Shown in pieces: positions 1-64,000 of a DNA stretch of 64,000 bases. Below the pieces are notes generated by a model. The model ran no database searches, had not been told where the DNA came from, and worked only from the letters and a program-made list of their open reading frames with translations. Location of the stretch: positions 398,456-462,455 of the IMG/VR virus record IMGVR_UViG_3300049044_000033, one strand, 5' to 3'. Positions within the stretch are counted from its first letter, which is position 1; each line of letters begins with the position of its first letter. Made by a program: the position numbers and the translations under genes. This stretch comes from a virus. Taxonomy: Duplodnaviria; Heunggongvirae; Uroviricota; Caudoviricetes.

Positions 1-556
1 TGTCAGCGATCACAAAACGAAACTCGCCTTGTATATCCTGGCACTGGTTGACCAGAATCAAAGTATCATCGACCACACTACTGGTCTGATCCAGAGAGGA
101 TATGTCATGATCAATCGTACCAAACTTGACCTTATGACCCGCGAAGGTTTTGAGGCCACTATTAGGGCGAATGAATAGCTCTCCTGCATCGAAATTGTAG
201 AACAACTCTCGGGCACGATGCTTAAACATCGCCCAGGTCATCATATTGGCATTTCGATTCATGAACCAATCGAGTGGGAGATTGCTCATGTAGGAAGAGG
301 CTTGGGTTCTAGCATTCACACCTAAGGCACCAGGCTGATACTGGTGGGATTCTACATATCGGGTGAATTCATGTGACCCGTAGAGAACCACACATTTGTC
401 GTTGGCAACCAGGGGATCACTGTAGGTGCCGTCAGGGTGACGATCAACAAAGATTGCTTCGTGACCGGCCTCGCGGACGTAGTGGTCAATGGTATGGCGA
501 TCATATGAGAGTTTCTCAAGAATGCCGCGGTCTAAGAGCCAGATAATAGGAACCAT
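1..556 (-). CDS. ATP-grasp domain protein (R2K/DUF4343-like), truncated by window edge
   Basis: Manual translation from ATG 556: MVPIIWLLDRG...LFIRPNSGLKTFAG...QGEFRFVIAD. The FIRP..K.F.G and E.RF motifs fit phage ATP-grasp proteins. Not in the ORF track because it runs off the window. Confidence 0.65.
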   Translation of the reverse strand, partial: MVPIIWLLDRGILEKLSYDRHTIDHYVREAGHEAIFVDRHPDGTYSDPLVANDKCVVLYGSHEFTRYVESHQYQPGALGVNARTQASSYMSNLPLDWFMNRNANMMTWAMFKHRARELFYNFDAGELFIRPNSGLKTFAGHKVKFGTIDHDISSLDQTSSVVDDTLILVNQCQDIQGEFRFVIAD

Positions 557-562
557 CCCTCC

Positions 563-591
563 TTTGTAAAGAGGGATGGTTTTTAAGTCAA
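563..591 (-). promoter_or_regulatory. sigma70-type promoter, probably leaderless
   Basis: TTGACT-17 nt-TACAAA, with ATG 6 nt downstream; overlaps an inverted repeat at 551-581. Confidence 0.6.
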
Positions 592-596
592 CCTAT

Positions 597-959
597 TCAA
601 GCAGCGTAACGCTGCTCAAACGGCAATTCGGTTTGAATTGGTGTGGACTCTGCAATTGGCGTGACCGTCATATTACATTCGGCCATCATGCTGAACATGA
701 TCTTTCGAAGCTGCTCAGCCATTTTAATTGCCTTGACGTCCGAATCCAAGACAGCATCGCGCCGAATATTATGTAATTCGGCCTTGGCATGCTGTCTAGC
801 TTCGTTGAGGATCATCGTGCTAAACGCTTCCTCAACTTGCTCCGGAGAAACGGCCTTACCCTCAGCTAGGAGTTCAGGCGCAATATTCTCGATATCTACA
901 TTCAACGAAATGTTAAATTTTGGCACGTCGATCTCCACTGAGAAAGTGTTTCGACTCAA
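597..959 (-). CDS. hypothetical protein
   Basis: 120 aa ORF, co-oriented with neighbours; start uncertain. Confidence 0.5.
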   Translation of the reverse strand: MSRNTFSVEIDVPKFNISLNVDIENIAPELLAEGKAVSPEQVEEAFSTMILNEARQHAKAELHNIRRDAVLDSDVKAIKMAEQLRKIMFSMMAECNMTVTPIAESTPIQTELPFEQRYAA

Positions 960-1092
960 AACACGAACCCATATTAACTAATACTTTTTAGTTCTAAGTC
1001 GATCTCTTGCCAGCGGTTATCCACCGTAGCAATCTCGATTTAACTGATTACAGGATAGAGTCAAGGAAAATATGACTAAGTTTAAAATTAAT

Positions 1093-1410
1093 CTATAAAG
1101 TATTAACTAGTAGATTAAGAAACAGGGGAATCTGCGGTTTGTCATATAGGAGATAGGGGCCTAGCTTGAAATACAGGGCCTCCTTAACATCACTGAACTG
1201 GATGCGAATATATACATGATTTTCATGGTCTTTTGGTTGAATCTCTTCAATCTGCTCAAGCGTCCATTCGCTCTTACAGTTCTTCAAAAGCCAGATTTCA
1301 ATAAAGCTGTATAGGAGATCAACCTTAAGTTTTGCCAGGTGCGTAACTTCGAGAACAACGGCAGCTCTGCTATCTAGAGCTTGAGGGTGAGTTGTCCTTA
1401 ATAGGTTCAT
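1093..1410 (-). CDS. FKLxW-motif family small protein
   Basis: WLLKNCKSEW...IRIQFSDVKEALYFKLG; TAAATA 4 nt upstream of ATG. Confidence 0.65.
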   Translation of the reverse strand: MNLLRTTHPQALDSRAAVVLEVTHLAKLKVDLLYSFIEIWLLKNCKSEWTLEQIEEIQPKDHENHVYIRIQFSDVKEALYFKLGPYLLYDKPQIPLFLNLLVNTL

Positions 1411-1467
1411 ACTATATTTATGAGCATAACATAGCCCACAAATATAGTCATGCCTTAAGGCAGGATG

Positions 1468-2670
1468 TTACTCCTGCCCCTTAGCATCCCTCAAGTCATA
1501 CCAGGACAACCCGCCCCATAGATGCCTCACAGAATCTACTCGGCTTTGGCTTGCCAGTTTGTTACCCACGAACTTGACAAGGTATTCATAGAGAGCAGCC
1601 TCTCCCTCTTCTAAGCGATCCCACATCCAGAACTTGATGCCATTCAGAATATCATCCTTGCCCTGCAGGTTCTTTTCGGCGAACTTCTTCTTGCTTCCGT
1701 TGAAGTTGTCGAAATCGGCTTGAACTTCCCAGTAGAGATCACTTGCGAGCTTCTTCAAACCTGTGAAGATAGTCATGCCAAACTCGTCAGCCTTGGCAAC
1801 TAGATCTTCAGGTAAGAAAGGCTTGGCATCATCAAGTTTCTCGTCAATGATCAACCGGATGACATCCTTCTCAAGAGTCATGTGCTCCAGAGTCTTGTGG
1901 ATCTGGCAATACCATTCACCCTTGAGCTTGCGAGCATGTCCGTTAATGTCACGCCATACATCGCCTTCTGCACCCTCGAGGGCACGGATTTCCTCAAGGA
2001 GTTCCTGGTCAAAACCAGTCATCTCATAGCTGGCATAGACTAGAGGGATATCATAGGCTTCTGCCTCTTCCTTCATTTCCTCATAGGTCTTATATTCACC
2101 GGTGATGTTTTCACGAATAGCCGTTAAGATCAACTTGGAATCAGGATAGTCGATAACAATCCTCTGCTCGCGAGAGCACCATTCAAAGATAGGTGTCCAG
2201 CCCTGGCTCATCCAATACTTTGCGAACTCGTGATAGTTGACCTTGTCCTTAGTGAATCGGTCAACAGGCTTTGCCACATCAGTCAAACCCATCTTCGTAG
2301 CCCAACGAACTTCTCCATTGATCAACAGAGGAGTGATCATTGAACCATCAAGCTTTTCGAAGCGACGATAAGGGATTGACCAGTCAATGTTCTGCGGCAA
2401 AGTCTCGGGGCGTTCTCCCAAGTTGAAGAACTTGTGATACTTGCGTGAGATGATCTCACCCGTCGATGTGCGGAACGTAACACCACGACACTCGCGCAGA
2501 ATTGCCGTGCGCTCATCGGTCACCGGAGGGAAGGTATCATCAAAGTTTACCGCATAGTTGATGATTGTGTAGTCGTGCTCTTCATTGACACGAATCACAA
2601 ACTCTTCATGACCTTCGATGGCTTTGAGCACTTGGTCGATATGAGTGATGCGAGGAAACTGGTAAGTCAT
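1468..2670 (-). CDS. rnlA: RNA ligase 1 (T4 RnlA-like)
   Basis: RECRG, KYHKFFNLGE, motif I EKLDGS, FEW, EG, K.KGEWY. Confidence 0.88.
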   Translation of the reverse strand: MTYQFPRITHIDQVLKAIEGHEEFVIRVNEEHDYTIINYAVNFDDTFPPVTDERTAILRECRGVTFRTSTGEIISRKYHKFFNLGERPETLPQNIDWSIPYRRFEKLDGSMITPLLINGEVRWATKMGLTDVAKPVDRFTKDKVNYHEFAKYWMSQGWTPIFEWCSREQRIVIDYPDSKLILTAIRENITGEYKTYEEMKEEAEAYDIPLVYASYEMTGFDQELLEEIRALEGAEGDVWRDINGHARKLKGEWYCQIHKTLEHMTLEKDVIRLIIDEKLDDAKPFLPEDLVAKADEFGMTIFTGLKKLASDLYWEVQADFDNFNGSKKKFAEKNLQGKDDILNGIKFWMWDRLEEGEAALYEYLVKFVGNKLASQSRVDSVRHLWGGLSWYDLRDAKGQE

Positions 2671-2701
2671 ACGTGGCCCCTAGGCAGTAAATCGATCTGC
2701 T

Positions 2702-2731
2702 AAAAAGTAGGGAGCCCGAAGGCTCCCTACT
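2702..2731 (-). terminator. intrinsic terminator after clpP
   Basis: 11-bp stem AGTAGGGAGCC/GGCTCCCTACT, cUUCGg loop and U-tract on the minus strand. Confidence 0.8.
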
Positions 2732-2754
2732 GGGACCACAACCAGTGGGTTTAA

Positions 2755-3375
2755 TTAGGGACGATGCTCAATGACCTGATCGCCCAGACCCATAGCAACA
2801 GCTTCTTCGGCCGAGAGGAAGGTGTCGAACTTCATGTTCTCAAACATTTCCTCATAGGTCTTGCCAGCAGTGTTGTGGCGAACATAAAGTTCAGTGAGGC
2901 GCTGGTTGATGCGCTCCGACTCTTCGAACGAACGCTTGGCATCTTCGAACTGAAGGGCCTGAACGTGAACCGAACCCGAAGTGCCACGAGTGCCCGACGA
3001 CACACGATGGATCATAGTGCGCGACTCGGGAAGCAGATAACGCTTACCGCCAGCACCGGCCTGAGCCAAGAAGGAACCCATGGAGCAAGCCTGACCCATA
3101 ACGAGAGTGCAGACGTCTGGCTTGATGAAACGCATCGTGTCGTAGATGGCCAGACCAGCCGTTACGGCACCACCTGGCGAGTTGATGTAAAGCCAGATAT
3201 CCTTGGTCAGATCTTCTGATTCAAGAAAGAGAAGCTGGGCGCAAACAATCTGCGCCATGTGGTCTTCAACTTCGCCATTGAGGAACACAATGCGTTCCTT
3301 CAGCAGACGGGAGTAGATGTCGTATGCGCGTTCGCCACGATTGGTAGATTCAATGACTGTTGGAACCAGAGGCAT
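2755..3375 (-). CDS. clpP: ATP-dependent Clp protease proteolytic subunit
   Basis: [33 protein letters not shown], catalytic ACSMGS, MIH, D. Confidence 0.95.
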
Positions 3376-3439
3376 TTCTTGAAAACTCCTTATTGCTAGA
3401 CCGGTTTATTGCCTAGCTGACCTTATTATCAATATTCTT

Positions 3440-3754
3440 TTACGAAATTTGCCACGCCTGGTGACCACCTCGAAGTTTAAACATCAAGGCATCGTTATTG
3501 TCCTCAAAGCGAACAACCATAGTGTATTCGCCTGACTTCTTGGACTTTGGATGTTGGAAATTATACGAGGACCACTCGCCGGGGCAGTTCTCTTTAAGCC
3601 ACTCTTGGACCTTCTTTACAGCATCCCAGCTATCGGGAACTATAAACTGAACGCGAGTCCAAGATAGGTTCATTGGACCCTGTTGGTTCAGGCGTAGAAG
3701 TTCTCTGGTCGAGACTTCTAAGTCAGTAAATCGGATAACTTCTGGCTGTTTCAT
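3440..3754 (-). CDS. FKLxW-motif family small protein
   Basis: VQEWLKENCPGEW...VVRFEDNNDALMFKLRGG. Confidence 0.7.
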   Translation of the reverse strand: MKQPEVIRFTDLEVSTRELLRLNQQGPMNLSWTRVQFIVPDSWDAVKKVQEWLKENCPGEWSSYNFQHPKSKKSGEYTMVVRFEDNNDALMFKLRGGHQAWQIS

Positions 3755-3867
3755 ATCCCCATATTAGTGGTCTGGGGATCTTAGAGTCTATATTGAAGTG
3801 CAGGTGCTAGGGCGGGAGAACCATGTCCTATGGGCTTCGTAGGGCACTCATGATATAGTTGATATGT

Positions 3868-3899
3868 GAACGAGCAGGGAGGCGCCTCCCTGCTCGTTC
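3868..3899. repeat. perfect 32-bp palindrome (terminator or protein-binding site)
   Basis: GAACGAGCAGGGAGGC|GCCTCCCTGCTCGTTC. Confidence 0.85.
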
Positions 3900-3958
3900 T
3901 TTACTTCGCCCCGTAGGGCGAGTGAGGAAGGCGCCGAGTTACCGGCGACAACCATCCC

Positions 3959-5248
3959 TTATGCGGCGCGCTTTGCCTCGTCCTTGACGTAGTAGGCAGT
4001 CATGCCCCACGGAGCAACAATCGAGGTGTTGCCGTGGACGATGAACAGCGTATCGCAATATTCCTCTTCACCCCAAGTACCACAGGGGTAGCCGTCAGTG
4101 AACATCACGAACTTCTTGGGTTCGATTGCGTCGCCCAGACCTTCAACGTTGGGGAAGCCGTAGCCGGCTGGATCGCGCATGAACTCCCAGTTACATTCGA
4201 ACATGGTGCCACCACCGCCTTGCGGATTGTAGTCCATGATCTCGTCGATGTTCGCCGAAGTGAAGACCTTCGGGTTATAAACGCGAGTATCGAAAGTCCA
4301 CAGGGTCAGCTTGAACTCGTCGAACGTTTCCATGATGCCCTTGGTTTCCGAGAGGAAGTCCCGCAGCATTTCGTCCGTCATCGAGCCCGAGGTATCGATG
4401 CAGACCGCAACGTCAACAGTGTCCTTGAAGTTCTGACCCGGCAGGATGACCGAAGCACCACCGTCAATCGACCACGACCGCTTCGAAGGACGCGCAAACG
4501 TATAGTCGTCCTTGATCGAGGACTGAATGTGCATCTCGAGAAGCGAGCGCCAGTCCATGATGGGGTTCGTGAAGTCTTCGATGAGGCGCTTAACACCAGC
4601 AGGGACCTTGCCAGCGCCAACAGCCTGTGCGGCGTTAATGGTAGCTGCCTTGATCTCGTTGCGGATCTTTTGCTTGTCTTCCTCAGTCAGCTGCGGAGGA
4701 CCATCGGGACCACCCTGAACCGTAACAGTGACTTGCTTGCCGCCGTTGCCGTCGCCGTCCTGCTCGTCGCCATCGCTGCCGTCCATTTCCAAGTGCTCGT
4801 CCAGCGTCATCTGGAACTTGGTCTGGTTCTGCTCAAGCAAACGGTAGACTTCTTCCGAAGTCATCTCGTCGGTGTAGCGGTCATCATAGAGGCCGCCCTT
4901 GGGCATGGCGCCCAGCTTTTCCTTAACCAGCGTATAGTTGACGATGTAGTCGTTGGCCATGTTCCACAGCTTGTGCTCGCGTGAGCCCTTACGACCAAGA
5001 TGGTCATAGACGCAGTGGAGGACTTCGTGGCCAATAAGGAACAGCAGCTCGTCGGGAGTCAGTGCCTTAATGAACTCGCGGTTGTAATAGAGCTTGCGAC
5101 CGTCAGTGGCCGCAGTCTTGCACCACTTAGAAGCGTCCACGAGCTCCATCCGGGTAGCAAGGTTGCCGAAGAACGGCTGATTGAAGAGGAGACCCACGCG
5201 CGCCTGCACAATCGCCTGCACCACTGGATCCGACATATTAGCTGCCAT
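3959..5248 (-). CDS. DUF2201-type metallopeptidase + VWA domain protein
   Basis: TAATDG, HEVLH (HExxH), WN.A.DY..N, MIDAS DTSGSM, GGGGT.F, FTDGY. Confidence 0.88.
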   Translation of the reverse strand: MAANMSDPVVQAIVQARVGLLFNQPFFGNLATRMELVDASKWCKTAATDGRKLYYNREFIKALTPDELLFLIGHEVLHCVYDHLGRKGSREHKLWNMANDYIVNYTLVKEKLGAMPKGGLYDDRYTDEMTSEEVYRLLEQNQTKFQMTLDEHLEMDGSDGDEQDGDGNGGKQVTVTVQGGPDGPPQLTEEDKQKIRNEIKAATINAAQAVGAGKVPAGVKRLIEDFTNPIMDWRSLLEMHIQSSIKDDYTFARPSKRSWSIDGGASVILPGQNFKDTVDVAVCIDTSGSMTDEMLRDFLSETKGIMETFDEFKLTLWTFDTRVYNPKVFTSANIDEIMDYNPQGGGGTMFECNWEFMRDPAGYGFPNVEGLGDAIEPKKFVMFTDGYPCGTWGEEEYCDTLFIVHGNTSIVAPWGMTAYYVKDEAKRAA

Positions 5249-5376
5249 GGGAGCCTTCCTTTCTTGTTCTTACTCAATATAGCAGGAGCAGAACTAGTGT
5301 CAACCTATTTGCCATAAAAACGGGGTGGAACGTTGCCATTCCACCCCGTCCCGTTAGGCCACGGGAACCGCTTGGA

Positions 5377-6570
5377 TCAAGCGCCCAGGATCAGGTCCTG
5401 GTACTTGTCCGAGAAGTCGTCCCAGTTCTTCATGCCCGAAGGATCGAACTGGATCTTGAAGATCGCCAGTGCGGTGCGCGCACCCATGATCACCATTTCC
5501 GACTGGAAGTTGGCCATCATGAAGCCCAGGAAGTTGTCAACGTTGACGTTGAACTTCTTCTTGTCTTCGGCCTTGCCCTTGGCTGCAGAATCGAAGCGAT
5601 CCTTCAGTTCGTAGCAGAGAGCGGTCGTCAGCGCATACATCAGCGAAACGTCGGCGCCCTTCTTCAGGTCAGTGACCTTGCCCTCGAGGATGTCGCTCGC
5701 AGCCGGCAGATTCGCAGCATTCTTGCGGTATTCGAGGAACTTGACCGCAATACCGTCACCAACAGCGCCGGCGATCAGAGCCATCTGAACCGTCTCAGGA
5801 ATGTTCGGGTCACCGCGCAGGATATCCGAAACGCTTTCCCACGAACGAGGAGTCGGGAAGCCGCGCGATGCGCTGGTCGCTTCGAACTGGAACAGTTCGT
5901 GCTTGAACGCAGTCAGGTAGCCAACCACTGCCTGGTGGAACTGAGTGTTGAGTGCGAAGTTCTGGAAGTCTTCGAAGTCAACCCGCATTTCAATGTGGGT
6001 GAAACGATTCTGCAGGGGCGTCGGCATCTTAAACGTTGCGCCCTTGTCAGTGTCGCGGTTACCGGCTGCCATCACGATCACGTTCGTGGGGCACAGCCAT
6101 TCACCGAGCGCACCGTCGAGAACAATCTGGTAAGAACCAGCCTGGACTGAAGGAGCAGCGTTGGGCAGCTCGTCGAGCAGGATGATGGCGCCATCATACT
6201 TGTGACCGAAATCGTCTTCGATGGTTGCAGTGCCGTTGGCGTTGCCGACGTCGCGCTTGGGAAGCAGTGCCGGGATAGCCCATTCGACGTAGGCCTTGCC
6301 CTCGTCGTTCTTGAAGGGAACCGGAATACCGCGAAGGTCGGTCGGTTCCATCTGCGTCAGTCGAATATCGATGAGCTTGAAGTTCAGTTCGTCGGCGACC
6401 TGCTCGACAACCGAGGACTTAGCAATACCTGGGGCACCCCAAATAAACAGACCGCGGCGCTTCTTGCCACGCTTTGCGTTTTCGAGGTTGACTTCGACCA
6501 TGTGCTTGATCGCAATGGACGCTTCCGACGGCTTCACCGTCAACGTATCGATACGAGCCTTCTTAGACAT
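5377..6570 (-). CDS. MoxR-like AAA+ ATPase, partner of the VWA protein
   Basis: Walker A GAPGIAKS, DIRL...EPTDLRGIP, Walker B ILLDE, AAGN, NRF, TPRSW. Confidence 0.88.
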   Translation of the reverse strand: MSKKARIDTLTVKPSEASIAIKHMVEVNLENAKRGKKRRGLFIWGAPGIAKSSVVEQVADELNFKLIDIRLTQMEPTDLRGIPVPFKNDEGKAYVEWAIPALLPKRDVGNANGTATIEDDFGHKYDGAIILLDELPNAAPSVQAGSYQIVLDGALGEWLCPTNVIVMAAGNRDTDKGATFKMPTPLQNRFTHIEMRVDFEDFQNFALNTQFHQAVVGYLTAFKHELFQFEATSASRGFPTPRSWESVSDILRGDPNIPETVQMALIAGAVGDGIAVKFLEYRKNAANLPAASDILEGKVTDLKKGADVSLMYALTTALCYELKDRFDSAAKGKAEDKKKFNVNVDNFLGFMMANFQSEMVIMGARTALAIFKIQFDPSGMKNWDDFSDKYQDLILGA

Positions 6571-6755
6571 TTGAACTCCTTGTGGGTGGCCTAACGGTTA
6601 CAAACTAACCTGCCCTCACCTATACTACTAAAAAGTGGTATGTCAACCTACTTTTTGGTTTCTAGGGGAGGAAGTTGTTTGTCCCCGCCGCTGTTTGCTG
6701 GTTAGCGGCACCTTATCAGAAGCGCAATAAGAAAATCACCATGTGGTGAAATTTT

Positions 6756-7151
6756 TCAACTCACAAAGGCTTGAAGGAGAGTATCGAGATTGCCAACCAG
6801 CTTTGCCTTCATGGCAAGGTCGGCTTCGAAGAGTATGATCGTGATAGGGAGATATGCAGTGGCATACCAGGGCATACGACATATACGATCCAAATACAGT
6901 ATATGGCGACTGCTGAAAATCTGTTGCTCAGGGAAGACTATTTCATACTTCTTAAAATAGCTGGTCATGATTGCCAGCCCGCCTTGGCTCAATTGGAGCC
7001 CGTGCTTATTGTCGTTCCCTCCACGGAAGTTCACAAACATCAAGCGGATAATCTCATCATCAGTCATGCCAGGTAGCTGCGATACAGCAGCAACAGGTTT
7101 TTCAACCATTGCTTTCTTTATCGCAGCTATTATGGCGTAATGGATACTCAC
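6756..7151 (-). CDS. conserved jumbo-phage hypothetical protein
   Basis: 131 aa, ATGA-coupled to the upstream gene. Confidence 0.65.
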   Translation of the reverse strand: MSIHYAIIAAIKKAMVEKPVAAVSQLPGMTDDEIIRLMFVNFRGGNDNKHGLQLSQGGLAIMTSYFKKYEIVFPEQQIFSSRHILYLDRICRMPWYATAYLPITIILFEADLAMKAKLVGNLDTLLQAFVS

Positions 7152-7435
7152 TCTGAGATCGGCTTACCACCGGTTAGCTCATAGACCTTGAACTTGTCGG
7201 TCTTGAAGAGCTTGTTGAGTTTCTCAGCCAAATTAAAAGCATGTCCAGGGTTGCTGAAGCTTACTTTCTTATACTTTGGACCGGGATAGTTGATCAAACT
7301 GTTGATCGATCTTAGGTTAATTGGTTTACCATCATAGAATACAGCGTAGATCGCCTCAGCCTCGAGAACCTGTTCGGCCTTGTAGGTCTTGGGATCCGTG
7401 TAATCCAAAAGGATCTTTGGCTTTGGCCTGCTCAT
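7148..7435 (-). CDS. conserved jumbo-phage hypothetical protein
   Basis: MSRPKP...YPGPKYKKVSFSNPGHAFNLAEKLN pattern recognisable from large T4-like phages. Confidence 0.75.
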   Translation of the reverse strand: MSRPKPKILLDYTDPKTYKAEQVLEAEAIYAVFYDGKPINLRSINSLINYPGPKYKKVSFSNPGHAFNLAEKLNKLFKTDKFKVYELTGGKPISE

Positions 7436-7974
7436 TTGTTTTCTCCCTTTAGAGCTTTCTTTGCTTCATGAGCACGACGTCTAGCTTCTGGCCAAGGCTT
7501 GCCTTTTAGGGCATCGATAGCTGCCTGTCGAATTTCAGGACGATGAAACGCATTGTTTTTACTAATTAATTTCTTAGTTTCATCAGAATGCTTCTTACCA
7601 TAAAAGGGGTTTCCCTCTCCTTGGTATTTGGCCTTTTTATCCAAGCTCATTTGGCGTTTTGTTTCTTCAGAATGTTTTCCGAAGGAACCACCAGACATTT
7701 TGTTATAACCTTTTGATGGATCGCATGAATTCATTTTAGAAATCCAATAAATCTCTCGGTCATTTAGAACGCTCTGATCGGAAGCAGTTTGCTCAAGAAT
7801 TTCAAATTTGAAATTCTCTAGCCCATCCCTGGCTATAGCATTTCGAAGATGCAGACTTGTTGACTTGCTACGGTGCTGAGCCCAACGACCTTCAATGCTA
7901 TGACTTTGGCCTATATAGACTTTATTATCTAGCAGATTAGTGATCATATAGATCCCAGGGGTGTGGCGAGACAT
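7432..7974 (-). mobile_element. free-standing GIY-YIG homing endonuclease with NUMOD3 repeats
   Basis: GIYMITN...VYIGQS..R..H, GYN, HSEETK and NPFYGKKHSDETK repeats; RBS before ATG 7974; AT-rich relative to flanks. Confidence 0.9.
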
Positions 7975-8044
7975 TTGCGACCTCTCTTTTAAGCACACGA
8001 TATTTATCCGTTGACATTTGGATAAAGGGTGTTAGACCCAATGT

Positions 8045-8635
8045 ATGAGCGAATATACGAAAATCGTAGGCATGACAGGCGGCATGGGTGCTGGAAAGAG
8101 CACTATGATCAATGTTGCGCTGGAAATGGGTATCCCAATCTTCGATTACGACTACCATGTTCGTAAAGCTTACGAAGACCAAGAATTCGCAAATTTTGTT
8201 GGTCGTGCGATCTACCTCAATGAGGAGACCGTCACAAAAGCTATGGTCGCTGAGGCTATCGTGGCAGACCCCACTAAACTTCCAGTAGTGGAACGGTGCG
8301 TGATGGCCAAGATTGAGAAAGAGTTTGCAGAGGTCAAAGCAACTAACCCTGCGCCGTTCCTCCTCGTCGACGCGCCTATGCTATTTGAAATGGGCTGGGA
8401 CCAAGAATGCGATTTTGTTATTGCTATTCAGTGTCCTAGAGAGATTCGCGAAGAACGGGTTATGAAACGACCTGGCATGACAGCCGAAAAGATGAAGCTG
8501 CTCATGGATAAACAAATGTCCGAAGAGGATCGTCTCCTCAAAGGACAATTCATCATCCACACAAATCAGCCAGTTGAAAAGTCCATCCGATCAATGGGTG
8601 GCATACTAGATCATTTACGGGAATTTTACGCATGA
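8045..8635 (+). CDS. coaE: dephospho-CoA kinase
   Basis: IVGMTGGMGAGKST, D.D..V, VDAPMLFE, R..RVMKR, QMSEE. Confidence 0.9.
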   Translation: MSEYTKIVGMTGGMGAGKSTMINVALEMGIPIFDYDYHVRKAYEDQEFANFVGRAIYLNEETVTKAMVAEAIVADPTKLPVVERCVMAKIEKEFAEVKATNPAPFLLVDAPMLFEMGWDQECDFVIAIQCPREIREERVMKRPGMTAEKMKLLMDKQMSEEDRLLKGQFIIHTNQPVEKSIRSMGGILDHLREFYA

Positions 8636-9153
8636 GCACGTTTGGCCTATATGCTGGATCATTTGATCCATTGACACGTGGTCATCTTGACATCATCAGC
8701 AAGGCAGCTCAGACGTTTGATGGGCTTCATGTTGGTATCGGAAAGAATGCTGCTAAAAAGGGCTTCTTCGATACTCAGAAGAGAATCGAACTCATCTATA
8801 GCGCGATTGAGGAGTGGGAAAATCCCATACTTCAACAGGCGGTCCAGCAAGGTCGCTTAACTGTTGGTGAATATTCCAGCATCTCGGTTATCAAATATGC
8901 CAACCAAATTGGCGCCACGCATATTGTCCGAGGGCTTCGACAAGCCGGTGACTTCAATGATGAATTCGCGCTCACAGGTATTGCGGGGCAATTGGATTCA
9001 ACCCTGATATTCACTCACTTCATCTGCAAAGAGAAGTATCTCCATGTCTCGAGTTCAACTGCTCGAGAATTGGCTAAGTTGGATGAAGACGTGAACTGGC
9101 TTGTCACTCCTAGTGTTGCTGCTGCGTTAAAGGACGAATTCAAGAATTCGTAA
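8632..9153 (+). CDS. coaD: phosphopantetheine adenylyltransferase
   Basis: YAGSFDPLTRGHLDII, IVRGLR..GDF..E, VSSSTARE. Confidence 0.92.
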   Translation: MSTFGLYAGSFDPLTRGHLDIISKAAQTFDGLHVGIGKNAAKKGFFDTQKRIELIYSAIEEWENPILQQAVQQGRLTVGEYSSISVIKYANQIGATHIVRGLRQAGDFNDEFALTGIAGQLDSTLIFTHFICKEKYLHVSSSTARELAKLDEDVNWLVTPSVAAALKDEFKNS

Positions 9154-9183
9154 ATACTAGATCGATCGAGAGAAACTCGACGA

Positions 9184-9408
9184 TTGGAGAGTGACATGGA
9201 TGCTAGCTATCTTTTGACATTTGGATTGTGGCTATTTCTGCTATTCGCAATCCCATCAGCTTGCTATTCTACCTACACGGAAATTAAGGGAAGAACGATG
9301 TGTTCTTCCCTTATGATTTCAATGATGATCGCTATCTCGTTCATGGGATACGCATTCTACGTATTCACGAAGGTCTGCTTCCCAGAGGTCAGCACGTCCT
9401 TCCTGTAA
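9184..9408 (+). CDS. small two-TM membrane protein
   Basis: Two hydrophobic segments; TAAATA at 9151 and GGAGAG RBS before ATG 9196. Confidence 0.5.
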   Translation: MESDMDASYLLTFGLWLFLLFAIPSACYSTYTEIKGRTMCSSLMISMMIAISFMGYAFYVFTKVCFPEVSTSFL

Positions 9409-9609
9409 CGTAGATTCCCCAAACCACTTGCGGGGATTACCGCAGCAATAACTGGAACAAGGAGTAGGAGTTACGGCTGACCGCCTGATCCATTTAACTT
9501 GATTCCTGTGACCGCACCAACCGGATGCACTCGCACGTTGTTCTGCCCGAGCAATTGAACGCGCCCTCTGAGCGCGTCTCCAAGACCTATCTCGCATGTT
9601 AACCTCCAC
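9319..9609 (-). CDS. small basic Cys-containing phage protein
   Basis: PCSSYCCGNPRKWFGESTLQE pattern; GGAGG RBS before an internal ATG; 3' end overlaps the opposite-strand ORF. Confidence 0.55.
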   Translation of the reverse strand: MEVNMRDRSWRRAQRARSIARAEQRASASGWCGHRNQVKWIRRSAVTPTPCSSYCCGNPRKWFGESTLQEGRADLWEADLREYVECVSHERDSDHH

Positions 9610-9681
9610 ACGCCTAGGCCCCAGCTTGATTGCCAGGGTCAGGGTGTGAAGGGTGGTCCAGAAGTGTAGAAATCCATAACG

Positions 9682-10554
9682 TTACTTACTGGAAATTTCC
9701 AATTGAGTCAAGGTAAAGGGTGGATTTTCCCTCGGATAGCCCCTGGCATTGTTGGCATACACGACACCATCCTTCTCTACCATTTGCCTCTGGTGAGTAT
9801 GGCCATATATCCAACCTTTGATCTTCTTGTTTGTGTCGGCCTTGATGACCTGATCCAAACAAGTATTCACATAAGAGGGAGTAAGGGCATTCCAGACTGG
9901 ATTGTTGTCCTTCCACTCCATGAGATCAGCTCTCGGACTCATATGGGTGACCATAACGATGGATTCTACGTTTGCGTCATTTTGAGCGCCACGCACTTGA
10001 TCAGCAAGATTGAGACTTTGTGTCATAGCCAAGCGAAGTGGCGAATCCTTCCCGAAGTCAGGGTAACGAGAGTCATTGGAATAGGAGTTCCAAGCTCGCT
10101 GCGCCATAAAGCTTGAGATACCACGATCCGCATAAGCCTCAAAGTCATACCAAGCAGTGGCACCAAAGAATGCCACCCCATCTAGGATGAGGCTATTCTG
10201 TGAATCCAAATAGTAGACGTTTGGCAACCTAGATAGCTCTTCGGCTAAGAACTGCATCGCATTCTCGACCGTCATCTCGTCACTATAATGCTCATGGTTC
10301 CCATCGACAACAATCACATACTCATATTCGGCTGCGGCTGCTTCAATGACTTCCTTGGTGGTCATCATGCTATTCGAGGTGTCACCGGCAATGACAAGAA
10401 CCCTACTATCGGGATTCCTATACTGCGCCCAATCCAAATACAAGAACGTAGACTCATGAGGCTCACCCATCCAGCGACGGTGAGTTGGATCATGAAGTTG
10501 AGTAGTCCCGTGCCATGCATCAACATGGAGATCTGAACAGAAATCAATCTTCAC
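9682..10554 (-). CDS. calcineurin-like metallophosphoesterase
   Basis: SDLH, AGD, GNHEHY, VTHMSP, YGHTH, NARGY. Confidence 0.9.
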   Translation of the reverse strand: MKIDFCSDLHVDAWHGTTQLHDPTHRRWMGEPHESTFLYLDWAQYRNPDSRVLVIAGDTSNSMMTTKEVIEAAAAEYEYVIVVDGNHEHYSDEMTVENAMQFLAEELSRLPNVYYLDSQNSLILDGVAFFGATAWYDFEAYADRGISSFMAQRAWNSYSNDSRYPDFGKDSPLRLAMTQSLNLADQVRGAQNDANVESIVMVTHMSPRADLMEWKDNNPVWNALTPSYVNTCLDQVIKADTNKKIKGWIYGHTHQRQMVEKDGVVYANNARGYPRENPPFTLTQLEISSK

Positions 10555-10769
10555 TTGAACGATCCTCCATTGACTACAATCTCAGTCATGGTAGATTGGC
10601 TCTTCAATTGGCTAATCTCTTGGAGGAGTTCGTTCTCACGTAGGAGGAGTAAAGCCAAGCTATTCGAGAGATCATTGGCTTCGTCGATAGACATATTGAA
10701 TGTCTTACTCTGGCTTCTGGATTGCTGCCTCACCCGATCGATGAAACGCTGAATAGCACTAACGCTCAT
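10551..10769 (-). CDS. conserved hypothetical protein
   Basis: 72 aa, coupled to neighbours, ends GGSFK. Confidence 0.65.
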   Translation of the reverse strand: MSVSAIQRFIDRVRQQSRSQSKTFNMSIDEANDLSNSLALLLLRENELLQEISQLKSQSTMTEIVVNGGSFK

Positions 10770-11233
10770 GACTTATTACTCGACTGAATGGCTTCTTGAG
10801 TAGTCAACATAGTGACATGATTGGCTAGCTCTAACTTGCTTCGGAATGGACCCACTGATTCATAGTCCTGAGTTGTCTTCAGCTTAGGGCAGAGAACCAA
10901 CGTCCAACCCTTGGGGAATTTGAGACCCCAGTAGCCGGCGGCAAAGATTACCTTACCACCAATTGTGTAATGGGCAGGGCTTTCGCTCTTGACCATGATA
11001 TGCTCGTGGCGAACGGGATAACCCGCAATGGCGCTGACTTCTACTTCTTCCTGACGTTCTTCAAGCTTGAGCTTGCCGAACTTCTTTTCAACATCAGCAT
11101 AAGACTCGAATTCAATTCTCGACTGAGGGCTCATAAAGAGATAACCCTCGTCGATTTTGAATAACAGACCTGATGTGCCAGTGTTTGCGCGAATGAGCCA
11201 GCTATTGCTGGTCAGTTGGAGCATTTTGCTCAT
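10766..11233 (-). CDS. conserved hypothetical protein
   Basis: GYP...FAAGYW...CPKLKT..Y...GPF; GGAGG RBS. Confidence 0.7.
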   Translation of the reverse strand: MSKMLQLTSNSWLIRANTGTSGLLFKIDEGYLFMSPQSRIEFESYADVEKKFGKLKLEERQEEVEVSAIAGYPVRHEHIMVKSESPAHYTIGGKVIFAAGYWGLKFPKGWTLVLCPKLKTTQDYESVGPFRSKLELANHVTMLTTQEAIQSSNKS

Positions 11234-11291
11234 TACGACCTCCAGTTAATAGAACTACCATAGCAGAACTATTAACCAGAGTTCAATAAAC

Positions 11292-11630
11292 TCAGTCGGT
11301 TTTGCGATCGAGCGTTTCGGGCTTCTTCCAACCCATCGCCACATAGGCTTCATGGAAAAACGGGCGGGTTCTATCCCGTTCCTTGCTAGGATCCATAATA
11401 CCACGGCAGGTCAATACGCCCTGAACGTAGCCGATCCACCGGCTGATCTTATCAGCCGGCCATTCGTTGAGGTGAGCAATACACTGGTCAATCATCCAGT
11501 GGAGATGCTCATAGCACGTGTCGTCCCCTTCGAAGCCCTGCGCATACTCTTGGTCAAATGTGGGGAACTGCGTCTTAAGACCAGTCAACGTCTGCTCTAA
11601 GGCTACTCGAAGGGGCTTGTCGTCAATCAC
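11292..11630 (-). CDS. hypothetical protein
   Basis: HLHWM...DKISRWIGYVQGVL...RDRTRPFFH. Confidence 0.7.
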   Translation of the reverse strand: MIDDKPLRVALEQTLTGLKTQFPTFDQEYAQGFEGDDTCYEHLHWMIDQCIAHLNEWPADKISRWIGYVQGVLTCRGIMDPSKERDRTRPFFHEAYVAMGWKKPETLDRKTD

Positions 11631-12058
11631 TCTGCGGCTTCCGTAACTGACGGGCGATAATAGTCACTGGAAGAGCGACTATCCAGACGATGATCATCAT
11701 TCTTGTCGTTGGCCCAGGCACTCACAATGTAGCCTTCACGCGCCAGCACATAAGAGAAGTCATAGTCCTCATGTAAATTGTGGACACGAATAAGCATCTT
11801 CTGGATGCGATTCATTGACTCACCATACTCGTTGAGCAATTCATAATACTCAACAAGAGTGTTGGAGGAGTGGAAGATCTCTTCCCTCGTGGGCAAAACA
11901 ATGATGCAACGCTTGTCTTCCATCAACTGCTCAGCAGCGTGGTAGGTTACATCAACATCTTTGATCTGACCCAAAAACTCCATACACATTTCGCCAGTGT
12001 TTTCGGGGAAATAAATTTTATGGTGGTAACGACGAAGGTTAAGGCGTTCACGTGCCAT
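11627..12058 (-). CDS. hypothetical protein
   Basis: 143 aa, translationally coupled. Confidence 0.65.
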   Translation of the reverse strand: MARERLNLRRYHHKIYFPENTGEMCMEFLGQIKDVDVTYHAAEQLMEDKRCIIVLPTREEIFHSSNTLVEYYELLNEYGESMNRIQKMLIRVHNLHEDYDFSYVLAREGYIVSAWANDKNDDHRLDSRSSSDYYRPSVTEAAE

Positions 12059-12633
12059 TACTGTGCGATCTCCTTGAGAAGCTCTTCGACCTTTTTACGT
12101 TCGCAGAGCCTGCGGTTTTTAAAGCGGCTATCATCTTCAGGGACAGAAAAAACTAGGTAGTCCCTGACAAGCGGATGTAGCCGATCCGGTGGTCCTGCTT
12201 CTGCGGGGACCTCAAATTCCGCCATTGCCAAGTAGATGCCTTGTTCGTCTTTGAAGAAGTCGATTTCCCAAACACCTGCGGTATTTGTGCAGGGCAGTAG
12301 AAAACGTGTTTTCGAAATCCTGTGATCTGCTTCGCTCCACGCGAGCCAATAGTCCTCCTCTGACATTGCGGTTTCGATCTCTAAACAGCCGGGTTGGCTG
12401 GTCAGATCATACTTGTATGTAAAAATGTTCTCAGTGAGGTTCTCACTAAGAACTTCCCCCTTATGGACAGACCAAACTCGACGACGAATCCGGCCTCCCT
12501 TGCCCAAATACGCTTGCGCGATTTCGGCCCTCCCCACAATTAACCCGGAAGTCGTAGCAGCTGAAAGCCTCTCCCATAGCTCATCGGGCGAGCGAAGGAC
12601 ATATTTAAATTCACGTTCAATTGGCATTTGCAA
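12058..12633 (-). CDS. CYTH-domain (triphosphate tunnel) protein
   Basis: IEREFKY, QAYL, RIR, EIE, ISKTRF, WEIDFF, AEFE. Confidence 0.85.
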   Translation of the reverse strand: MQMPIEREFKYVLRSPDELWERLSAATTSGLIVGRAEIAQAYLGKGGRIRRRVWSVHKGEVLSENLTENIFTYKYDLTSQPGCLEIETAMSEEDYWLAWSEADHRISKTRFLLPCTNTAGVWEIDFFKDEQGIYLAMAEFEVPAEAGPPDRLHPLVRDYLVFSVPEDDSRFKNRRLCERKKVEELLKEIAQ

Positions 12634-12727
12634 CTTTCCCCTACGCTCATGCGTTGTATTGCGTCACAGGGGCGGGGTGTCAACACCTTTATTAACTTCT
12701 AACACCACCGCCTCTGTTAACTCTAAT

Positions 12728-13777
12728 TCAAACCTGACTGTAGCCTGCTTGTAGTAAAGTAGCGTAGTCGTTGGGGTTTTTTGCCAAATTGTGCAGAGCC
12801 ATCTCTTCACAGAACTTCAAGAAGTAAATACCCACGCCCTGTTTCCTGGGTTGCTGACAGGCTTGAATAATCACAGAATCCATGAGTTCTTTGACTTCGT
12901 CGGGCTGTTGCCTGAGGTCGATGAGCTGCTGATTGCGCTTGTAGGCATCGAGGACTTTGACCATATTGCCTTCATGATCCTCCCACTCATCCTGCATAAA
13001 CATCGTCCAGTCATAGCCACGACCCTGTCTATCATCGAACGCCTCCTTGATTCCCGGCTTCTTCGAACTTCCGTTCTCACGAACTCCAGGCTTGGCCGAC
13101 ATGATGTTGTCAGTTGCGTCGCCTCTGATGATCTTCTTGAAGAGTTCATACTCTGGGTTAGGAGGTAGAATCTCTTCCTTGATCTTCTTCTTGACCTCGC
13201 GAACCTTGCCAGTCTTACCGATGATCTTCTCTATAACGGTCTTTTCCTTAACAGCAGGTTTACCGTTCTCATCCAAGACTGAATCAACGGTAAAGGTCAC
13301 AGACTTCACACCGTCGTAGATCTTGACGTTTGGAGCAAGTAGCTGGTAGAAGTCCGAGTCACTAGACATGATGATATGCTGGTCATCGGGATGAAGATCA
13401 ATCCAGCGAGCAATGAAATCATCAGCTTCGCATCCAGGCGATTCGAGGATGGTTACGTTGGTGCGCTTTTTGAGGAACTCGATAAAGAGCTTCATCGTGT
13501 CAAAGTAGAGTTCATCTTCTTCGCGCTCTGCCTTAGTCTTAAGAGCGTCTTGAACTCGGCGATGTGCCTTATATTCGGGATAGATTTCTTTGCGCCACGA
13601 GCTCTTATCTAGAGCCACAACAATGTGAGTGGCTTTGTAATCACGCCACAGTTTCCTGAGGCTGTTGAAGCAGATGTGAAGCGCCATTCCTGCCTTCGTC
13701 ACAGCGTCGCCCATAGTGGCGTGCTTACAACGGTGGAACAAATTGCTGACATCTACGATTGCGTAGGTTGCAGTCAT
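12728..13777 (-). CDS. rnh: T4-type RNase H / 5'-3' exonuclease
   Basis: IVDVSNL, SWRKEIYPEYKAHR, EADDFI, SSDSDFYQL, GDATDNI, RNQQLIDL. Confidence 0.9.
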   Translation of the reverse strand: MTATYAIVDVSNLFHRCKHATMGDAVTKAGMALHICFNSLRKLWRDYKATHIVVALDKSSWRKEIYPEYKAHRRVQDALKTKAEREEDELYFDTMKLFIEFLKKRTNVTILESPGCEADDFIARWIDLHPDDQHIIMSSDSDFYQLLAPNVKIYDGVKSVTFTVDSVLDENGKPAVKEKTVIEKIIGKTGKVREVKKKIKEEILPPNPEYELFKKIIRGDATDNIMSAKPGVRENGSSKKPGIKEAFDDRQGRGYDWTMFMQDEWEDHEGNMVKVLDAYKRNQQLIDLRQQPDEVKELMDSVIIQACQQPRKQGVGIYFLKFCEEMALHNLAKNPNDYATLLQAGYSQV

Positions 13778-13782
13778 AAAAA

Positions 13783-13817
13783 CTCCTGAGTGTCACCTAA
13801 TGTAACACCCAGGAGTC
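13783..13817 (-). terminator. 15-bp hairpin with U-tract covering the rnh RBS
   Basis: ACTCCTGGGTGTTAC/GTGACACTCAGGAGT, fully paired with G:U only on the minus strand, followed by TTTT ATG. Confidence 0.65.
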
Positions 13818-13833
13818 TAGAAAATCATTATTC

Positions 13834-14688
13834 TTAACGGTATTCTGTCAGACCATCATCCCGTCTCGTCCTCTGACTACCGGCTAGTGGCATGGGATCA
13901 TCCGATCCATCATCAATAGAATCTAAGTCTTCTAAGTGAAGCATTTGCCTCATCGCACCTTCGAACCATTTGTCAATGATATCATCAGCCGATACACCAG
14001 TGTAGCCTAGCTTTTCGAGGAACTGAATGAAATACTCATTCCAATCGAGTTCAATAGCCATCTGGACGTTATCGCCCTTTATGGACTGATCCCCTCCGAC
14101 CATGGTCCACCAAGGTTCACGAAGCAAAGTAGCTACTTCTTTATCGTGCTGATTTTGAGAAATGTTTCCCCATTTGAGTTCAAGACCCAGTTGGTCGACC
14201 TGATAATCAATTGAGGTCTTGTCCTCAAACTTCATATCAAGCAAGTCGTGATCAGCTTCCTCTTCGGTCTTCTTACCAAAGCGAACATCTAGCTTGAGCT
14301 TTTCTTTCTTATAATGCTCAGTATCCTTGGTAGCATACTGAAGCTCAAAAAGCTTATATTCTAGTTCTTCATCAGTTATTCGACCAAAACGCTTTAGGTA
14401 ATGCGCAATCTTACGTTCACGATCAACATCAGCACTGGTTGGATCATTCTCAATCAAGCCAAGACCGTAATCAAATTCGCCAACCTTATGGTAGCGATAA
14501 TCCAGCTTTAGCTTGTCGAGACGATACTCTTTGGACTCTTTGTCATCATGGTTGATTTCTAGGAGTTTATAGGCGAGGTCTTCGCCATCCCAGTGATACT
14601 CCGCGAGGGCAATCTCTCGACGCTTGCCTGCCATGCCCCAATTTGCGGGCCACCAACTAAATGGGATAACTCTATTAATCTTTGCCAT
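13834..14688 (-). CDS. conserved hypothetical protein with internal repeats
   Basis: Repeated K(L)KLD..Y/F.K...E..D units; EPW and ELDWN.YFI motifs. Confidence 0.7.
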   Translation of the reverse strand: MAKINRVIPFSWWPANWGMAGKRREIALAEYHWDGEDLAYKLLEINHDDKESKEYRLDKLKLDYRYHKVGEFDYGLGLIENDPTSADVDRERKIAHYLKRFGRITDEELEYKLFELQYATKDTEHYKKEKLKLDVRFGKKTEEEADHDLLDMKFEDKTSIDYQVDQLGLELKWGNISQNQHDKEVATLLREPWWTMVGGDQSIKGDNVQMAIELDWNEYFIQFLEKLGYTGVSADDIIDKWFEGAMRQMLHLEDLDSIDDGSDDPMPLAGSQRTRRDDGLTEYR

Positions 14689-14700
14689 GATTCACCTCTT

Positions 14701-15225
14701 TTACTGTGTATTTAACCCGACAAAGTTGAGTATCTGAGTTATGCGATCCACCTTTGGATCATTCGTGACCTTAGTGTAAGGAGTCGAAGTTGAATCAAGA
14801 AGGTTCTTGATCTGATCGTCTAAGTGGACAGCTTGCTCAGCAGTCTGATTCCTACCAGCAGCCTTATACTCAAAGTCTCGACCAATGAGGAAGTTGTGAT
14901 TCTCATAAGAGTTGAACACTTCCAAGGAGAGCGGCTTGAAGTTAGAGAAGTAGGGTTCAGGCATATAGCAGAGACCTAGGATCAACGGGCTATCAGTGAC
15001 AACCCATTCGACTTGTCCCTTGAGACGAGAAAGTCGACGATTCTGCTTTGCTAGGATGTAGAGCTGGTCCTGGAGAACATTGTGACGTGCTTCCCAGGTC
15101 AAGTCCTTGGCATACTCGGTTACTAGCTCAACTTCAAGCTGCTGCTTCTTCATCTCAAAGAATAAGCCTGCCGCTGTGGTAGACTTACCTGCCCCTGGTC
15201 CGCCGAAAACATTTATGATTTTCAT
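14701..15225 (-). CDS. P-loop kinase (NadR/AAA_28-like)
   Basis: INVFGGPGAGKST, EYAK, VTDSPL, GRNQT. Confidence 0.8.
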   Translation of the reverse strand: MKIINVFGGPGAGKSTTAAGLFFEMKKQQLEVELVTEYAKDLTWEARHNVLQDQLYILAKQNRRLSRLKGQVEWVVTDSPLILGLCYMPEPYFSNFKPLSLEVFNSYENHNFLIGRDFEYKAAGRNQTAEQAVHLDDQIKNLLDSTSTPYTKVTNDPKVDRITQILNFVGLNTQ

Positions 15226-15356
15226 TTGCTAGATACCCTGTCTTCCATCTTCTTGATCTGTGCTTCGATCACTCGTAGGCGTCTCTGGAGAGTATCCCGT
15301 AATTCGAGAAGACTCTCCAGATCCAAGAACTCAACATGAAAGCGTTCGTTCTTCAC
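15222..15356 (-). CDS. small coiled-coil protein (44 aa)
   Basis: Manual translation from GTG 15356; its stop forms an ATGA overlap with the kinase start. Confidence 0.45.
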   Translation of the reverse strand: MKNERFHVEFLDLESLLELRDTLQRRLRVIEAQIKKMEDRVSSK

Positions 15357-15365
15357 TTCTAGTCC

Positions 15366-15617
15366 TTAGATGGACGTCACGTCAGTGACTGTGCCCCACA
15401 GGTGAGCCGCCACGTTATCACGCTTTGCTTCAATGATGCTGCGGTTTGTAGAATCGTCGGGAAGTTCAGCAATGATGAAACGTTCGCCGATATTGCTCTG
15501 AACTACGAGCTGGAGAATGATTCCAGTGCTGTCTTCGGTTGGGGTTTCCCAAATCTCGAGGTCGATTAGTTCGCTCGAGTTCACGATAGAACCGCTGGGA
15601 AAGAGTAGTGCTGCCAT
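15366..15617 (-). CDS. hypothetical protein
   Basis: 83 aa, AGGA RBS. Confidence 0.55.
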   Translation of the reverse strand: MAALLFPSGSIVNSSELIDLEIWETPTEDSTGIILQLVVQSNIGERFIIAELPDDSTNRSIIEAKRDNVAAHLWGTVTDVTSI

Positions 15618-15629
15618 TTTATTTTGTCC

Positions 15630-16517
15630 TTATTTGCCAATAACGTTGCCAAAGACCCAGGTATGAACTCGGGCACTCACAGAGTATCCACGTTCAACTG
15701 CCTGTTCGGCAATCTTAGCCTGATGGCTTTCCTGCATTTCGCGATCAGCACCAACAGGCATAATCCATACGTCCCAGTTGATACCAGCTTCGCGATAAGC
15801 CTCAGTGGCCCGCTTCACTTCATCCCAGGAACGGTCACTGCCGTTGCTTACAAACTTCAGCTGCCCGTGATCACTAATTTTCTTGTATTCAGCTAAAACC
15901 TCTGGCTTAATAGCGTTAGACCAAAGTTCACCCGACAAGTAGAGCTTAGGGGAAACCGACCAGAAGAGTTCACCAGCATAGGAACCTGCATGCCAATCAA
16001 AATACTTCTGGAATGGCTCACGAGGCTTCTGGGTACCATTAGTCTCGAAGGTCACAAACTTAGGAGTATTGAGACGCGCTTCAAAGTTCTGCATCACATC
16101 AACAACTGCGGTCTGGCTCATCATCGGCTCGCCACCTGTGAATGCCATATGGTGCCACTGCTTTGATTCAGGATGAAGAAACTTACCACCGGGCAACACT
16201 GCTTCAATCTTATCGCAGATTTCTGCTGCCGTGCTCTTGTGAGCTAAGTGACCAAACTTTTGCGCCCAGCTGTAAGAGCTATCACAGCCACGATGAAAAA
16301 CTGGAAGAGCTTCCATGGACTTGTATTCCGATGGATCAATCTTCAAGTAATCTAGGTCATAGGTCTCTGGCTTATCAGGCTGTTCTTGGCCGAATCCTGC
16401 ACATTCAAAGTTACAGCCCCATACTCGCAACCATGCGGTTGGTCGACCTGTATAAGCACCTTCGCCCTGAAAGGTCTGTCCGAAGATTTCGGAGTAACGG
16501 TATTTCTTTTCTGTCAT
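15630..16517 (-). CDS. queE: 7-carboxy-7-deazaguanine synthase (radical SAM)
   Basis: SEIF..TFQGEG..TGRP, CNFEC...CDS with insertion, TGGEP, ETNGT, VSPKL, RVH. Confidence 0.9.
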   Translation of the reverse strand: MTEKKYRYSEIFGQTFQGEGAYTGRPTAWLRVWGCNFECAGFGQEQPDKPETYDLDYLKIDPSEYKSMEALPVFHRGCDSSYSWAQKFGHLAHKSTAAEICDKIEAVLPGGKFLHPESKQWHHMAFTGGEPMMSQTAVVDVMQNFEARLNTPKFVTFETNGTQKPREPFQKYFDWHAGSYAGELFWSVSPKLYLSGELWSNAIKPEVLAEYKKISDHGQLKFVSNGSDRSWDEVKRATEAYREAGINWDVWIMPVGADREMQESHQAKIAEQAVERGYSVSARVHTWVFGNVIGK

Positions 16518-16520
16518 AAA

Positions 16521-17081
16521 TCACCACTTGAATAGGTCGGATTGTATCCGAACGGCTTCTCTCGGCTTCGCCTTCATAATATCATCCATAGAATCAGTAA
16601 GAATATGCCGGTGCTCAGTTATTCCGAGGTCATCTAGTCTTTTAATCAAATCTTCTAATTCAGAATAGGTCATCTTTTTATAGCGGGTTTCCCACTCACT
16701 TACCGCTTCTTTAACAATCTGAATTGCAACATCCTTCGGAACTTTATACCATTCTCCGTGACCAGTAAGATCAGTTTCTGATTTTCGAGAGGTGTAGCCT
16801 CTAATTCGTAATAAACTATGAGCTATTGATTCAATCTCTCTCGCAGACTCGGATGCTTTCTGCCAATCAAATTCAGTTTCTACTTTGTGGGTAAAATAGA
16901 ACTCTAAAACCCTGATATTTCCTTGCTGTAATGCTCGGCGTCTTTGATAGTATGGATCAGTATGATCACTCTCAGTTAGTATGCCAACTTTGAAATAATC
17001 TGAAGATATTGCAATATCTTCAGGCTGAACTTCTGATTCACCTAAGACATACACAAATGCTTTGCTCTGGATTGTGCTCAT
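16521..17081 (-). CDS. T5orf172/GIY-YIG-like nuclease domain protein
   Basis: FVYVL...FKVGI...R.ALQQGN...E..AH..L...GEWY; ATGA overlap gives start 17081. Confidence 0.7.
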   Translation of the reverse strand: MSTIQSKAFVYVLGESEVQPEDIAISSDYFKVGILTESDHTDPYYQRRRALQQGNIRVLEFYFTHKVETEFDWQKASESAREIESIAHSLLRIRGYTSRKSETDLTGHGEWYKVPKDVAIQIVKEAVSEWETRYKKMTYSELEDLIKRLDDLGITEHRHILTDSMDDIMKAKPREAVRIQSDLFKW

Positions 17082-17581
17082 GCCTTCCACCATTCTTCAT
17101 AGGGGAATACAACCCAGGAGTCATTTTCACTTCGGTTAATCTCTCGACCCACATAGTTGGGATCAAAGAGATCCTGTCCAATGTTGTTCCAAAGAACCGC
17201 TGTCTTGAGATCATTTGAGAAATCATACTCTTCAACATCATCAAGGTTACACAGGATCTCATCCAATGTATCTACTACATTACGGAGAGTATCTCCGCCA
17301 TCGCAAATATCATCTACAAGGAGGACCTTTTTCTTTTCCTTGATCTTCAGAGCCACGTCATTCATTTCAGATGCCTGGCTGACCTTGCGATCACGAAGAG
17401 AGTAGTTGATAACCTCAAGAGGTTTGCCGAGATAGTGACTCAACATCGTAGCGGGCACTAATCCCCCGCGAGCAATACCAACGATGATATCAGGAGCGAA
17501 GCCCTCAAGAGTCATCTGGCGCAGGATCTCTTGGAGATCGCCGCGCAGTTGGGTATTAGTGTAGATAATCTTTTCGGGCAT
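17078..17581 (-). CDS. purine phosphoribosyltransferase (Gpt/Hpt-like)
   Basis: IVGIARGGLVPA, PRPP motif VLLVDDICDGGDT, WVVFPYE. Confidence 0.9.
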   Translation of the reverse strand: MPEKIIYTNTQLRGDLQEILRQMTLEGFAPDIIVGIARGGLVPATMLSHYLGKPLEVINYSLRDRKVSQASEMNDVALKIKEKKKVLLVDDICDGGDTLRNVVDTLDEILCNLDDVEEYDFSNDLKTAVLWNNIGQDLFDPNYVGREINRSENDSWVVFPYEEWWKA

Positions 17582-17884
17582 TTAACACCACTTCAATATA
17601 CACCAAATGGCAAGTTTGCGGTCCAACTCTACTACCACATATTCATGAACTGTGATACACTGGAACTCAGGACAAACTTGCCAGATCCAATCCATGGCCT
17701 CACTTCCTTCCACTACGGCAAAGAACTTTTGACCAAGATGTAAAACCGAGCGCCGCTTTTCATGACTCCGTTCAAAGAAAAAGTTATCACCTAGTAGCTC
17801 AGTGGCTTCTTTGGCTTCTTCTTCTGTTAACCCAAATTCCAACATAGCTGGAATGTGGCGATCATAGAGGGCGCTCGGTAGCAC
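17582..17884 (-). CDS. hypothetical protein, divergent FKLxW-like C-terminus
   Basis: MDWIWQ...VVVELDRKLAIWCILKWC. Confidence 0.55.
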   Translation of the reverse strand: MLPSALYDRHIPAMLEFGLTEEEAKEATELLGDNFFFERSHEKRRSVLHLGQKFFAVVEGSEAMDWIWQVCPEFQCITVHEYVVVELDRKLAIWCILKWC

Positions 17885-17887
17885 AGA

Positions 17888-18622
17888 TCAGCCGTGACCC
17901 TTCATGCTCAGCATGATCTTGTAGAACTCATCCTTGAGGGACTGGTCTTCACGGAACTTGCCACGCATAATTGCGGTGGTCATGTCGCTCTCATGTTCCT
18001 TGACACCGCGGTGAGTCATACAGTGATGCTCTGCCTTCAGGACAACCGCAACGTTTGGCGTCTCAGCATAGGTGACCAATTCGTCAGCAATCTGACTGGT
18101 CATCTCTTCCTGAATCTGAGGACGTTCAGCAATCCAGTGAACTAGACGGTTGAACTTCGACAGGCCGATGACCTTGTCTTCTGGGAAGATACCAACCCAG
18201 CAGTTACCCACAATGTTCTGGAAGTGGTGAGCACAAGTTGAACGAATCGAAATAGGACCAGCACAATAGAGATCCTGGTAACCGATGTTGGGGAAGCTTG
18301 TGATCTTAGGTGCTGGCGTATAGCGACCACCATAAGTTTCATTGACATACATCTTGGCCACGCGACGAGCAGTATCCTGCGTATTGTGGTCATTGTCGAT
18401 GTCAATGACGAGGCTACGAAGAACCTCTTCCATCTTGGCTGCTACTTCGTCGACTAGTGCCGCGCGATCGCCTTCCTCAAGGTAAGCCGAGATGTTGTGA
18501 TTGCAGGAAAACTTTGCTCCTGCTTCAAGGAGGCGCTCACGAATCTTTTCAGAAACTGGAACCTCTTGCCCATGGATGCAGTCATTGGAACCGCAACCGG
18601 CGGTAAGTTTGGTATCGGACAT
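17888..18622 (-). CDS. folE: GTP cyclohydrolase I
   Basis: TARRVAKMY, STCAHH, GLSKFNR, RPQIQE, HHCMTHRGV. Confidence 0.95.
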   Translation of the reverse strand: MSDTKLTAGCGSNDCIHGQEVPVSEKIRERLLEAGAKFSCNHNISAYLEEGDRAALVDEVAAKMEEVLRSLVIDIDNDHNTQDTARRVAKMYVNETYGGRYTPAPKITSFPNIGYQDLYCAGPISIRSTCAHHFQNIVGNCWVGIFPEDKVIGLSKFNRLVHWIAERPQIQEEMTSQIADELVTYAETPNVAVVLKAEHHCMTHRGVKEHESDMTTAIMRGKFREDQSLKDEFYKIMLSMKGHG

Positions 18623-18689
18623 TTACTGTCTCTCCTTATTGTTATTCAGCATTGTATTTAGAAAGGCGCCAAAGTGTCAATATCTGGCT

Positions 18690-19064
18690 TTAATTGCTCA
18701 GCTTGTAGAGCACCAGAAAATTGTTGTGGAATTTATCTGCGTCTTCTTGGAATTCAAAGTAGAACTTTATTATCGCCTCGCAGAGAACAGCATCGCTGTC
18801 ATCCTCATCTTTGATGAGAAAGCCCTCTTCATCAAGCCATGTAGAGGTGTATTCGTAAGTCCAAATACCTTGATTATTAGTTTCACAAAAATCCACGACT
18901 TCTTCGACATAGGTATAGACTTGGTCACGGTGATAGCTCTCGATATCCCCATGTAGCTTAATCCTGATCCTATTGGCCGACATTTGGGTGAGGACTTCTG
19001 GTTGCTTCTTAATAACCTTGAAATCAACATACTTAGACGACCTTTTTGTTTCGATGAGTTTCAT
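18690..19064 (-). CDS. FKLxW-related family protein
   Basis: FCETNNQGIW...FYFEFQEDADKF...YKLS. Confidence 0.6.
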   Translation of the reverse strand: MKLIETKRSSKYVDFKVIKKQPEVLTQMSANRIRIKLHGDIESYHRDQVYTYVEEVVDFCETNNQGIWTYEYTSTWLDEEGFLIKDEDDSDAVLCEAIIKFYFEFQEDADKFHNNFLVLYKLSN

Positions 19065-19501
19065 TAGGTACTCAGTTTCAAAACTGTGGCACAGTTCTTG
19101 AGGAAAGGTTCAATGTCTTCCTCATTCTCAAAGTGGATAGTGACCTGACCTGTCCCTGTGCCAAGATCTCTTGGACGTCCCGAAGCAGAGTCCCATTCAG
19201 TTTCCCGGCGATATGACTTAGTGAGGGTCCAGAAGCCGGTGCAGTTATCATCGCAATAGGTATGCAGATCTTCTAGAACCTTATCGATATCAGCGTGATC
19301 CGCATTACTGCTCCCCAGATTGGATGTTGTGAGCCTCATCAAAACCTTATTGCGATGAAAGGCCATCACGAGATCTCGAAAGCCTTCTTTCGGCTTCCAA
19401 GTTGGCCAGGATGATAGACGACCGTCTTTGTCAACATCCTCAAAGACATCACGCTCAATGAACCGCGACCTACGAATTACACCGAAAGTGATATCAACCA
19501 T
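19064..19501 (-). CDS. FKLxW-related family protein
   Basis: YCDDNCTGFW...IHFENEEDIEPF...LKLS; paralog of its neighbour. Confidence 0.6.
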   Translation of the reverse strand: MVDITFGVIRRSRFIERDVFEDVDKDGRLSSWPTWKPKEGFRDLVMAFHRNKVLMRLTTSNLGSSNADHADIDKVLEDLHTYCDDNCTGFWTLTKSYRRETEWDSASGRPRDLGTGTGQVTIHFENEEDIEPFLKNCATVLKLST

Positions 19502-20585
19502 TGATCAACTTGTCCAACATAGGAGTGCAGGTCAGATACTGATCAAGAAGCTTTTGCTTCTGTAGACCCATAATATCCTGATATAAGGTGTGATTCACCA
19601 CTAAGTGACGAAGCGCCTTAACCATAGGGTAACGATGAGCCACATAGCAGTCCCAATCAATCGACCATTCACTCGGGTAGAGCAGATCACTGTGGTACAT
19701 CTCACTGTAGGAGAGACGATTTGGCAAGAAGGGAATTGCTCCCACGAGTGTGCCTTCCATGGCCGAAATGCCTAGAGTTTCCTGCAAGTTAGCAGAGAAG
19801 ACAACTTTGGCTTCTCCCAACAGCTTGTGGTATTCATCCTTGGACAGTTTCGTATCCTGACAAACCACAAACTCAATATCAGGCAACTGCTCTGCAAGGT
19901 CGCGGAAGATATCCACTTGCTTCTCGGGTGCTATGCGATGAGGGAAGAGAACAAGGTCACGCTTAGGCATGCCCTCAAACTCCCTCAGAGCGTCAACGAG
20001 TGCGTTATGGGGCTGTCCACTAATCACGCAACGCTTGAGTTCTGCCTCGCGGTCAAGGGGCGATAAATGCCCAAAAAGCACATTGAAGAACAAGTCCCTA
20101 TGAAACTCAGTTGCGAAATAGTTGAAGTGGCTAGCATAAAACAGACCACGCTCGGTATTGTAGGTCCAGCTCTTATCCTTGATCAAACGACCTAGGAAGT
20201 CCTGTGGATCATAGGAGCCTGCATGCCACATGCTGTGGATCTCAACTGGAATACCCATCAGCTCACTCATGTAGCGAACTTGCGTGATACCAGTATGCCA
20301 TGCATCTGTGAACAGAACTTTATCGCCTGGTTTCACTAGACCAGCTTGGAAGAATTCCACAAGCTTATTGACCTGTGAGTTCTTCCAAATGTTGGTCGCG
20401 AAGAAGTCTAAGAAGGCACCCTCAGTGACCTCAGTTGAAGTCTGCTCGCCCGCGATGTTGTGAACACAAACCTGGACACCACGCTCTTGAGCAGTCTGTT
20501 GGATCAGCCTTGGAAGTCCATTATACCACTGACCGGTATAGCGGGTATCTAGTGGCTCAAGAGCCATGATGAAAATGTTTGTCAT
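19494..20585 (-). CDS. GT-B glycosyltransferase (GT4-like)
   Basis: HAGSYDPQD, FPHRIAPEKQ, QETLGISAMEG (Ex7E), PNRLSYSE. Confidence 0.85.
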   Translation of the reverse strand: MTNIFIMALEPLDTRYTGQWYNGLPRLIQQTAQERGVQVCVHNIAGEQTSTEVTEGAFLDFFATNIWKNSQVNKLVEFFQAGLVKPGDKVLFTDAWHTGITQVRYMSELMGIPVEIHSMWHAGSYDPQDFLGRLIKDKSWTYNTERGLFYASHFNYFATEFHRDLFFNVLFGHLSPLDREAELKRCVISGQPHNALVDALREFEGMPKRDLVLFPHRIAPEKQVDIFRDLAEQLPDIEFVVCQDTKLSKDEYHKLLGEAKVVFSANLQETLGISAMEGTLVGAIPFLPNRLSYSEMYHSDLLYPSEWSIDWDCYVAHRYPMVKALRHLVVNHTLYQDIMGLQKQKLLDQYLTCTPMLDKLING

Positions 20586-20586
20586 A

Positions 20587-20841
20587 TCACATCCATGTTA
20601 GTTTAAACAACATTGCTGCCTTAGGGTCCTCGATATCAAGATAGAATATCAAGTAGGTGCATTCTCCGTCACCCTTGCCTAGGTCACGTCTTTCCTGCAT
20701 TGGATAGGCGTCATACTCGAGAGACCTAGAATCTAGCCATTCCTTAACCTCATCACTGAGGACCAGGTCAAAATCTGCCGGGTCATCAGGATGGGATAAG
20801 TTACGCCACTCATATAGAGGTTTGTAGAGCTCGAAGATCAC
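20587..20841 (-). CDS. FKLxW-motif family small protein
   Basis: VKEWL...LDIEDPKAAMLFKLTWM. Confidence 0.75.
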   Translation of the reverse strand: MIFELYKPLYEWRNLSHPDDPADFDLVLSDEVKEWLDSRSLEYDAYPMQERRDLGKGDGECTYLIFYLDIEDPKAAMLFKLTWM

Positions 20842-21209
20842 GCCTTGACCGGATACTCAGCAAAGCTACCATTCTCGCCATCCTCAGATACCTCAATGGT
20901 AATGTGACGACCAGGATACTTGTTGGTGATCTGCCCATAAAGATCATCGCTGATCATCTCGCAAGACTTATAGTCGAGTTCGAGAGTACCAGTACCGTAG
21001 AGGCTTTCGAGCCAACGCTTGAACTGGATGAATTCAAGATCACGGTCATCGTGGAACACTTCGATCCACACCTTGAACTTGAACATGTGGCGATGATCAT
21101 AACCTAGGAACTGAACATCTGCTAGGTTGGGATCAGTAAGGGCTGCGGGGTATTTGTGGACACCCTCTTTTTGGAAAGTGACCCATATCATCTTAAAGTC
21201 TTCTGTCAT
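20838..21209 (-). CDS. QueD-like T-fold protein
   Basis: EGVH.Y, HRHMF, DRDLEFI, KSCEM, VSEDGENG. Confidence 0.78.
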   Translation of the reverse strand: MTEDFKMIWVTFQKEGVHKYPAALTDPNLADVQFLGYDHRHMFKFKVWIEVFHDDRDLEFIQFKRWLESLYGTGTLELDYKSCEMISDDLYGQITNKYPGRHITIEVSEDGENGSFAEYPVKA

Positions 21210-21245
21210 ACCTATTTGTAACAGAATAGGTGAACAGGAGCAATA

Positions 21246-21575
21246 TTATCTGGAGAGCTTCCTAATCAAAGCAGCACTGCGAAGCTTTCGATAAACTGAG
21301 AACTTCGCTAACTCAGGATTGACGAAGATACGGATACCATAGAAATACTCGTGGCGACCTCGAGCTAATTTCTGGTAGAACGGATTCTCTTTTATATCAT
21401 GATCAGAGAGGACCCGCTGTTTTACTCCTGGTTCACCTACGACTAGGAATCCGTCAGGGATGAAGCGTTCCATCATTTTGCGGATACGCTGGTAGTCTTC
21501 AAGGTTAGTTTGAAGCTTGATATACAGATGGTCAGGATGACTACCCTTAGAATAGTTTGTAACTTCTCTGATCAT
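21246..21575 (-). CDS. hypothetical protein
   Basis: 109 aa, coupled. Confidence 0.55.
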   Translation of the reverse strand: MIREVTNYSKGSHPDHLYIKLQTNLEDYQRIRKMMERFIPDGFLVVGEPGVKQRVLSDHDIKENPFYQKLARGRHEYFYGIRIFVNPELAKFSVYRKLRSAALIRKLSR

Positions 21576-21811
21576 AGCCAGGTCAACTTAAACAAAAGAG
21601 CTTTAGCGTCATCATTAAACGTGAACTCGCCCCATCGGTATGACGACACGCGAACGGAGAATGATGCCTTGTTATCTTCACACCATTGCTGAACCTTTGG
21701 ATACAAGATAGCTGTCCAGGATCGACAGCTCAACTGGTCGAGGTAGCACAGAGGTTCTATACCAACTCTACGATTGGTATCGCACTTTGTAGGGACAAGC
21801 AATGTAGTCAT
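21572..21811 (-). CDS. FKLxW-motif family small protein
   Basis: VQQWCEDN...FTFNDDAKALLFKLTWL. Confidence 0.75.
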   Translation of the reverse strand: MTTLLVPTKCDTNRRVGIEPLCYLDQLSCRSWTAILYPKVQQWCEDNKASFSVRVSSYRWGEFTFNDDAKALLFKLTWL

Positions 21812-22122
21812 GGCCGATAGACTAGTCGCTTATTAGCAATCATCTCATTGAACTCGCCTACAAAGATATGCTCTCTTGGAATGTTCCATTCCAAGGCAAA
21901 GTGTCTTGCCTCTTTGATATCATAGAACCTCACATAGGATTCTTGAAGAGCCCGTTTGTAGTGGATCTTTACCGACTTAGGTCGGAAGGATTTCTGACGG
22001 ATGGCAAACCAATAGATCAGTAAGGGATCATACTCACGATACCAGCGCTTCATATCAACATCGAAATCTCTGGATTCCCAGACCCAATGCTCCCTGCGGT
22101 TGAGGATGACACTAACTTCCAT
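21808..22122 (-). CDS. FKLxW-related family protein
   Basis: VRFYDIKEARHFALEW; close paralog of 22157..22567. Confidence 0.7.
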   Translation of the reverse strand: MEVSVILNRREHWVWESRDFDVDMKRWYREYDPLLIYWFAIRQKSFRPKSVKIHYKRALQESYVRFYDIKEARHFALEWNIPREHIFVGEFNEMIANKRLVYRP

Positions 22123-22156
22123 AGCCCTAGCTAGCAGGGTATGGATCCTAACGTCA

Positions 22157-22567
22157 TTATTCGAGAATGAATAGATGGTTTATAGGATACCGACTAAGGA
22201 CGAAGTCAGTTGCAAACTGGATCTTCGCGGTAACCTTAGGAAGTTCCTTGTCGACTACCTTTAGCCACCACTTCTCATCAGTCCTGATACAAATCTCTGG
22301 GATATCAAAGATCAGGGCAAAGAGTCGAGCAGCCTTAAGATCGTCGAACCGCAGAGAGACGACCTTCTTGTTACGCTGGCGGTTCTTGGTCCGGTTATTA
22401 TAGATGGAAGAGACTTTGAACTGAGGCTTATTCTTCTGCGCATTCAACCATTCGTATAAGATGGGATCCATGATCCTATGATAGCTTCCACGATGAACGC
22501 TATTAACGTTTGAATCCCACATCCAATGTAGATTTCGGGTTAGGATGATATCTACGCTCATAAGCAC
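22157..22567 (-). CDS. FKLxW-related family protein
   Basis: LYEWL...LRFDDLKAARLFALIF. Confidence 0.7.
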   Translation of the reverse strand: MLMSVDIILTRNLHWMWDSNVNSVHRGSYHRIMDPILYEWLNAQKNKPQFKVSSIYNNRTKNRQRNKKVVSLRFDDLKAARLFALIFDIPEICIRTDEKWWLKVVDKELPKVTAKIQFATDFVLSRYPINHLFILE

Positions 22568-22685
22568 CTCAAGTCTGCCGTATATCCATTATACAACAAA
22601 CCTAATCTAAAATCAAGCTAAACCCTTGAGAAGTCGCTTGATTCCGCGGTTTTCTGAGGTGAAAGGTGAACTAAAAAGTCACCTT

Positions 22686-22937
22686 TCAGAGCCAAGTGAG
22701 CTTAAACAAGGTAGCGTGTCGGGGATTCTCAAAATAGATCGTTCGATGACGGTGATCAGGTGATTCGCCGTATTGGAATGGAATATTTTGAGAAGTTAGC
22801 CATTCCTGAATCATATCCTTTAGACGGAATCGACTATTGTAATAGGGGTCGGCAGAACTTTTCCAGAGACGTTTATCCAAGATAACATGTCGATGGTCTA
22901 ATCCAAGAAGCTGAGGGTTTGAATAAATCACAACCAC
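22686..22937 (-). CDS. FKLxW-motif family small protein
   Basis: IQEWL...IYFENPRHATLFKLTWL. Confidence 0.75.
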   Translation of the reverse strand: MVVIYSNPQLLGLDHRHVILDKRLWKSSADPYYNSRFRLKDMIQEWLTSQNIPFQYGESPDHRHRTIYFENPRHATLFKLTWL

Positions 22938-23146
22938 CTCATCTTAAACAACATCGCGGACTTACGATCTGGTATGTGTATGATACCTTGTTGGTGAGAT
23001 AATACACGAAAGGAAAATTCCACCTTATGCTCGATTAACCACAAGGTAACCTTACGGGACAAACCTACACGGGTGATAGCATGATTGCTGCTACTATCGA
23101 CAAACTCTAAAAAGGAGCGATCCAAATCAAAGGCGTTATCAAACAT
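22928..23146 (-). CDS. FKLxW-motif family small protein
   Basis: VTLWL...IHIPDRKSAMLFKMRWL. Confidence 0.72.
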   Translation of the reverse strand: MFDNAFDLDRSFLEFVDSSSNHAITRVGLSRKVTLWLIEHKVEFSFRVLSHQQGIIHIPDRKSAMLFKMRWL

Positions 23147-23708
23147 CTTTGGCCTTCTTTGCGTAGGTATTCCAGATCATAAGATCAAAATCTGCGACAC
23201 TCATTCCTGATTGATCGGCTAGGTTGAGGAAGACTTTTTCTAACTCGGCATACTTCTTTCCTCCTGGAGTGCCCTTCTGGTCAGTTAGACCAAGGTCTCG
23301 CATGTGACGAATCACGTGAGTATCTAAGCAGGCAATGCGCTGATTGGGACGAGTATGAAGCATGAAGTAGCGAGCAGTCTTTGCCCCGGCTCCGTGGATT
23401 GCTTCAAGGTCTGCAATCGCACAAGTTTTGAGATTTAAGCTCAGGCTTTGGCTGAATGCCTTTGTGAGCTTGGTATATTGACCCAATCGAGCATTTTTGA
23501 TTGCATCGAGGAGACCGCCGTTGAGATCTAGCTTTGCTGTCATTTCAAACGGGGTCTGATCTCCAATGTGATTATCTTGGAAATATGCCTCAAGGTGCTT
23601 GGCTTGTGTGACCGCTGTTTTACCTGCCACACTGAGGCAGAAGAGCCAGAATTCCTGCAGCTCTGCTTCAGTGCGGTCAAACTTTGTAACGTCAGTTGGA
23701 TCAATCAT
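23139..23708 (-). CDS. HhH DNA glycosylase-like protein (Ogg-like)
   Basis: LEAIHGAGAKTARYF, ACLDTHVIR, Y.ELE..F, FDLMIW. Confidence 0.75.
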   Translation of the reverse strand: MIDPTDVTKFDRTEAELQEFWLFCLSVAGKTAVTQAKHLEAYFQDNHIGDQTPFEMTAKLDLNGGLLDAIKNARLGQYTKLTKAFSQSLSLNLKTCAIADLEAIHGAGAKTARYFMLHTRPNQRIACLDTHVIRHMRDLGLTDQKGTPGGKKYAELEKVFLNLADQSGMSVADFDLMIWNTYAKKAKDV

Positions 23709-23742
23709 AAACCCTCTTAGCAGGGTCGGTGATCAGCTGTCA

Positions 23743-23991
23743 CTAGTCTTGTGAATGAGGGGAGGCTACTCTGAGCCGATTAAGGGGAACCAAAGTTTCG
23801 CCCCTATATGTCTTTGGTTGTCTGATCCAAGCTGTTGGACCTTCGATGAAGATGATCTCGTAGACTGGTCCTTGGTTCATCCCCAAGTAAACTAGAGTTC
23901 CACGTTCTTTAGGTTCTTGGCACCCGGTCTCAAAGGAATAACCAGGGCACAACACATCTGCGTAGGTAGGAAAGCTCATAAGATTTTCCAC
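23743..23991 (-). CDS. hypothetical protein
   Basis: 82 aa, SH3-like beta pattern. Confidence 0.5.
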   Translation of the reverse strand: MENLMSFPTYADVLCPGYSFETGCQEPKERGTLVYLGMNQGPVYEIIFIEGPTAWIRQPKTYRGETLVPLNRLRVASPHSQD

Positions 23992-24002
23992 TATTGTTCG
24001 AT

Positions 24003-24101
24003 CTTGGGGGCCACGCCCGCCCCCACCAAGCTGCTCTGGAACTGCCGTTCCTGCGCGAAGAAAGGAATCACCTCCTCAAGAGTAAAGTTTGGCAGCTTGG
24101 T
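24003..24101 (-). ncRNA. candidate structured RNA containing a perfect Shine-Dalgarno sequence
   Basis: 10-bp closing stem ACCAAGCTGC/GCAGCTTGGT, GGAAC-GGCA-GTTCC GNRA hairpin, GAGGAGGTGAT with no downstream start, GC-rich 3' hairpin. Confidence 0.4.
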
Positions 24102-24103
24102 TT

Positions 24104-24123
24104 GTAGGGCCCGAAGGCCCTAC
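24104..24123 (-). terminator. hairpin after clamp gene
   Basis: GTAGGGCC-TTCG-GGCCCTAC. Confidence 0.7.
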
Positions 24124-24126
24124 ACA

Positions 24127-24888
24127 TCACTTCTTGCGAGCAGGAAGGATGAACTTGTATTCGGCCTGGCCGCTGGCCATGGTGATCTGAAGAGCACCAC
24201 GCGACGAGAACTGAAGCTTGGGATTCTCATCAGCGCCCAGCTTGAGGATTGCCATCACAGGAGCAATACCCCAGTGAAGATCGCCGCCCAGCTCGCCAGA
24301 GACGTTGTCGTCAATGGTCAGGTAAGCACGGTGCATGGACGAACCTTCGTCACCGATGTAGAAGCGCAGCTCATTGTTGCCTTCGTCGTTCTTGACGGTC
24401 TTGACCATGAAGAAGTTCTCGAAAGTGCTGTAAAGACCAGCTAGAGCCTGCAGTTCCTTGAGCTTGGAAGCCGAAGGATCAACTTCAACGTCCCACTGAG
24501 TGCCCAGGAACTTTGCCTGATCAGGAATCAGGTCCTTGGACATCAAACGGTAGGCAGCCGAAGACTTGGTATTCTTGTTTGAGAATACGATTTCCTCAGG
24601 AGTCTGAACGCCATTACGGTCACGACGCTTGACTTCAACCTTAACGGTGTCTTCGTCACCCTTAAACAGAGCGCTGGTAACCAGACCCTGTAGAAGACCA
24701 AGCTGGGACAGACCGAACTCGCCCTTCAGAGCAGGTTCAACATTGAGCAGCTTGCCCTTGACGATAACGGTACGCTCGTTATCCATTGCTTCGACGAGAG
24801 TTTCCTCGTCGCTGCCGGTGATCTTCACAGTGTCGATGAAGCCAAGGCCACCGGTGTGCCTTACGATGTCCTGAAATGTTTCACGCAT
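24127..24888 (-). CDS. DNA sliding clamp (gp45-like)
   Basis: 253 aa, next to polB, DIV.HT..LGF...VKITG N-terminus, Y.FILPA C-terminus. Confidence 0.7.
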   Translation of the reverse strand: MRETFQDIVRHTGGLGFIDTVKITGSDEETLVEAMDNERTVIVKGKLLNVEPALKGEFGLSQLGLLQGLVTSALFKGDEDTVKVEVKRRDRNGVQTPEEIVFSNKNTKSSAAYRLMSKDLIPDQAKFLGTQWDVEVDPSASKLKELQALAGLYSTFENFFMVKTVKNDEGNNELRFYIGDEGSSMHRAYLTIDDNVSGELGGDLHWGIAPVMAILKLGADENPKLQFSSRGALQITMASGQAEYKFILPARKK

Positions 24889-24959
24889 TTGGGAGTTTAT
24901 CCTCTTGTTTTTGGATGTTTACTCTATAATATAGAACAGGTGAGTAAACGTCAATTTGT

Positions 24960-25265
24960 TTAGACTATTTTGACTTCGCATTGGCCACCAAAGCGACCCG
25001 TACCATCAGTGAAGACCTCAACCGCGTAGTTGTCAGAATCCAGCTGAGACGCGAATTTAGTAAATGCTTCCATGTCTTCAGTGGGGATGATCCAGTTGAC
25101 ACCCTTCTTGCCATGAGTCTGGGAGATCAAATAACCACCCCAGCGCAAGTTAGGAAAGTCAGCGAATAGAAGTTCTCCCGTCCGCCGTTCGCACCTAGAT
25201 AGTTCCTCCCGGCTAGGAGTATTCTTACGGTTAATTAGGAGAACTCTATTCATTTCATTCCTCAA
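24960..25265 (-). CDS. hypothetical protein
   Basis: 101 aa, coupled to the polB stop. Confidence 0.5.
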   Translation of the reverse strand: MRNEMNRVLLINRKNTPSREELSRCERRTGELLFADFPNLRWGGYLISQTHGKKGVNWIIPTEDMEAFTKFASQLDSDNYAVEVFTDGTGRFGGQCEVKIV

Positions 25266-28249
25266 AAGCTAAAGAGATCATTAAACGTGGTGTCTTCTCG
25301 AGTCTCACTCAAGTCCCACTTCAACACACCAATCAGGTTGTTGATCTTCTTGTCGATGATCGTGTCTTCCATCAACTCAGAGTCGAAAGGAAGTTCCTTA
25401 TACCACTCTGGCAAGTTGTGCTCGTCAATTGGATAAGCAACGCTATCCATCTTCAGAGGGTTTGGCCTCAGCTTACAAACAATAACCTTCTGACCATCTT
25501 GAATTTCCATCGCATAATGGTCATTGTAGAGCTTGCGAAGCGTGTTCCAATGGATCGCTGCTTGAACGTGTCCGGGAACCCTGACCTTCTCCTTTGGACC
25601 AGACTTCATGATATCCTTCTTGCCGTCTCCGGCAGTCATGCGGCTAACATAGCCCGTAATACCATTAACCTTCTTAGGGGTGCCCTGCTGGTACCCAGGG
25701 AGAGCTCGGAAGTCCTTGCGGAACTCACGAATCATATCGAAAATCAATTCCTTACTACCACCATCTAGCAGAGTGGTGATAATTTTTTCAAGAAATTCCT
25801 GCATAATTTTTGGCGTATCGGCGCGCTTGAGATCTAGACCAACGGCCTTAATCTTACCTGGCTTACCGTTAACGTCAAGACGCACGTTGTCCTTGTCATA
25901 CATTAGGAGCGCATAACGCTTCTTAGTGATGAAGAGACCACGACTTGCAATTAGTTCTCGACCTGCCTTAATGATTGCACCGCGCTCAAGACCAGTATTG
26001 AAAGCAGTATCCATGAAGGGTGGGAAGCTTTCATTGACTGCATTACCAATACCATCATAAAGCTCAATCATCGCATCACGATCATTAAGCATGAAGGACA
26101 GTTCTGGATCATTCTTCAACATGTGGTATGCTGTGAAGTAAACCGAGTCAGTGTCGTTATAGAGAATTGCATCTCCACGAACGTCATAGACGCCAGTGAT
26201 GATCTCATTAGTCTTGCTGCTCATGTGCTTGGTAATAGAGCGACCTGTCAGCGTAACCGACTGACCAATGCGAGCGTCGTAGAAGCGACAACCTTCGTTG
26301 AGGAGCGCACCATAGAGGGAGTTCAGAAGAATCTTACGAGCCTGCTGCCTCTGGTTCCAGAACACTTCATGTTCCTTGGCTTCCTTCTTGTGAGCATCCT
26401 CAATAATAATGAGGTTGTTCTCGATGCGAATAAAGCCATCGCCGACGAGGAAGTCAATTGCATCCTTGTCGCCTGCCTTGATGAAATCAGCTAGGTCGGC
26501 AAACTCAACTTTATTCCTACCATGTTCAACACCGGTCTTGAACTTGTCCCAGTCGACTTCAAAGCCCTTACCAGTAGCTGCCGCTTCACTGAATACAGTT
26601 TCCTTGAACTGCATTGCCTTACGTTCAGAATACCAGCGAGCCAGTAGACCCGGGATGATTGCTTCTACGTCGGTCCTGAAGATAGTACCATTAGCCGTGA
26701 TACAGTAGGGGTTGCCCTGAAGGAAGATGTATTCGTATAGCTGATCACCAGTTACCTGAATCGAGTTACCATCTTCAAAGTCAACGGTCATTACTTCGTT
26801 GGACTTATCAGCAACCATCTGATATTCTAAAGTGCTAAACAGACCTTCCCAACATTCCGGACCGGGAATACCCTGAGCCAATCGACTGTCAATGAGCGCG
26901 TTGGTGCGCTGAAGTCTGATCTGCCCCACAAGAGTCTCTGGACCCATGTTGAGAGCACGAAGTGCTGATGGATACAGGGAGTTGATGTCGCAGCAAGCAA
27001 TCTCGTCATGCAGACCAATCTTAGGCTTAGCCACATAGGCACCGACCACAGGTCGCTTACCGTCTGCGAACTTGAAACTACTTTCTTCGCCATCCTCATC
27101 GTCTTCATCGATATCTTCCTCGATATCAACTTCCCAATCAGGCTTTTTGCGATTAGGCACACATACACCACGCGAGTGAGCCTCGTTGATGATTGCCTGT
27201 TCAATCAGTGCCACAGATCCCATTGTTGTAGGAAGCAGAACTGTATTCGTGTGAGCAATCTGATTAGCCAGTTCGATGAAGCGCTTCTTCTGGTCAATCT
27301 TGTAGAGCAGAAGAGTGTCCTGGCGGTTGTATTCTAGGAACTTGAGAAAGTCCCTCTTATACAAGTTGTCTAGGCTTCCCTCGTAGGGAATCTTGTTTTC
27401 CTTGACCTCAATCTCACCCACATAGTCAAGACGATAGCTGTGGAGTTCCTGAGGATTGTGCTTCTTATAAAGTTCCAAATAGTCAAGGTGGATCCTGCCG
27501 ATTAGATCGTAGGTGTTATGTTCCTTCTTGAATTGGATATACTTCTTCTTACGTGGACGCTGGTTCCACAAACACATCCTCTTGCTATGATCCTTACCCA
27601 TCAGCCGCTCAATGCGATTGACCACGTAGGGAATATCGAAGCCTTTGGAGTTCCAGCCACTCAATACGTCCGAGTCCTCAATGAGGTCTAGAAAGATGTC
27701 AAGCATCTGAACTTCGTCATTACACAAAATTGTATTAGGCAAGCTCTTACAGATTGCTTCAGCGGCTTCCCAAGTCAGATGATCCTTATCACTTTCTGGC
27801 AAGTTTGGCTTCAAGCAGAGAGTGAAGAGTTCATTGTCTTGACTGCGATGGACTGAGATTGCCGTGATTGCGCTGAACGGATCATCCGGACGAGCAAAGC
27901 CACGCATTGGATCAAAGTCCACCTCAATATCGAAGAAAGCTAAGTTGAGAACCGGAGTATCTGCACCAAGGTAGTTTTCTTCAAGACATCGAAAGACAGG
28001 ATTGATATCGCTTTCATGAATCTTACGACTACCCTGCATCCTCAGTTCATTTTGGAACTTCTTGTGCGAGGTAAACGTGCTCTTAGCGACTGGGCGGCCC
28101 CACATATCTTTGTAGCGACCAGCACGAGGATCTTCATAGTAGAAAACGTAGGAGGCCGGAATAGAGCGATAAACCCTCTGGCCTTCAACTCGTTCTACAA
28201 CGAGAATCTCGTCCTTTTCTTTGTCATGGATAGCATCCACGTAGGCCAT
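25262..28249 (-). CDS. family B DNA polymerase (gp43-like)
   Basis: Exo FDIEV, GWNS..FDIPY, YN..D; pol DINSLYPS, KILLNSLYG, YNDTDS, KKRY; clamp-binding-like tail FNDLFSF. Confidence 0.96.
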   Translation of the reverse strand: MAYVDAIHDKEKDEILVVERVEGQRVYRSIPASYVFYYEDPRAGRYKDMWGRPVAKSTFTSHKKFQNELRMQGSRKIHESDINPVFRCLEENYLGADTPVLNLAFFDIEVDFDPMRGFARPDDPFSAITAISVHRSQDNELFTLCLKPNLPESDKDHLTWEAAEAICKSLPNTILCNDEVQMLDIFLDLIEDSDVLSGWNSKGFDIPYVVNRIERLMGKDHSKRMCLWNQRPRKKKYIQFKKEHNTYDLIGRIHLDYLELYKKHNPQELHSYRLDYVGEIEVKENKIPYEGSLDNLYKRDFLKFLEYNRQDTLLLYKIDQKKRFIELANQIAHTNTVLLPTTMGSVALIEQAIINEAHSRGVCVPNRKKPDWEVDIEEDIDEDDEDGEESSFKFADGKRPVVGAYVAKPKIGLHDEIACCDINSLYPSALRALNMGPETLVGQIRLQRTNALIDSRLAQGIPGPECWEGLFSTLEYQMVADKSNEVMTVDFEDGNSIQVTGDQLYEYIFLQGNPYCITANGTIFRTDVEAIIPGLLARWYSERKAMQFKETVFSEAAATGKGFEVDWDKFKTGVEHGRNKVEFADLADFIKAGDKDAIDFLVGDGFIRIENNLIIIEDAHKKEAKEHEVFWNQRQQARKILLNSLYGALLNEGCRFYDARIGQSVTLTGRSITKHMSSKTNEIITGVYDVRGDAILYNDTDSVYFTAYHMLKNDPELSFMLNDRDAMIELYDGIGNAVNESFPPFMDTAFNTGLERGAIIKAGRELIASRGLFITKKRYALLMYDKDNVRLDVNGKPGKIKAVGLDLKRADTPKIMQEFLEKIITTLLDGGSKELIFDMIREFRKDFRALPGYQQGTPKKVNGITGYVSRMTAGDGKKDIMKSGPKEKVRVPGHVQAAIHWNTLRKLYNDHYAMEIQDGQKVIVCKLRPNPLKMDSVAYPIDEHNLPEWYKELPFDSELMEDTIIDKKINNLIGVLKWDLSETREDTTFNDLFSF

Positions 28250-28339
28250 TAGATTCTCCTTCTATTATGTTCTTGGGTGCATATTTATCATAGCACCAGT
28301 TCGATCTAATGTGCGATATTCAGGTGAATTTGAGATAAG

Positions 28340-28365
28340 AATGGACGCCCCGAAGGGCGTCCATT
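28340..28365 (-). terminator. intrinsic terminator
   Basis: AATGGACGCCC-TTCG-GGGCGTCCATT. Confidence 0.75.
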
Positions 28366-28374
28366 TAAGTGCGC

Positions 28375-28629
28375 TTAGGCGCGACCAACGGCAGCGAGGA
28401 TTTCCTCAACTTCGTTGACGGCTTCCTTATCAGCTTCCAAGGAAGCCTTGTGAGCAGCGCGAATAGCCTTGCTGATTGCAGCTGGCTTGAGGTTCAGTTC
28501 TTCAGCAACAGCCTTAACGACTTCGCGGAAGCCACCCTTCAGGTCTTCAACTTCCTGGGTGATCTTCAGACCTTCGTCAATGACGCGCTTTAGCTTCTTG
28601 GCGTCTTCGGCGGTAAGAGTAGTGCTCAT
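28375..28629 (-). CDS. dsDNA-binding protein (T4 DsbA/GapR-like)
   Basis: KLKRVIDEG...EVEDLK...VKAVAEELNLKPAAISKAIR; GGAGA RBS before ATG 28629. Confidence 0.65.
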   Translation of the reverse strand: MSTTLTAEDAKKLKRVIDEGLKITQEVEDLKGGFREVVKAVAEELNLKPAAISKAIRAAHKASLEADKEAVNEVEEILAAVGRA

Positions 28630-28692
28630 TTGTGTTCTCCATGCGAGCGTTTGTTTACCCACATTACAGAACACTACTCTCCTATGTCACTA

Positions 28693-29448
28693 TTATTTCC
28701 ACCTTTTCACAACGCGCAGACAACGCGCTGAGTCGTCATACAGAACGTCTAAAGACTTTGCGTCCAGGATAGCATCCTTGTGTACCGCATTGTAACTCAT
28801 GTTCTTAGAGGGCGCCTCAGGGTCCGGAAGCCCTGCTTCCTTGGCTGCTTTCTTCGCCTTCTTGTAATCTGCATCTGCGGCAGCTTGAGCCTGATCTGCA
28901 TCTTCGATGAGTTCATCATTCGAACCCTTGACGACCATCATCCTCTTACTAGCGATGAAATCAACAACTTTCGCATAATCGTCCAAGTTATCAAACTCGA
29001 TAACCGCAACAGTGCGCTCATCATTGTTGACGAAATCCCAACGACGCTTGAGGGCTTCATGTGCTTCGCGAACGTGGTCAGGAGTCATAAAGGTCACAGA
29101 AGTAGCATCACGGCTAACCCAAGGAATGCCCTTATACATCAAAACGCCAAGAGCAGATTCGAGCTCTTCATCGTTTGCGAAGCAGATCGTATTATCAGGT
29201 GTCTCGCTAGTTGACTCTTCGTCTTCCAAGTCAGCAACCGCAGCATCAAGATCAACCTCGTCCTCAACGACCTTAGGCTTGGGAGCCTTCTTTGCTCGAG
29301 TTTCGAGTTCCTTGACTTCTGGACTGTTGAGCTCCATGTCTTCGGCTACGAGGGCGATAGCTTCGTTGAGGGATTTTCCCTTGCGGGTTAGCTTGCTCAC
29401 TCGAGCAGAAGCTTCAATGATCATGGATTCAAAGATTAGATCTTTCAT
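28693..29448 (-). CDS. acidic hypothetical protein, probably virion-internal
   Basis: TAAATA promoter, multiple [LI]-x-E sites in the N-terminus (LIFES, IIEA, LNEA). Confidence 0.65.
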   Translation of the reverse strand: MKDLIFESMIIEASARVSKLTRKGKSLNEAIALVAEDMELNSPEVKELETRAKKAPKPKVVEDEVDLDAAVADLEDEESTSETPDNTICFANDEELESALGVLMYKGIPWVSRDATSVTFMTPDHVREAHEALKRRWDFVNNDERTVAVIEFDNLDDYAKVVDFIASKRMMVVKGSNDELIEDADQAQAAADADYKKAKKAAKEAGLPDPEAPSKNMSYNAVHKDAILDAKSLDVLYDDSARCLRVVKRWK

Positions 29449-29476
29449 GGGAATACCTCCTACAGGTTTCCCGTAT

Positions 29477-29737
29477 TTAATCTTTATGGTATTTGAGCTT
29501 GAGGATTAAAGCAATGTTAGGATCGTCAGTCTCAGCATCCATGTATTGCTCTTGGCTACCATCTGATAGACTTCTTACCTTTCCAAGCTGAACAAAGACG
29601 TTTCCAAGTTCGCGGATTTCCTCAGCAGTGAGCCAGATAGTTTCTGGATCTAAGACCATGCTGAGAAGCCAATATGGTTTTCCCGTCTTGTCCCGGTAGG
29701 AATGGAGTTGTCCACTCAAGGCAGTTGACCATTCCAT
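29477..29737 (-). CDS. FKLxW-related family protein (divergent)
   Basis: ETDDPNIALILKLKY. Confidence 0.55.
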   Translation of the reverse strand: MEWSTALSGQLHSYRDKTGKPYWLLSMVLDPETIWLTAEEIRELGNVFVQLGKVRSLSDGSQEQYMDAETDDPNIALILKLKYHKD

Positions 29738-29964
29738 CGGGTTAAAAACAAAGCAGCATCTCGGGGTTCAGCGAACCATACCCCATCGGTATGCGGATTG
29801 TAGTGACCTTTGATCGCAACATTGATCCAAGGCTGGACTTCTTCATCCCACCAAACTGCGAGCTTATCATGGCGGGATAGATCGGTATTCTTAACCATAC
29901 CCAATTGGGTCCAGAATATCGTAACACTACGAAGAACCAAACGGTGGTCGTCGAACTCTTCCAT
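29716..29964 (-). CDS. FKLxW-motif family small protein
   Basis: VQPWI...VWFAEPRDAALFLTRW. Confidence 0.7.
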   Translation of the reverse strand: MEEFDDHRLVLRSVTIFWTQLGMVKNTDLSRHDKLAVWWDEEVQPWINVAIKGHYNPHTDGVWFAEPRDAALFLTRWNGQLP

Positions 29965-30410
29965 TAGCCCCAGACCAACTTAAAAATTGCAGCATCGCGC
30001 TTGCGACGGAACTTATATCGGAAAGGATTGATCTTGATATAGCCGCTCTTTGAGCATTTATTCACCCAATCGGCGATCTCATGTTTGACCTCATCCGAGC
30101 CCTTAAGGCGTTCTTGATCAACGAGCTTCTTAGTATCAACGGTGATGGTAGTCCCGCCGAAGATAGACCACCACTTCATTGGATTTTTCTGCTTTAGAAA
30201 CAAAGCAGTGAAGAACATCAGGAAGGGGAAAGCGAAGATAAAAGAATCGTTCAAAGTAAAGGGCTTACCTTGAACGAAATGCCCGACCAAAAGCGCAGGC
30301 CATCCGCCAATAATACAAGCCAGCACGACCATGATAGTTGGCCCGGCCTCGCTGATCATTAGCCAGTCGATAGATCTACCGAATAACCCCCGTCTGTCTT
30401 GCTCGTTCAT
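29964..30410 (-). CDS. membrane-anchored FKLxW-motif family protein
   Basis: Two TM segments, then IADWV...YKFRRKRDAAIFKLVWG. Confidence 0.72.
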   Translation of the reverse strand: MNEQDRRGLFGRSIDWLMISEAGPTIMVVLACIIGGWPALLVGHFVQGKPFTLNDSFIFAFPFLMFFTALFLKQKNPMKWWSIFGGTTITVDTKKLVDQERLKGSDEVKHEIADWVNKCSKSGYIKINPFRYKFRRKRDAAIFKLVWG

Positions 30411-31422
30411 AAAGTTGTCTCGATGCTACCTGTTTGCCCTTTGCCTCAACTTCAAGATCAGTCCAAGCCAAGTGACTCAACGCCCAATCGTTGCTGGCAG
30501 AATTCCAACAACCATAGGAGTGAGCACGAAGCTTGCTGGGCTTAAAGCCTTCTGCATTCAAGCTTATAAAGTCAGGTAGGGTAGAAGAGCAAGCACCTTT
30601 TAGCAGTTCTTCTGAACTTGTGGAAAAATGTCCCAGGGGGCGATTACCTCGCCAGCTTTCTTTGAAGAATTCAATCCTTGAGTCAGAGGGTTCGATATAT
30701 TGACCGCCTGATTCAACCCAATGATGATGGATATCGAGGACGAGTGCCACATGTTTGTGAAGGTCACTGGAGATCATTTCATCAACTGAGCAACCAAACT
30801 CATCATTCTCAATCGTGAGAAGATTCCTCAACGTGGGACTCAGTTTATTCGCTATTGTGTCTTTGAGTTGAACCAAACCTGGATCTAAATTGTTATTTGC
30901 GTGGATATTGATAGCAAAACCGTTTGAGTGCCAAGTGTCGCCGTAACCCATAGATTCGGCTATATAGGCGTGATAGTTCAAGTCGTCGATTGAATTTTCG
31001 ACCACATCAGGCTTCTGACTACAAAGTGTGGTAAACTGGCCAGGGTGAGTGCAGAGTCGGATACGATTCGCATCAGCAATATGACGAACGCCAGATAGCC
31101 CTTCATCGATCAAGTTCTGCATATCAAGTTCAGCATAGACCCAATCAAAATCCACAACCGTGTAGGCAGGGAGAAAATCACTAGTAATGCGAAAGAGTCG
31201 CATCTCTTCTGGCTGCGCTGATATCCAAGCCAGCTGTTTTCTGAGGGTGACGATATTGTGTCGAACTAAATCGACTAGCTTCTCATAAGCAGCATTTCTG
31301 CTCATCTTGCGCAAAGCTGTAAGGGTAGTCGACGATTGGTTCATCGACTTTGCTAGGGCTTTATCATCAGTCTGAAACTTACAACAAAAGCCAATACGGG
31401 GAGGACCATTCATCCTCCCCAT
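30376..31422 (-). CDS. uvsE: UV damage endonuclease
   Basis: RIGFCCK, LFRITSD, HPGQFTTL, IENDE, LDIHHHW, RAHS, EAKGK; likely start at ATG 31413. Confidence 0.9.
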   Translation of the reverse strand: MGRMNGPPRIGFCCKFQTDDKALAKSMNQSSTTLTALRKMSRNAAYEKLVDLVRHNIVTLRKQLAWISAQPEEMRLFRITSDFLPAYTVVDFDWVYAELDMQNLIDEGLSGVRHIADANRIRLCTHPGQFTTLCSQKPDVVENSIDDLNYHAYIAESMGYGDTWHSNGFAINIHANNNLDPGLVQLKDTIANKLSPTLRNLLTIENDEFGCSVDEMISSDLHKHVALVLDIHHHWVESGGQYIEPSDSRIEFFKESWRGNRPLGHFSTSSEELLKGACSSTLPDFISLNAEGFKPSKLRAHSYGCWNSASNDWALSHLAWTDLEVEAKGKQVASRQLYERARQTGVIR

Positions 31423-31454
31423 ATAGTTAATCTCTAGCAGATATCAACCACAAG

Positions 31455-31865
31455 TTACCACTGAGCAACAACCTGAATGTCGATGATCTCGCCATATTCA
31501 GTAGTAACCTTGCCCTTGAGGGTCTTGCGATTGTCGGCCCAGAAATCGTTTTCATATTCACGAACTTCGCGATCCGTACCGAAAAGCTTTTCGCCTTCAT
31601 CGTCTTCTGTGGGACGATGCGTGGACAGACGAGTCCAATTTGCCGCATCAAAGATAGCAGGCCAGAACGTAGTCTGCATCTCGCCACTTTGCTCTTTAGA
31701 CACAATGTTGAACTGATTCCGAACGATCGAGGGATCATCCTGAATCTTGTCCATCAGAGCCTGGAGACATTCCTGACTGCTGAACTTGTGAACTTTCTCT
31801 TCAGGACCTACTCCCGGATGGGAGAGGCCGATTCCTGCGAGAGGATTAAAACCACCGGTGCTCAT
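31455..31865 (-). CDS. hypothetical protein
   Basis: 136 aa, GAGGAG RBS. Confidence 0.6.
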   Translation of the reverse strand: MSTGGFNPLAGIGLSHPGVGPEEKVHKFSSQECLQALMDKIQDDPSIVRNQFNIVSKEQSGEMQTTFWPAIFDAANWTRLSTHRPTEDDEGEKLFGTDREVREYENDFWADNRKTLKGKVTTEYGEIIDIQVVAQW

Positions 31866-32086
31866 ATTGTCTCCTCGGGTTTGAAGGTGTTAATAGCCAT
31901 TTTCGTGTCGTCCAGTATCTGCGGCAAGAATAGGATACTAGAGAATATAGCTGCCGCAAACACTAGCCAATGCTGGACACCAGTGAGGTTAAGACTCAGA
32001 AAAACAATTCCTGCGCTGAAGAACACCACGATGATAGCGTTTGCTAGAATTCGTAGAAGGGCTTGTTTCTTATTCATTAACGCCAC
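31862..32086 (-). CDS. small two-TM membrane protein
   Basis: Hydrophobic hairpin; resembles its neighbour (KK.LL..LAN). Confidence 0.6.
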   Translation of the reverse strand: MALMNKKQALLRILANAIIVVFFSAGIVFLSLNLTGVQHWLVFAAAIFSSILFLPQILDDTKMAINTFKPEETI

Positions 32087-32322
32087 TCCTCATTCCAAAA
32101 TTCGATGAGTTCCTCCTCACCCATTGCCAGATACTGTGTGATCCTAACAATTTGCGCAATAGCAAACGCTATGGTCATAATATTGAACAGAGCCATGATG
32201 AACGTGGACTCGTCGTCTTTGACCGGGAAGACAAATACCATGAGGTAGATACACAATGCGAACGCCGCTAGTCGGTTTGCGAGTGCCTTCAGCAATGTCT
32301 TTTTATAAAGGGTCATCCCCAC
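32077..32322 (-). CDS. small two-TM membrane protein
   Basis: KKTLLKALAN followed by two hydrophobic segments. Confidence 0.6.
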   Translation of the reverse strand: MGMTLYKKTLLKALANRLAAFALCIYLMVFVFPVKDDESTFIMALFNIMTIAFAIAQIVRITQYLAMGEEELIEFWNEEWR

Positions 32323-34322
32323 TTGGCCTTTGCTTCAACGATGCTGATCACATTGTCGTCGCCAATAAGCTGACGAGCCTTGACCAGCTTTGAACTGTTG
32401 CCCTTGGGATCCTTGGCGACCAAGTAAGTCGTGTCCTTGTTTACCGAAGAACCGATGCGACCCGAACGAGCCTCAATCTTCGCTTCCAGTTCCTTGTCAC
32501 GGATACCAGTAAACACTACGACCACGCCGTCGAGATCACCACCGACTACTTTTTCCTTGGGAGCAACCAAAGTGTAGTGACCGTCGATTTCCTTGAGGAA
32601 ATCACGGAAGGCAGGCAGATTGTCAACGATGGTCGTCGCAATGATCTGACCAAAGCCCTCAACAGCAGCGATCCTTTTGACCAGTTCAGGACCGGGGAAG
32701 TCAGCGAGCACAACATCGTTGCCAAGTGCCTCAATGAGCTTCGTCATCTTACGACGTCCGATGCCGCGACCGAGCAAGTTGGAAGAACCGGCCAGGATAC
32801 CAAGCTCAACATTTGCGAGCTTTGCGCGCAGACCTTCGTAGATTTTCCGACCCGCGCTATCACCGGCAGCGGCCTTCAGTTCTGCTTCAGTAGCCTTGAT
32901 GATCTGAGCCGGAGTCTTGAACCCTGCATCATAGAGCTTCTCAATGCTACCCTCACGCAGATGAGGAGCATCAAGACCGCCGGCGCCAAAAGTAGCAGCA
33001 ATGATTTCCAGAGCCACTGCCTTATTGTTAGACGTATCGGTCATGACCAGATCGACCTGACCATCTGTCCATTCCATTGGACCGAACTCATCTTCGCTAG
33101 GTTCCTGCCAGTTAGCCGCTGGTTCAACGACCTTCTGGATGAAGGGAATCACATCACCCGAACGAGTGATCTGAATCTTGGCGCCCGGACCAATCATCTT
33201 GTCCCGAATGAACTTAGCGTTAAAGCCAGTCGCATAGGTGATCGTTACACCGACGAGGTCGACGGGCTTGATTTCTACACGCGGCTTGAGATAACCGGCC
33301 TTACTGGGATTCCAGTGGACCTTCACAACCTCGGCAATAGCCACATTGTCTTCGCTACCAAGTTTGAACTTGCGCGAATACATCGGATTAATGCTGCTGG
33401 AATTACGACGCAAACTATCACGGAGTTCTGCGTTGTCGAGATCAATGACCAGGCCATCAATTGCGGTCTTCGTCTTTGCCCGACACTTCTCCAGCAACGC
33501 TGTCAGGAATTCATCGGTCAGTTCGCGACCATAAGCAGTTGTGTATGGAGTAACTTCGTAGCCAGCAGCTTCGAGAACTTTGAACTGTTCCAGCTTGCCC
33601 ATCTTCGGGCTTACGATCGAGGTCGCAATCACTTTGACCTTATCGTAAAATTCCTGCGGGCTCTCGCTGGCGTTCATCCGACCCGCTACATAGTTGCGCG
33701 CATTCTTATAAACGCGACCGCCATCTGCTTCGGCCTGTGACTTCATTGCTGCGAAAACATCATCTTCCATGATGACTTCGAGACGCACATCAGTCTTAGA
33801 GAGGGAAGTCAACCCGCCGACAGGCACAGCCTTAATACGCTTCATGTGACGCGTAATATCCGCACCCTGGAAGCCATTACCACGCGAATAGCTGATCTGA
33901 AGAGGTCCGCCATGACCATGGCAGTTGAGAGCCGAAGTGCCGTCCTGTTTGTCGGAGATTACGAAGAGTTCGTCTTCCCAGCCGTTGGCCTGGATCCACT
34001 TAATAGTGTCGCCCTCATAGACCTGGTCCAGAGAGCCCATTGGATGAGGGAGGTCAATTTTTCCGCCACGAACGTCACTACCCACAGTAGTGAGGAACTT
34101 GTTCTGAGGATCAATGCTGCGGAGCATCTTCTCGAGCTCGTCATACTGTGCGTCAGTGAGGAAGCTTTCGCCATCATCGTTATAATACTGATCAGAGGCT
34201 ATGCTTAGGATAGCAACAAGGTCACTGGACTGAGGATCATACTCTCCAGAGAGGATTTCCTGAGCCTGATCCACAACGCTGGTTCTGGTCAGTTCATCAT
34301 CTTCTTGCGCGCTCAAAAACAT
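32313..34322 (-). CDS. ligA: NAD+-dependent DNA ligase
   Basis: YYN...LTDAQYD, MGSLD, KQDG, SRGNG..G.DIT, NARN, DGLVI, RSGDVIP, HhH, C-terminal BRCT; no Zn-finger cysteines. Confidence 0.95.
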   Translation of the reverse strand: MFLSAQEDDELTRTSVVDQAQEILSGEYDPQSSDLVAILSIASDQYYNDDGESFLTDAQYDELEKMLRSIDPQNKFLTTVGSDVRGGKIDLPHPMGSLDQVYEGDTIKWIQANGWEDELFVISDKQDGTSALNCHGHGGPLQISYSRGNGFQGADITRHMKRIKAVPVGGLTSLSKTDVRLEVIMEDDVFAAMKSQAEADGGRVYKNARNYVAGRMNASESPQEFYDKVKVIATSIVSPKMGKLEQFKVLEAAGYEVTPYTTAYGRELTDEFLTALLEKCRAKTKTAIDGLVIDLDNAELRDSLRRNSSSINPMYSRKFKLGSEDNVAIAEVVKVHWNPSKAGYLKPRVEIKPVDLVGVTITYATGFNAKFIRDKMIGPGAKIQITRSGDVIPFIQKVVEPAANWQEPSEDEFGPMEWTDGQVDLVMTDTSNNKAVALEIIAATFGAGGLDAPHLREGSIEKLYDAGFKTPAQIIKATEAELKAAAGDSAGRKIYEGLRAKLANVELGILAGSSNLLGRGIGRRKMTKLIEALGNDVVLADFPGPELVKRIAAVEGFGQIIATTIVDNLPAFRDFLKEIDGHYTLVAPKEKVVGGDLDGVVVVFTGIRDKELEAKIEARSGRIGSSVNKDTTYLVAKDPKGNSSKLVKARQLIGDDNVISIVEAKAKWG

Positions 34323-34367
34323 TTGATCTCCCTTTAAACCGATCTACTGCCCATGTTGTAACACAGG

Positions 34368-34769
34368 CTATTCAGCTGTCAAGCGAATTAGCTCAGTTCG
34401 GATGGTTTCCATGGGGAGATATTTGTGGAGGCTTTTTAGGAGGATTCGGCGATACCAGAAGTTCCATTCCTTAGCATCAGCTATTAGAGCAGCTTGCTCG
34501 ACTGCTTCGTCAGCCGCTTGCCCTTGTAGGTTACCACTAGCTAGTTGCATCGCAAGAGCAAAGAAGTCTCGGAAAGATAGACTGCCTGGTTCTTCATCCT
34601 CTAAGTCAAGAGCTGGAACACTGGATAGATTAAATTGCTGGTCGGGAGAAGTAGCTAGATCCAAACCGATCCAGAAGTCCTCACAATCAAGTTCCCAGGC
34701 TTGTTGGAGGACTTCTTTATGATCAGCATTTGGGTCCATGAGACTAACAATGATATCTAAGGGTCTCAC
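34368..34769 (-). CDS. stand-alone N-terminal domain of a phage ATP-dependent DNA ligase (remnant)
   Basis: F..LA.QL..G.L.G.AA..A......EWNFWYRRILLKSL resembles the T4-like ATP-ligase DNA-binding domain; no KxDG. Confidence 0.55.
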   Translation of the reverse strand: MRPLDIIVSLMDPNADHKEVLQQAWELDCEDFWIGLDLATSPDQQFNLSSVPALDLEDEEPGSLSFRDFFALAMQLASGNLQGQAADEAVEQAALIADAKEWNFWYRRILLKSLHKYLPMETIRTELIRLTAE

Positions 34770-34772
34770 TTG

Positions 34773-35375
34773 TTACCTCTTGAGCCACTTATTCAAATCT
34801 TCTCTACCTACCACAACATAGCCTTGCTCGGCAAGCATATTCATAAAAAGGTGTGGTAGTTCATAATCAACATTGCGATATTGTTCCGGTAAGTCTTCCC
34901 ACGGGCGCATTAGTGGATGTTGTTTATTTTTCTCATCTACCTTCAAACCAAATGACCAACCTCTGGCAGATCTTTCTTCATACCAGCGTTGATGTTGGTG
35001 TTTAGCCAGCGTTACACAAAGGTTGTTGTAATCTTCCTCTTCCATTACAACTGCGTCAGCTGGACCTTGACGCGCGGTCGTTATATCGTTTGAACTTGTT
35101 TCAATTTCGCCCTCGGGATATGCTTCTTCAATTACAACCGTTTCATCTTCAGTGAGGTCACGGGTCAGAGGAATTTCATAATAGTGGGTGCCTCCTTTGG
35201 TTTCCTTGTGGACCATAAAGACCACATCAGGTTCGCCTTGGAGATTAGTTGTCTGCACGCTGGATAATAGACCAGAGGGCAGATTGTTCTTTACGCAATG
35301 ATACCACGCGATAGCCTCCTCCTTAGAAAGAGGCTCGCTTGTTTTTAGTCGGATGAAGAGTGGGATCTCTGTCAT
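34773..35375 (-). CDS. RyR-domain protein
   Basis: LAKHQHQRW...GWSFG...K.HPLMRPWEDLPE..R..D. Confidence 0.8.
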   Translation of the reverse strand: MTEIPLFIRLKTSEPLSKEEAIAWYHCVKNNLPSGLLSSVQTTNLQGEPDVVFMVHKETKGGTHYYEIPLTRDLTEDETVVIEEAYPEGEIETSSNDITTARQGPADAVVMEEEDYNNLCVTLAKHQHQRWYEERSARGWSFGLKVDEKNKQHPLMRPWEDLPEQYRNVDYELPHLFMNMLAEQGYVVVGREDLNKWLKR

Positions 35376-35376
35376 G

Positions 35377-35895
35377 TTAATACTTATCAGGTTCAGCATC
35401 TGGGTTATCCACACCAGTGCCCATATCAGGCTGTGGTGCTACTTGAGCAGGCATATAGGGCTGGTATGGCTGAGGATATGGCTGTGGATATGCTGGTTGG
35501 TAGTAAGCAGGGGCTGGAGGAGGAGTTGGAGTTGAATCGACTGCGCCCTGCTGTTTGACCTGTTCAATCTGAGCCGCACCACGGGTCCAAGCTGCGACAC
35601 CTAGGATGGCACCAAACGCAACGTGGAAAAGACCACTACCCTGAAGGGTTAGAGGTTCCCAAGGCGTTCTAGCAGCAATCAAAGCAGATGCAACAGTAGG
35701 TTCGAGATCCTTAACGGCTACGGCCATTTGCGCGATAGAAGCGCTCTTGAAGCCCATAAAGGCTGGAGCAATGATAAAATCAAAGAGACAGATAAGCAGG
35801 TAGACAACTGCGGCTGCCGGGCGCCAGGTCCTATTGAGCCAAGTCTCGCCACCTTCTAGTTCGAATACATCTCTCTTGCGAGACTTCTTAGTCAT
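35377..35895 (-). CDS. holin (3TM, GTA-type)
   Basis: WRPAAA.VY..ICLFDFII.P, WEPLTL.G.GLFH..FGAILGV.AWTR; Pro/Gln/Tyr-rich tail. Confidence 0.75.
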   Translation of the reverse strand: MTKKSRKRDVFELEGGETWLNRTWRPAAAVVYLLICLFDFIIAPAFMGFKSASIAQMAVAVKDLEPTVASALIAARTPWEPLTLQGSGLFHVAFGAILGVAAWTRGAAQIEQVKQQGAVDSTPTPPPAPAYYQPAYPQPYPQPYQPYMPAQVAPQPDMGTGVDNPDAEPDKY

Positions 35896-35975
35896 AATAC
35901 CGATCTCCCATTAGGGTTTTTGGTATTTAGTCATGGTTAGAGCGTGAGAAGGAATACCTCCCCACGCCCTGACTT

Positions 35976-36758
35976 TTAGCTTGCGAAAGCGTAACGTGCC
36001 GAAACAACGTCGCCTGGATCTAGGTCGTAAGGCAACATGTCAAGGTCAATGACCAAGTTACGAGTTGCTACAGACCACTGATCATCTTCGATACGCTGAC
36101 CGTTGATCTCGACCGAAACCGAGTTCGCCTGTGGCACGTAGTCAAAGAAGTTCAAGAACGAGTAGGTTCCAGTCGATACAGTGTTACCAGTGTATTCTAC
36201 TGCTTTGGAACGAAGGTTCACACCTGCGCCGTTTAGACCAGTAGCACCAATGTAACGGTGACCAACAAGATAGAGACTACCAGTGGTAGTATTCACACCG
36301 GCTGGCAAGGAGTTAACAAAACGCAGGACACCTGCGCTGTAGTCAAACACCCATTCAAAACCGCTGCTACCGCCGTTCAGCTTTACGCCGCCGGAAGTTG
36401 GATTACCACGATACACTTCAACGAGATAACCTGCGTCAATTGCTGGTGGAATCCAGTTAGTTAGACGCGAAGTCAAGTCGCCCTGGGTTGAGGTAGCAAC
36501 CCAAGCCAAGTTACCAGAAACTGTTGGATCAACAGTCATCTGGATTGGAGCCGAAGTGGTGTAGTATTGAACAACACTTCCCGAGGCCATTGGAGCAGGA
36601 ACAGGAACATTCTCTGCCATAATGGTATTACCATAGACAGGTGTACCCGAGCCAATGGTTTCTTCAAAACCCTGCTTGCCCGAACCACCGGTGTTGGTCA
36701 CACCGTAGATTGTCTTCTTCCAGAGGAAGTCGACCTTTTGGGTATCAGAAATAGCCAT
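35976..36758 (-). CDS. virion structural protein (fibre-associated)
   Basis: QKVDFLWKK, WVFDY.AGVL.F, C-terminal V.INGQ...D..D.V...Y domain. Confidence 0.7.
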   Translation of the reverse strand: MAISDTQKVDFLWKKTIYGVTNTGGSGKQGFEETIGSGTPVYGNTIMAENVPVPAPMASGSVVQYYTTSAPIQMTVDPTVSGNLAWVATSTQGDLTSRLTNWIPPAIDAGYLVEVYRGNPTSGGVKLNGGSSGFEWVFDYSAGVLRFVNSLPAGVNTTTGSLYLVGHRYIGATGLNGAGVNLRSKAVEYTGNTVSTGTYSFLNFFDYVPQANSVSVEINGQRIEDDQWSVATRNLVIDLDMLPYDLDPGDVVSARYAFAS

Positions 36759-36771
36759 GTCTTATTCCTCC

Positions 36772-38463
36772 TTACGAGATAGTCAGAGCAGTGATTGCTT
36801 GACCGGCGTTGAGCTTAAAGCGAACCAATACTTCGTTCAGAGTTGAATTCGAAGACGATTCGGTACCAAAGGTCAAGGTGTAGGTCTGAGTACCGGATCC
36901 AGTTGGAAGAGTACCAGCCGCACAACCTGCCGCAGTATCATTAGTACGTCCTGGAATACCTGCACCACTGTAAAGTGCGAAGCCATTCCACCAAGCGCCA
37001 CCTAGAGCTGCTGGGCTCTTAGTCACGTTGGTCGAAACACCTGGAAGAGCAACCCAAACACCTGCGTAGGTACCAGTTACTGTGACGCTGATCGAGCTCT
37101 TACCTGCAACCTTAAAGCTGTAGGTAACATACTGCGAGGCATCCTTAGTAGAGTAGTCTGGACCAACTGGCAAGTAACCAGTCGACAAGTTAGTGCGCAA
37201 GTTGCGGATCTGACCACCTGCGATAACTGCTTCATGCTCGTAACCAGATGCATTCAGCAGCTGAGTAGAGCTCCAAGTTGCAGTAGTGATATCCGAAGGA
37301 GTATCACCGGTTCCTGCCATACGCACACGCGAAGGAGCAACACCACCAGTTAGGCTTGGTTCACGAACACCGCCAGTTCCCGAAAGAACGATCAGGTTGC
37401 TAGAAGCCTGAGTAGAAGCACCAGTACCATTTGGGTTAACGCCTAGAACTGCAACCTTAGCTGCGATATCCTGGAAGTTACCGCTAACAGTGAAAGTCTG
37501 TGAGGTTAGGTCAAACGACAAGGTGTCCTTGTTAAGGATGCTTGGAAGACCACCCTGACCAGCAGCAAAGTTAGAAGCAGAACCTGGACCAGTGACCGAA
37601 ATGATGGTACCTGCAACGTAGGTTTCACCAGCAAGGTTGGTTAGGTTTGCGCTAACGCTGAGGGTCGAAGTACCAGCATAGTGCTCAATACCCGAAGAGA
37701 AAGTTCCGACCTTAGTGCCCTGAACTACAGTAACGTTCGAGGATACTGGAAGAGCGGTCAAGCTATCACGGATATAGGTGAGGTTGTTGGTATTACCACT
37801 GATCGAGTGCTTGAGCTGCATGGTGTTCAGACCAGTTAGAGCAGTAGCACCAACGACTTGAGAGTCGAAGGTCTGGAAGAAACCATCAGGAGCAGCACCG
37901 CCGCCCTGTGCTGTACCGCCCCACTTGTTATCGGAAATGCGAAGAACACCAGTGCTCTTAACGTCGCCGATAGTGTCAGTGAAGGCAAAGCTTTCGCCCT
38001 GTACCGCAGCATTGTTGAGCCATAGCGCAACAGTACCTGCATCACCGGTACCTAGATCCTGAAGGATCGTCGAGTTAACCGAAGAAGCAGTTGTGCGAGC
38101 AACGTCGGAACCAGCCGATGGACCACCGGCAATCGAGTTGCTAGTGTAACCCTGAGCTGCCTTGTGAGTTGCGCTAGCCGAGAGAGCCAACACGCCAGTG
38201 TTGAGACCCGCAGGAGCATTTGGAAGAAGAAGACCGAGGACTTCGTTGATCGAGTCGATCGCAGTCGAGACTTTAGTGGTTGGTTCGAGGGAAACCGCTG
38301 GAGCCTTACCACCTTCGTAACGCGAACCAGTATAGGTACCATCTTCGGCGTCGCCGAGAGTTGGAACTACCCACTGGTTGTTGCCTTCACCGTCAGTTGT
38401 AAGAATGGCGCCTGCTGGCTGACCGTCGGAGTTGATTTGCTTGATTTTAATCTTGGACATCAA
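36772..38463 (-). CDS. virion fibre/structural protein
   Basis: G/S/T-rich beta protein, LGDAEDG, AIDSINEVL, YLPVGPDYS. Confidence 0.7.
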   Translation of the reverse strand: MMSKIKIKQINSDGQPAGAILTTDGEGNNQWVVPTLGDAEDGTYTGSRYEGGKAPAVSLEPTTKVSTAIDSINEVLGLLLPNAPAGLNTGVLALSASATHKAAQGYTSNSIAGGPSAGSDVARTTASSVNSTILQDLGTGDAGTVALWLNNAAVQGESFAFTDTIGDVKSTGVLRISDNKWGGTAQGGGAAPDGFFQTFDSQVVGATALTGLNTMQLKHSISGNTNNLTYIRDSLTALPVSSNVTVVQGTKVGTFSSGIEHYAGTSTLSVSANLTNLAGETYVAGTIISVTGPGSASNFAAGQGGLPSILNKDTLSFDLTSQTFTVSGNFQDIAAKVAVLGVNPNGTGASTQASSNLIVLSGTGGVREPSLTGGVAPSRVRMAGTGDTPSDITTATWSSTQLLNASGYEHEAVIAGGQIRNLRTNLSTGYLPVGPDYSTKDASQYVTYSFKVAGKSSISVTVTGTYAGVWVALPGVSTNVTKSPAALGGAWWNGFALYSGAGIPGRTNDTAAGCAAGTLPTGSGTQTYTLTFGTESSSNSTLNEVLVRFKLNAGQAITALTIS

Positions 38464-38484
38464 GAGAACTCCTTATAGATGAGG

Positions 38485-38510
38485 ATAGGGGAGGATAGAA
38501 TCCTCCCCTA
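38485..38510 (-). terminator. hairpin between fibre genes
   Basis: TAGGGGAGGAT/ATCCTCCCCTA inverted repeat. Confidence 0.6.
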
Positions 38511-38554
38511 GTTCTAAAGAGGAGGAGCCCTAAGACCCCTCCCCTCTATTTCAA

Positions 38555-40501
38555 TTAAGCTGCGTAGCTGTAGCTTACCGAGATGGTGTCGCTTTCGTCA
38601 GCAGCATAGCCGTTGACCGAGTCAACCAGAGCCACAACCGAACCAGTAACCGAGAAACCAGTCTTCTTCAGCTTAACGCCGTTGATGAAGACCGAAACCG
38701 AACCAGCAACTGGAGCGTTAGCTAGGGTGACTTCTGCGTTAGCAGTTGCCGCGCCAGCCGACTCTTCTTCTGCGTGGATGGTAACGCCGAGAAGGGTCTT
38801 GAGCGAAGCAGCCGAAACATACTCAATGCCAGTGCCAGCAGTGTTCCAACGTAGGAAGCCGTCAGCCGCTGGGGTGCCGGTTTCTGCTAGGTCAGAGAAG
38901 TTAACGTTGCCAGCATTGAAGGTTAGTTCAAGACCGTCACCGAAAACTGCTGCGGTGCCACCGGTGAGGGTGATTGCATCGTTAGCCGAAGTAACGTCGT
39001 TCTTGGTGATCGACAGTTCGAAACCAGCGTAGGAGTTACCGGAAACTACCAGAGCAGTTTCACCAGCAGCTGCCTCGATAGCAGGATCGGTATTGTCGAA
39101 CTTGACCCACAGGCCAGTGCCGATGTAAGCAACGAAGTCGCCGATGTTAACGTCGAAAGCCTGATCAGCGAAGACAGCCGCGCCAGCAGTAGCGATACGA
39201 TAAACGTCGCCCTCTTCAGCGGTTGCTTCCATAGTTGCCAGGTCTTCAGCAGTGATAGTGCCGTCGACAACACCCTTGAACACAAGTGCGTCCAGGTTAG
39301 TGATGCCCTGAATCTGGGTTACCAGATCAGCAATGTCATCAGTGTTGGTCTTGGTCTGAACGTCCAGAGCCTCAACTGCTGCCTTGAAAGTGGTCTTACC
39401 GACAACATAGTCACCGGTGAAAGCAGCAATGGTGCCATCGCTGTTTAGACCAACTGCGGTTTCAATTGCGTTGACTTCGTCTGCTAGCGAGCTGTCACCA
39501 GCAATAGCAGCAACCTGGTCAGCAACAGTCTTGATTGCTGCATCGAGAAGCTTGTCTGCGCTCTTCAGAGTGGTTGCACCGCTGATGTAGTGAACACCCG
39601 ATGGAGCAGTTTCTGAGTTGTAGAGAGTTTCAGCTTCGTAAGCGCCAGTAACAGCAAGACCTGCGCCAGCCTGGGTTGCGTCTAGTTCCGAACCGAGTGC
39701 CGAAACTGCGGTAGTGCGAGCAGTTTCTTCAGCCTTCAGAGCAGCGTCCAGCTTACCAATAGCAACGCGATGGTTGTCTGGAGTAACTGCAGGAACTGCT
39801 GGGATGACGTTTTCTGGATCAGAAGCATCTTCTGGAATCTCAGCCGCACCCTGAACAATGAAATTACCGTTTGCGTAGAAGCTTGGGGTACCGTCAGTTG
39901 CCGAACCAACAGTTGCTTCTAGAGCATCTAGTTCGTCCTGAAGACCTTCCTCAACGCCAGTAGCGCGAGTAACTTCAGCAGCTAGATCGCTTTCCAGGGT
40001 GTCGATATCAGTCTTAGCAGTTGCCAAGTCAGTCTCAACGGTGTCAAGACGACCGTCAAGAGCAGTATCAGCTGCCGCATATGCGGTTTCTGCTGCTGCC
40101 AGTGCTGCGTCAACAGCAACGATTGCTGCCTTGACCGAAGCTGCTTCGTTAACAGCGGTGTGAGTTGAACCAGTGATAGCAGTGAAGGTACCGTCGGCGT
40201 TCAAGCCAACTGCGGTTTCAACTGCATCTAGTTCGTCCTGAACGCCCTGAGTACCAGTGCCAGCTAGATCTGCCAGTTCAGCCAGTGCCGACTGAACGTC
40301 AGTAGCAGTCAGACCGTCAATTGCCGAAACGGTGGTGTCAGCTGCGGCGGCCTTTTCGTAACCAAGTGCGCCACCTGCCAGAACCTTAAGGACCTGACCT
40401 GCGGTACCCTTGGAGAGAACGGTGCCATTACCGTTAGCGCCACCAATTAGCAGATCGTCTGCTGCTACGAGCTTAATCTGCTTTGCGCGTAATTGTGCCA
40501 T
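38555..40501 (-). CDS. long coiled-coil fibre protein
   Basis: Ala/Asp/Thr-rich, repeated ELDA.E..VGL..DG and LDAA.K units; C-terminal VFINGV domain. Confidence 0.75.
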   Translation of the reverse strand: MAQLRAKQIKLVAADDLLIGGANGNGTVLSKGTAGQVLKVLAGGALGYEKAAAADTTVSAIDGLTATDVQSALAELADLAGTGTQGVQDELDAVETAVGLNADGTFTAITGSTHTAVNEAASVKAAIVAVDAALAAAETAYAAADTALDGRLDTVETDLATAKTDIDTLESDLAAEVTRATGVEEGLQDELDALEATVGSATDGTPSFYANGNFIVQGAAEIPEDASDPENVIPAVPAVTPDNHRVAIGKLDAALKAEETARTTAVSALGSELDATQAGAGLAVTGAYEAETLYNSETAPSGVHYISGATTLKSADKLLDAAIKTVADQVAAIAGDSSLADEVNAIETAVGLNSDGTIAAFTGDYVVGKTTFKAAVEALDVQTKTNTDDIADLVTQIQGITNLDALVFKGVVDGTITAEDLATMEATAEEGDVYRIATAGAAVFADQAFDVNIGDFVAYIGTGLWVKFDNTDPAIEAAAGETALVVSGNSYAGFELSITKNDVTSANDAITLTGGTAAVFGDGLELTFNAGNVNFSDLAETGTPAADGFLRWNTAGTGIEYVSAASLKTLLGVTIHAEEESAGAATANAEVTLANAPVAGSVSVFINGVKLKKTGFSVTGSVVALVDSVNGYAADESDTISVSYSYAA

Positions 40502-40527
40502 ATATGTTTTCTCCTAGTTGATCAACT

Positions 40528-41604
40528 TTAGGATTTGTAGATGAAGAACACTTCGTCATCTACGTCGACACCATAACCGGTTTCTACGGGGTCGAATATC
40601 AACACTTTTGAATCAGTATCAAAAGTGTAGTTTTCATTTTCAATACCATTGATTGACATGTAGAGAACTTCACGACAATCATCTGGTAATGTGAACGTAG
40701 TCTGTCCGGAAGCTACGTCTTCTACATCATATTTATGCGTTTCTGCGCCGGAATTAGTGTTACTTTCTGCCGGACGACCAATTAAAATGGCTCGATCTGG
40801 GCGGTCTAGACGCATGTAAATCGGACGAGGATTTACTAAAGGTTTTGAACTAGTTAGCTTGCCTGCATTCTCAGGATCAGCATAGAAGATAGTTCCATGG
40901 ACGCCTGCTAGTGGTGGCTTTACTCTAGTTACAAGACTTCCAAGTGGTCTGTAGTTGAAGTAATCCAAACCTGGAACGTTGATTCGAGTCACTATACCAA
41001 CAGCATTAGATATGTTTGCTGCATCAGTTTTTAGGTATCCGCCTAAATTCACTGGATCAGCATAAATGAGATCGCCTAATTCCATACCATGGCTAGACTG
41101 TTTTACTAGGACGAATTCGTCCGCGTTCATAGCTAGAAATCGGGCTTCAAGGTCATTGATGCTATTTGTTGATATAAAACCATCAGGAACTGGACCCAAC
41201 ATTGGGAGGCCATCATCGCCAATCTTAAAGATAATACAATTACCTTCAGGGAAGATGCCTAGACCATTCTGTTCTGGATTTGAGAATAGGTTAAATCGCT
41301 CAGTATCTTCAACAACGCAGGTTACCGAAGACGCGGAAGATGAAAGAATCTCCACGACCTGGACTGACATGCCACCGCCTCCACCAGCAACCCAATCGTC
41401 AACTTCGATGTCATTCCCATTGAATTCAAACGGAGTAGGGGTGCTAGGGCTTGAATGCATCTGGGGTTGTAGGTTGAGAGTGACTTCCCAACGATATGGA
41501 TAACCGATGAATGGATCTCCGGATCCGTCATCCTCGTTCCAATATGCGTTTTCCTGGTTAATGACAAAAGTGCCAAACAACAGGAGGTTCGGTGTAATAG
41601 CCAT
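40528..41604 (-). CDS. virion structural protein
   Basis: HG...GD.IY, AVGIV, GQTTFT, MSINGIE...D.DDEV domain. Confidence 0.7.
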   Translation of the reverse strand: MAITPNLLLFGTFVINQENAYWNEDDGSGDPFIGYPYRWEVTLNLQPQMHSSPSTPTPFEFNGNDIEVDDWVAGGGGGMSVQVVEILSSSASSVTCVVEDTERFNLFSNPEQNGLGIFPEGNCIIFKIGDDGLPMLGPVPDGFISTNSINDLEARFLAMNADEFVLVKQSSHGMELGDLIYADPVNLGGYLKTDAANISNAVGIVTRINVPGLDYFNYRPLGSLVTRVKPPLAGVHGTIFYADPENAGKLTSSKPLVNPRPIYMRLDRPDRAILIGRPAESNTNSGAETHKYDVEDVASGQTTFTLPDDCREVLYMSINGIENENYTFDTDSKVLIFDPVETGYGVDVDDEVFFIYKS

Positions 41605-41612
41605 GTTACTCC

Positions 41613-44495
41613 TTAAAACATCATAATTCTAATGTAGGCATGACCACCAGCAGTGGTACCGACGTTAGAGGTTGTTGCACTCTTGAAATAGAGCTTAGTT
41701 TCATTTAGGTAGTATTCGACTTCAAATAACGCACTAGGTGAACGTTGCTGGTAGTTGGCACCTTTAGTTGGATCTGTTGCAACATAGCCGTAAGCAAAGA
41801 AACCAGCTACTGTACCAATGCCCGCAGGATGAGTTAGTTCAAAGCTGTTTGTACCTGACGAAGTATTGATGTTCGAAACTGACCACCCTGCAGGTAGTCC
41901 GGTAATTGTTGAAATGATAGGAGTAGAAGCAGTGTCATAATCAATACGGAAGGTATAGATAGTTGGACCACTAGAAGCACCACCGCCTGGGATATTTACC
42001 GTGACTGTGCCACTATTATGTGTTGCAGTAACACCAGCACCAGTAAAGTTCAGAGCTGTTGGAGCGGCGGCAATTTGCGAGCCTTCGTCCTGAACTGCCA
42101 CGATATTGCCATTGGTGCCGTTCGTACCTGCAGGACCGGTAGCACCAGTATCACCCTTTGGACCAGTTGCACCAGCGGGACCAACTAGACTTACTCCTGC
42201 ACCCGGCCAAGCACCACTTGCCTTTGGACCAAACAAAGTGTTGGTCGATGTGTTGATGTAGAAATCACCATTATTACCTAGGCCGTTGCTTGGCGCAGTG
42301 GTGCCGTTGAGAACTGTCTTACCATCTGCACCAGCAGGACCAGTTGCACCGGTCGCTCCCTGTGGGCCAACATCACCAGTGTCCCCCTTTGGACCAGTGG
42401 GACCGGCTGGACCAGTTTCACCGATTGGTCCTTGAGGACCCGTGGCACCGGTTGCGCCAGTATCACCCTTGTCCCCTTTGACTTGGCCAACATCCACTGG
42501 AGTTGCATTATCGGAATATGTGATAAGCAGATGGCCACTACCATCGATCGAGGTAGTGACAATACCTCGTCCATCGTCACCATCTACGCCAGCTGGACCT
42601 TGAGGACCAGTTGAACCCGCAGGACCCTGTGGACCAGTGGCACCAGTTTCACCAGTATCACCTTTGTCGCCCTTAGGTCCCAGGATGCTACCGGAGACAT
42701 TAACAACAGAGCTATCGCTCATTGTGAGGGTTAGAGTTGAACCTGAGACCGAAGCACTAGAGATGCTCGTTCCCTGAGGACCAATTGGACCCTGGCTACC
42801 TGTGTCGCCCTTGTCTCCCTTAACCAATCCAGCATCGGTGGAAGAGGTATCAGTGTAGGTAACAATTAGATGGCCACTGCCGTCAATAGTAACTGAGGCT
42901 ACGCCCTTACCTGCTGCACCAGTAGCGCCGGTTGGTCCAGTTGCACCAGTTTCACCGGTTGGTCCAACTGGGCCTTGTGGACCAGCAGGACCAGTAATGT
43001 CACCAGCATCGATTTGGGTGCTGTCTGACATTCCGAGAATTAAGTGGGCATTAGTGACAGACGCGCTTGTTACATGACGTCCTGCAGGACCAGTTAAACC
43101 TTGTGGACCTTGGCTACCAGTCTCGCCAGTATCACCCTTATCACCCTTCGGGCCTCTAACACTTCCTGTAACAACAATCTCATTGCTGTTGCTCATAGTC
43201 AGTGTAAGGGTATCACCAGTTACTGAGGCACTAGCAATGCTTGGACCTGTAGGACCGGTAGCACCGGTAGAACCAGCAGGGCCCTGTGGACCAACTTCGC
43301 CTTGAATACCTTGAGGGCCTTGTGGACCAGTAGCGCCAGTGGCGCCGGTAGCACCTTTAACTAGACCTAAATCAACGGGGCTACCTAGAGCATCTGTGTA
43401 GGTAACTTGAAGATGACCACTGCCGTCAATCGACATTGAGGAGACTTCGCGTCCACCGCTGCTGCCCGTAGCCGAAAACTTAATGCGACGATGACCGTTG
43501 CCGTCATCATCTGCCATTGAGATTTCAATACCAGCGCCTTGTTCGAAAATCAAACGTGATTGCGCGCCATAAGATGGAGCATATTGTCCATCTGGATCCC
43601 AAATTCCAACATCGGGTCCAAGAGCTCGCAAGGTAAAATTCGAGCCATCTAGATCGGCCGAAGCTGCTAGTCCATCTCCAACATTAACAGTTGAAGGTGT
43701 CCAAGCATTGAGTTGCTCGTCTGCGGTATAGGTAAACTCAAGTGGACTGCTTGAATTCCCACCTGCTACATCAACAGTAACTGAATTGAAATTATCACTT
43801 GTGACTACTAGCCCAGGTCCGAAATTAAAATTTACGATACCAGAGAGATCTACGTTTTCACCAGTAACTGCTAAGTTGACCGATACAACTCTACCATTTG
43901 GGCCTTCGCTGCCCTCGAGTAGAATACCGTTTCCAAACTCAATAAAGTTCGTGTAACCGAAATCTACATTAGAGGAACCAGTAATCAGTCCAGGAACGTG
44001 AATGATTGCAGTATCAGTGGAATCATCATCTACTAATAATTCAACACCTGCACCAGTGACAACTAGATTAGATACTGCTTCAATAGGAGTACCGTCTGTT
44101 GCTTCGTTATTTTCATCATAGAAACGTTCGACTACTGAAAGAGGACTACCGTCGCCGGCTGGACCTTGAGGGCCTTGTGGGCCTTGTGGACCAGTAGGTC
44201 CGGCAGGACCTTGTGGACCGGTATCGCCTTTATCACCCTTGTTGCCTTTATCGCCCTTTTCTCCCTTAGCACCGTTCCCTACTACTGGGACAATACTATT
44301 AGGATGAGTGGGACCAGATGAAGGTACCTGAGCCGTGGGAGCCTTTACATAGAGCTTGCCATCACCAGCGCCGATTTCAACACGAACGTCATCAAACGAT
44401 TCGCCAGGATCTTCGCTACTTGGATTTGGGCTAATTGCTACTTTTCCAGGAACTGGAAGATAGGTACCTGGTTTATCAGGAGTGGGTCCGGCCAT
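41613..44495 (-). CDS. collagen-like (Gly-X-Y) fibre protein
   Basis: Multiple GPQGPAG/GDKGDTG blocks alternating with IDGSGHL.VTYTD and SASV.G.TLTLTMS modules. Confidence 0.88.
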
Positions 44496-44546
44496 GATCG
44501 ATCAATCCTCTATTCTGTAGTTCCGATATTTAGCCACACAAAGAGG

Positions 44547-44972
44547 TCAGCGAGCGAGAATAATCTTCACCACATTGCCATATTGGGCTATAAGACTTGG
44601 GTCGTTTTCGAACAGAACATCTTCAAGATAAGTGCGATCCATACGGGCACGAACCCAGAGCGCATTGACCTTAAAAGTCCTGCCTACAACTAAAGTATCA
44701 CCTCCGGTTTCCATGCTACCGGTTGGCTTATTGGGATTTAGGGGGAACTCTATATAGGGAGTAGTTCCTAGAGAGATTGGGAACCAATCTGTTGAACTCG
44801 GATTGAGGGCGAGACTTCCCTCAATGTGAATTCGACCAGTGAAGTTTACTACCTGTATCGAGACGGTATGAAGCCCATCACGGTGGCCATACCACCCATC
44901 TGCCTTGCAATGAAGACCAGTCAGGTTCGCAAATCCTTGGCTGCTTGACATCATTTCTACGGTGTTGGGCAT
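44547..44972 (-). CDS. conserved virion protein
   Basis: DGWYG..DGLHTV, F.GRI..EGSL...P...DWF, WVRA; TAAATA promoter. Confidence 0.65.
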   Translation of the reverse strand: MPNTVEMMSSSQGFANLTGLHCKADGWYGHRDGLHTVSIQVVNFTGRIHIEGSLALNPSSTDWFPISLGTTPYIEFPLNPNKPTGSMETGGDTLVVGRTFKVNALWVRARMDRTYLEDVLFENDPSLIAQYGNVVKIILAR

Positions 44973-45038
44973 ATCGATCTCCCTTTTCCATATTTAACGA
45001 ATAATGACTTCTACCCAACACTCCAGTTAATTAGGTGA

Positions 45039-45833
45039 ATGAGCCTTTTTTCTAAACTCGCCCAACTGGGCAAGATGTTCACACTTAAGGATGTGCCGGA
45101 TCTCATCCCAGTTCCTGAAGAGAATCTGTTCTATAGAAACCTTGATATCCCCGATGGTCCAGGGCTAGACACACTCAACTGGATTATTGAGCAACTACCT
45201 CCTCTCGATATGAGAAAGGGTCCATGGATTGCCGGTGGGGCTGTTAGGAGGATTCTTGAGGGCAAGTCATTGGAAGGAGGAGATGTTGACATCTTCTTTG
45301 CTTCAAGTGCCCAATATAAGAGGTTCAAACATTGTCTATCTGGATTTGAAAAAGTAATCGAGACTAGGAGGGCAACTACCTTCTTGGTGCAAGGGATCCA
45401 AGTTCAGGTAATCTGTAGGCAATTCTACCTCACAGTGGAAGACCTATTCAAGGACTTTGATTTCTCAGTTTGTCAGATTGCAACCGATGGAAAGAAGATT
45501 GCGGTCTCTAACCAAGGTTATAATGATATTAGGTCTAAGTCTCTCAGGTTTGCTCCTGGTGGTAAAGTTGCTCGTCAGACTGTAATCAAGCGAATGAACA
45601 AGTATTTGGCGCATGGGTTTATTCCCGAACCTGGTCTATATGAGACTATGGTTCAGAGCGGTCTCACTTGTGTCTCGAGCTATTCAATCTTTGAAGGATC
45701 TGAACGAGAGTTTTCCTCCAACTATGAAATTGAAGAAGGCAAAGAAGAGCCCCAGATAAATGTTGAGGATATGAGCGCGGAGATTTTGCGCGAAGCAGCC
45801 CAACGTCTAGGAATCGAGATACCACATGAATGA
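45039..45833 (+). CDS. nucleotidyltransferase (poly(A) polymerase/CCA-adding head-like)
   Basis: WIAGGAVRR, DVDIFF, FDFSVCQ, R..KY...GF. Confidence 0.78.
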   Translation: MSLFSKLAQLGKMFTLKDVPDLIPVPEENLFYRNLDIPDGPGLDTLNWIIEQLPPLDMRKGPWIAGGAVRRILEGKSLEGGDVDIFFASSAQYKRFKHCLSGFEKVIETRRATTFLVQGIQVQVICRQFYLTVEDLFKDFDFSVCQIATDGKKIAVSNQGYNDIRSKSLRFAPGGKVARQTVIKRMNKYLAHGFIPEPGLYETMVQSGLTCVSSYSIFEGSEREFSSNYEIEEGKEEPQINVEDMSAEILREAAQRLGIEIPHE

Positions 45834-46266
45834 TCTTCAGAACTTTGTTAAGAAGCATTGCGTCCTGAGCAAGCTATCTGAGAAGCCCTTAGTGCGTCAA
45901 TGGCAGCATCTAGAGCTAGTCTTTGTCCACGGTTACCCTATGACCCTTCGGGGCTTCTACATGCTTTGTAACAAAGCTGTATTCGGCAATTCGCTCTACA
46001 TGAGGGGCAGGATATGGAATGACCTTCATGCAGAAACAAAATTGCTTTGCTGGGGACTAGGTCACAAGTTGATTGAGGGACGAGAAGCATTCAGTGTCGT
46101 GGATGGGATTAGGGCTGCTATTGGCTGGAATAAAGACGCCGCAGATCAGGCAACCCGTTGGAATGCTGAGCCAACAGATAATCCAATACATTATTGGCTT
46201 GAAGAAGTAGAGCGACAAGTAGCCGCTCTAAAGGGAGTTACTCTCCCAGGTCCACAACTTCGATAA
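45826..46266 (+). CDS. hypothetical protein
   Basis: 146 aa, coupled. Confidence 0.55.
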   Translation: MNDLQNFVKKHCVLSKLSEKPLVRQWQHLELVFVHGYPMTLRGFYMLCNKAVFGNSLYMRGRIWNDLHAETKLLCWGLGHKLIEGREAFSVVDGIRAAIGWNKDAADQATRWNAEPTDNPIHYWLEEVERQVAALKGVTLPGPQLR

Positions 46267-46420
46267 GAAGTTTAGTTCCCTGTGCTTCGAAGAGAAGCTG
46301 CTCTGCCATAAGCATGAGGGCTTCCTTCATTTCAGGAGTCAAGATGATCTCCTGAACTTCGCCGTCCTTGAGCAGTTTGCTAATCTTAACGACGACGATT
46401 TCTTCATGTAGCTTGGCCAT
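46238..46420 (-). CDS. small conserved hypothetical protein
   Basis: MAKLHEEIVVVKISKLLKD; GGAGG RBS and TAAATA promoter. Confidence 0.65.
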   Translation of the reverse strand: MAKLHEEIVVVKISKLLKDGEVQEIILTPEMKEALMLMAEQLLFEAQGTKLLIEVVDLGE

Positions 46421-46450
46421 TATAGCCTCCTTGTTTCCTGGACCAAATAT

Positions 46451-46726
46451 TTAGTCCAAGTTAGGAAGCTTTCCAGCCAAGCTAGTGAGGTTAGTGCGCA
46501 CCAGTTCCATCTGACCTACTAGGCCACTAAGCTGATCCTGAAGGTCAAGGATCTGAATCTTGAGCATCTCATTGACACCCTTGACCTTTGACAGCTTTGC
46601 TTGGAGGTCTAGACACTCTGCTTCCTTAGCAGTGAGCTCTTCCCTCAACTGGGCAGGAGTTTTGAAGTCGATAACATTGCTCACGAAAACACCTCCACTA
46701 CCACAGCAATCATCATGATCACGCAT
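46451..46726 (-). CDS. coiled-coil protein
   Basis: SNVIDF start region, heptad pattern. Confidence 0.55.
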   Translation of the reverse strand: MRDHDDCCGSGGVFVSNVIDFKTPAQLREELTAKEAECLDLQAKLSKVKGVNEMLKIQILDLQDQLSGLVGQMELVRTNLTSLAGKLPNLD

Positions 46727-46793
46727 ACAATTGCGGCCCCTAGAATAAAGGCCATGCCGAGCATCATCCGTTCAAGCAAATCACCCACAATCC

Positions 46794-46994
46794 TTACTCC
46801 GGCTTATATACCTGGCGAGTCTTAGGATCGACGCAGAGGACCTTGTGATCAACTATAAAAGACTCTCGACCAATCCTCGCACAAGCATTCCTCTGCTCTT
46901 CTGCCTTCTTAGACAGGGGCACGGGCATGACTATTGCCAGAACCAATAAACAGATGCTTATCGTGGCACCAAATCCAGCAAGAAAGCCGTCCAT
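46794..46994 (-). CDS. small membrane-anchored protein
   Basis: N-terminal TM segment, two Cys. Confidence 0.55.
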   Translation of the reverse strand: MDGFLAGFGATISICLLVLAIVMPVPLSKKAEEQRNACARIGRESFIVDHKVLCVDPKTRQVYKPE

Positions 46995-47347
46995 TAGAAT
47001 TCCTCAATCTGACGGTTCTTTGGCTTGCGACCACGGCGCTTACCAAGCACTGCCTTACCGCCATCAGCAGTTACGTTATAGACATCTGCAAAGCGAATCG
47101 GATCCATACCGTCAATAGTCTCAATGGCTTCTGCCATCACGCTAGTGGGCTTACCAGAGCGCAGGTCAGCAAGCCTAAATACAACCTTACCATCTTCGCG
47201 CACAATCGTCTGAGCAATTGAAAAATCACCGGTCACCAAAACTGTGTTGACACTGCAGAGCCCCTTACCCTGATACTTTGCGCGGACTTCAGTCCCTGCT
47301 GGCAAAACACCCTTAGCGACCAGAGCTTCAGCTAACTTGTTATCCAT
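46994..47347 (-). CDS. hypothetical protein with AT-hook-like tail
   Basis: IDGMDP.RFA..YN...DG...GKRRGRKPK; GGAG RBS before ATG 47347. Confidence 0.65.
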   Translation of the reverse strand: MDNKLAEALVAKGVLPAGTEVRAKYQGKGLCSVNTVLVTGDFSIAQTIVREDGKVVFRLADLRSGKPTSVMAEAIETIDGMDPIRFADVYNVTADGGKAVLGKRRGRKPKNRQIEEF

Positions 47348-47459
47348 ATTTGAAACGACTCCACAACGTACCGATCTAAGGGTGCGCCGTTCCGATCTAT
47401 TGGTCGTTTCTGTATGCTTGATGTTTAGCAGTTCTAGAGGGTAAATCAAGCGTCAAGGT

Positions 47460-47493
47460 GATCACCAGGTGAGAAAAATCCCACCTGGTGATC
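47460..47493 (-). terminator. hairpin after clpA
   Basis: GATCACCAGGTG/CACCTGGTGATC. Confidence 0.7.
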
Positions 47494-47500
47494 TTAGTTC

Positions 47501-49852
47501 TTACGCGATTTCAGTGAGTTCCAGGACTTCAGCCTCAGGAAGAGGAGTAGCCTGGATATCTAGCACCAAAGCATCATCAGCTACGCTGACTAGCACCATG
47601 CCACCACGCTTGAGGTCACTGAACAACATTGCCCGGCTAAGAGGCTGTGAGAGTTCATTCTGAATCAAACGAGCCAGAGGACGCGCACCCATCTTGGGAT
47701 CATAACCCTTACGAGCCAGATATTCAAATGCATCGTCACCAAGAGCAATTGTTACACCCTTGCTATTAGCCATCTTGTTCAGCTGGGCAATGAACTTCTT
47801 CACGATGCGGATCATGTTCTCGCTCTTGAGAGCGTTGAACTTCACGATTGCATCCAGTCGGTTACGGAACTCAGGAGCAAACATCTTTTCAATGACCTTG
47901 TCATCGTTGCCTGCAACCGAATTGTCACCAAAGCCCAAGGTGTTCTTCGCAAGCTCACTTGCACCAGCATTGCTGGTCATGATCAGGATCACGTTGCGGA
48001 AGTTCACCGTCTTGCCTGCGCTGTTGGTCAACTGGCCATTATCCATGACCTGCAGGAAGATGTTGAAAATGTCCGGGTGAGCCTTCTCAAGTTCGTCGAT
48101 GAGAAGGACGCAATGAGGACTATTCTCAACCGCGTTGGTCAGAAGACCCGAACCCGACGCACCATCACCAAATCCAACATAACCCGGAGGGCTACCAATG
48201 AACTTAGAGACACTGTGCTTCTCCATGTATTCGCTCATATCGAAACGATGTAGAGGAATATTCAGAGTGGCAGCAAGCTGCTTCGCAAGCTCAGTCTTAC
48301 CTACGCCCGTAGGACCAGCAAAGAGGTAGCTACCCTGTGGTTTGTTGGGATCGCGCAGACCAGCACGGCTGAGGATGACCGCATCATCGAGAGTCTCGAC
48401 AGCCTTGTCCTGACCAAACACCGCGTTGAGCAGGTCTTCCTTGAGGTGAGCCAGCTTTGCGGTCTCGTCTTCCTTGACCGACTGAGCAGGGATCTTAGCC
48501 ACTCGGCTTACTTCTTCCTCAATGAGGTCGAGAGTAATAACCGATTTGCGTTCGCCCTCTGGAGCAATGCGCTGACGAGCACCAGCCGCGTCGATGACGT
48601 CGATGGCCTTATCGGGAAGCATCTTGTCCGTCACATAACGGGCAGTCAATTCCACAGCAGCATTCAGAGCTTCTTCGTCGTAGGAAATACCGTGGTATTC
48701 AGCATAGACGTTCGAGAGACCAGCAAGGATGCGCTTTGCGTCCTCAATACTAGGTTCGAGGATATCCAGCTTCTGGAAGCGACGCAGGAGTGCCCGGTCC
48801 TTCTCAAAGTGCTTACGATATTCCTCGTAGGTCGTGCCACCGATGCAACGCAGCTTGCCCTTGGCCAGAGCCGGCTTGAGCAAGTTCGCAACATCGAGAG
48901 CACCATTGCTACCTGCGCCAGCACCCATCATGGTGTGGATTTCGTCGATGAAGAGGATAACGGGAACGTCCTTTTCCTCACCGACCTTCTCGATAGCATC
49001 GAGAATCTGCTTCACACGCTCTTCCATGTCGCCACGGAACTTTGTGCCGGCCATCAGTGCGCCGATTTCCAGCGAGTAAACAATGCCACCCTTGAGAGCG
49101 TCAGGGACATTACCCTCAGCAATCATCTTAGCCAGGCCTTCGACAACAGCAGTCTTACCCACGCCGGGTTCACCGACGATGACTGCGTTGTTCTTGGTGC
49201 GCCGAGCAGTGGTCAAAATCAAACTCGCAACTTCTGCCTCACGACCAATCAGAGGGTCAATCTTGCCTTCCAGGGCTTGTTCGTTGAGGTTGACGCAGAA
49301 CTTATCCAGAAGGCGTTCGTTCTTGGACTTCTTAGGGCCCTTGTCTTCGTCAGCAGTTCCGCCTTCGTCAAGCTTCCTAGTCTCAATAACAGCATCGTCA
49401 TCGTCTAGCAGGTCATCATGTGCGACTGCTGATTTAACGTCGAAGACATCGAGATTTTGCTTGGCCAGGAAGTAACAAGCAAAATTGCTATCGTCACCAC
49501 TCTCATTCAAGATAGCAATGAGAATGTCAGTAGCTCTGAAGTCATGCCGACCGCTAAACAGAACCTGGCTAACCGTGCGCTGGACAACTCGACCCAAGCT
49601 AACAGTCTGACGAGGCTCTGCCCCATGTGCCTTACCCAACACACCTGCGTTAAAGTGGTTGAGAAGATCAGCACTCAAATCGCTCATGTTCACACCAAGC
49701 TCTGTCATCACTTCAATGACACGCTTGTCCTGAATCACAGCGGCAAGAAGGTGCTCAAGAGTCACATACTCGTGATCATGACGCCTAGCAATCTGCATCG
49801 CCTGATCAATGATCTCCTGGGCACGAGTAGGATCGAAATCTTCAACGGCCAT
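47501..49852 (-). CDS. clpA: ClpA ATP-binding chaperone subunit
   Basis: HEYVTLEHLL, IDPLIGR, GEPGVGKT, FIDEIH, GPTGVGKTE, FDMSEYMEKH, MGARPL; no ClpB middle domain. Confidence 0.93.
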   Translation of the reverse strand: MAVEDFDPTRAQEIIDQAMQIARRHDHEYVTLEHLLAAVIQDKRVIEVMTELGVNMSDLSADLLNHFNAGVLGKAHGAEPRQTVSLGRVVQRTVSQVLFSGRHDFRATDILIAILNESGDDSNFACYFLAKQNLDVFDVKSAVAHDDLLDDDDAVIETRKLDEGGTADEDKGPKKSKNERLLDKFCVNLNEQALEGKIDPLIGREAEVASLILTTARRTKNNAVIVGEPGVGKTAVVEGLAKMIAEGNVPDALKGGIVYSLEIGALMAGTKFRGDMEERVKQILDAIEKVGEEKDVPVILFIDEIHTMMGAGAGSNGALDVANLLKPALAKGKLRCIGGTTYEEYRKHFEKDRALLRRFQKLDILEPSIEDAKRILAGLSNVYAEYHGISYDEEALNAAVELTARYVTDKMLPDKAIDVIDAAGARQRIAPEGERKSVITLDLIEEEVSRVAKIPAQSVKEDETAKLAHLKEDLLNAVFGQDKAVETLDDAVILSRAGLRDPNKPQGSYLFAGPTGVGKTELAKQLAATLNIPLHRFDMSEYMEKHSVSKFIGSPPGYVGFGDGASGSGLLTNAVENSPHCVLLIDELEKAHPDIFNIFLQVMDNGQLTNSAGKTVNFRNVILIMTSNAGASELAKNTLGFGDNSVAGNDDKVIEKMFAPEFRNRLDAIVKFNALKSENMIRIVKKFIAQLNKMANSKGVTIALGDDAFEYLARKGYDPKMGARPLARLIQNELSQPLSRAMLFSDLKRGGMVLVSVADDALVLDIQATPLPEAEVLELTEIA

Positions 49853-50349
49853 TACTTCTTCCTTTCACGCTTATCGCGCTTTTTCTTTGCCATATCCAGC
49901 GTGAGCTTACTAACTCGGCTGGTAAAGCAAACACCATCCAGATGGTCCAGTTCATGTTGGAAGCACCTAGCCGCCATACCGTTCAGGAGTCCTTCAACTA
50001 CCTGACCGTCTGAGGTTTGGTATCGAACCTGCACATAAGCTGGTCTTTTGACTTTGAAAAATAGCCCAGGGAAGCTGAGACATCCTTCTTCAACCACAAC
50101 AGGATCACCTATGCTGTATAGGACTTTCGGGTTGTAGAAAAAGCAGATTTCATTGTCGATCTTCATCGCAAAAACGCGATAGAGAAAACCCATCTGGTTA
50201 GCCGCAAAGCCAACCCCGCCATGCTCTTCCATCAGACGAGCGAGCTCGTCCTCAACCGCAGTAGCATCGGCTGGCGGATTCTCGAAGTCCCATTCGGAAC
50301 TAGCGGTATAGAGAGTTTCAGCCTCATCGGTCTGAAGAGTAAATTTCAC
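49852..50349 (-). CDS. def: peptide deformylase
   Basis: GVGFAANQ, EGCLS, QHELDHLDG. Confidence 0.94.
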   Translation of the reverse strand: MKFTLQTDEAETLYTASSEWDFENPPADATAVEDELARLMEEHGGVGFAANQMGFLYRVFAMKIDNEICFFYNPKVLYSIGDPVVVEEGCLSFPGLFFKVKRPAYVQVRYQTSDGQVVEGLLNGMAARCFQHELDHLDGVCFTSRVSKLTLDMAKKKRDKRERKK

Positions 50350-50509
50350 TTACAATGCCCTCGCGTTTGGTCGATCTAATTGCGAGTCATTGCGCTTTAC
50401 CCTCTTAGTATGCGGGATTTTCGTCCTTAATACAAGAGCAAAGTTGAAGAAATCTAACCTAAAAGATTACCTAACTTCTGCTCTGTATCTAAAGACAAAA
50501 GGTCGAATG

Positions 50510-51358
50510 TCAAGACTTTCTTTGATCCCTAAGGCTGATCAAAGTCTGGCGTTCTTCCTCGCTGAGCTTTTCAGGAGAGATGACCACTTCGACCATCATG
50601 TCACCACGACGGCCATCAGCTAGAGGCATACCCTTGCCTGCTGCCCTCAATGATTGACCCGGATGAATACCGGCCGGAATACGCATCTTAATCCTAGAAC
50701 CCTCAATGGTAGGGATTTCTACCTCAGAACCAACCAACGCATCCAAATATCCAATAGATGCAGAGGTGACTAGATTATCCCCTACACGGGCGAAAGTAGG
50801 ATGAGGGATGACATTGATGCGAATGTAGAGATCACCCGGCTTCACGTTCTTCATAGCATCATCTCCTTTGCCTTGGAAACGAAGCTTGATGCCATCCTGG
50901 ATACCTGCTGGGATCTTGATCTTGATCTCTTGGGTTTCCTTATTGGGAAGGTTATACTGGATAGAGGCCTCCTTCCCGGTGAAGCTTTCCTCTAACGTGA
51001 TCGAGTAAGCAAGACGAATGTCGTGGTTTCGAGCATCGTCGCCAAATGGATTCCTGGACCTGCGGATATCTTTGAGAATCTCCTCAATATCAACATCAGG
51101 GCTGTATGGTTGATTTGACCAATGGAAGGTCTGATTACCTCGGAAGCCACCGGAACGCTGGGCATCATACTGGGCGCGCTTCTGCTGATCTTTGAGAACC
51201 TCATAGGCTTCATTGATCTCTTTGAATCGCTCTTCAGCAGCCTTGTCACCGGGTTTTAAGTCGGGATGATTTTCCTTTGCAAGCTTACGATAAGCAGACT
51301 TGATAGTCCCATCATCAGCTGTGGATTGAACGCCTAAAACCTGGTAAAAATCTTTCAT
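50510..51358 (-). CDS. dnaJ: DnaJ/CbpA-type J-domain chaperone
   Basis: DFYQVLGV, HPD, EAYEVL; DnaJ C-terminal domain without Zn finger. Confidence 0.92.
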   Translation of the reverse strand: MKDFYQVLGVQSTADDGTIKSAYRKLAKENHPDLKPGDKAAEERFKEINEAYEVLKDQQKRAQYDAQRSGGFRGNQTFHWSNQPYSPDVDIEEILKDIRRSRNPFGDDARNHDIRLAYSITLEESFTGKEASIQYNLPNKETQEIKIKIPAGIQDGIKLRFQGKGDDAMKNVKPGDLYIRINVIPHPTFARVGDNLVTSASIGYLDALVGSEVEIPTIEGSRIKMRIPAGIHPGQSLRAAGKGMPLADGRRGDMMVEVVISPEKLSEEERQTLISLRDQRKS

Positions 51359-51445
51359 GCTCTACTTCTACTAAACCAGCTGCTCAAAGTCAAAATTGAC
51401 TATCTGGGTTAACAATAATTATCAATGTAGTTAAAGGAGAACTAG

Positions 51446-51784
51446 ATGACTGATTTGTTCAACAAGGTATATGAGACTAACCGCCAGCGAGTCATGGACA
51501 TTTTCGATCGTCGTATGCTCAAACTAGGCGAAGAATATGGCGAAGCATGTCAGGCCTTTCTGAGTGTTTCTAGTGAAAACAACAGCAAGAAGAAATCTTG
51601 GGCTGATGTTCGTGAGGAACTCGTTGATGTCTTGGTTGTCACTCTAGACCTACTCTGTCATCAGATGCCCGATGAAAAGGACATGACAAGAGAGGAGAAG
51701 TTCGCTAGCGTGGAAAAGATTTTTGACCACAAGCTAGACAAGTGGGTCAAGAAGATTAAGAAAAGTGAGGACACTAGCAAGTGA
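51446..51784 (+). CDS. MazG-like nucleotide pyrophosphohydrolase
   Basis: KLGEEYGE, EELVDV, KLDKW. Confidence 0.8.
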   Translation: MTDLFNKVYETNRQRVMDIFDRRMLKLGEEYGEACQAFLSVSSENNSKKKSWADVREELVDVLVVTLDLLCHQMPDEKDMTREEKFASVEKIFDHKLDKWVKKIKKSEDTSK

Positions 51785-52086
51785 AATATGTTCAAGCCCT
51801 AAAGCCAGAGAAGCACAACGGCGGGGCTTTCTTTGAGCATGAGATTCACTTCGAGTTGAAGGGCTATGGCCATTACATGGGCTCCCATCAGCTTCGGAAG
51901 AACATCGAAGAATTTGTAAACGAACACATTGGTTCCAAACATACTGACTTCCGTGTTTCGGTTCAGATAAAATATGTTCGACCAGATACCTCTAAGTTCA
52001 GTCCCGCAGAACCAATTGCCACTGTAAAGGTCAGGTTCACCGATAAGAATAAGGCTTTGCGCTTTAAACTTTCCTGGCCACAATAA
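51781..52086 (+). CDS. FKLxW-motif family small protein
   Basis: VKVRFTDKNKALRFKLSW; shares HNGG..F.HE with the next gene. Confidence 0.75.
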   Translation: MKYVQALKPEKHNGGAFFEHEIHFELKGYGHYMGSHQLRKNIEEFVNEHIGSKHTDFRVSVQIKYVRPDTSKFSPAEPIATVKVRFTDKNKALRFKLSWPQ

Positions 52087-52124
52087 TATTGACGTTTTCC
52101 ATGCCGTGATGCTCTAGCAGCGGC

Positions 52125-52745
52125 ATGGAATATCGCTACGCAGAACCTCCCTTTAGACATAACGGCGGCAAATGGTTTGGCCATGAGGTCATTTTGTATG
52201 TTAATCCAAAACGCCTAGTTGAATTTAAAGACACTATCACTGCTATAGCGGGGAAGATAGGTGAGGGCTGGCGTTTATCCCACAAGACTCCCTTTAGTGT
52301 GTTTGAACATGGCAAACAGATAGTCCGGTTTTTGGATAAGAAAACTGCGATGCGTTTCAAGCTCACTTGGGAGCCTTGTGAGGAAGAAACCCTAGACGAC
52401 CTACAAAAGCTGTTTAAGAAGATAGCTCTGAATAGCCAGTATGGCTCCATGAATAAATTCAACTTCTCAGCACTTCGAGCAGCTAGCAATCCAATAAGTC
52501 AGATAACTCCCTATAGTTCTGGTATCTACCCTCTTATGACCTCGTCGGGTAAAACCATGAGCCAGATTTATCAGGCTAAATCTCGATACAACCGTTACAG
52601 TTTGCAGGATACTGAAGCAGCCTACTTGGATTACCTTTGGTCTGATATTGAGAGTAAAACTCTGAATGGTTGTAAGAACCGTCGCGATACGGTGATGACG
52701 ACTGAAGAACTAAAGAAAAGGCTCGACAATGGAACTGAATCGTAA
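52125..52745 (+). CDS. FKLxW-motif protein fused to a PolB motif-B-like segment
   Basis: VRFLDKKTAMRFKLTW followed by QKLFKKIALNSQYGSMN. Confidence 0.7.
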   Translation: MEYRYAEPPFRHNGGKWFGHEVILYVNPKRLVEFKDTITAIAGKIGEGWRLSHKTPFSVFEHGKQIVRFLDKKTAMRFKLTWEPCEEETLDDLQKLFKKIALNSQYGSMNKFNFSALRAASNPISQITPYSSGIYPLMTSSGKTMSQIYQAKSRYNRYSLQDTEAAYLDYLWSDIESKTLNGCKNRRDTVMTTEELKKRLDNGTES

Positions 52746-53250
52746 TCGCCCCGAAACGGCTCTAAAGAAGCGCCGTCATTTCAAGGACGGGTTCACCTTC
52801 TGGATCAAGCCCAGTCGTATGTCTGAACTTAGGGCGTGGCTTAGGTCTTCGGGTTTAAAGAGCAAGAAACATTATTTGCTCAGCTCTCTAAATAGCACCA
52901 GACGTATCTTGCTCAGCAACAGTAACCGACAGCTGGACCTATCTACCCAATACGTGATCTCGTTTAGAGAGAAGGATAAGGCTGCTCTCTTCAAGCTGTC
53001 ATGGAGCGAATGCGAGGTAGGAACCCCCGATGTTATCTTGCCACTCATACGCAGAGTTATGCCTAGTATTATCGCTCAGGATATTATCGGGGTTTCGCCA
53101 ATGACAGGACCGACTGGCTCGATTTTTGCTATGCGATCCAACTACGCGGGGAATCAAGGGGCCACGTCGTCCTCTCCCAACCAATCTCTTTCTAATTCAA
53201 TTCGACCTGACGAGTCAACAGACGAGTCGGGTTCGAATTCGCACCTCTGA
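52729..53250 (+). CDS. FKLxW-motif protein fused to a gp23 Gol-peptide-like segment
   Basis: ISFREKDKAALFKLSW followed by VILPLIRRVMPSIIAQDIIGVSPMTGPTGSIFAMRSNY. Confidence 0.8.
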   Translation: MELNRNRPETALKKRRHFKDGFTFWIKPSRMSELRAWLRSSGLKSKKHYLLSSLNSTRRILLSNSNRQLDLSTQYVISFREKDKAALFKLSWSECEVGTPDVILPLIRRVMPSIIAQDIIGVSPMTGPTGSIFAMRSNYAGNQGATSSSPNQSLSNSIRPDESTDESGSNSHL

Positions 53251-53358
53251 GTGTTTCTTAATTGAAATATTACCAAATCCATGTTATCTGGGTACTACCC
53301 GCTGGAGGGTAGTGTCTAGAAAACCTGCTTTTGTAAATTCAGTTAAGCAATACTCGGA

Positions 53359-53889
53359 GTGGCGTTTAATATAATAGAGCCATTTCGCTCAGATAGAAAC
53401 GAGAAAGAATACCTAATGGAACCAGCACCGCATATCTTTTGTGACTTCGATGGCGTCTTAGTAGACTTCGAAAGAGGCTTCGAAATCCAGTATGGCAAGA
53501 AGCACTCTGATGTTCCCGAGTTCGTGATGTGGAAGATCATCAAAGCTAACATGACCCACTGGGAACAATTGCCTGCGATGCCGGGTGCTCTCCAGCTCTG
53601 GGCTTATATTGCCCATCGTGAACCAACAATTCTAACTGGTTGTCCTAGCTCTGGATATCAGCAGGCAGGTGAAGGGAAGACGGTTTGGAAGAATCGTGAA
53701 CTAGGTGAGCATGTTCCGATCATCACATGTTTGTCTCGCTATAAGCCCAAGCATATGAAAGCCCCTGGTGATATCTTGATTGATGACATGGAAAAGAATA
53801 CAAAGCGTTGGGAAGAAGCTGGTGGCATTGCGGTTCTCCATACTTGCGCGGCTTCTACGATTGAAAAGCTCAAGGAGTTAGGTCTGTGA
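53359..53889 (+). CDS. HAD 5'(3')-deoxyribonucleotidase-like protein
   Basis: FCDFDGVLVDF, ILTG, GK..W, ILIDD...N...WEEAGG; probable start at the second Met. Confidence 0.85.
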   Translation: MAFNIIEPFRSDRNEKEYLMEPAPHIFCDFDGVLVDFERGFEIQYGKKHSDVPEFVMWKIIKANMTHWEQLPAMPGALQLWAYIAHREPTILTGCPSSGYQQAGEGKTVWKNRELGEHVPIITCLSRYKPKHMKAPGDILIDDMEKNTKRWEEAGGIAVLHTCAASTIEKLKELGL

Positions 53890-54344
53890 CAGAACATGAT
53901 TTGGTTGGCGTTCTAATGGCCACAAACTTCCTTACCCTCGGTCTGGTTGCTCTTTTCTGGGCAAAGTCCGAAGGCCTCAAGATTGACCGTGCTCGCAGAC
54001 AGAGGGTCTTTAGCGGCGATCAGACTGGCGGTAACATTGATATTGCGGGTCGTCACTTCAAAGGCAACAATGTAGTGATCAAGGGCGGTAAGACCTTCGT
54101 TGATGGTCGAGATGTCTCTGACTATTTTGACGGCAATAAGGTTCTCGAGATTCGCCTCTCAGGACCTCTGGAAAATCTCACTACAACCGCTAACGTGACT
54201 TGTGATGATGTCTTGGGAGATGTTATCAGCGAAGGCAATGTGAATTGCGGAGACGTTAGGGGAGATGCTAAAGCCGGTGGAAATATTAACGCCGGTGATG
54301 TTTCGGGTTCTATTAAGGCTGGAGGTAATGTTGTTTGTGGATAA
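53886..54344 (+). CDS. membrane-anchored beta-helix repeat protein
   Basis: TM segment, then repeats GNVNCGDVRGDAKAGGNINAGDVSGSIKAGGNVVCG. Confidence 0.65.
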   Translation: MTEHDLVGVLMATNFLTLGLVALFWAKSEGLKIDRARRQRVFSGDQTGGNIDIAGRHFKGNNVVIKGGKTFVDGRDVSDYFDGNKVLEIRLSGPLENLTTTANVTCDDVLGDVISEGNVNCGDVRGDAKAGGNINAGDVSGSIKAGGNVVCG

Positions 54345-54561
54345 GACTATCGCGTATCGCCTAGAGCGAGTTAAACCATCAAAGGGCGGGATTGCTACCG
54401 CATGTGTAATGGACTGTATGGTCACTGGTAAGATGCTCAGTGGCTCAGGTGGCGGTTCTGAATACCTTGCTCCTGAGGTTGTTGACATTCTGCGCTATGA
54501 CAAAGAAGTCCAGGCTTTGATTCAACAAAAGATTATTGACATTGCGGCTAAGACGCACTAA
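54328..54561 (+). CDS. hypothetical protein
   Basis: GGAGG near the start; C...CMVTG..LSG.GGG..YLAP. Confidence 0.5.
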   Translation: MLFVDKTIAYRLERVKPSKGGIATACVMDCMVTGKMLSGSGGGSEYLAPEVVDILRYDKEVQALIQQKIIDIAAKTH

Positions 54562-54703
54562 GGTAATCGAGCAACATCGAGAATAGGAACGTGTCATGAT
54601 TATATGGTGTAATATTTGGAGATCGGCAGGGTCCTAAGTATCGCATCATATCTATGACGCAATAGGCCACCCTGCGAGTTCAACCTCGTTAGGGTGGTTT
54701 ATC

Positions 54704-55594
54704 ATGGGCGGAAATGCGTTTCCGGGCCTGCAAATGGTGCGGGTCCGAAGGGAGGATGTTACCTCCACAGTCGATCATGTTGTCAATGCTTTGGCAATGC
54801 CAGACTTCACCTTTGCTTATGCGATGGATAACCTTATGGGTAGCGCAGGTAAACAAGCGGACTCGGGTGATCTTGACTTTGCGATGAACAACAAACGGGC
54901 TAGGTTTGTTGGTGAGACTGAACTCCCTGTATTCAAGCTACGGGAATTTGCCGAACGAGCTCGATTAGTCTTACCGCAAGGCCATGTGAATACAAAGACT
55001 CTGAAGGGTGGTCAGTTTCAGACAGCCTTCCCAGTTGCTGGTGATCCAACGAAGGGTTATGTTCAGGTAGACTTCGTTGAAGGTAATCCCGAGTGGTTGA
55101 AGTTTAGTCACTACTCTCCAGGGCAGGATTTTAGCCCCTACAAGGGTGTCTTAGTATCCACTATGTTGGGTGTGCTTGCTAAGATGCAAAAAGACTTTGA
55201 GCTCTTCAACGGGGATCAGAGGGTAGCTCGCGTAGGTCTTAGGTTCGACTTGGAGAAGGGTCTCTATAGGCAGTGGAAGTTGCAGAAGCGTGACAACCAG
55301 GGCATGTCTGTTGTTTCTGCAGATGAATTTGAGACTGCTGTCGCAACTTCTCCGCGCTTTGCGCGTTTAGAGAGTGTCACAGTGCCTGACGAGGTATTGA
55401 GACTGCTGTTCGGAGCACCAGTGACTCACTCGGAGGTTAACACCTTTGAAAAGCTGGTCGCAAAGGTCCGGGAGGTCATGTCTGATCGTTTCGAAGAAGC
55501 ACGTGAGCGTTTCCTCGAAGCGGCCATGCGTAGCGCCGCCAGGAATGATTATAGCAGGGAGACCCTCCAAAACTCTCCTGTTTGGTCGCAGTAA
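54704..55594 (+). CDS. Pol-beta superfamily nucleotidyltransferase (large-phage type)
   Basis: GGNAF, LMGSAGK..DSGDLD, VQVDF, S.YKG. Confidence 0.78.
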   Translation: MGGNAFPGLQMVRVRREDVTSTVDHVVNALAMPDFTFAYAMDNLMGSAGKQADSGDLDFAMNNKRARFVGETELPVFKLREFAERARLVLPQGHVNTKTLKGGQFQTAFPVAGDPTKGYVQVDFVEGNPEWLKFSHYSPGQDFSPYKGVLVSTMLGVLAKMQKDFELFNGDQRVARVGLRFDLEKGLYRQWKLQKRDNQGMSVVSADEFETAVATSPRFARLESVTVPDEVLRLLFGAPVTHSEVNTFEKLVAKVREVMSDRFEEARERFLEAAMRSAARNDYSRETLQNSPVWSQ

Positions 55595-55597
55595 TGG

Positions 55598-55657
55598 GAA
55601 TGACTGAGGTGTTGAGTAGTAGCGTCCCCCGTAGCTCAAACTCCACCTCAGTCATTC
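55598..55657 (+). terminator. long stem-loop after nucleotidyltransferase
   Basis: 14-bp perfect stem GAATGACTGAGGTG/CACCTCAGTCATTC followed by TTTT. Confidence 0.65.
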
Positions 55658-55720
55658 TTTTATGAGTTGCACCTTACCCTAACTTCTGCTAAATTGATAT
55701 AAAGATTAGTTAGGGTCACA

Positions 55721-56104
55721 ATGGCACGCCGTCGTCGCAAAATTAGGGGGAAACCGCGCGGTCTAGTTAGTCTGCGATCTATAAGATTTCGCCTGAGGTC
55801 TCGCAAGCAATCTAAGCGGGATCGTCGCCGAAGTCGTAGGGCTCGACGTTCTCCTAATTTTTGGCGCGATATCAATAAGCTGACTTTCTCTAAAGCATTC
55901 ATTCAACCAGATGAATTACTCTGGCTAGAAGTCAATGCCCCAACGGCTAAGATAACTTTGGAGTATGTTCCAGGTTATCAGTATTGTCCCACCTACAAGT
56001 TAGGTAAATGGGATGGTAAAGCCTACGTGGTGAGGTTTGATCCAGAGGACGAAACCTTGTCATATGATTTCCGACATACTTGGTGGCACCGCAAATGTCG
56101 CTGA
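55721..56104 (+). CDS. Arg-rich protein with divergent FKLxW-like domain
   Basis: Protamine-like N-terminus; LLWLE...VVRFDPEDETLSYDFRHTW. Confidence 0.55.
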   Translation: MARRRRKIRGKPRGLVSLRSIRFRLRSRKQSKRDRRRSRRARRSPNFWRDINKLTFSKAFIQPDELLWLEVNAPTAKITLEYVPGYQYCPTYKLGKWDGKAYVVRFDPEDETLSYDFRHTWWHRKCR

Positions 56105-56424
56105 GGGGTAAAGCTACTGTCGTGGAATGTCAGATCTCTGACCTGAGTCAAGAAGCCTTGGATTGGCTTAACAGTGATAGTCCGGGTGACCTCTGTTGGG
56201 TTAAAAAGAATATTAGAGTTTGGCAAGAAGTAGTCCCGGCCGAAGATTTTACAAAATATTATACCAAGCTTAGTTTAGCTGGCCAACTCGCTAAGGAAGC
56301 TATATGTTATTTCTATTCACAAGATAGAGCTGCTGGTCTTCCTCTCAAACTCGATAAGTCGGTTGACGGTTTATTCTTTGCCAGCAACTCTGATGCTGTT
56401 TATTTTAAGATGAAGTTTCTATGA
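56080..56424 (+). CDS. FKLxW-motif family protein
   Basis: ALDWL...LFFASNSDAVYFKMKF. Confidence 0.7.
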   Translation: MVAPQMSLRGKATVVECQISDLSQEALDWLNSDSPGDLCWVKKNIRVWQEVVPAEDFTKYYTKLSLAGQLAKEAICYFYSQDRAAGLPLKLDKSVDGLFFASNSDAVYFKMKFL

Positions 56425-56687
56425 AGCCTTTATTCTACATGTTGGCACAACATGGTCCATGGACATGTCATGTGAGGTTTACTTCATCTGAAGCTTTCAA
56501 TAAGGCTTGTGAGTGGCTATATGAAGGAGGAAAAGTAGAAGCTGTTGACTTTGAGACCCTTGTTAGTGGTATTCAGAATGGCTCTAGGTATGCAGGAGAC
56601 ACGAGCGTAAACACACTAGATCGATTGATCTTTTTCAAAGACACAAAGCTGGCCAGCTATGTGAAGTTGACGTGGGGCGGTAGGTGA
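56421..56687 (+). CDS. FKLxW-motif family protein
   Basis: ACEWL...IFFKDTKLASYVKLTWGG. Confidence 0.72.
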   Translation: MKPLFYMLAQHGPWTCHVRFTSSEAFNKACEWLYEGGKVEAVDFETLVSGIQNGSRYAGDTSVNTLDRLIFFKDTKLASYVKLTWGGR

Positions 56688-57049
56688 AACATAACTTAGA
56701 TGTATTTAGGAATCCCGAATACCGTGAAGCTGCGGTTAAATCCATACAAGATTTGGAAACAACCAAGGACGGCTATTTGCTCTATGAGATCTTAAAAGAT
56801 CTTCTGACCAAACAGGGCGAATGGGACTTTGAGCAAGAAGTCAAGGATTTCCCACATGGTTTGGAGATTGATCGATTGGGTGACGAAAACTTCGGGGCAG
56901 GTCTGACCCAATGGCTAGATTCTACCGTGGGGAAAGACAATTATGTCCTGATGCCTAGATCAGCGTTTGGCAAATACCATGATAAGTGGAACTGGGTGTT
57001 CTTCAAACAAAAAGACCACGCAGCTCTCTTTAAGCTTACGTGGCTGTGA
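56684..57049 (+). CDS. FKLxW-motif family protein
   Basis: TQWLDSTVG...VFFKQKDHAALFKLTWL. Confidence 0.75.
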   Translation: MKHNLDVFRNPEYREAAVKSIQDLETTKDGYLLYEILKDLLTKQGEWDFEQEVKDFPHGLEIDRLGDENFGAGLTQWLDSTVGKDNYVLMPRSAFGKYHDKWNWVFFKQKDHAALFKLTWL

Positions 57050-57268
57050 TCATTTATATCGGAAACTGATACGACCCTTCGAGACATCATAGGGTGTGAG
57101 TTCAACTTCTACTCTGTCACCGAGAAGAACGTTGATATTATTCTTGCGCATCTTACCGCTGATATGCCCAATGATATCAAAATCATTCTCAAGCTTGACT
57201 CGGAAGAGAGCATTTGGAAGAACCTCAGTAACTTGGCCCTTCATCTTAATTACATCTTGCTTTGACAT
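57050..57268 (-). CDS. infA: translation initiation factor IF-1
   Basis: MSKQDVI...[15 protein letters not shown]...[29 protein letters not shown]. Confidence 0.96.
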
Positions 57269-57320
57269 TATTCCTCTTAGAAATGGATAACCCAGGGTTA
57301 TTTAGCCCCGGGTTATCTTC

Positions 57321-57725
57321 TTAGTCGTTAGTAGAAATTGTCTGATACGACAGGCTACCATCGTTCATCATAGGGACAATCCACCACAGGTTGGGGATAA
57401 GATTCTCAGGAAGATCATAGGCCTCTACGACTTCGATGATTTCATCCGTTACTGTCCTCAAATGCCTCATAGCCTCACTATTATGACATGAGAAGAAGTG
57501 AACTCGATAGTCTTGCCCTTCTAAAACGAAGCGCGCATCCCAGTCAATATCCACTCCAGCTTCTTCGATGAACTCGCGCTTCATTGCCATCTCAGGCGTT
57601 TCGCCGAATTCAATCTTGCCGCCGACTGCATTATAGTGACCAGCTTGCCACTCGGGACGGTTCTTTAGGATGAGGGTGACACGATCACCCTCATCACTAT
57701 ACAGGAGCCCAGCTACGAAATCCAT
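57321..57725 (-). CDS. Nudix hydrolase
   Basis: KNRP.WQAG..N.VGGKIEFGETPEMAMKREFIEEAG. Confidence 0.9.
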   Translation of the reverse strand: MDFVAGLLYSDEGDRVTLILKNRPEWQAGHYNAVGGKIEFGETPEMAMKREFIEEAGVDIDWDARFVLEGQDYRVHFFSCHNSEAMRHLRTVTDEIIEVVEAYDLPENLIPNLWWIVPMMNDGSLSYQTISTND

Positions 57726-58369
57726 CAGTTGCCCTGTCCCATTACCTTGATTGCATCAGCAGCACCAAGAGCCACTGCATCTTCAGCCGACAACCAAACA
57801 TCGTGGGGAGGAAGAAGCTTCTTGAGGATCTTCTTCTTCTTGAGACCAGTATGCTTCTTGTAGTGGTTGACCATACGGCTCTGAGTCAGTTCAAATTCGC
57901 GCTGAACTGCAAACAGTTCATGTGCCTTGCCGCGTGAACCCCAAGACCATTCGTGGCTCAGAATCGAAGTGTTGGGAGTAAGGATTCGATGACCCTTGGT
58001 GCCGGCGATGAACGTGAGGAAGCCGCAGCTACCAATCATGCCCAAGCCGGTAGTGTGAACGGGAATTGCACTACCTTCCATTGCATCGATGATTGCAAAG
58101 GCGCTGTTGACTTCACCACCTGGGCTGTTGATGATCAGGTTCAAGTGATCAAAATCATTCCTAGAAGACAAGTTGGCTTCGAGGATCCAAGTAACAACCT
58201 TGCTTGCGGTCTCGCTATTAAAGCCACCGCTAAGGAAATAAACACCTTTGTCCCTTAGCGTAGGCGAAGGGTTCATTGGAGCAGATGCTAAAACGGTAGT
58301 TGCCTCTGGGGTGCTTTCAACTTCGACACTCTTAGTAGCACCAGTCTTCTTAACCATATAAACTCCCAT
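57725..58369 (-). CDS. clpP: second, divergent ClpP-family protease
   Basis: INSPGG, GMIGSCG (catalytic Ser), G.KG.R...PNT..LSH, DVWLSAEDA. Confidence 0.85.
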   Translation of the reverse strand: MGVYMVKKTGATKSVEVESTPEATTVLASAPMNPSPTLRDKGVYFLSGGFNSETASKVVTWILEANLSSRNDFDHLNLIINSPGGEVNSAFAIIDAMEGSAIPVHTTGLGMIGSCGFLTFIAGTKGHRILTPNTSILSHEWSWGSRGKAHELFAVQREFELTQSRMVNHYKKHTGLKKKKILKKLLPPHDVWLSAEDAVALGAADAIKVMGQGN

Positions 58370-58430
58370 TGGGCCATTTGACCTGTTATCTCGTTCTTAA
58401 AGGTGAGCAGAAAGGTTTGTCAGTATAAAA

Positions 58431-58826
58431 TTGCAGATAAGATTTTGTCATGCTAGCCGGGGGGTTATGAAGCATATAGCGGTTGTTCAAAGTTTTCACA
58501 CTGGTCGTTTTCTACTAACGGAAAGAGAAGGAGTTTGGGAGTGGCCTAGGGTCGCGGATATAGACGAAAATTCGGCTATGTTGTTTGATAGCATGAATCT
58601 CATCACTGATATCACTGGGATAGAATCAGGAGACATGGTCCTAGATTACTTCAGGGGACCTAAGAAACATCAGATCTTTTATTTTAATCTGCAAGGCGAG
58701 CCAGCCGTCCCTGGAGATGCGTGCTGGTTCTCACTCTATGACTTTCCCGAGAAGGTGAGTTGCTTCGTGGAAGAAGTTTCTGATTTCTCAAAATTTATTG
58801 AGAAATCAATCGAACCTACTATTTGA
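58431..58826 (+). CDS. hypothetical protein, degenerate Nudix-like
   Basis: TGRFLL..R...W.WP...W.SLYDFP; Nudix-box glutamates absent. Confidence 0.5.
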   Translation: MQIRFCHASRGVMKHIAVVQSFHTGRFLLTEREGVWEWPRVADIDENSAMLFDSMNLITDITGIESGDMVLDYFRGPKKHQIFYFNLQGEPAVPGDACWFSLYDFPEKVSCFVEEVSDFSKFIEKSIEPTI

Positions 58827-58862
58827 CAAACAAGTTTAGATGTCGCATAAGTAAAAGACAAT

Positions 58863-58944
58863 GCGCCGATGGTGGAATTGGTAGACTCGCTGGTTTTAGG
58901 TACCAGTATCGAAAGATGTGTGGGTTCGAGTCCCACTCGGCGCA
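58863..58944 (+). tRNA. tRNA-Leu(TAG)
   Basis: GCGCCGA/TCGGCGC acceptor, CTGGT-TTTAGGT-ACCAG anticodon arm, long variable arm, GTTCGAG T-loop; no CCA encoded. Confidence 0.95.
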
Positions 58945-58948
58945 CTCT

Positions 58949-58984
58949 AAAAGACCTGAGGTAACTCTCAGGTCTTTTATTTTT
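58949..58984 (+). terminator. intrinsic terminator after tRNA-Leu
   Basis: AAAAGACCTGAG...CTCAGGTCTTTT plus T-tract. Confidence 0.75.
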
Positions 58985-58996
58985 CAGAGAGGATTT

Positions 58997-59155
58997 ATGT
59001 GGCGTTTGTGGGCAAAAGCCTTAGGTGAAAAGGCTTCACCTTGTGATACTGAATCGGATAAGATTGCTTGGATCAGAACCTTTCTCATCCTTCAAGCAGT
59101 AATCACAAATTGCTTCATCATTGCTAACTTTGTGATGACGCACATCCTGAAGTAA
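58997..59155 (+). CDS. small membrane protein
   Basis: MWRLWAKALGEKA...D.IA.IRT...ITNCFIIAN pattern typical of T4-like phages; GAGG RBS. Confidence 0.7.
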   Translation: MWRLWAKALGEKASPCDTESDKIAWIRTFLILQAVITNCFIIANFVMTHILK

Positions 59156-59162
59156 ATATGGG

Positions 59163-59393
59163 ATGCGCTACCGAGAAATCCTTGAACGTGATGATAGTAA
59201 GGTCATTGAGAAGCTAAGGGCTCTCATTGATCATCCCTCTACTGAATCTACCATTCGCGCAGCCGCCCAACAGCAACTTGCTAGATTGACTCTTAGAAGC
59301 AAAAGCGGTGTTGATACCTCGACTGATGGGATGATCTATAATCGTCATGGTAGGATGCAGAATCCTGGCCTGAGAACTCAAAAGAAGTTCTAG
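59163..59393 (+). CDS. small late protein
   Basis: MRYREILE N-terminus; TAAATA 4 nt upstream. Confidence 0.55.
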   Translation: MRYREILERDDSKVIEKLRALIDHPSTESTIRAAAQQQLARLTLRSKSGVDTSTDGMIYNRHGRMQNPGLRTQKKF

Positions 59394-59428
59394 ACTCAAA
59401 CACCTAAACTCTTTATAAGAGTTATATT

Positions 59429-59502
59429 GGTCCCGTAGCTCAGCTGGATAGAGCGTCTGCCTCCTAAGCAGAAGGTCACTGGTTCGAATCCAGTCGGGAT
59501 CA
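59429..59502 (+). tRNA. tRNA-Arg(CCT)
   Basis: GGTCCCG/CGGGATC acceptor, TCTGC-CTCCTAA-GCAGA anticodon arm, GTTCGAATC; no CCA encoded. Confidence 0.95.
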
Positions 59503-59510
59503 CAGATCGA

Positions 59511-60257
59511 ATGAAGATCTTTCCTGAAATGACCTGGCACCGTTATCCCAAGGATCGTACCTTTTGGGAGAAGGTAACCCGTAAGTTCGTGATACCACCG
59601 GCTTTCGGTAGATACTCATTAGAGCAGTGGTCAAATCGCGACATAAGAATGAAACGGGTCTTTCCGGTTCGTTGGTTCCTAGGTGAGAGCCTCCCTCAAA
59701 TCTATCATACTAAAATCTGTCGACGTCTTAAGAATGTCAGGCTTTGGTTTAGGTATCGACTCTTCGATCGCTATGATATTTTAAAGCTTGAACTCGAACC
59801 CGGTTACTATGATCCTGACGAGCGTCTCCTTCAGGCCAATTTCCAGATCCTAAAGGATTTTGTAGAGATTGAGCTGGCGAGTATGTATGATGCTGTGGGC
59901 GAAGATGAAGGTTCACCTGGATTCTTCGAACGCTTTGGATCCAAGTTTCGACAGAGGCGTCGTAAGAATGGTCGCGATCCAGAAGCAGGTTTGGCTCACT
60001 TGGATTGGGAAATTGAGGAATGCGCAGGTTCGGCTCAAGCCGAGGCTGCTAAGGAAAAGAAAGCCATCTATTTGTGGTGGACCGTTGATCGCCCTAATCG
60101 TTTCGACCTTTATAATGATCCACATCTGGGTTGGAAGGAAGGGGACCGAGGTGATGCTGATTACGACATGCTTCATCGGTTGGAAGACTTTTACCGAGAG
60201 CAAGATGAGGAAATGCTCATCAGGTTGGTAAAAGTTAGATATGCTCTCTGGACATGA
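59511..60257 (+). CDS. hypothetical protein
   Basis: GYYD.DER.L.ANF.IL.DFVE.E, A.E...IY.WW...RP.R, D.EML.RL.K.R..LWT. Confidence 0.7.
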
Positions 60258-60266
60258 AAAAAGATA

Positions 60267-60297
60267 TTGCAGGTTAGATATAATGTGCGTATAAATA
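60267..60297 (+). promoter_or_regulatory. composite sigma70/late promoter for tRNA-Pro
   Basis: TTGCAG-17 nt-TATAAATA. Confidence 0.6.
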
Positions 60298-60322
60298 ACT
60301 ACATAGCAGCTTAGAGCTGTTT

Positions 60323-60396
60323 CGGGGATTGGCCTAGTCTGGTAAGGCGCCTGCTTTGGGAGCAGGAGATCGTAGGTTCGAATCCTACATTCCCGA
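60323..60396 (+). tRNA. tRNA-Pro(TGG)
   Basis: CGGGGAT/ATTCCCG acceptor, CCTGC-TTTGGGA-GCAGG anticodon arm, GTTCGAATC; no CCA encoded. Confidence 0.95.
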
Positions 60397-60485
60397 CATA
60401 GTTAGAAAGCCCCACTGACGAAAGTCATGCGCTTCTAACGTTTTAGGCTAGTTGGTCGGACCAGTTCCCACCCGCTATGCTGGAA

Positions 60486-60513
60486 AAAAGCCGGATCGAA
60501 AGGTCCGGCTTTT
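60486..60513 (+). terminator. intrinsic terminator
   Basis: AAAAGCCGGATC-GAAA-GGTCCGGCTTTT. Confidence 0.8.
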
Positions 60514-60550
60514 CTCTTGACTACGTTGCCAATCCTGCTAAGGTTTAGGT

Positions 60551-60838
60551 ATGGATTATGAGCAGCATTATACGGATCATTTGATTCACCTCACATTAGA
60601 GGAAACTGATCGTTTCTTTGCTCCCTTTGATCCACATGATCCGGGATTACCGAGTTACCTGTTGAATTCGAGGCATCGATTCATAAAGGATGAACTTTAT
60701 GAATGGCTTATGCTACACGTAGGAGCAGTTGGTTTAGATTGGAATCATGAAAGACTTGGCCGTGATTGCCGAACTATTCGGTTTAAGTCCAAAGACAAGG
60801 CTGCTCTGTTTAAGTTGACCTTTGGCGGTCAGACTTAA
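60551..60838 (+). CDS. FKLxW-motif family small protein
   Basis: LYEWLMLHVG...DW...IRFKSKDKAALFKLTFGG. Confidence 0.75.
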   Translation: MDYEQHYTDHLIHLTLEETDRFFAPFDPHDPGLPSYLLNSRHRFIKDELYEWLMLHVGAVGLDWNHERLGRDCRTIRFKSKDKAALFKLTFGGQT

Positions 60839-61566
60839 ACCCTTAACAGAGCAACTTTTTCAGAGTTGATTGTGCTCAACACAACATGGTCTTGTAGGTG
60901 TTCAACAAGCCATAGATCCCCTAGCAAGCGCGAGATGCGACTTACATTATGCTGAGCTGCCTCATCGAGACGAAGGGCTTGAGAGAGCACCGCATTGCGC
61001 TCAGAGAGCACATCAAACGTGCCAAAGTCCACAAGCTCAAACTCGAAAGCTGTATTGCGACCTTCAAGAACCAGTCGACGACCTTCAACGACCATATTGG
61101 ATAGATCGCTAGCAGAGAAGAACTCCGTTAGCTCTTCATCAACTTCATCAGAGTCACCTTCCTCAGAAACCAAACGAACTTTGGTCATGAGGTTTTCGTC
61201 ATTGATAGGAAGGACTTCCCCAGTTTCATAGAACGTCCCCTTCCAGCTCTTAATACCCGTGAGGCCATTCAGGCTATCTAGGATCGCAGTTACTTTCTTG
61301 GGGAAGTTTGAATCCCTGAGAAGTTCTACGAATACGAGGTAGTAGCCTTCCTCATTTGGCGCAGGGCTAACGTCAGTGTCAAGGATCGCAGTAGCACCCT
61401 TCTGGATAAAGCGATTTAGATCTTGAGCTGGATCTTTATCCTGAACGAAGAACGCGATAACAATTGAGTCATCATCCAACTTGCTATCATACTCGTCAAT
61501 AGAGATAAGAGGGAAGACTAGTTCCTCGAGATCGCCTTCTTTGAGGCCTTCGAATAGGTTATCCAT
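60835..61566 (-). CDS. conserved jumbo-phage protein
   Basis: EGL..GDL...V...ISIDEY.SK..DD..V.AF.V....PA.DL..FI.KG...LD.DVSP...G.Y.VFVE. Confidence 0.75.
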   Translation of the reverse strand: MDNLFEGLKEGDLEELVFPLISIDEYDSKLDDDSIVIAFFVQDKDPAQDLNRFIQKGATAILDTDVSPAPNEEGYYLVFVELLRDSNFPKKVTAILDSLNGLTGIKSWKGTFYETGEVLPINDENLMTKVRLVSEEGDSDEVDEELTEFFSASDLSNMVVEGRRLVLEGRNTAFEFELVDFGTFDVLSERNAVLSQALRLDEAAQHNVSRISRLLGDLWLVEHLQDHVVLSTINSEKVALLRV

Positions 61567-62111
61567 TATAGACCTCCAGTCTCTTCTTCATCAGCTGGTT
61601 CTTCTTCAGCCGGTTCATCATCAGTAAAGGCATCTGTCTCGTCAACGTTTTCATCGCGGGCGTCAGAGACATCTTCAACATCGACGACTTCATCATCAAC
61701 ATGCATCTCAAGATCAGAATCGTCTAGCTCTTCAATAAAGCGACGTGGAATCTGAATATCTACTAACCAGATATCTTCTTCCTTCATTTGTGGCTTCTTA
61801 TTGGGCTGGAGGTCACTGGGTTCATTGACCTCCACTGCGACTTCTTCTTTGGCCTTGCGGAAGGAAACTTTTGCGCCATGCTGCAGGAGACGTTCGGCAC
61901 CGGCTGGATCAGGCATATCCTTATACGCAAACTTGAGAGTCATCGACACCCAATAGCGACGAACATTTGGCCCATCCACAACTTCGCCATCGAACCAGTT
62001 CTTGAATACATACAAGTCAAGAGAATCCAGGAAGTCTTCCATCTGAATCAAAACGTCCGTGAGGCTGTCTGATTCACTTAGTCGCTTGAAGAGGTTAGGA
62101 TTTGCTGGCAT
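61566..62111 (-). CDS. conserved jumbo-phage protein
   Basis: D.LDLYVFKNW..GEVVDGP...RYWV......MPDP.GA.RL; acidic tail. Confidence 0.75.
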   Translation of the reverse strand: MPANPNLFKRLSESDSLTDVLIQMEDFLDSLDLYVFKNWFDGEVVDGPNVRRYWVSMTLKFAYKDMPDPAGAERLLQHGAKVSFRKAKEEVAVEVNEPSDLQPNKKPQMKEEDIWLVDIQIPRRFIEELDDSDLEMHVDDEVVDVEDVSDARDENVDETDAFTDDEPAEEEPADEEETGGL

Positions 62112-62131
62112 TATAGTCTCCTTAATTCAAA

Positions 62132-62156
62132 TCTATTTACCAGATAGGTAAATAGA
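62132..62156. promoter_or_regulatory. back-to-back TAAATA late promoters forming an inverted repeat
   Basis: TCTATTTACC-AGATA-GGTAAATAGA between divergent genes. Confidence 0.65.
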
Positions 62157-62184
62157 AAATAGAAATCTGATTGGAGCCAAGCTA

Positions 62185-62640
62185 ATGCGTCTTTGGGAAC
62201 TATTCAGCGAACTCGACGAAAAATCAATTCGTGATGTAGAAAAGCATTTAGACAAAACTGATTACCAGCCTGACGACAAAGTCAAGGACGGGAATAAGCC
62301 AGTTATTGACTTGGACCTTTCTAGCCCTCACTTCATTCAGCGTCTGAACCAGAGAAGCAAGACTGCTAGTATCTCACCTGAAGAAGTTGAAGATCTTCTT
62401 CATCGTGGTCGTGAAAAGTTTAAGGTTGAAATTGGCCAAGCAAGTCGTGCCACTCAAGCAGGCCAGCACATTGATTTCTATGACCCAGAAACAAAGCTTC
62501 TAGTTCCATCGGTCGTTACACCGAATCCTAATTGTAAGCCAAATAGCCAGGGCAAGATAGTTTGCCAGACGGTTAATGGTCTAGAGCCTAAAAACCGATT
62601 GGTCGCTAAATCAATTATGAGAAAAGGTGTTGAGGATTAA
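62185..62640 (+). CDS. late protein, possibly virion-internal
   Basis: MRLWELFSELDE N-terminus; S.HFIQRLNQR; AKSIMRK. Confidence 0.65.
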   Translation: MRLWELFSELDEKSIRDVEKHLDKTDYQPDDKVKDGNKPVIDLDLSSPHFIQRLNQRSKTASISPEEVEDLLHRGREKFKVEIGQASRATQAGQHIDFYDPETKLLVPSVVTPNPNCKPNSQGKIVCQTVNGLEPKNRLVAKSIMRKGVED

Positions 62641-63332
62641 TCGTCTTCGACTTCCATAAACGCACAACCAGGGCGACTATTGAGTTCTACTAAGATCGCC
62701 CAGATATCCTCAATATAGATATCGTCATAACGATCCCAATATACCCTAGCTACTCGATTCTCGAGTATCTTAACTACCTTATGCCGTTCAAGTAGATAGA
62801 TCAGCTGGGCATCGCGCTCGGCCATGTTTTCCAGCGAAGCATCACGTTCGAGAAGCTTGGCCAGACCTTTCTTCATTCGCCCCCACCGAACGCGGATAGA
62901 CTTCCGACAATCCTTCCAGCTAGCGATGAAGTTTTCTTTCTTAACTTTGAATTGACGAAGTCGTCCCTCGTAGCCAGCCCTTTCCTTTTCCTTACGGGCT
63001 GCTAAATCTCGGTCACGTTTTTCGATCTTATCAATAGCGGTCTGACACGACATTTTAGCGTAGAGTAGGAACTTTTTGTATTGGGCAACTAAGAGTGGAT
63101 TGGTTCCACTTTCCATTTCCTCCCAAGCTGCTGCCTCGAGGGTCCCGAGCTCAAAACCTGAGATACCAAACATCTTGGCTTTGTCGTCAAGATAGTGAGG
63201 CTCGGCTCGAACTTCCTTAGGAGAAGTTTTATTCCATTGGGCAATTCGATCTTCAGGTTTCGAGGCGCCGAATTTACAGCGCCCCGCTATATCTAGGAGT
63301 ACCTCGTCAGAGAAGAACGCATCTCGTTTCAA
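62637..63332 (-). CDS. hypothetical protein
   Basis: 231 aa, coupled. Confidence 0.6.
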   Translation of the reverse strand: MKRDAFFSDEVLLDIAGRCKFGASKPEDRIAQWNKTSPKEVRAEPHYLDDKAKMFGISGFELGTLEAAAWEEMESGTNPLLVAQYKKFLLYAKMSCQTAIDKIEKRDRDLAARKEKERAGYEGRLRQFKVKKENFIASWKDCRKSIRVRWGRMKKGLAKLLERDASLENMAERDAQLIYLLERHKVVKILENRVARVYWDRYDDIYIEDIWAILVELNSRPGCAFMEVEDD

Positions 63333-63829
63333 AGGTTAGTAATCCTATTGTCCTGCTTCTTACCCTGCATCTTGAAGTAAACAAGCTTGCTCTTGAGGGC
63401 CTTGAACTCAGGGTCTTGATTGCTAGCAATCAGGTCCACAAAACGCATGTCGATTGAGCCGCGCTCGATCATTTCCTCGTAGAACTTAGACGAAGCCTGG
63501 AAGTCCTTGGCGTTCTTCTGTGAGTCCCAGAAGATGCCACACTGCAGGCTATCATAAACCTGTTGACCCAATGGTGTTAGGGTCTTCTCCACAACCCAGT
63601 GACCATCTGATCCAATCTTAGGTTCATGGATTGTAACAAAGGGACCGAAAATCCCCACGCTATCAATCTCAGCCTGGTAGACATCTTGAGCTATCTCTTC
63701 GGCAGTATCATCGCCGGAGATAGCTTTAAGTGTCTCCATGTTGACTATGATGTTCTTCCGACCTGTAACGACGAGGTTAAGGAAGCTGTGTTCCCTTTCG
63801 AAGGGGCGTAGATGAGATGCGTTCTTCAT
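63329..63829 (-). CDS. hypothetical protein
   Basis: 166 aa, leaderless-type promoter. Confidence 0.6.
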   Translation of the reverse strand: MKNASHLRPFEREHSFLNLVVTGRKNIIVNMETLKAISGDDTAEEIAQDVYQAEIDSVGIFGPFVTIHEPKIGSDGHWVVEKTLTPLGQQVYDSLQCGIFWDSQKNAKDFQASSKFYEEMIERGSIDMRFVDLIASNQDPEFKALKSKLVYFKMQGKKQDNRITNL

Positions 63830-63923
63830 GTCGCTCTTTTAGCACATAAGGTGAGCGTGTCAACCAAAAAGAAACGACCCGAAGATTTCTCCTCGGATCG
63901 TCTTTGAATTTAAAGGATTGCTC

Positions 63924-64000
63924 TTAGATTCCCTTATTGTCTCCGTAGATACCAAGTAGTTCCTTCACAACTGGGTGACGCTCAACATCCTGACGAGCAA
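63924..64000 (-). CDS. phoH: PhoH-like protein, C-terminal end
   Basis: Manual translation ARQDVERHPVVKELLGIYGDNKGI*; DVxRHPxV is the PhoH C-terminal motif. Confidence 0.7.
   Translation of the reverse strand, partial: ARQDVERHPVVKELLGIYGDNKGI

Follow-up and report, generated by a model that had tools for sequence, protein, structure and literature searches.

A small FKLxW-family protein of a jumbo phage carries a Gol-type segment of the major capsid protein and may act as a capsid mimic

The DNA analysed here (the window) is the last 64 kb of a virus record that is 462,455 bp long and has direct terminal repeats. The nearest cultured relatives of its major capsid protein are those of Sinorhizobium phage Phosso (469 kb; 88.5% identity) and Agrobacterium phage Atu_ph07 (71% identity), and the source is a Phosso-like jumbo phage from soil, probably of a Rhizobiaceae host. 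One gene on the plus strand of the window (52729..53250), with syntenic orthologues P0002 and P0003, had been singled out as encoding a small scaffold protein that displays a piece of the major capsid protein, and the open frame stands as that original prediction described it, with 173 aa and a stop codon. The protein begins with an FKLxW-family carrier domain (52786..53007; residues ~20-93) of beta-alpha-beta-beta-alpha order, which ends in ...AALFKLSW and is recognised by the family HMM at E 8e-6. A short linker of sequence S-E-C-E-V-G-T-P follows (53008..53031; residues 94-101), and a W-x-x-C-[ED] pattern running past the FKLxW motif is conserved in the orthologues. The capsid-derived module proper (53032..53172; residues 102-148) corresponds to the end of the N-arm and the first P-domain strand of gp23-type capsid proteins; the piece predicted as capsid-like (nt 53032-53145) is residues 102-139 of it. 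The gene closes with a Ser-rich acidic tail (53173..53247) of low model confidence, so that the predicted succession of FKLxW motif, capsid piece and Ser-rich tail is present in full. A C-terminal D-x-x-R-T-S-E sequence found in four of seven aligned relatives is absent from the window copy.

The fusion gene is one of several consecutive small genes. Upstream on the same strand are a MazG-like gene (51446-51784), an FKLxW paralogue consisting of the domain only (51781-52086) and, directly upstream, a second FKLxW paralogue with a 124-aa tail (52125-52745), the 3' end of which overlaps the start of the fusion gene by 17 nt. The region had been described as sigma70-driven, a description that goes beyond what could be recovered: one candidate sigma70-type promoter on the plus strand (51396..51425), read as TTGACT and a TATCAA-like element 17-18 nt apart, lies ahead of the MazG-like gene, and promoter-like sites in a generic scan were no more frequent than in shuffled sequence. 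No T4-type late box (TATAAATA) was found nearby.

As judged from profile and pairwise comparisons, the resemblance of the module to capsid protein is far beyond chance. The Pfam Gp23 profile (PF07068) matches the fusion protein at E 7.4e-15 and 55.7 bits (cut-off 24.4), with the alignment confined to residues 102-156 and to positions 7-61 of the 376 in the profile, and PHROG 138, annotated as "major head protein", matches it at E 2e-15. Against solved structures, the module aligns without gaps to residues 94-134 of T4 gp23 (E 6.5e-8), a stretch that contains the Gol peptide, and the module is therefore equivalent to the Gol stretch in both position and sequence. In T4, Gol is a 29-residue region that forms the most conserved part of gp23 (PMC3014915). 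The predicted match to the Gol-bearing segment of T4-type gp23 thus holds, as does its restriction to that segment: the full HK97-fold profile, with P domain, spine helix and A domain, is not matched by the fusion protein, and a phmmer search with the phage's own capsid protein aligned capsid residues 74-121 only. Lacking the A domain and the spine helix, the fusion protein cannot form an HK97 fold. PHROG 12830, a 128-position family also annotated as "major head protein", matches these proteins over its last ~30 positions only and may have been collecting such short genes unrecognised.

The original prediction regarded the carrier as a special scaffold, a view that did not survive comparison with the rest of the genome. 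A family HMM trained on the C-terminal 70 residues of 49 ORFs of this genome that bear the motif recovers ~95 ORFs at E values up to 0.01, mostly in long arrays, and the fusion ORF is an ordinary member (E 8.2e-6). Nearly all members end 0-5 residues past F-K-L-x-W; the fusion protein runs on for 80 residues past the domain, and such extensions occur in only a handful of members. The family profile also finds 43 places in the cultured phage Phosso and one, weakly, in Atu_ph07. Set against the FKLxW small-protein family of Phosso-like jumbo phages, then, the fusion protein shares the domain, and the capsid module is peculiar to its C-terminal extension. An AlphaFold2 (AF2) model from a 65-row alignment is confident over residues ~20-93 (pLDDT 84-92) and of low confidence over the module and tail, a combination that fits a displayed peptide. 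Fold searches with the carrier returned only generic two-layer alpha/beta matches (ferredoxin, PII, ACT, KH), at Foldseek E 0.045 or worse and VIA Z of at most 6.2, and no functional relative among them.

The extension of the neighbouring paralogue (52125-52745) was examined for borrowed core-protein sequence as well. A proposed copy of PolB motif B is weak here and is not counted as support, the pairwise match to the phage's own polymerase motif reaching E 0.06; a proposed ribonucleotide reductase piece is weak as well, the phage's own reductase being unmatched and the Pfam RNR_lgC hit (E 1e-3) lying below threshold. The N-S-x-Y-G sequence of this paralogue is missing from both syntenic orthologues, and its long tail evolves fast.

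The phage possesses a separate and complete capsid gene of 407 aa on the minus strand (G000:C1:335809-337032), 115 kb from the fusion gene, which bears out the prediction that the fusion gene stands far from the head genes. Compared with this true capsid protein, the module shows 53% identity over 47 aa, with many synonymous differences in the DNA (pS 0.61). These values indicate that the copying of the module was not recent, and a recent duplication of the capsid gene is ruled out by the 53% protein identity together with the largely diverged synonymous sites. A split or second capsid gene is likewise ruled out, the complete 407-aa gene lying elsewhere and the fragment lacking the remainder of the fold. 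We also weighed an origin by homing or from a mobile element that carried its target site along, the module stretch being the classic conserved g23 block, and set it aside, with no g23 adjacency in any context seen and no endonuclease domain.

Two contigs from related jumbo phages, 304 kb and 468 kb long, have the fusion gene at the corresponding position. The shared order comprises genes for a ClpB/ClpA-like ATPase, a peptide deformylase and DnaJ on one strand, and the MazG-like and FKLxW genes on the other; the upstream MazG-like/FKLxW order is the same in contig L024 and partial in contig L026, and ClpP, NUDIX and IF1-like genes lie downstream in the window and in L024. Between the window copy of the module and its two orthologues, pN is 0.16-0.24 and pS 0.59-0.84, giving a dN/dS of ~0.25 or below with synonymous sites saturated in one pair, and the corresponding dN/dS of the carrier domain is ~0.18. 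These substitution patterns indicate that module and carrier alike are under purifying selection and that the gene is selected as a protein. The fusion is accordingly neither unique nor neutrally decaying, a combination that would have spoken against the original prediction. Selection that is purifying rather than diversifying is unlike that of an arms race with a fast-evolving receptor, and is compatible with mimicry of a constrained epitope.

The architecture recurs well beyond this locus. In a word-based search the module turned up in 11 further short proteins, either after the domain or at the very N-terminus ahead of a C-terminal FKLxW-type domain, and a HMMER search with residues 95-150 against 1.84 billion representative proteins gave 1055 matches. 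When the best 150 of these 1055 matches, together with the earlier hits, were classed by script, at least 32 clusters combined an FKLxW (or Y-L-L-x-W) domain with the module, in both orders; 73 were true or partial capsid-like proteins, and 51 were other short proteins, many of them truncated capsid genes. The module also occurs on unrelated partner sequences (P0119, P0029/P0085, P0042, P0096 and P0153, among others), and its boundaries are fixed: the capsid match always spans approximately residues 70-115 of the respective phage's own capsid protein. From these comparisons the module appears as a portable tag, used in both domain orders and on unrelated partners too.

The consensus of the fused modules lies near the capsid type of jumbo phages (V-I-L-P-x-I-R-R-V-M-P) and is unlike the cyanophage or T-even type; relative to gp23-type capsid proteins at large (PF07068), the module derives from the jumbo-phage branch and keeps only the short segment of the profile delimited above. 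Within this segment, the fused modules depart from capsid proteins at set positions: the Q of G-V-Q-P-M is present in 70 of the 73 capsid-like matches, whereas the fusions are divided between Q (16) and S (15), a split which implies a constraint different from that on the capsid subunit. By this measure the fused modules form a sequence class of their own. In freshwater contigs such genes are found away from head genes, embedded in tightly packed arrays of very short F-x-L-T-W genes (13 in 10 kb). Among cultured phages, 2110 module-matching places fall in 2108 records, indicating that an extra gene of this kind is almost never present, and we counted this rarity against reading the gene product as a mimic, as discussed below. 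In Phosso itself, an unannotated 5' extension of a hypothetical gene directly behind a MazG-like gene encodes a Gol-type module, without the FKLxW domain. Taken as sequence evidence, these observations define the module as an autonomous peptide with fixed boundaries, under selection and encoded away from the head genes in a non-structural operon of small genes.

The Gol stretch is also not the only part of the capsid protein to have been grafted in this way. The 114-aa protein P0013, on contig L017, joins another capsid segment to an FKLxW-type domain (Pfam Gp23 136-198, E 1e-10), an architecture kept in six clusters at 53-92% identity. The grafted segments were placed by T4 numbering and the published T4 structure (PMC9546572); an AF2 model of the phage's own capsid protein, from an 11-row alignment, had a mean pLDDT of 39. 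By this placement the P0013 segment comprises the E-loop return strand and the start of the spine helix. Genes carrying this second segment lie ~460 bp from a Gol-type fusion in three contigs (L017, L018 and L044), and the presence of a different capsid segment on the same carrier family renders a purely Gol- or EF-Tu-based explanation incomplete. When every non-domain part of the family members of this genome was compared by BLASTP with all of its larger ORFs, only two matches emerged, both to the capsid protein: one from the fusion gene, the other from a member of 122 aa (C1:28235-28603), its tail being similar to residues 342-359 of the capsid protein (Pfam E 0.08). This tail has no homologues besides itself, and we regard it as a tentative case of a C-terminal capsid-like graft. 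Additionally, a glutaredoxin-like ORF of this genome carries a protein-level copy of the first ~17 residues of the capsid protein, which suggests that capsid parts are reused as tags.

Our tentative reading, to which we give not quite even credence, is that the gene product mimics unassembled capsid protein in tethered form and thereby engages EF-Tu or a defence that senses the capsid. In such a mechanism, a stable small alpha/beta carrier of the FKLxW family would hold out a flexible copy, 40-47 residues long, of the capsid protein's most conserved stretch, with the disordered acidic tail following the displayed module. The module would then occupy whatever cellular factor recognises this stretch when capsid protein is freshly synthesised. 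The most likely effect would be competition at EF-Tu or at a capsid-sensing immune protein, with the protein either competing without activating or modulating EF-Tu. What the protein binds, when it is expressed and how the phage gains from it are inferences; early expression is suggested by the genomic context and the one weak promoter-like site. Competition at EF-Tu or a capsid-sensing defence was ranked first because EF-Tu is the only documented binder of the T4 equivalent, and because Lit and Avs7 read capsid protein and EF-Tu together. Gol binds domains II-III of EF-Tu and lets Lit cleave it (PMC3014915), Avs7 incorporates EF-Tu into the complex by which it senses capsid protein, and short capsid motifs are read by both Lit and CapRel (bioRxiv 10.64898/2026.01.04.697583). 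However, free T4 Gol peptide together with EF-Tu activates Lit and does not block it (PMC3014915), and since a plain copy would harm the phage in a Lit-type host, any decoy must be a non-activating variant.

A direct prediction of the complex weighs neither for nor against binding, a co-fold of the module alignment with E. coli EF-Tu, standing in for that of the host, scoring 0.00 and giving "no answer". EF-Tu is very abundant, and its titration would therefore require high expression. To our knowledge the spine-helix graft has no link to EF-Tu, which counts against the mimic reading. Among individual partners, EF-Tu, alone or within an immune complex, is possible if somewhat doubtful; an immune sensor bound directly, the capsid protein or its assembly machinery, and something unrelated to the capsid are each unlikely, and a chaperone is the least probable.

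The same grafts could instead be directed at the capsid itself, in that the copied strand would pair with the capsid protein, portal or scaffold, and the protein would either be recruited into proheads or modulate or poison folding and assembly, whether of the phage itself or of a competing phage or satellite. In T4, residues 66-105 are at first a flexible N-terminal region and later form an extended N-arm that adjacent subunits keep in place; Met98, within these residues, faces the portal whiskers (PMC9546572). On an HK97-fold reading, moreover, the Gol-type segment ends in the strand entering the E-loop and the second segment starts with the returning strand, which would make the two segments natural pairing partners, the two arms of one hairpin; the side-by-side occurrence of both segment types in L017, L018 and L044 and the capsid N-terminal tag on the glutaredoxin-like ORF fit this picture. 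We nevertheless consider a capsid-directed role unlikely, given that the gene belongs to an operon of small non-structural genes, separated by 115 kb from the head genes and lacking a T4-type late box in its vicinity, that half of the fusions have S in place of a Q that is almost invariant in capsid proteins, and that a fragment interfering with assembly would endanger the phage's own capsid. A signal to chaperones or proteases is less probable again. Here the hydrophobic basic stretch would serve as client or bait for GroEL with the phage Cpn10, for DnaJ/DnaK or for Clp, and might pre-load or induce chaperones ahead of capsid synthesis, with the acidic tail perhaps acting as a timed degron. 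The neighbourhood is suggestive, with the ClpB/ClpA-like ATPase, peptide deformylase and DnaJ syntenic in three genomes and ClpP present in the window and L024, the two that could be checked; the phage encodes Cpn10 and no GroEL, and the shared D-x-x-R-T-S-E end of four of the seven aligned relatives points the same way. Snyder and Tarkowski, in 2005, are said to have found that the N-terminal part of T4 gp23 directs fusion proteins to GroEL. Most other carriers of the module, however, lie in plain tiny-gene arrays without chaperone neighbours, the neighbourhood seen here may be a coincidence in a 462-kb genome, and a generic hydrophobic signal would not need 40 conserved residues with fixed boundaries.

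The fusion could, finally, be an exapted or incidental mosaic, in which recombination within a hyper-expanded family caught a piece of the capsid gene that now does little, or acts only as a generic element for structure or oligomerisation, and has no capsid-related partner. In favour of this account, the family is large and recombining, with ~95 copies in this genome and, elsewhere, arrays in which 13 members fall within 10 kb; the long tail of the neighbouring paralogue evolves fast, and the third, C-terminal capsid-like tail is weak and without homologues. The module has nonetheless been kept by purifying selection across saturated synonymous divergence, and its boundaries are identical in both domain orders and on unrelated partners. 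The sole detectable donor in this genome, moreover, is the capsid protein, which we estimate at ~0.3% of coding capacity, and a second capsid segment is independently conserved. We judge the mosaic account improbable, if not quite to the degree of the chaperone signal.

Returning to the mimic reading, a wider version of it can be framed, to which we attach rather little confidence. Phosso-like jumbo phages and many uncultured T4-like phages would keep small early proteins displaying short selected copies of those stretches of the phages' own core proteins that vary least, as non-activating decoys blunting Lit-, CapRel- or Avs-type immunity that reads those stretches, partly via EF-Tu. The basis for such a proposal consists of the stretches found here, namely capsid N-arm/Gol and E-loop/spine helix.

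Among known systems, the closest is the exclusion of T4 through Gol, EF-Tu and Lit (e14), with which the module aligns residue for residue and in which the Gol peptide alone binds EF-Tu domains II-III (PMC3014915). The stretch described here differs from T4 Gol in being a separate, selected module on a small non-structural protein with a consensus of its own, in which S replaces the capsid Q in half of the cases. The capsid-sensing defences Lit, CapRel, Avs7/8/10 and Dsr1 are the known cellular readers of capsid protein and hence candidate targets of a mimic (PMC9712102; bioRxiv 10.64898/2026.01.04.697583). In a literature search we found neither a phage-encoded capsid mimic countering such defences nor any description of capsid-fragment genes or capsid decoys in phages.

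Conserved features of the capsid, which a phage cannot easily mutate, are often what bacterial immunity detects. If the mimic reading is correct, these genes would represent an undescribed counter-strategy in which the trigger is mimicked instead of changed, and the module would be a natural 40-residue tool for studying the contact between the Gol stretch and EF-Tu. Bench access exists through the cultured relative, Sinorhizobium phage Phosso, which has both the carrier family (the 43 profile matches) and a Gol-type module of its own. Should the target turn out to be a chaperone or capsid assembly, a portable "capsid tag" shared by dozens of small proteins would still constitute new phage biology.

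The module-first proteins P0008-P0012, P0032, P0068, P0092 and P0121 share a conserved linker motif, Y-x-x-F-L-R-[LIV]-[NY]-N-R-[RK]-[KNIR], which joins the Gol-type module to the C-terminal domain. Four relatives of the 173-aa fusion protein, namely its syntenic orthologue P0003 together with P0017, P0051 and P0088, carry acidic tails ending identically in D-x-x-R-T-S-E, possibly a short linear motif, for example a degron or a docking site; the copy in the window (52729-53250) has a different C-terminus.

The adjoining FKLxW paralogue (window 52125-52745, + strand) bears a 124-aa tail in which K-K-I-A-L-N-S-Q-Y-G resembles polymerase B motif B. Comparison with the phage's own polymerase gave an E-value of 0.06, a Pfam RNR_lgC match fell below threshold, and the polymerase-like motif is missing in both syntenic orthologues (2/2); against the orthologue in the related jumbo-phage contig L024, the tail is conserved only at its far C-terminus (...E-L-K-K-R-L-D-x-G-T-E-S). 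The window also holds a phage proteostasis cluster in two minus-strand stretches (47501-51358 and 57321-58369), ordered as a ClpB/ClpA-like double-AAA ATPase (783 aa), peptide deformylase and DnaJ, then NUDIX and ClpP, and syntenic in two related jumbo-phage contigs. Cpn10 is encoded elsewhere in the same genome (C1:4810-4965), in which neither GroEL nor EF-Tu is present.

Capsid-like segments appear at two further loci of the record. A second member of the FKLxW family is extended at its C-terminus (C1:28235-28603, equivalent to L027:5235-5603, + strand); its tail, G-D-A-A-A-F-Y-A-P-Y-V-P-L, resembles the same phage's capsid protein at residues 342-359 (E 1e-3 by BLASTP; E 0.08 for Pfam Gp23), and a search for homologues of this member elsewhere found none. 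A 119-aa ORF that resembles glutaredoxin and has a C-P-F-C motif lies outside the window (C1:259623-259982, - strand). It begins with a protein-level copy of the capsid protein's first ~17 residues (M-S-K-L-F-E-S-x-W-x-A-T-K...), encoded by different codons from those of the capsid gene and preceded by unrelated DNA; one possibility is that a prohead-targeting or propeptide leader has here been put to new use on an enzyme.

Sinorhizobium phage Phosso provides a cultured-phage case of a Gol-type module without an FKLxW domain. The annotated start of its hypothetical CDS XYS97433.1 is an internal Met, and the open frame runs further upstream (L043:5676-6356, equivalent to PV764938.1 182175-182855); this extension encodes the module (...V-K-R-V-M-P-Q-I-M-A-H-N-I-V-G-V-S-P-M...), after which comes a short collagen-like stretch of the G-x-x type. 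In three related freshwater phage contigs, a Gol-type fusion lies ~460 bp from a fusion of the spine-helix type, which carries a second capsid segment (L017 and, at the same coordinates, L018:6001-6438 and 6900-7244; L044:1068-1505 and 1969-2310). As we interpret the HK97 fold, each grafted segment represents one arm of the capsid E-loop hairpin, and the two might pair with each other.

Follow-up and report, generated by a model that had tools for sequence, protein, structure and literature searches.

P0001, a 206-amino-acid protein encoded at positions 52125-52745 on the plus strand of the window, is a member of a conserved jumbo-phage subfamily in which a ferredoxin/RRM-like carrier domain of about 80 aa is followed by an acidic linker and a tail of about 100-150 aa. 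Judged from its sequence, it is neither a polymerase nor an RNR or helicase, and it belongs to a previously undescribed protein family. The tails are made of short blocks that resemble, with moderate statistical support, loops for catalysis or substrate binding in core phage enzymes. We put at roughly 0.35 the probability that these tails are displayed mimics, which could serve as decoys, pseudosubstrates or competitors. The window is the whole stretch of DNA that was analysed, 64,000 nucleotides long, and corresponds to positions 398456-462455 of a virus record of 462,455 bp with direct terminal repeats and 47.5% G+C; coordinates below are those of the window unless the genome is named.

The gene, known from its ORF translation and its orthologues, is the second (p2) of three adjacent plus-strand paralogs. 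The upstream paralog, p1 (51781-52086), consists of the carrier only, stopping two residues past its FKLSW, and is syntenic in the related contigs L008, L009 and L010. The downstream paralog, p3 (52729-53250), which is translationally coupled to P0001 and whose start overlaps the end of P0001 by 17 nt, joins the carrier to a piece of the capsid protein (MCP), as established with Pfam Gp23, phrog_138, the phage's own MCP and orthologues. Directly upstream of the triplet is a syntenic MazG-like gene (51446-51784, plus strand; phrog_1247, E 1e-12), and directly downstream is a 5'-deoxyribonucleotidase (53359-53889, plus strand; phrog_2643, E 4e-36). A 152-aa ORF at 53886-54344, hydrophobic over an N-terminal stretch and containing repeats of G-G-N-[VI]-x-x-G-D-V, matches phrog_3163 (E 3e-16) and is syntenic in the relative L031. 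On the minus strand lie a ClpA/B-like ATPase of 783 aa (47501-49852), a peptide deformylase (49852-50349) and a full-length DnaJ (50510-51358), all of them ORF calls that are kept as neighbours in relatives. The proteostasis set encoded by the phage comprises these three and a ClpX-like ATPase (genome 227264-228514).

The same surroundings are found in other phages. The p2/p3 locus adjoins DnaJ and the ClpA/B-like gene in all the related contigs that were examined, distant phages of 326-481 kb among them; the pattern is a ClpA/B-like ATPase, usually a peptide deformylase, and DnaJ on the opposite strand, with a MazG-like gene upstream. For distant relatives this comparison of flanks used precomputed Pfam labels, and L013 was also compared. 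In the two longer relative loci examined, a NUDIX gene, an IF1-like gene and ClpP are found a few kb from the locus.

Relatives of P0001 are difficult to find with the protein itself. Among 50,697 isolate phage records, no DNA similarity to the locus was found and tblastn of P0001 returned nothing at E up to 1. Word-indexed protein searches (among proteins of near length, and among longer proteins for the tail alone) gave no relatives, and neither did a single-protein scan of viral contigs with P0001. Relatives were reached only by using the neighbouring nucleotidase gene (53359-53889) as query, which led to four contigs, and by profiles, a profile scan adding one more. The p2-p3 pair is syntenic in all five of these contigs, and p1 too in three. 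The orthologues of P0001 share 29-46% identity with it; counted by synteny, they occur in no fewer than six contigs of related jumbo phages. With a profile built from them the search can be taken much further: against 1.84 billion cluster representatives it retrieved 59 related proteins (P0001 itself at E 2e-74), about 35 of which are carrier-plus-tail proteins of 160-290 aa. P0001 shows every mark of this p2 type, namely an M-E-Y start, N-G-G-x-W-F-G-H, FKLxW, an acidic linker and collinear blocks.

The carrier belongs to a far larger family, of which an iterated HMM search of the genome's ORFs recovers about 96 paralogs of 63-140 aa. Their only common features are a central W-[LC] helix and a C-terminal F-K-L-x-W-G-G helix; P0001 has the corresponding domain of about 60-100 aa, with the central W-[LC] helix and F-x-[DN]-x3-A-x-x-F-K-L-x-W. 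Nearly all paralogs terminate 0-2 residues past the F-K-L-x-W(G-G) helix, and the tails of P0001 (122 residues) and p3 (79 residues) are the longest and second longest in the genome. A RiPP-like leader ending in G-G was considered for the family and dropped, because most members have no core peptide beyond G-G. The paralogs form arrays at about 23-37, 51-52, 95, 122, 233-237, 244-248, 391-402, 419-421, 428 and 450-459 kb of the genome. The long arrays are translationally coupled, with 40 genes at genome 23-37 kb; paralogs within the window include those at 1096-1410, 3443-3754, 20590-23146, 29719-30410, 56080-57046 and 60551-60835. For a typical carrier member modelled with 67 paralogs, AF2 predicts a beta-alpha-beta-beta-alpha order at a pLDDT of 75. 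Fold searches with the carrier gave generic ferredoxin/RRM-like matches alone (best Z 5.1), and no matching family was found in Pfam, PHROG, NCBIfam or PADLOC.

In P0001 the carrier occupies residues 1-82 (52125-52370; iterated HMM, E 8e-9 over residues 7-84) and closes with F-K-L-T-W at residues 78-82, which together with the M-E-Y start and N-G-G-x-W-F-G-H forms the subfamily signature. Alignments place the linker at residues 83-98 (52371-52418), and it is of the type common to the family, an E/D-rich acidic stretch with a Pro. The tail opens with a look-alike of PolB motif B, K99-x3-N103-S104-x-Y106-G107 (52419-52445), recognised by strict pattern, block profiles and codon comparison. The middle blocks (residues 121-143; 52485-52553) are weak matches, comprising a degenerate look-alike of the RNR alpha substrate-phosphate loop (G-I-Y-P) and a degenerate P-loop-like S-S-G-K-T. 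Further on, a D-T-E block (residues 159-167; 52599-52625) aligns with the hydrophobic-D-x-E-[SA] block of the family but is without the class II RNR-like N-P-C-x-E-I part, and the C-terminal block (residues 186-203; 52680-52733), of the T-V-M-T-T-E-E-L type, is common to about ten other family members. The tail of P0001 thus has its first block intact, its middle blocks degenerate and its N-P-C block missing. The AF2 model of full-length P0001 has a mean pLDDT of 59.8 and puts the motif-B block at a predicted helix end; there is no alignment depth over the tail, and the model is therefore uninformative on whether the tail folds.

The first block is what had drawn attention to the gene. The initial annotation had read the 18 residues encoded at nt 52401-52454 as a segment like DNA polymerase B motif B and had compared them with the window's own polymerase; the residues are exactly as quoted, the strict motif lies at residues 99-107, and the true motif B is found at residues 639-647 (26309-26335, minus strand) of a 995-aa PolB encoded at 25262-28249. 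A six-frame translation of all 462,455 bp of the genome contains strict K-x3-N-S-x-Y-G at just two places, PolB and P0001, where chance would give 0.07 occurrences in ORFs of 50 aa or more and 0.25 in all six frames. A profile of the block made from 16 sequences gave four matches among 177,635 PDB sequences, three of them polymerases at motif B: the best is phi29 PolB (E 0.017), and the next are two sequences of an 898-aa DNA polymerase (E 0.21). In the phage's own proteome the top match of this profile is PolB 635-649 (E 0.028; next match E 1), and hhalign of tail profiles against a PolB alignment covers 15-17 columns, always at motif B (P 0.0055 and 0.027). Shuffled controls, proposed from the start as a yardstick, gave a divided answer: Smith-Waterman alignment of the P0001 tail with PolB is not above shuffles (44 of 500 reach the score), whereas column-permuted versions of the block profile equalled the E of the real one, with anything, in only 2 of 40 trials.

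Beyond these few residues nothing like a polymerase is seen. Pfam DNA_pol_B (PF00136) matches neither P0001 nor its orthologues at E up to 10. A whole-tail profile from five orthologues has no PDB match at E up to 10, and among the phage's own ORFs it ranks PolB only 11th. Motifs A and C with their catalytic Asp are absent from P0001, which offers only the D-T-E about 60 residues downstream. MAFFT alignment with PolB placed this D-T-E at the right spacing for motif C, an extension that was rejected since D-x-E travels with the class II RNR-like N-P-C-x-E-I in the family and hhalign never passes motif B. The expectation that a profile search would tie the tail to PolB was accordingly disappointed, as no PolB profile detects the polymerase-like part of 9-17 residues. 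As an example of how good a chance match to a low-complexity region may look, P0001 residues 102-157 (about 52428-52595) in a phmmer search of the PDB have chloroplast NdhA (NuoH family) as their best match, at E 0.29 with 14/28 identities.

A second enzyme can also lay claim to this block. Three RNR alpha models align residues 90-154 of P0001 collinearly to the start of the catalytic barrel, with E-values of 1e-3 (Pfam), 0.016 (NrdJ_Z) and 0.042 (NrdE), all far under their cut-offs; PF02867 scores 18.2 bits against a gathering cut-off of 23.9, and NrdJ_Z 13.8 bits against 399.95. The N-x-C-x-E catalytic loop of RNR alpha is absent from P0001. Since these models also align weakly to residues 90-154, the origin of the first block is ambiguous, and the PolB reading and the RNR reading are both short, weak resemblances to a substrate-binding loop. 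Of the proposed polymerase epitope, the exact motif B holds up, but its assignment to the polymerase is clouded by RNR models that align a longer stretch at similarly weak E.

Whatever its origin, the block is kept for its amino acids. Of five distinct lineages, four retain K-x3-N-S-x-[YF]-G, and the closest, L008, has deleted it, which implies that the block is dispensable there. It is present in at least 14 divergent members, a count that is not made of independent cases because the tails are mutually related. Across orthologues the motif residues use different synonymous codons, Ser being encoded by both AGY and TCN, and the same is true of the capsid piece, which points to selection on the peptide and not on the DNA. 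A role at the DNA level, be it as a site for a homing endonuclease or for recombination, or through antisense pairing with the genuine genes, is excluded for this reason. If the motif was to mean anything, it was expected to be conserved among orthologues; it is conserved under protein-level selection, and the idea of a displayed segment survives on this count.

The remaining tail blocks extend the pattern. Tails consist of collinear short conserved blocks with variable spacers between them, and alignments show that the blocks are vertically inherited like one domain, and are not freely shuffled modules. In the commonest type (type A) the motif-B-like block is followed by G-G-x-R-R-G-A and by a third block ending in G-I-[EFHY]-P; against the phage's own RNR alpha, hhalign of a 16-tail profile best matches this block to residues 615-644, the substrate-phosphate loop (P 0.059). 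Fourth is a P-loop-like block, which in two members is a perfect P-T-G-S-G-K-T, a string also held by the ClpX-like ATPase of this genome. Then come Q-x-K-[SG]-R, N-P-C-x-E-I followed by D-Y-E, and either of two C-terminal blocks. The PDB matches of the N-P-C-x-E-I block profile are solely the class II RNR catalytic loop (E 0.11). In the second type of tail the order is [AG]-R-G-x-G-K-S, Q-x-x-G-R-G-I-R and N-P-L-P-W. Its G-R-G-I-R block has as its top match in the phage's own proteome motif VI of a UvsW-like helicase (439-447; E 0.012, equalled by 1 of 40 permuted profiles), and the N-P-L-P-W block has NrdB 328-338 (E 0.064, equalled by 3 of 40); in the PDB these two profiles find no helicase or RNR beta. 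Second-best matches of three block profiles in the own proteome have E of 0.8 or more. In three genomes, the presence of the N-P-C block can be set beside that of the enzyme, which is a hint only: G002 (locus L010, 90% complete) has a p2 with an intact N-P-C-x-E-I block and no RNR alpha gene was detected in it, and G000 and G001 have a class I RNR and p2 copies without the N-P-C block.

Single tails give scattered matches of the same kind. When 48 of them were scanned one by one against Pfam, seven matched Gp23, three the RNR barrel, one ResIII (E 9e-4), one DNA_pol_B_2 and one KaiC/AAA_25/DnaB_C (E 2e-4), and the remaining matches were to single, apparently unrelated families at E of 0.013 or more. 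In the tail scans there were matches to NrdJ and NrdE models as well. PADLOC matched no family, except for weak P-loop matches in one relative. A stretch of P0001 had been likened speculatively to a helicase Walker A; P0001 itself does not fit [AG]-x4-G-K-[ST], the Walker A pattern of P-loop/SF2 proteins, having L at the first position, and the suggestion gains ground only from the two relatives with P-T-G-S-G-K-T, one of which has the ResIII match. Even where P-T-G-S-G-K-T is complete, only about 25 residues separate it from the D-x-E block, short of the Walker B spacing. Within the phage's own proteome, each textbook motif pattern is found almost exclusively in its enzyme; these patterns were picked after the tails had been viewed, and the block-profile searches were not. 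The convergence of tails on the same own-proteome site is not significant alone, since the tails, being related, form clusters about as large when reversed. Each single resemblance is short (9-30 residues) and marginal. Collectively, that the matches keep falling on catalytic loops of core enzymes is improbable as chance, and the resemblance is likely to be real, by descent or by convergence.

An explanation that dispenses with mimicry is that the tail is a lineage-specific, fast-evolving and partly disordered region with motifs of its own, its likeness to enzymes being coincidence or loose convergence. We regard this as possible though rather unlikely. Nucleotide or phosphate may be bound by small loops rich in G, S, T, N and K, in keeping with the MazG, nucleotidase and NUDIX genes in the vicinity and the nucleotide metabolism that flanks the locus. 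The order of the blocks is constant across the family, every single resemblance is sub-threshold, the NdhA/NuoH match at E 0.29 is a comparable product of chance, and PolB and RNR, two unrelated families, both 'claim' the first block. Against this stands the outcome of the unselected profiles: three of four block profiles have a core-enzyme catalytic motif as top match in the own proteome, and two do so in the PDB. The cargo of p3 also speaks against it, being an unambiguous capsid fragment and no nucleotide-binding element.

The piece in p3 covers residues ~102-145 (53032-53163) and lies at the spot equivalent to the motif in P0001. It matches Pfam Gp23 (E 7e-15) and phrog_138 (E 2e-15), and is 54% identical to residues 75-128 (54 aa) of the phage's own MCP. 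Over 39 aa its identity to gp23/gp24 of T4-like cyanophages reaches 72%, and the pieces in P0036, P0043 and P0050 are closer to the MCP of this clade and a few residues longer upstream. The same gp23 segment forms the end of phrog_12830, a set of 'major head protein' entries of 128 positions: residues 100-134 of p3 match positions 93-127 of that profile (E 4e-5), the N-terminal part of which is unlike the carrier. The phrog_12830 entries may represent capsid genes that have been split or cut short, or capsid-piece proteins of a different kind. The claim that two tandem genes put conserved phage segments at the same place on the same carrier agrees with the distances past FKLxW, which are 14-18 residues for motif B in most motif-bearing tails and 12-20 residues for the MCP pieces.

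Different cargos can also occupy the same position in different phages. Fusions of carrier and fragment other than the first two were predicted and do exist, with seven Gp23 tails as well as P-loop, RNR-like and helicase-like pieces. In L031, for instance, the gene at the p3 position has a G-G-R-x-C-G-K-T piece and a D-Y-E-S-S block in place of the capsid piece, and P0040, with a P-loop piece, is the sister of the tailless P0045 on the carrier tree. On that tree, which was made quickly, cargo types are clustered and require at least 24 changes, compared with a minimum of 5, which suggests independent cargo fusions; its well-supported branches force no more than one origin of the capsid cargo, and the tree is poorly resolved. 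The earlier picture of a modular epitope system is therefore half right: cargo differs between related carriers, but within tails the blocks are collinear and passed on by descent.

Alternatively, the tails may be relics of captured gene fragments, mainly of RNR alpha with internal deletions and of capsid, that were fused to a member of an expanding family of small genes and have a role other than mimicry or are slowly decaying. The RNR models that align to residues 90-154, the presence of several RNR alpha-like blocks within one tail, the loss of blocks in some lineages (motif B in L008, N-P-C in P0001) and the capsid cargos that include residues upstream of the core segment matching the MCP of the clade all favour such an origin. 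It becomes improbable in view of the purifying selection on the blocks across lineages that are 20-45% identical, where synonymous sites are saturated. The RNR-like blocks are also out of RNR order, with the G-I-E-P-like block before the N-P-C-like one, and the N-P-C form is that of class II, whereas the phage's own RNR is of class I. Improbable too is that the proteins serve the adjacent proteostasis genes (DnaJ, ClpA/B-like, ClpX-like, ClpP, deformylase) as client mimics, regulators or adaptors that would adjust how chaperones or proteases act on the core proteins abundant in this phage: the constant position beside DnaJ and the ClpA/B-like gene, also in distant phages of 326-481 kb, ClpP a few kb away in relatives and the string shared with the ClpX-like ATPase are in its favour, but synteny alone is weak, the genes are divergently transcribed, and the tails match no known degron or adaptor.

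The display of mimics is the simplest functional reading because the conserved parts are short linear look-alikes of the least mutable segments of core proteins. The tails would occupy a factor that recognises such segments of the phage's most conserved proteins, and this would spare the real enzymes and the capsid protein, with the carrier supplying solubility or docking. The factor could be an immune sensor or effector of the host, similar to Lit or CapRel; another candidate is a chaperone or protease that would meet such segments in unfolded chains. A decoy bound to a sensor might also trigger it instead of blocking it. A wider proposal, which we hold only tentatively and consider rather unlikely in its full form, is a mimicry module in which carriers, encoded next to the chaperone and protease genes, present the least mutable core segments as linear copies (the capsid N-arm/Gol segment, polymerase motif B, RNR loops and P-loops) and exchange their cargo over evolutionary time. 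Such copies could soak up host sensors, modifying toxins or proteases, or could poison the homologous proteins of competing phages.

Should the tails prove to be functional mimics, they would be the first phage counter-measure against the recognition of short invariant peptides of core proteins. That would suggest that the reading of, or attack on, such segments by bacteria is much more widespread than is apparent from Lit/Gol, the one example, and the tails would provide a ready-made list of the segments that matter. Even if the decoy reading is set aside, the analysis defines a large uncharacterised family, with about 96 copies in this one genome, and a carrier-plus-tail subfamily that is conserved across many phages of 300-480 kb, is fixed beside chaperone genes, and has a sequence signature that is odd yet reproducible.

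Literature searches turned up no described family or system with a carrier-plus-tail architecture, and comparison can be made only with the parts. P0001 resembles PolB in meeting the nine-residue consensus of motif B exactly, at a predicted helix end, with phi29 and the 898-aa polymerase as best PDB matches; it differs in being a protein of 206 aa without motif A, motif C, exonuclease or palm, in which 9-17 residues align. The likeness to RNR alpha lies in the G-G-x-R-R-G-A, G-I-E-P and N-P-C-x-E-I look-alikes in the tails of relatives, whereas P0001 scores below every curated cut-off and lacks the catalytic Cys block, and the RNR-like blocks of the family are out of RNR order. As for sensing, Lit and CapRel have been cited as short-motif sensors of capsid protein, and other sensor families are reported to sense DNA polymerase and RecA/helicase-type ATPases (bioRxiv 10.64898/2026.01.04.697583). 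Most recently described sensors reportedly wrap folded cores and do not read linear motifs (bioRxiv 10.64898/2026.01.04.697583).

The concept of a virus-encoded look-alike that occupies a host defence factor is shared with two kinds of viral mimic. Poxvirus K3L mimics eIF2alpha, and the phage protein Ocr mimics DNA. These imitate one folded target or DNA, whereas the tail of P0001 is a string of look-alikes of loops from several enzymes, in a putative role. We know of no precedent for the recognition of a linear PolB or RNR motif. For the capsid segment, the nearest parallel comes from T4, in which the Gol peptide of gp23 is sensed, with EF-Tu, by the Lit protease. In that system the Gol peptide activates Lit and does not block it, and for the present phage no Lit-like gene or host is known. 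Gol is nevertheless a precedent for a host factor that reads a short linear segment of a core phage protein, and p3 holds the homologous capsid segment, free-standing, on the same kind of carrier as that of P0001.
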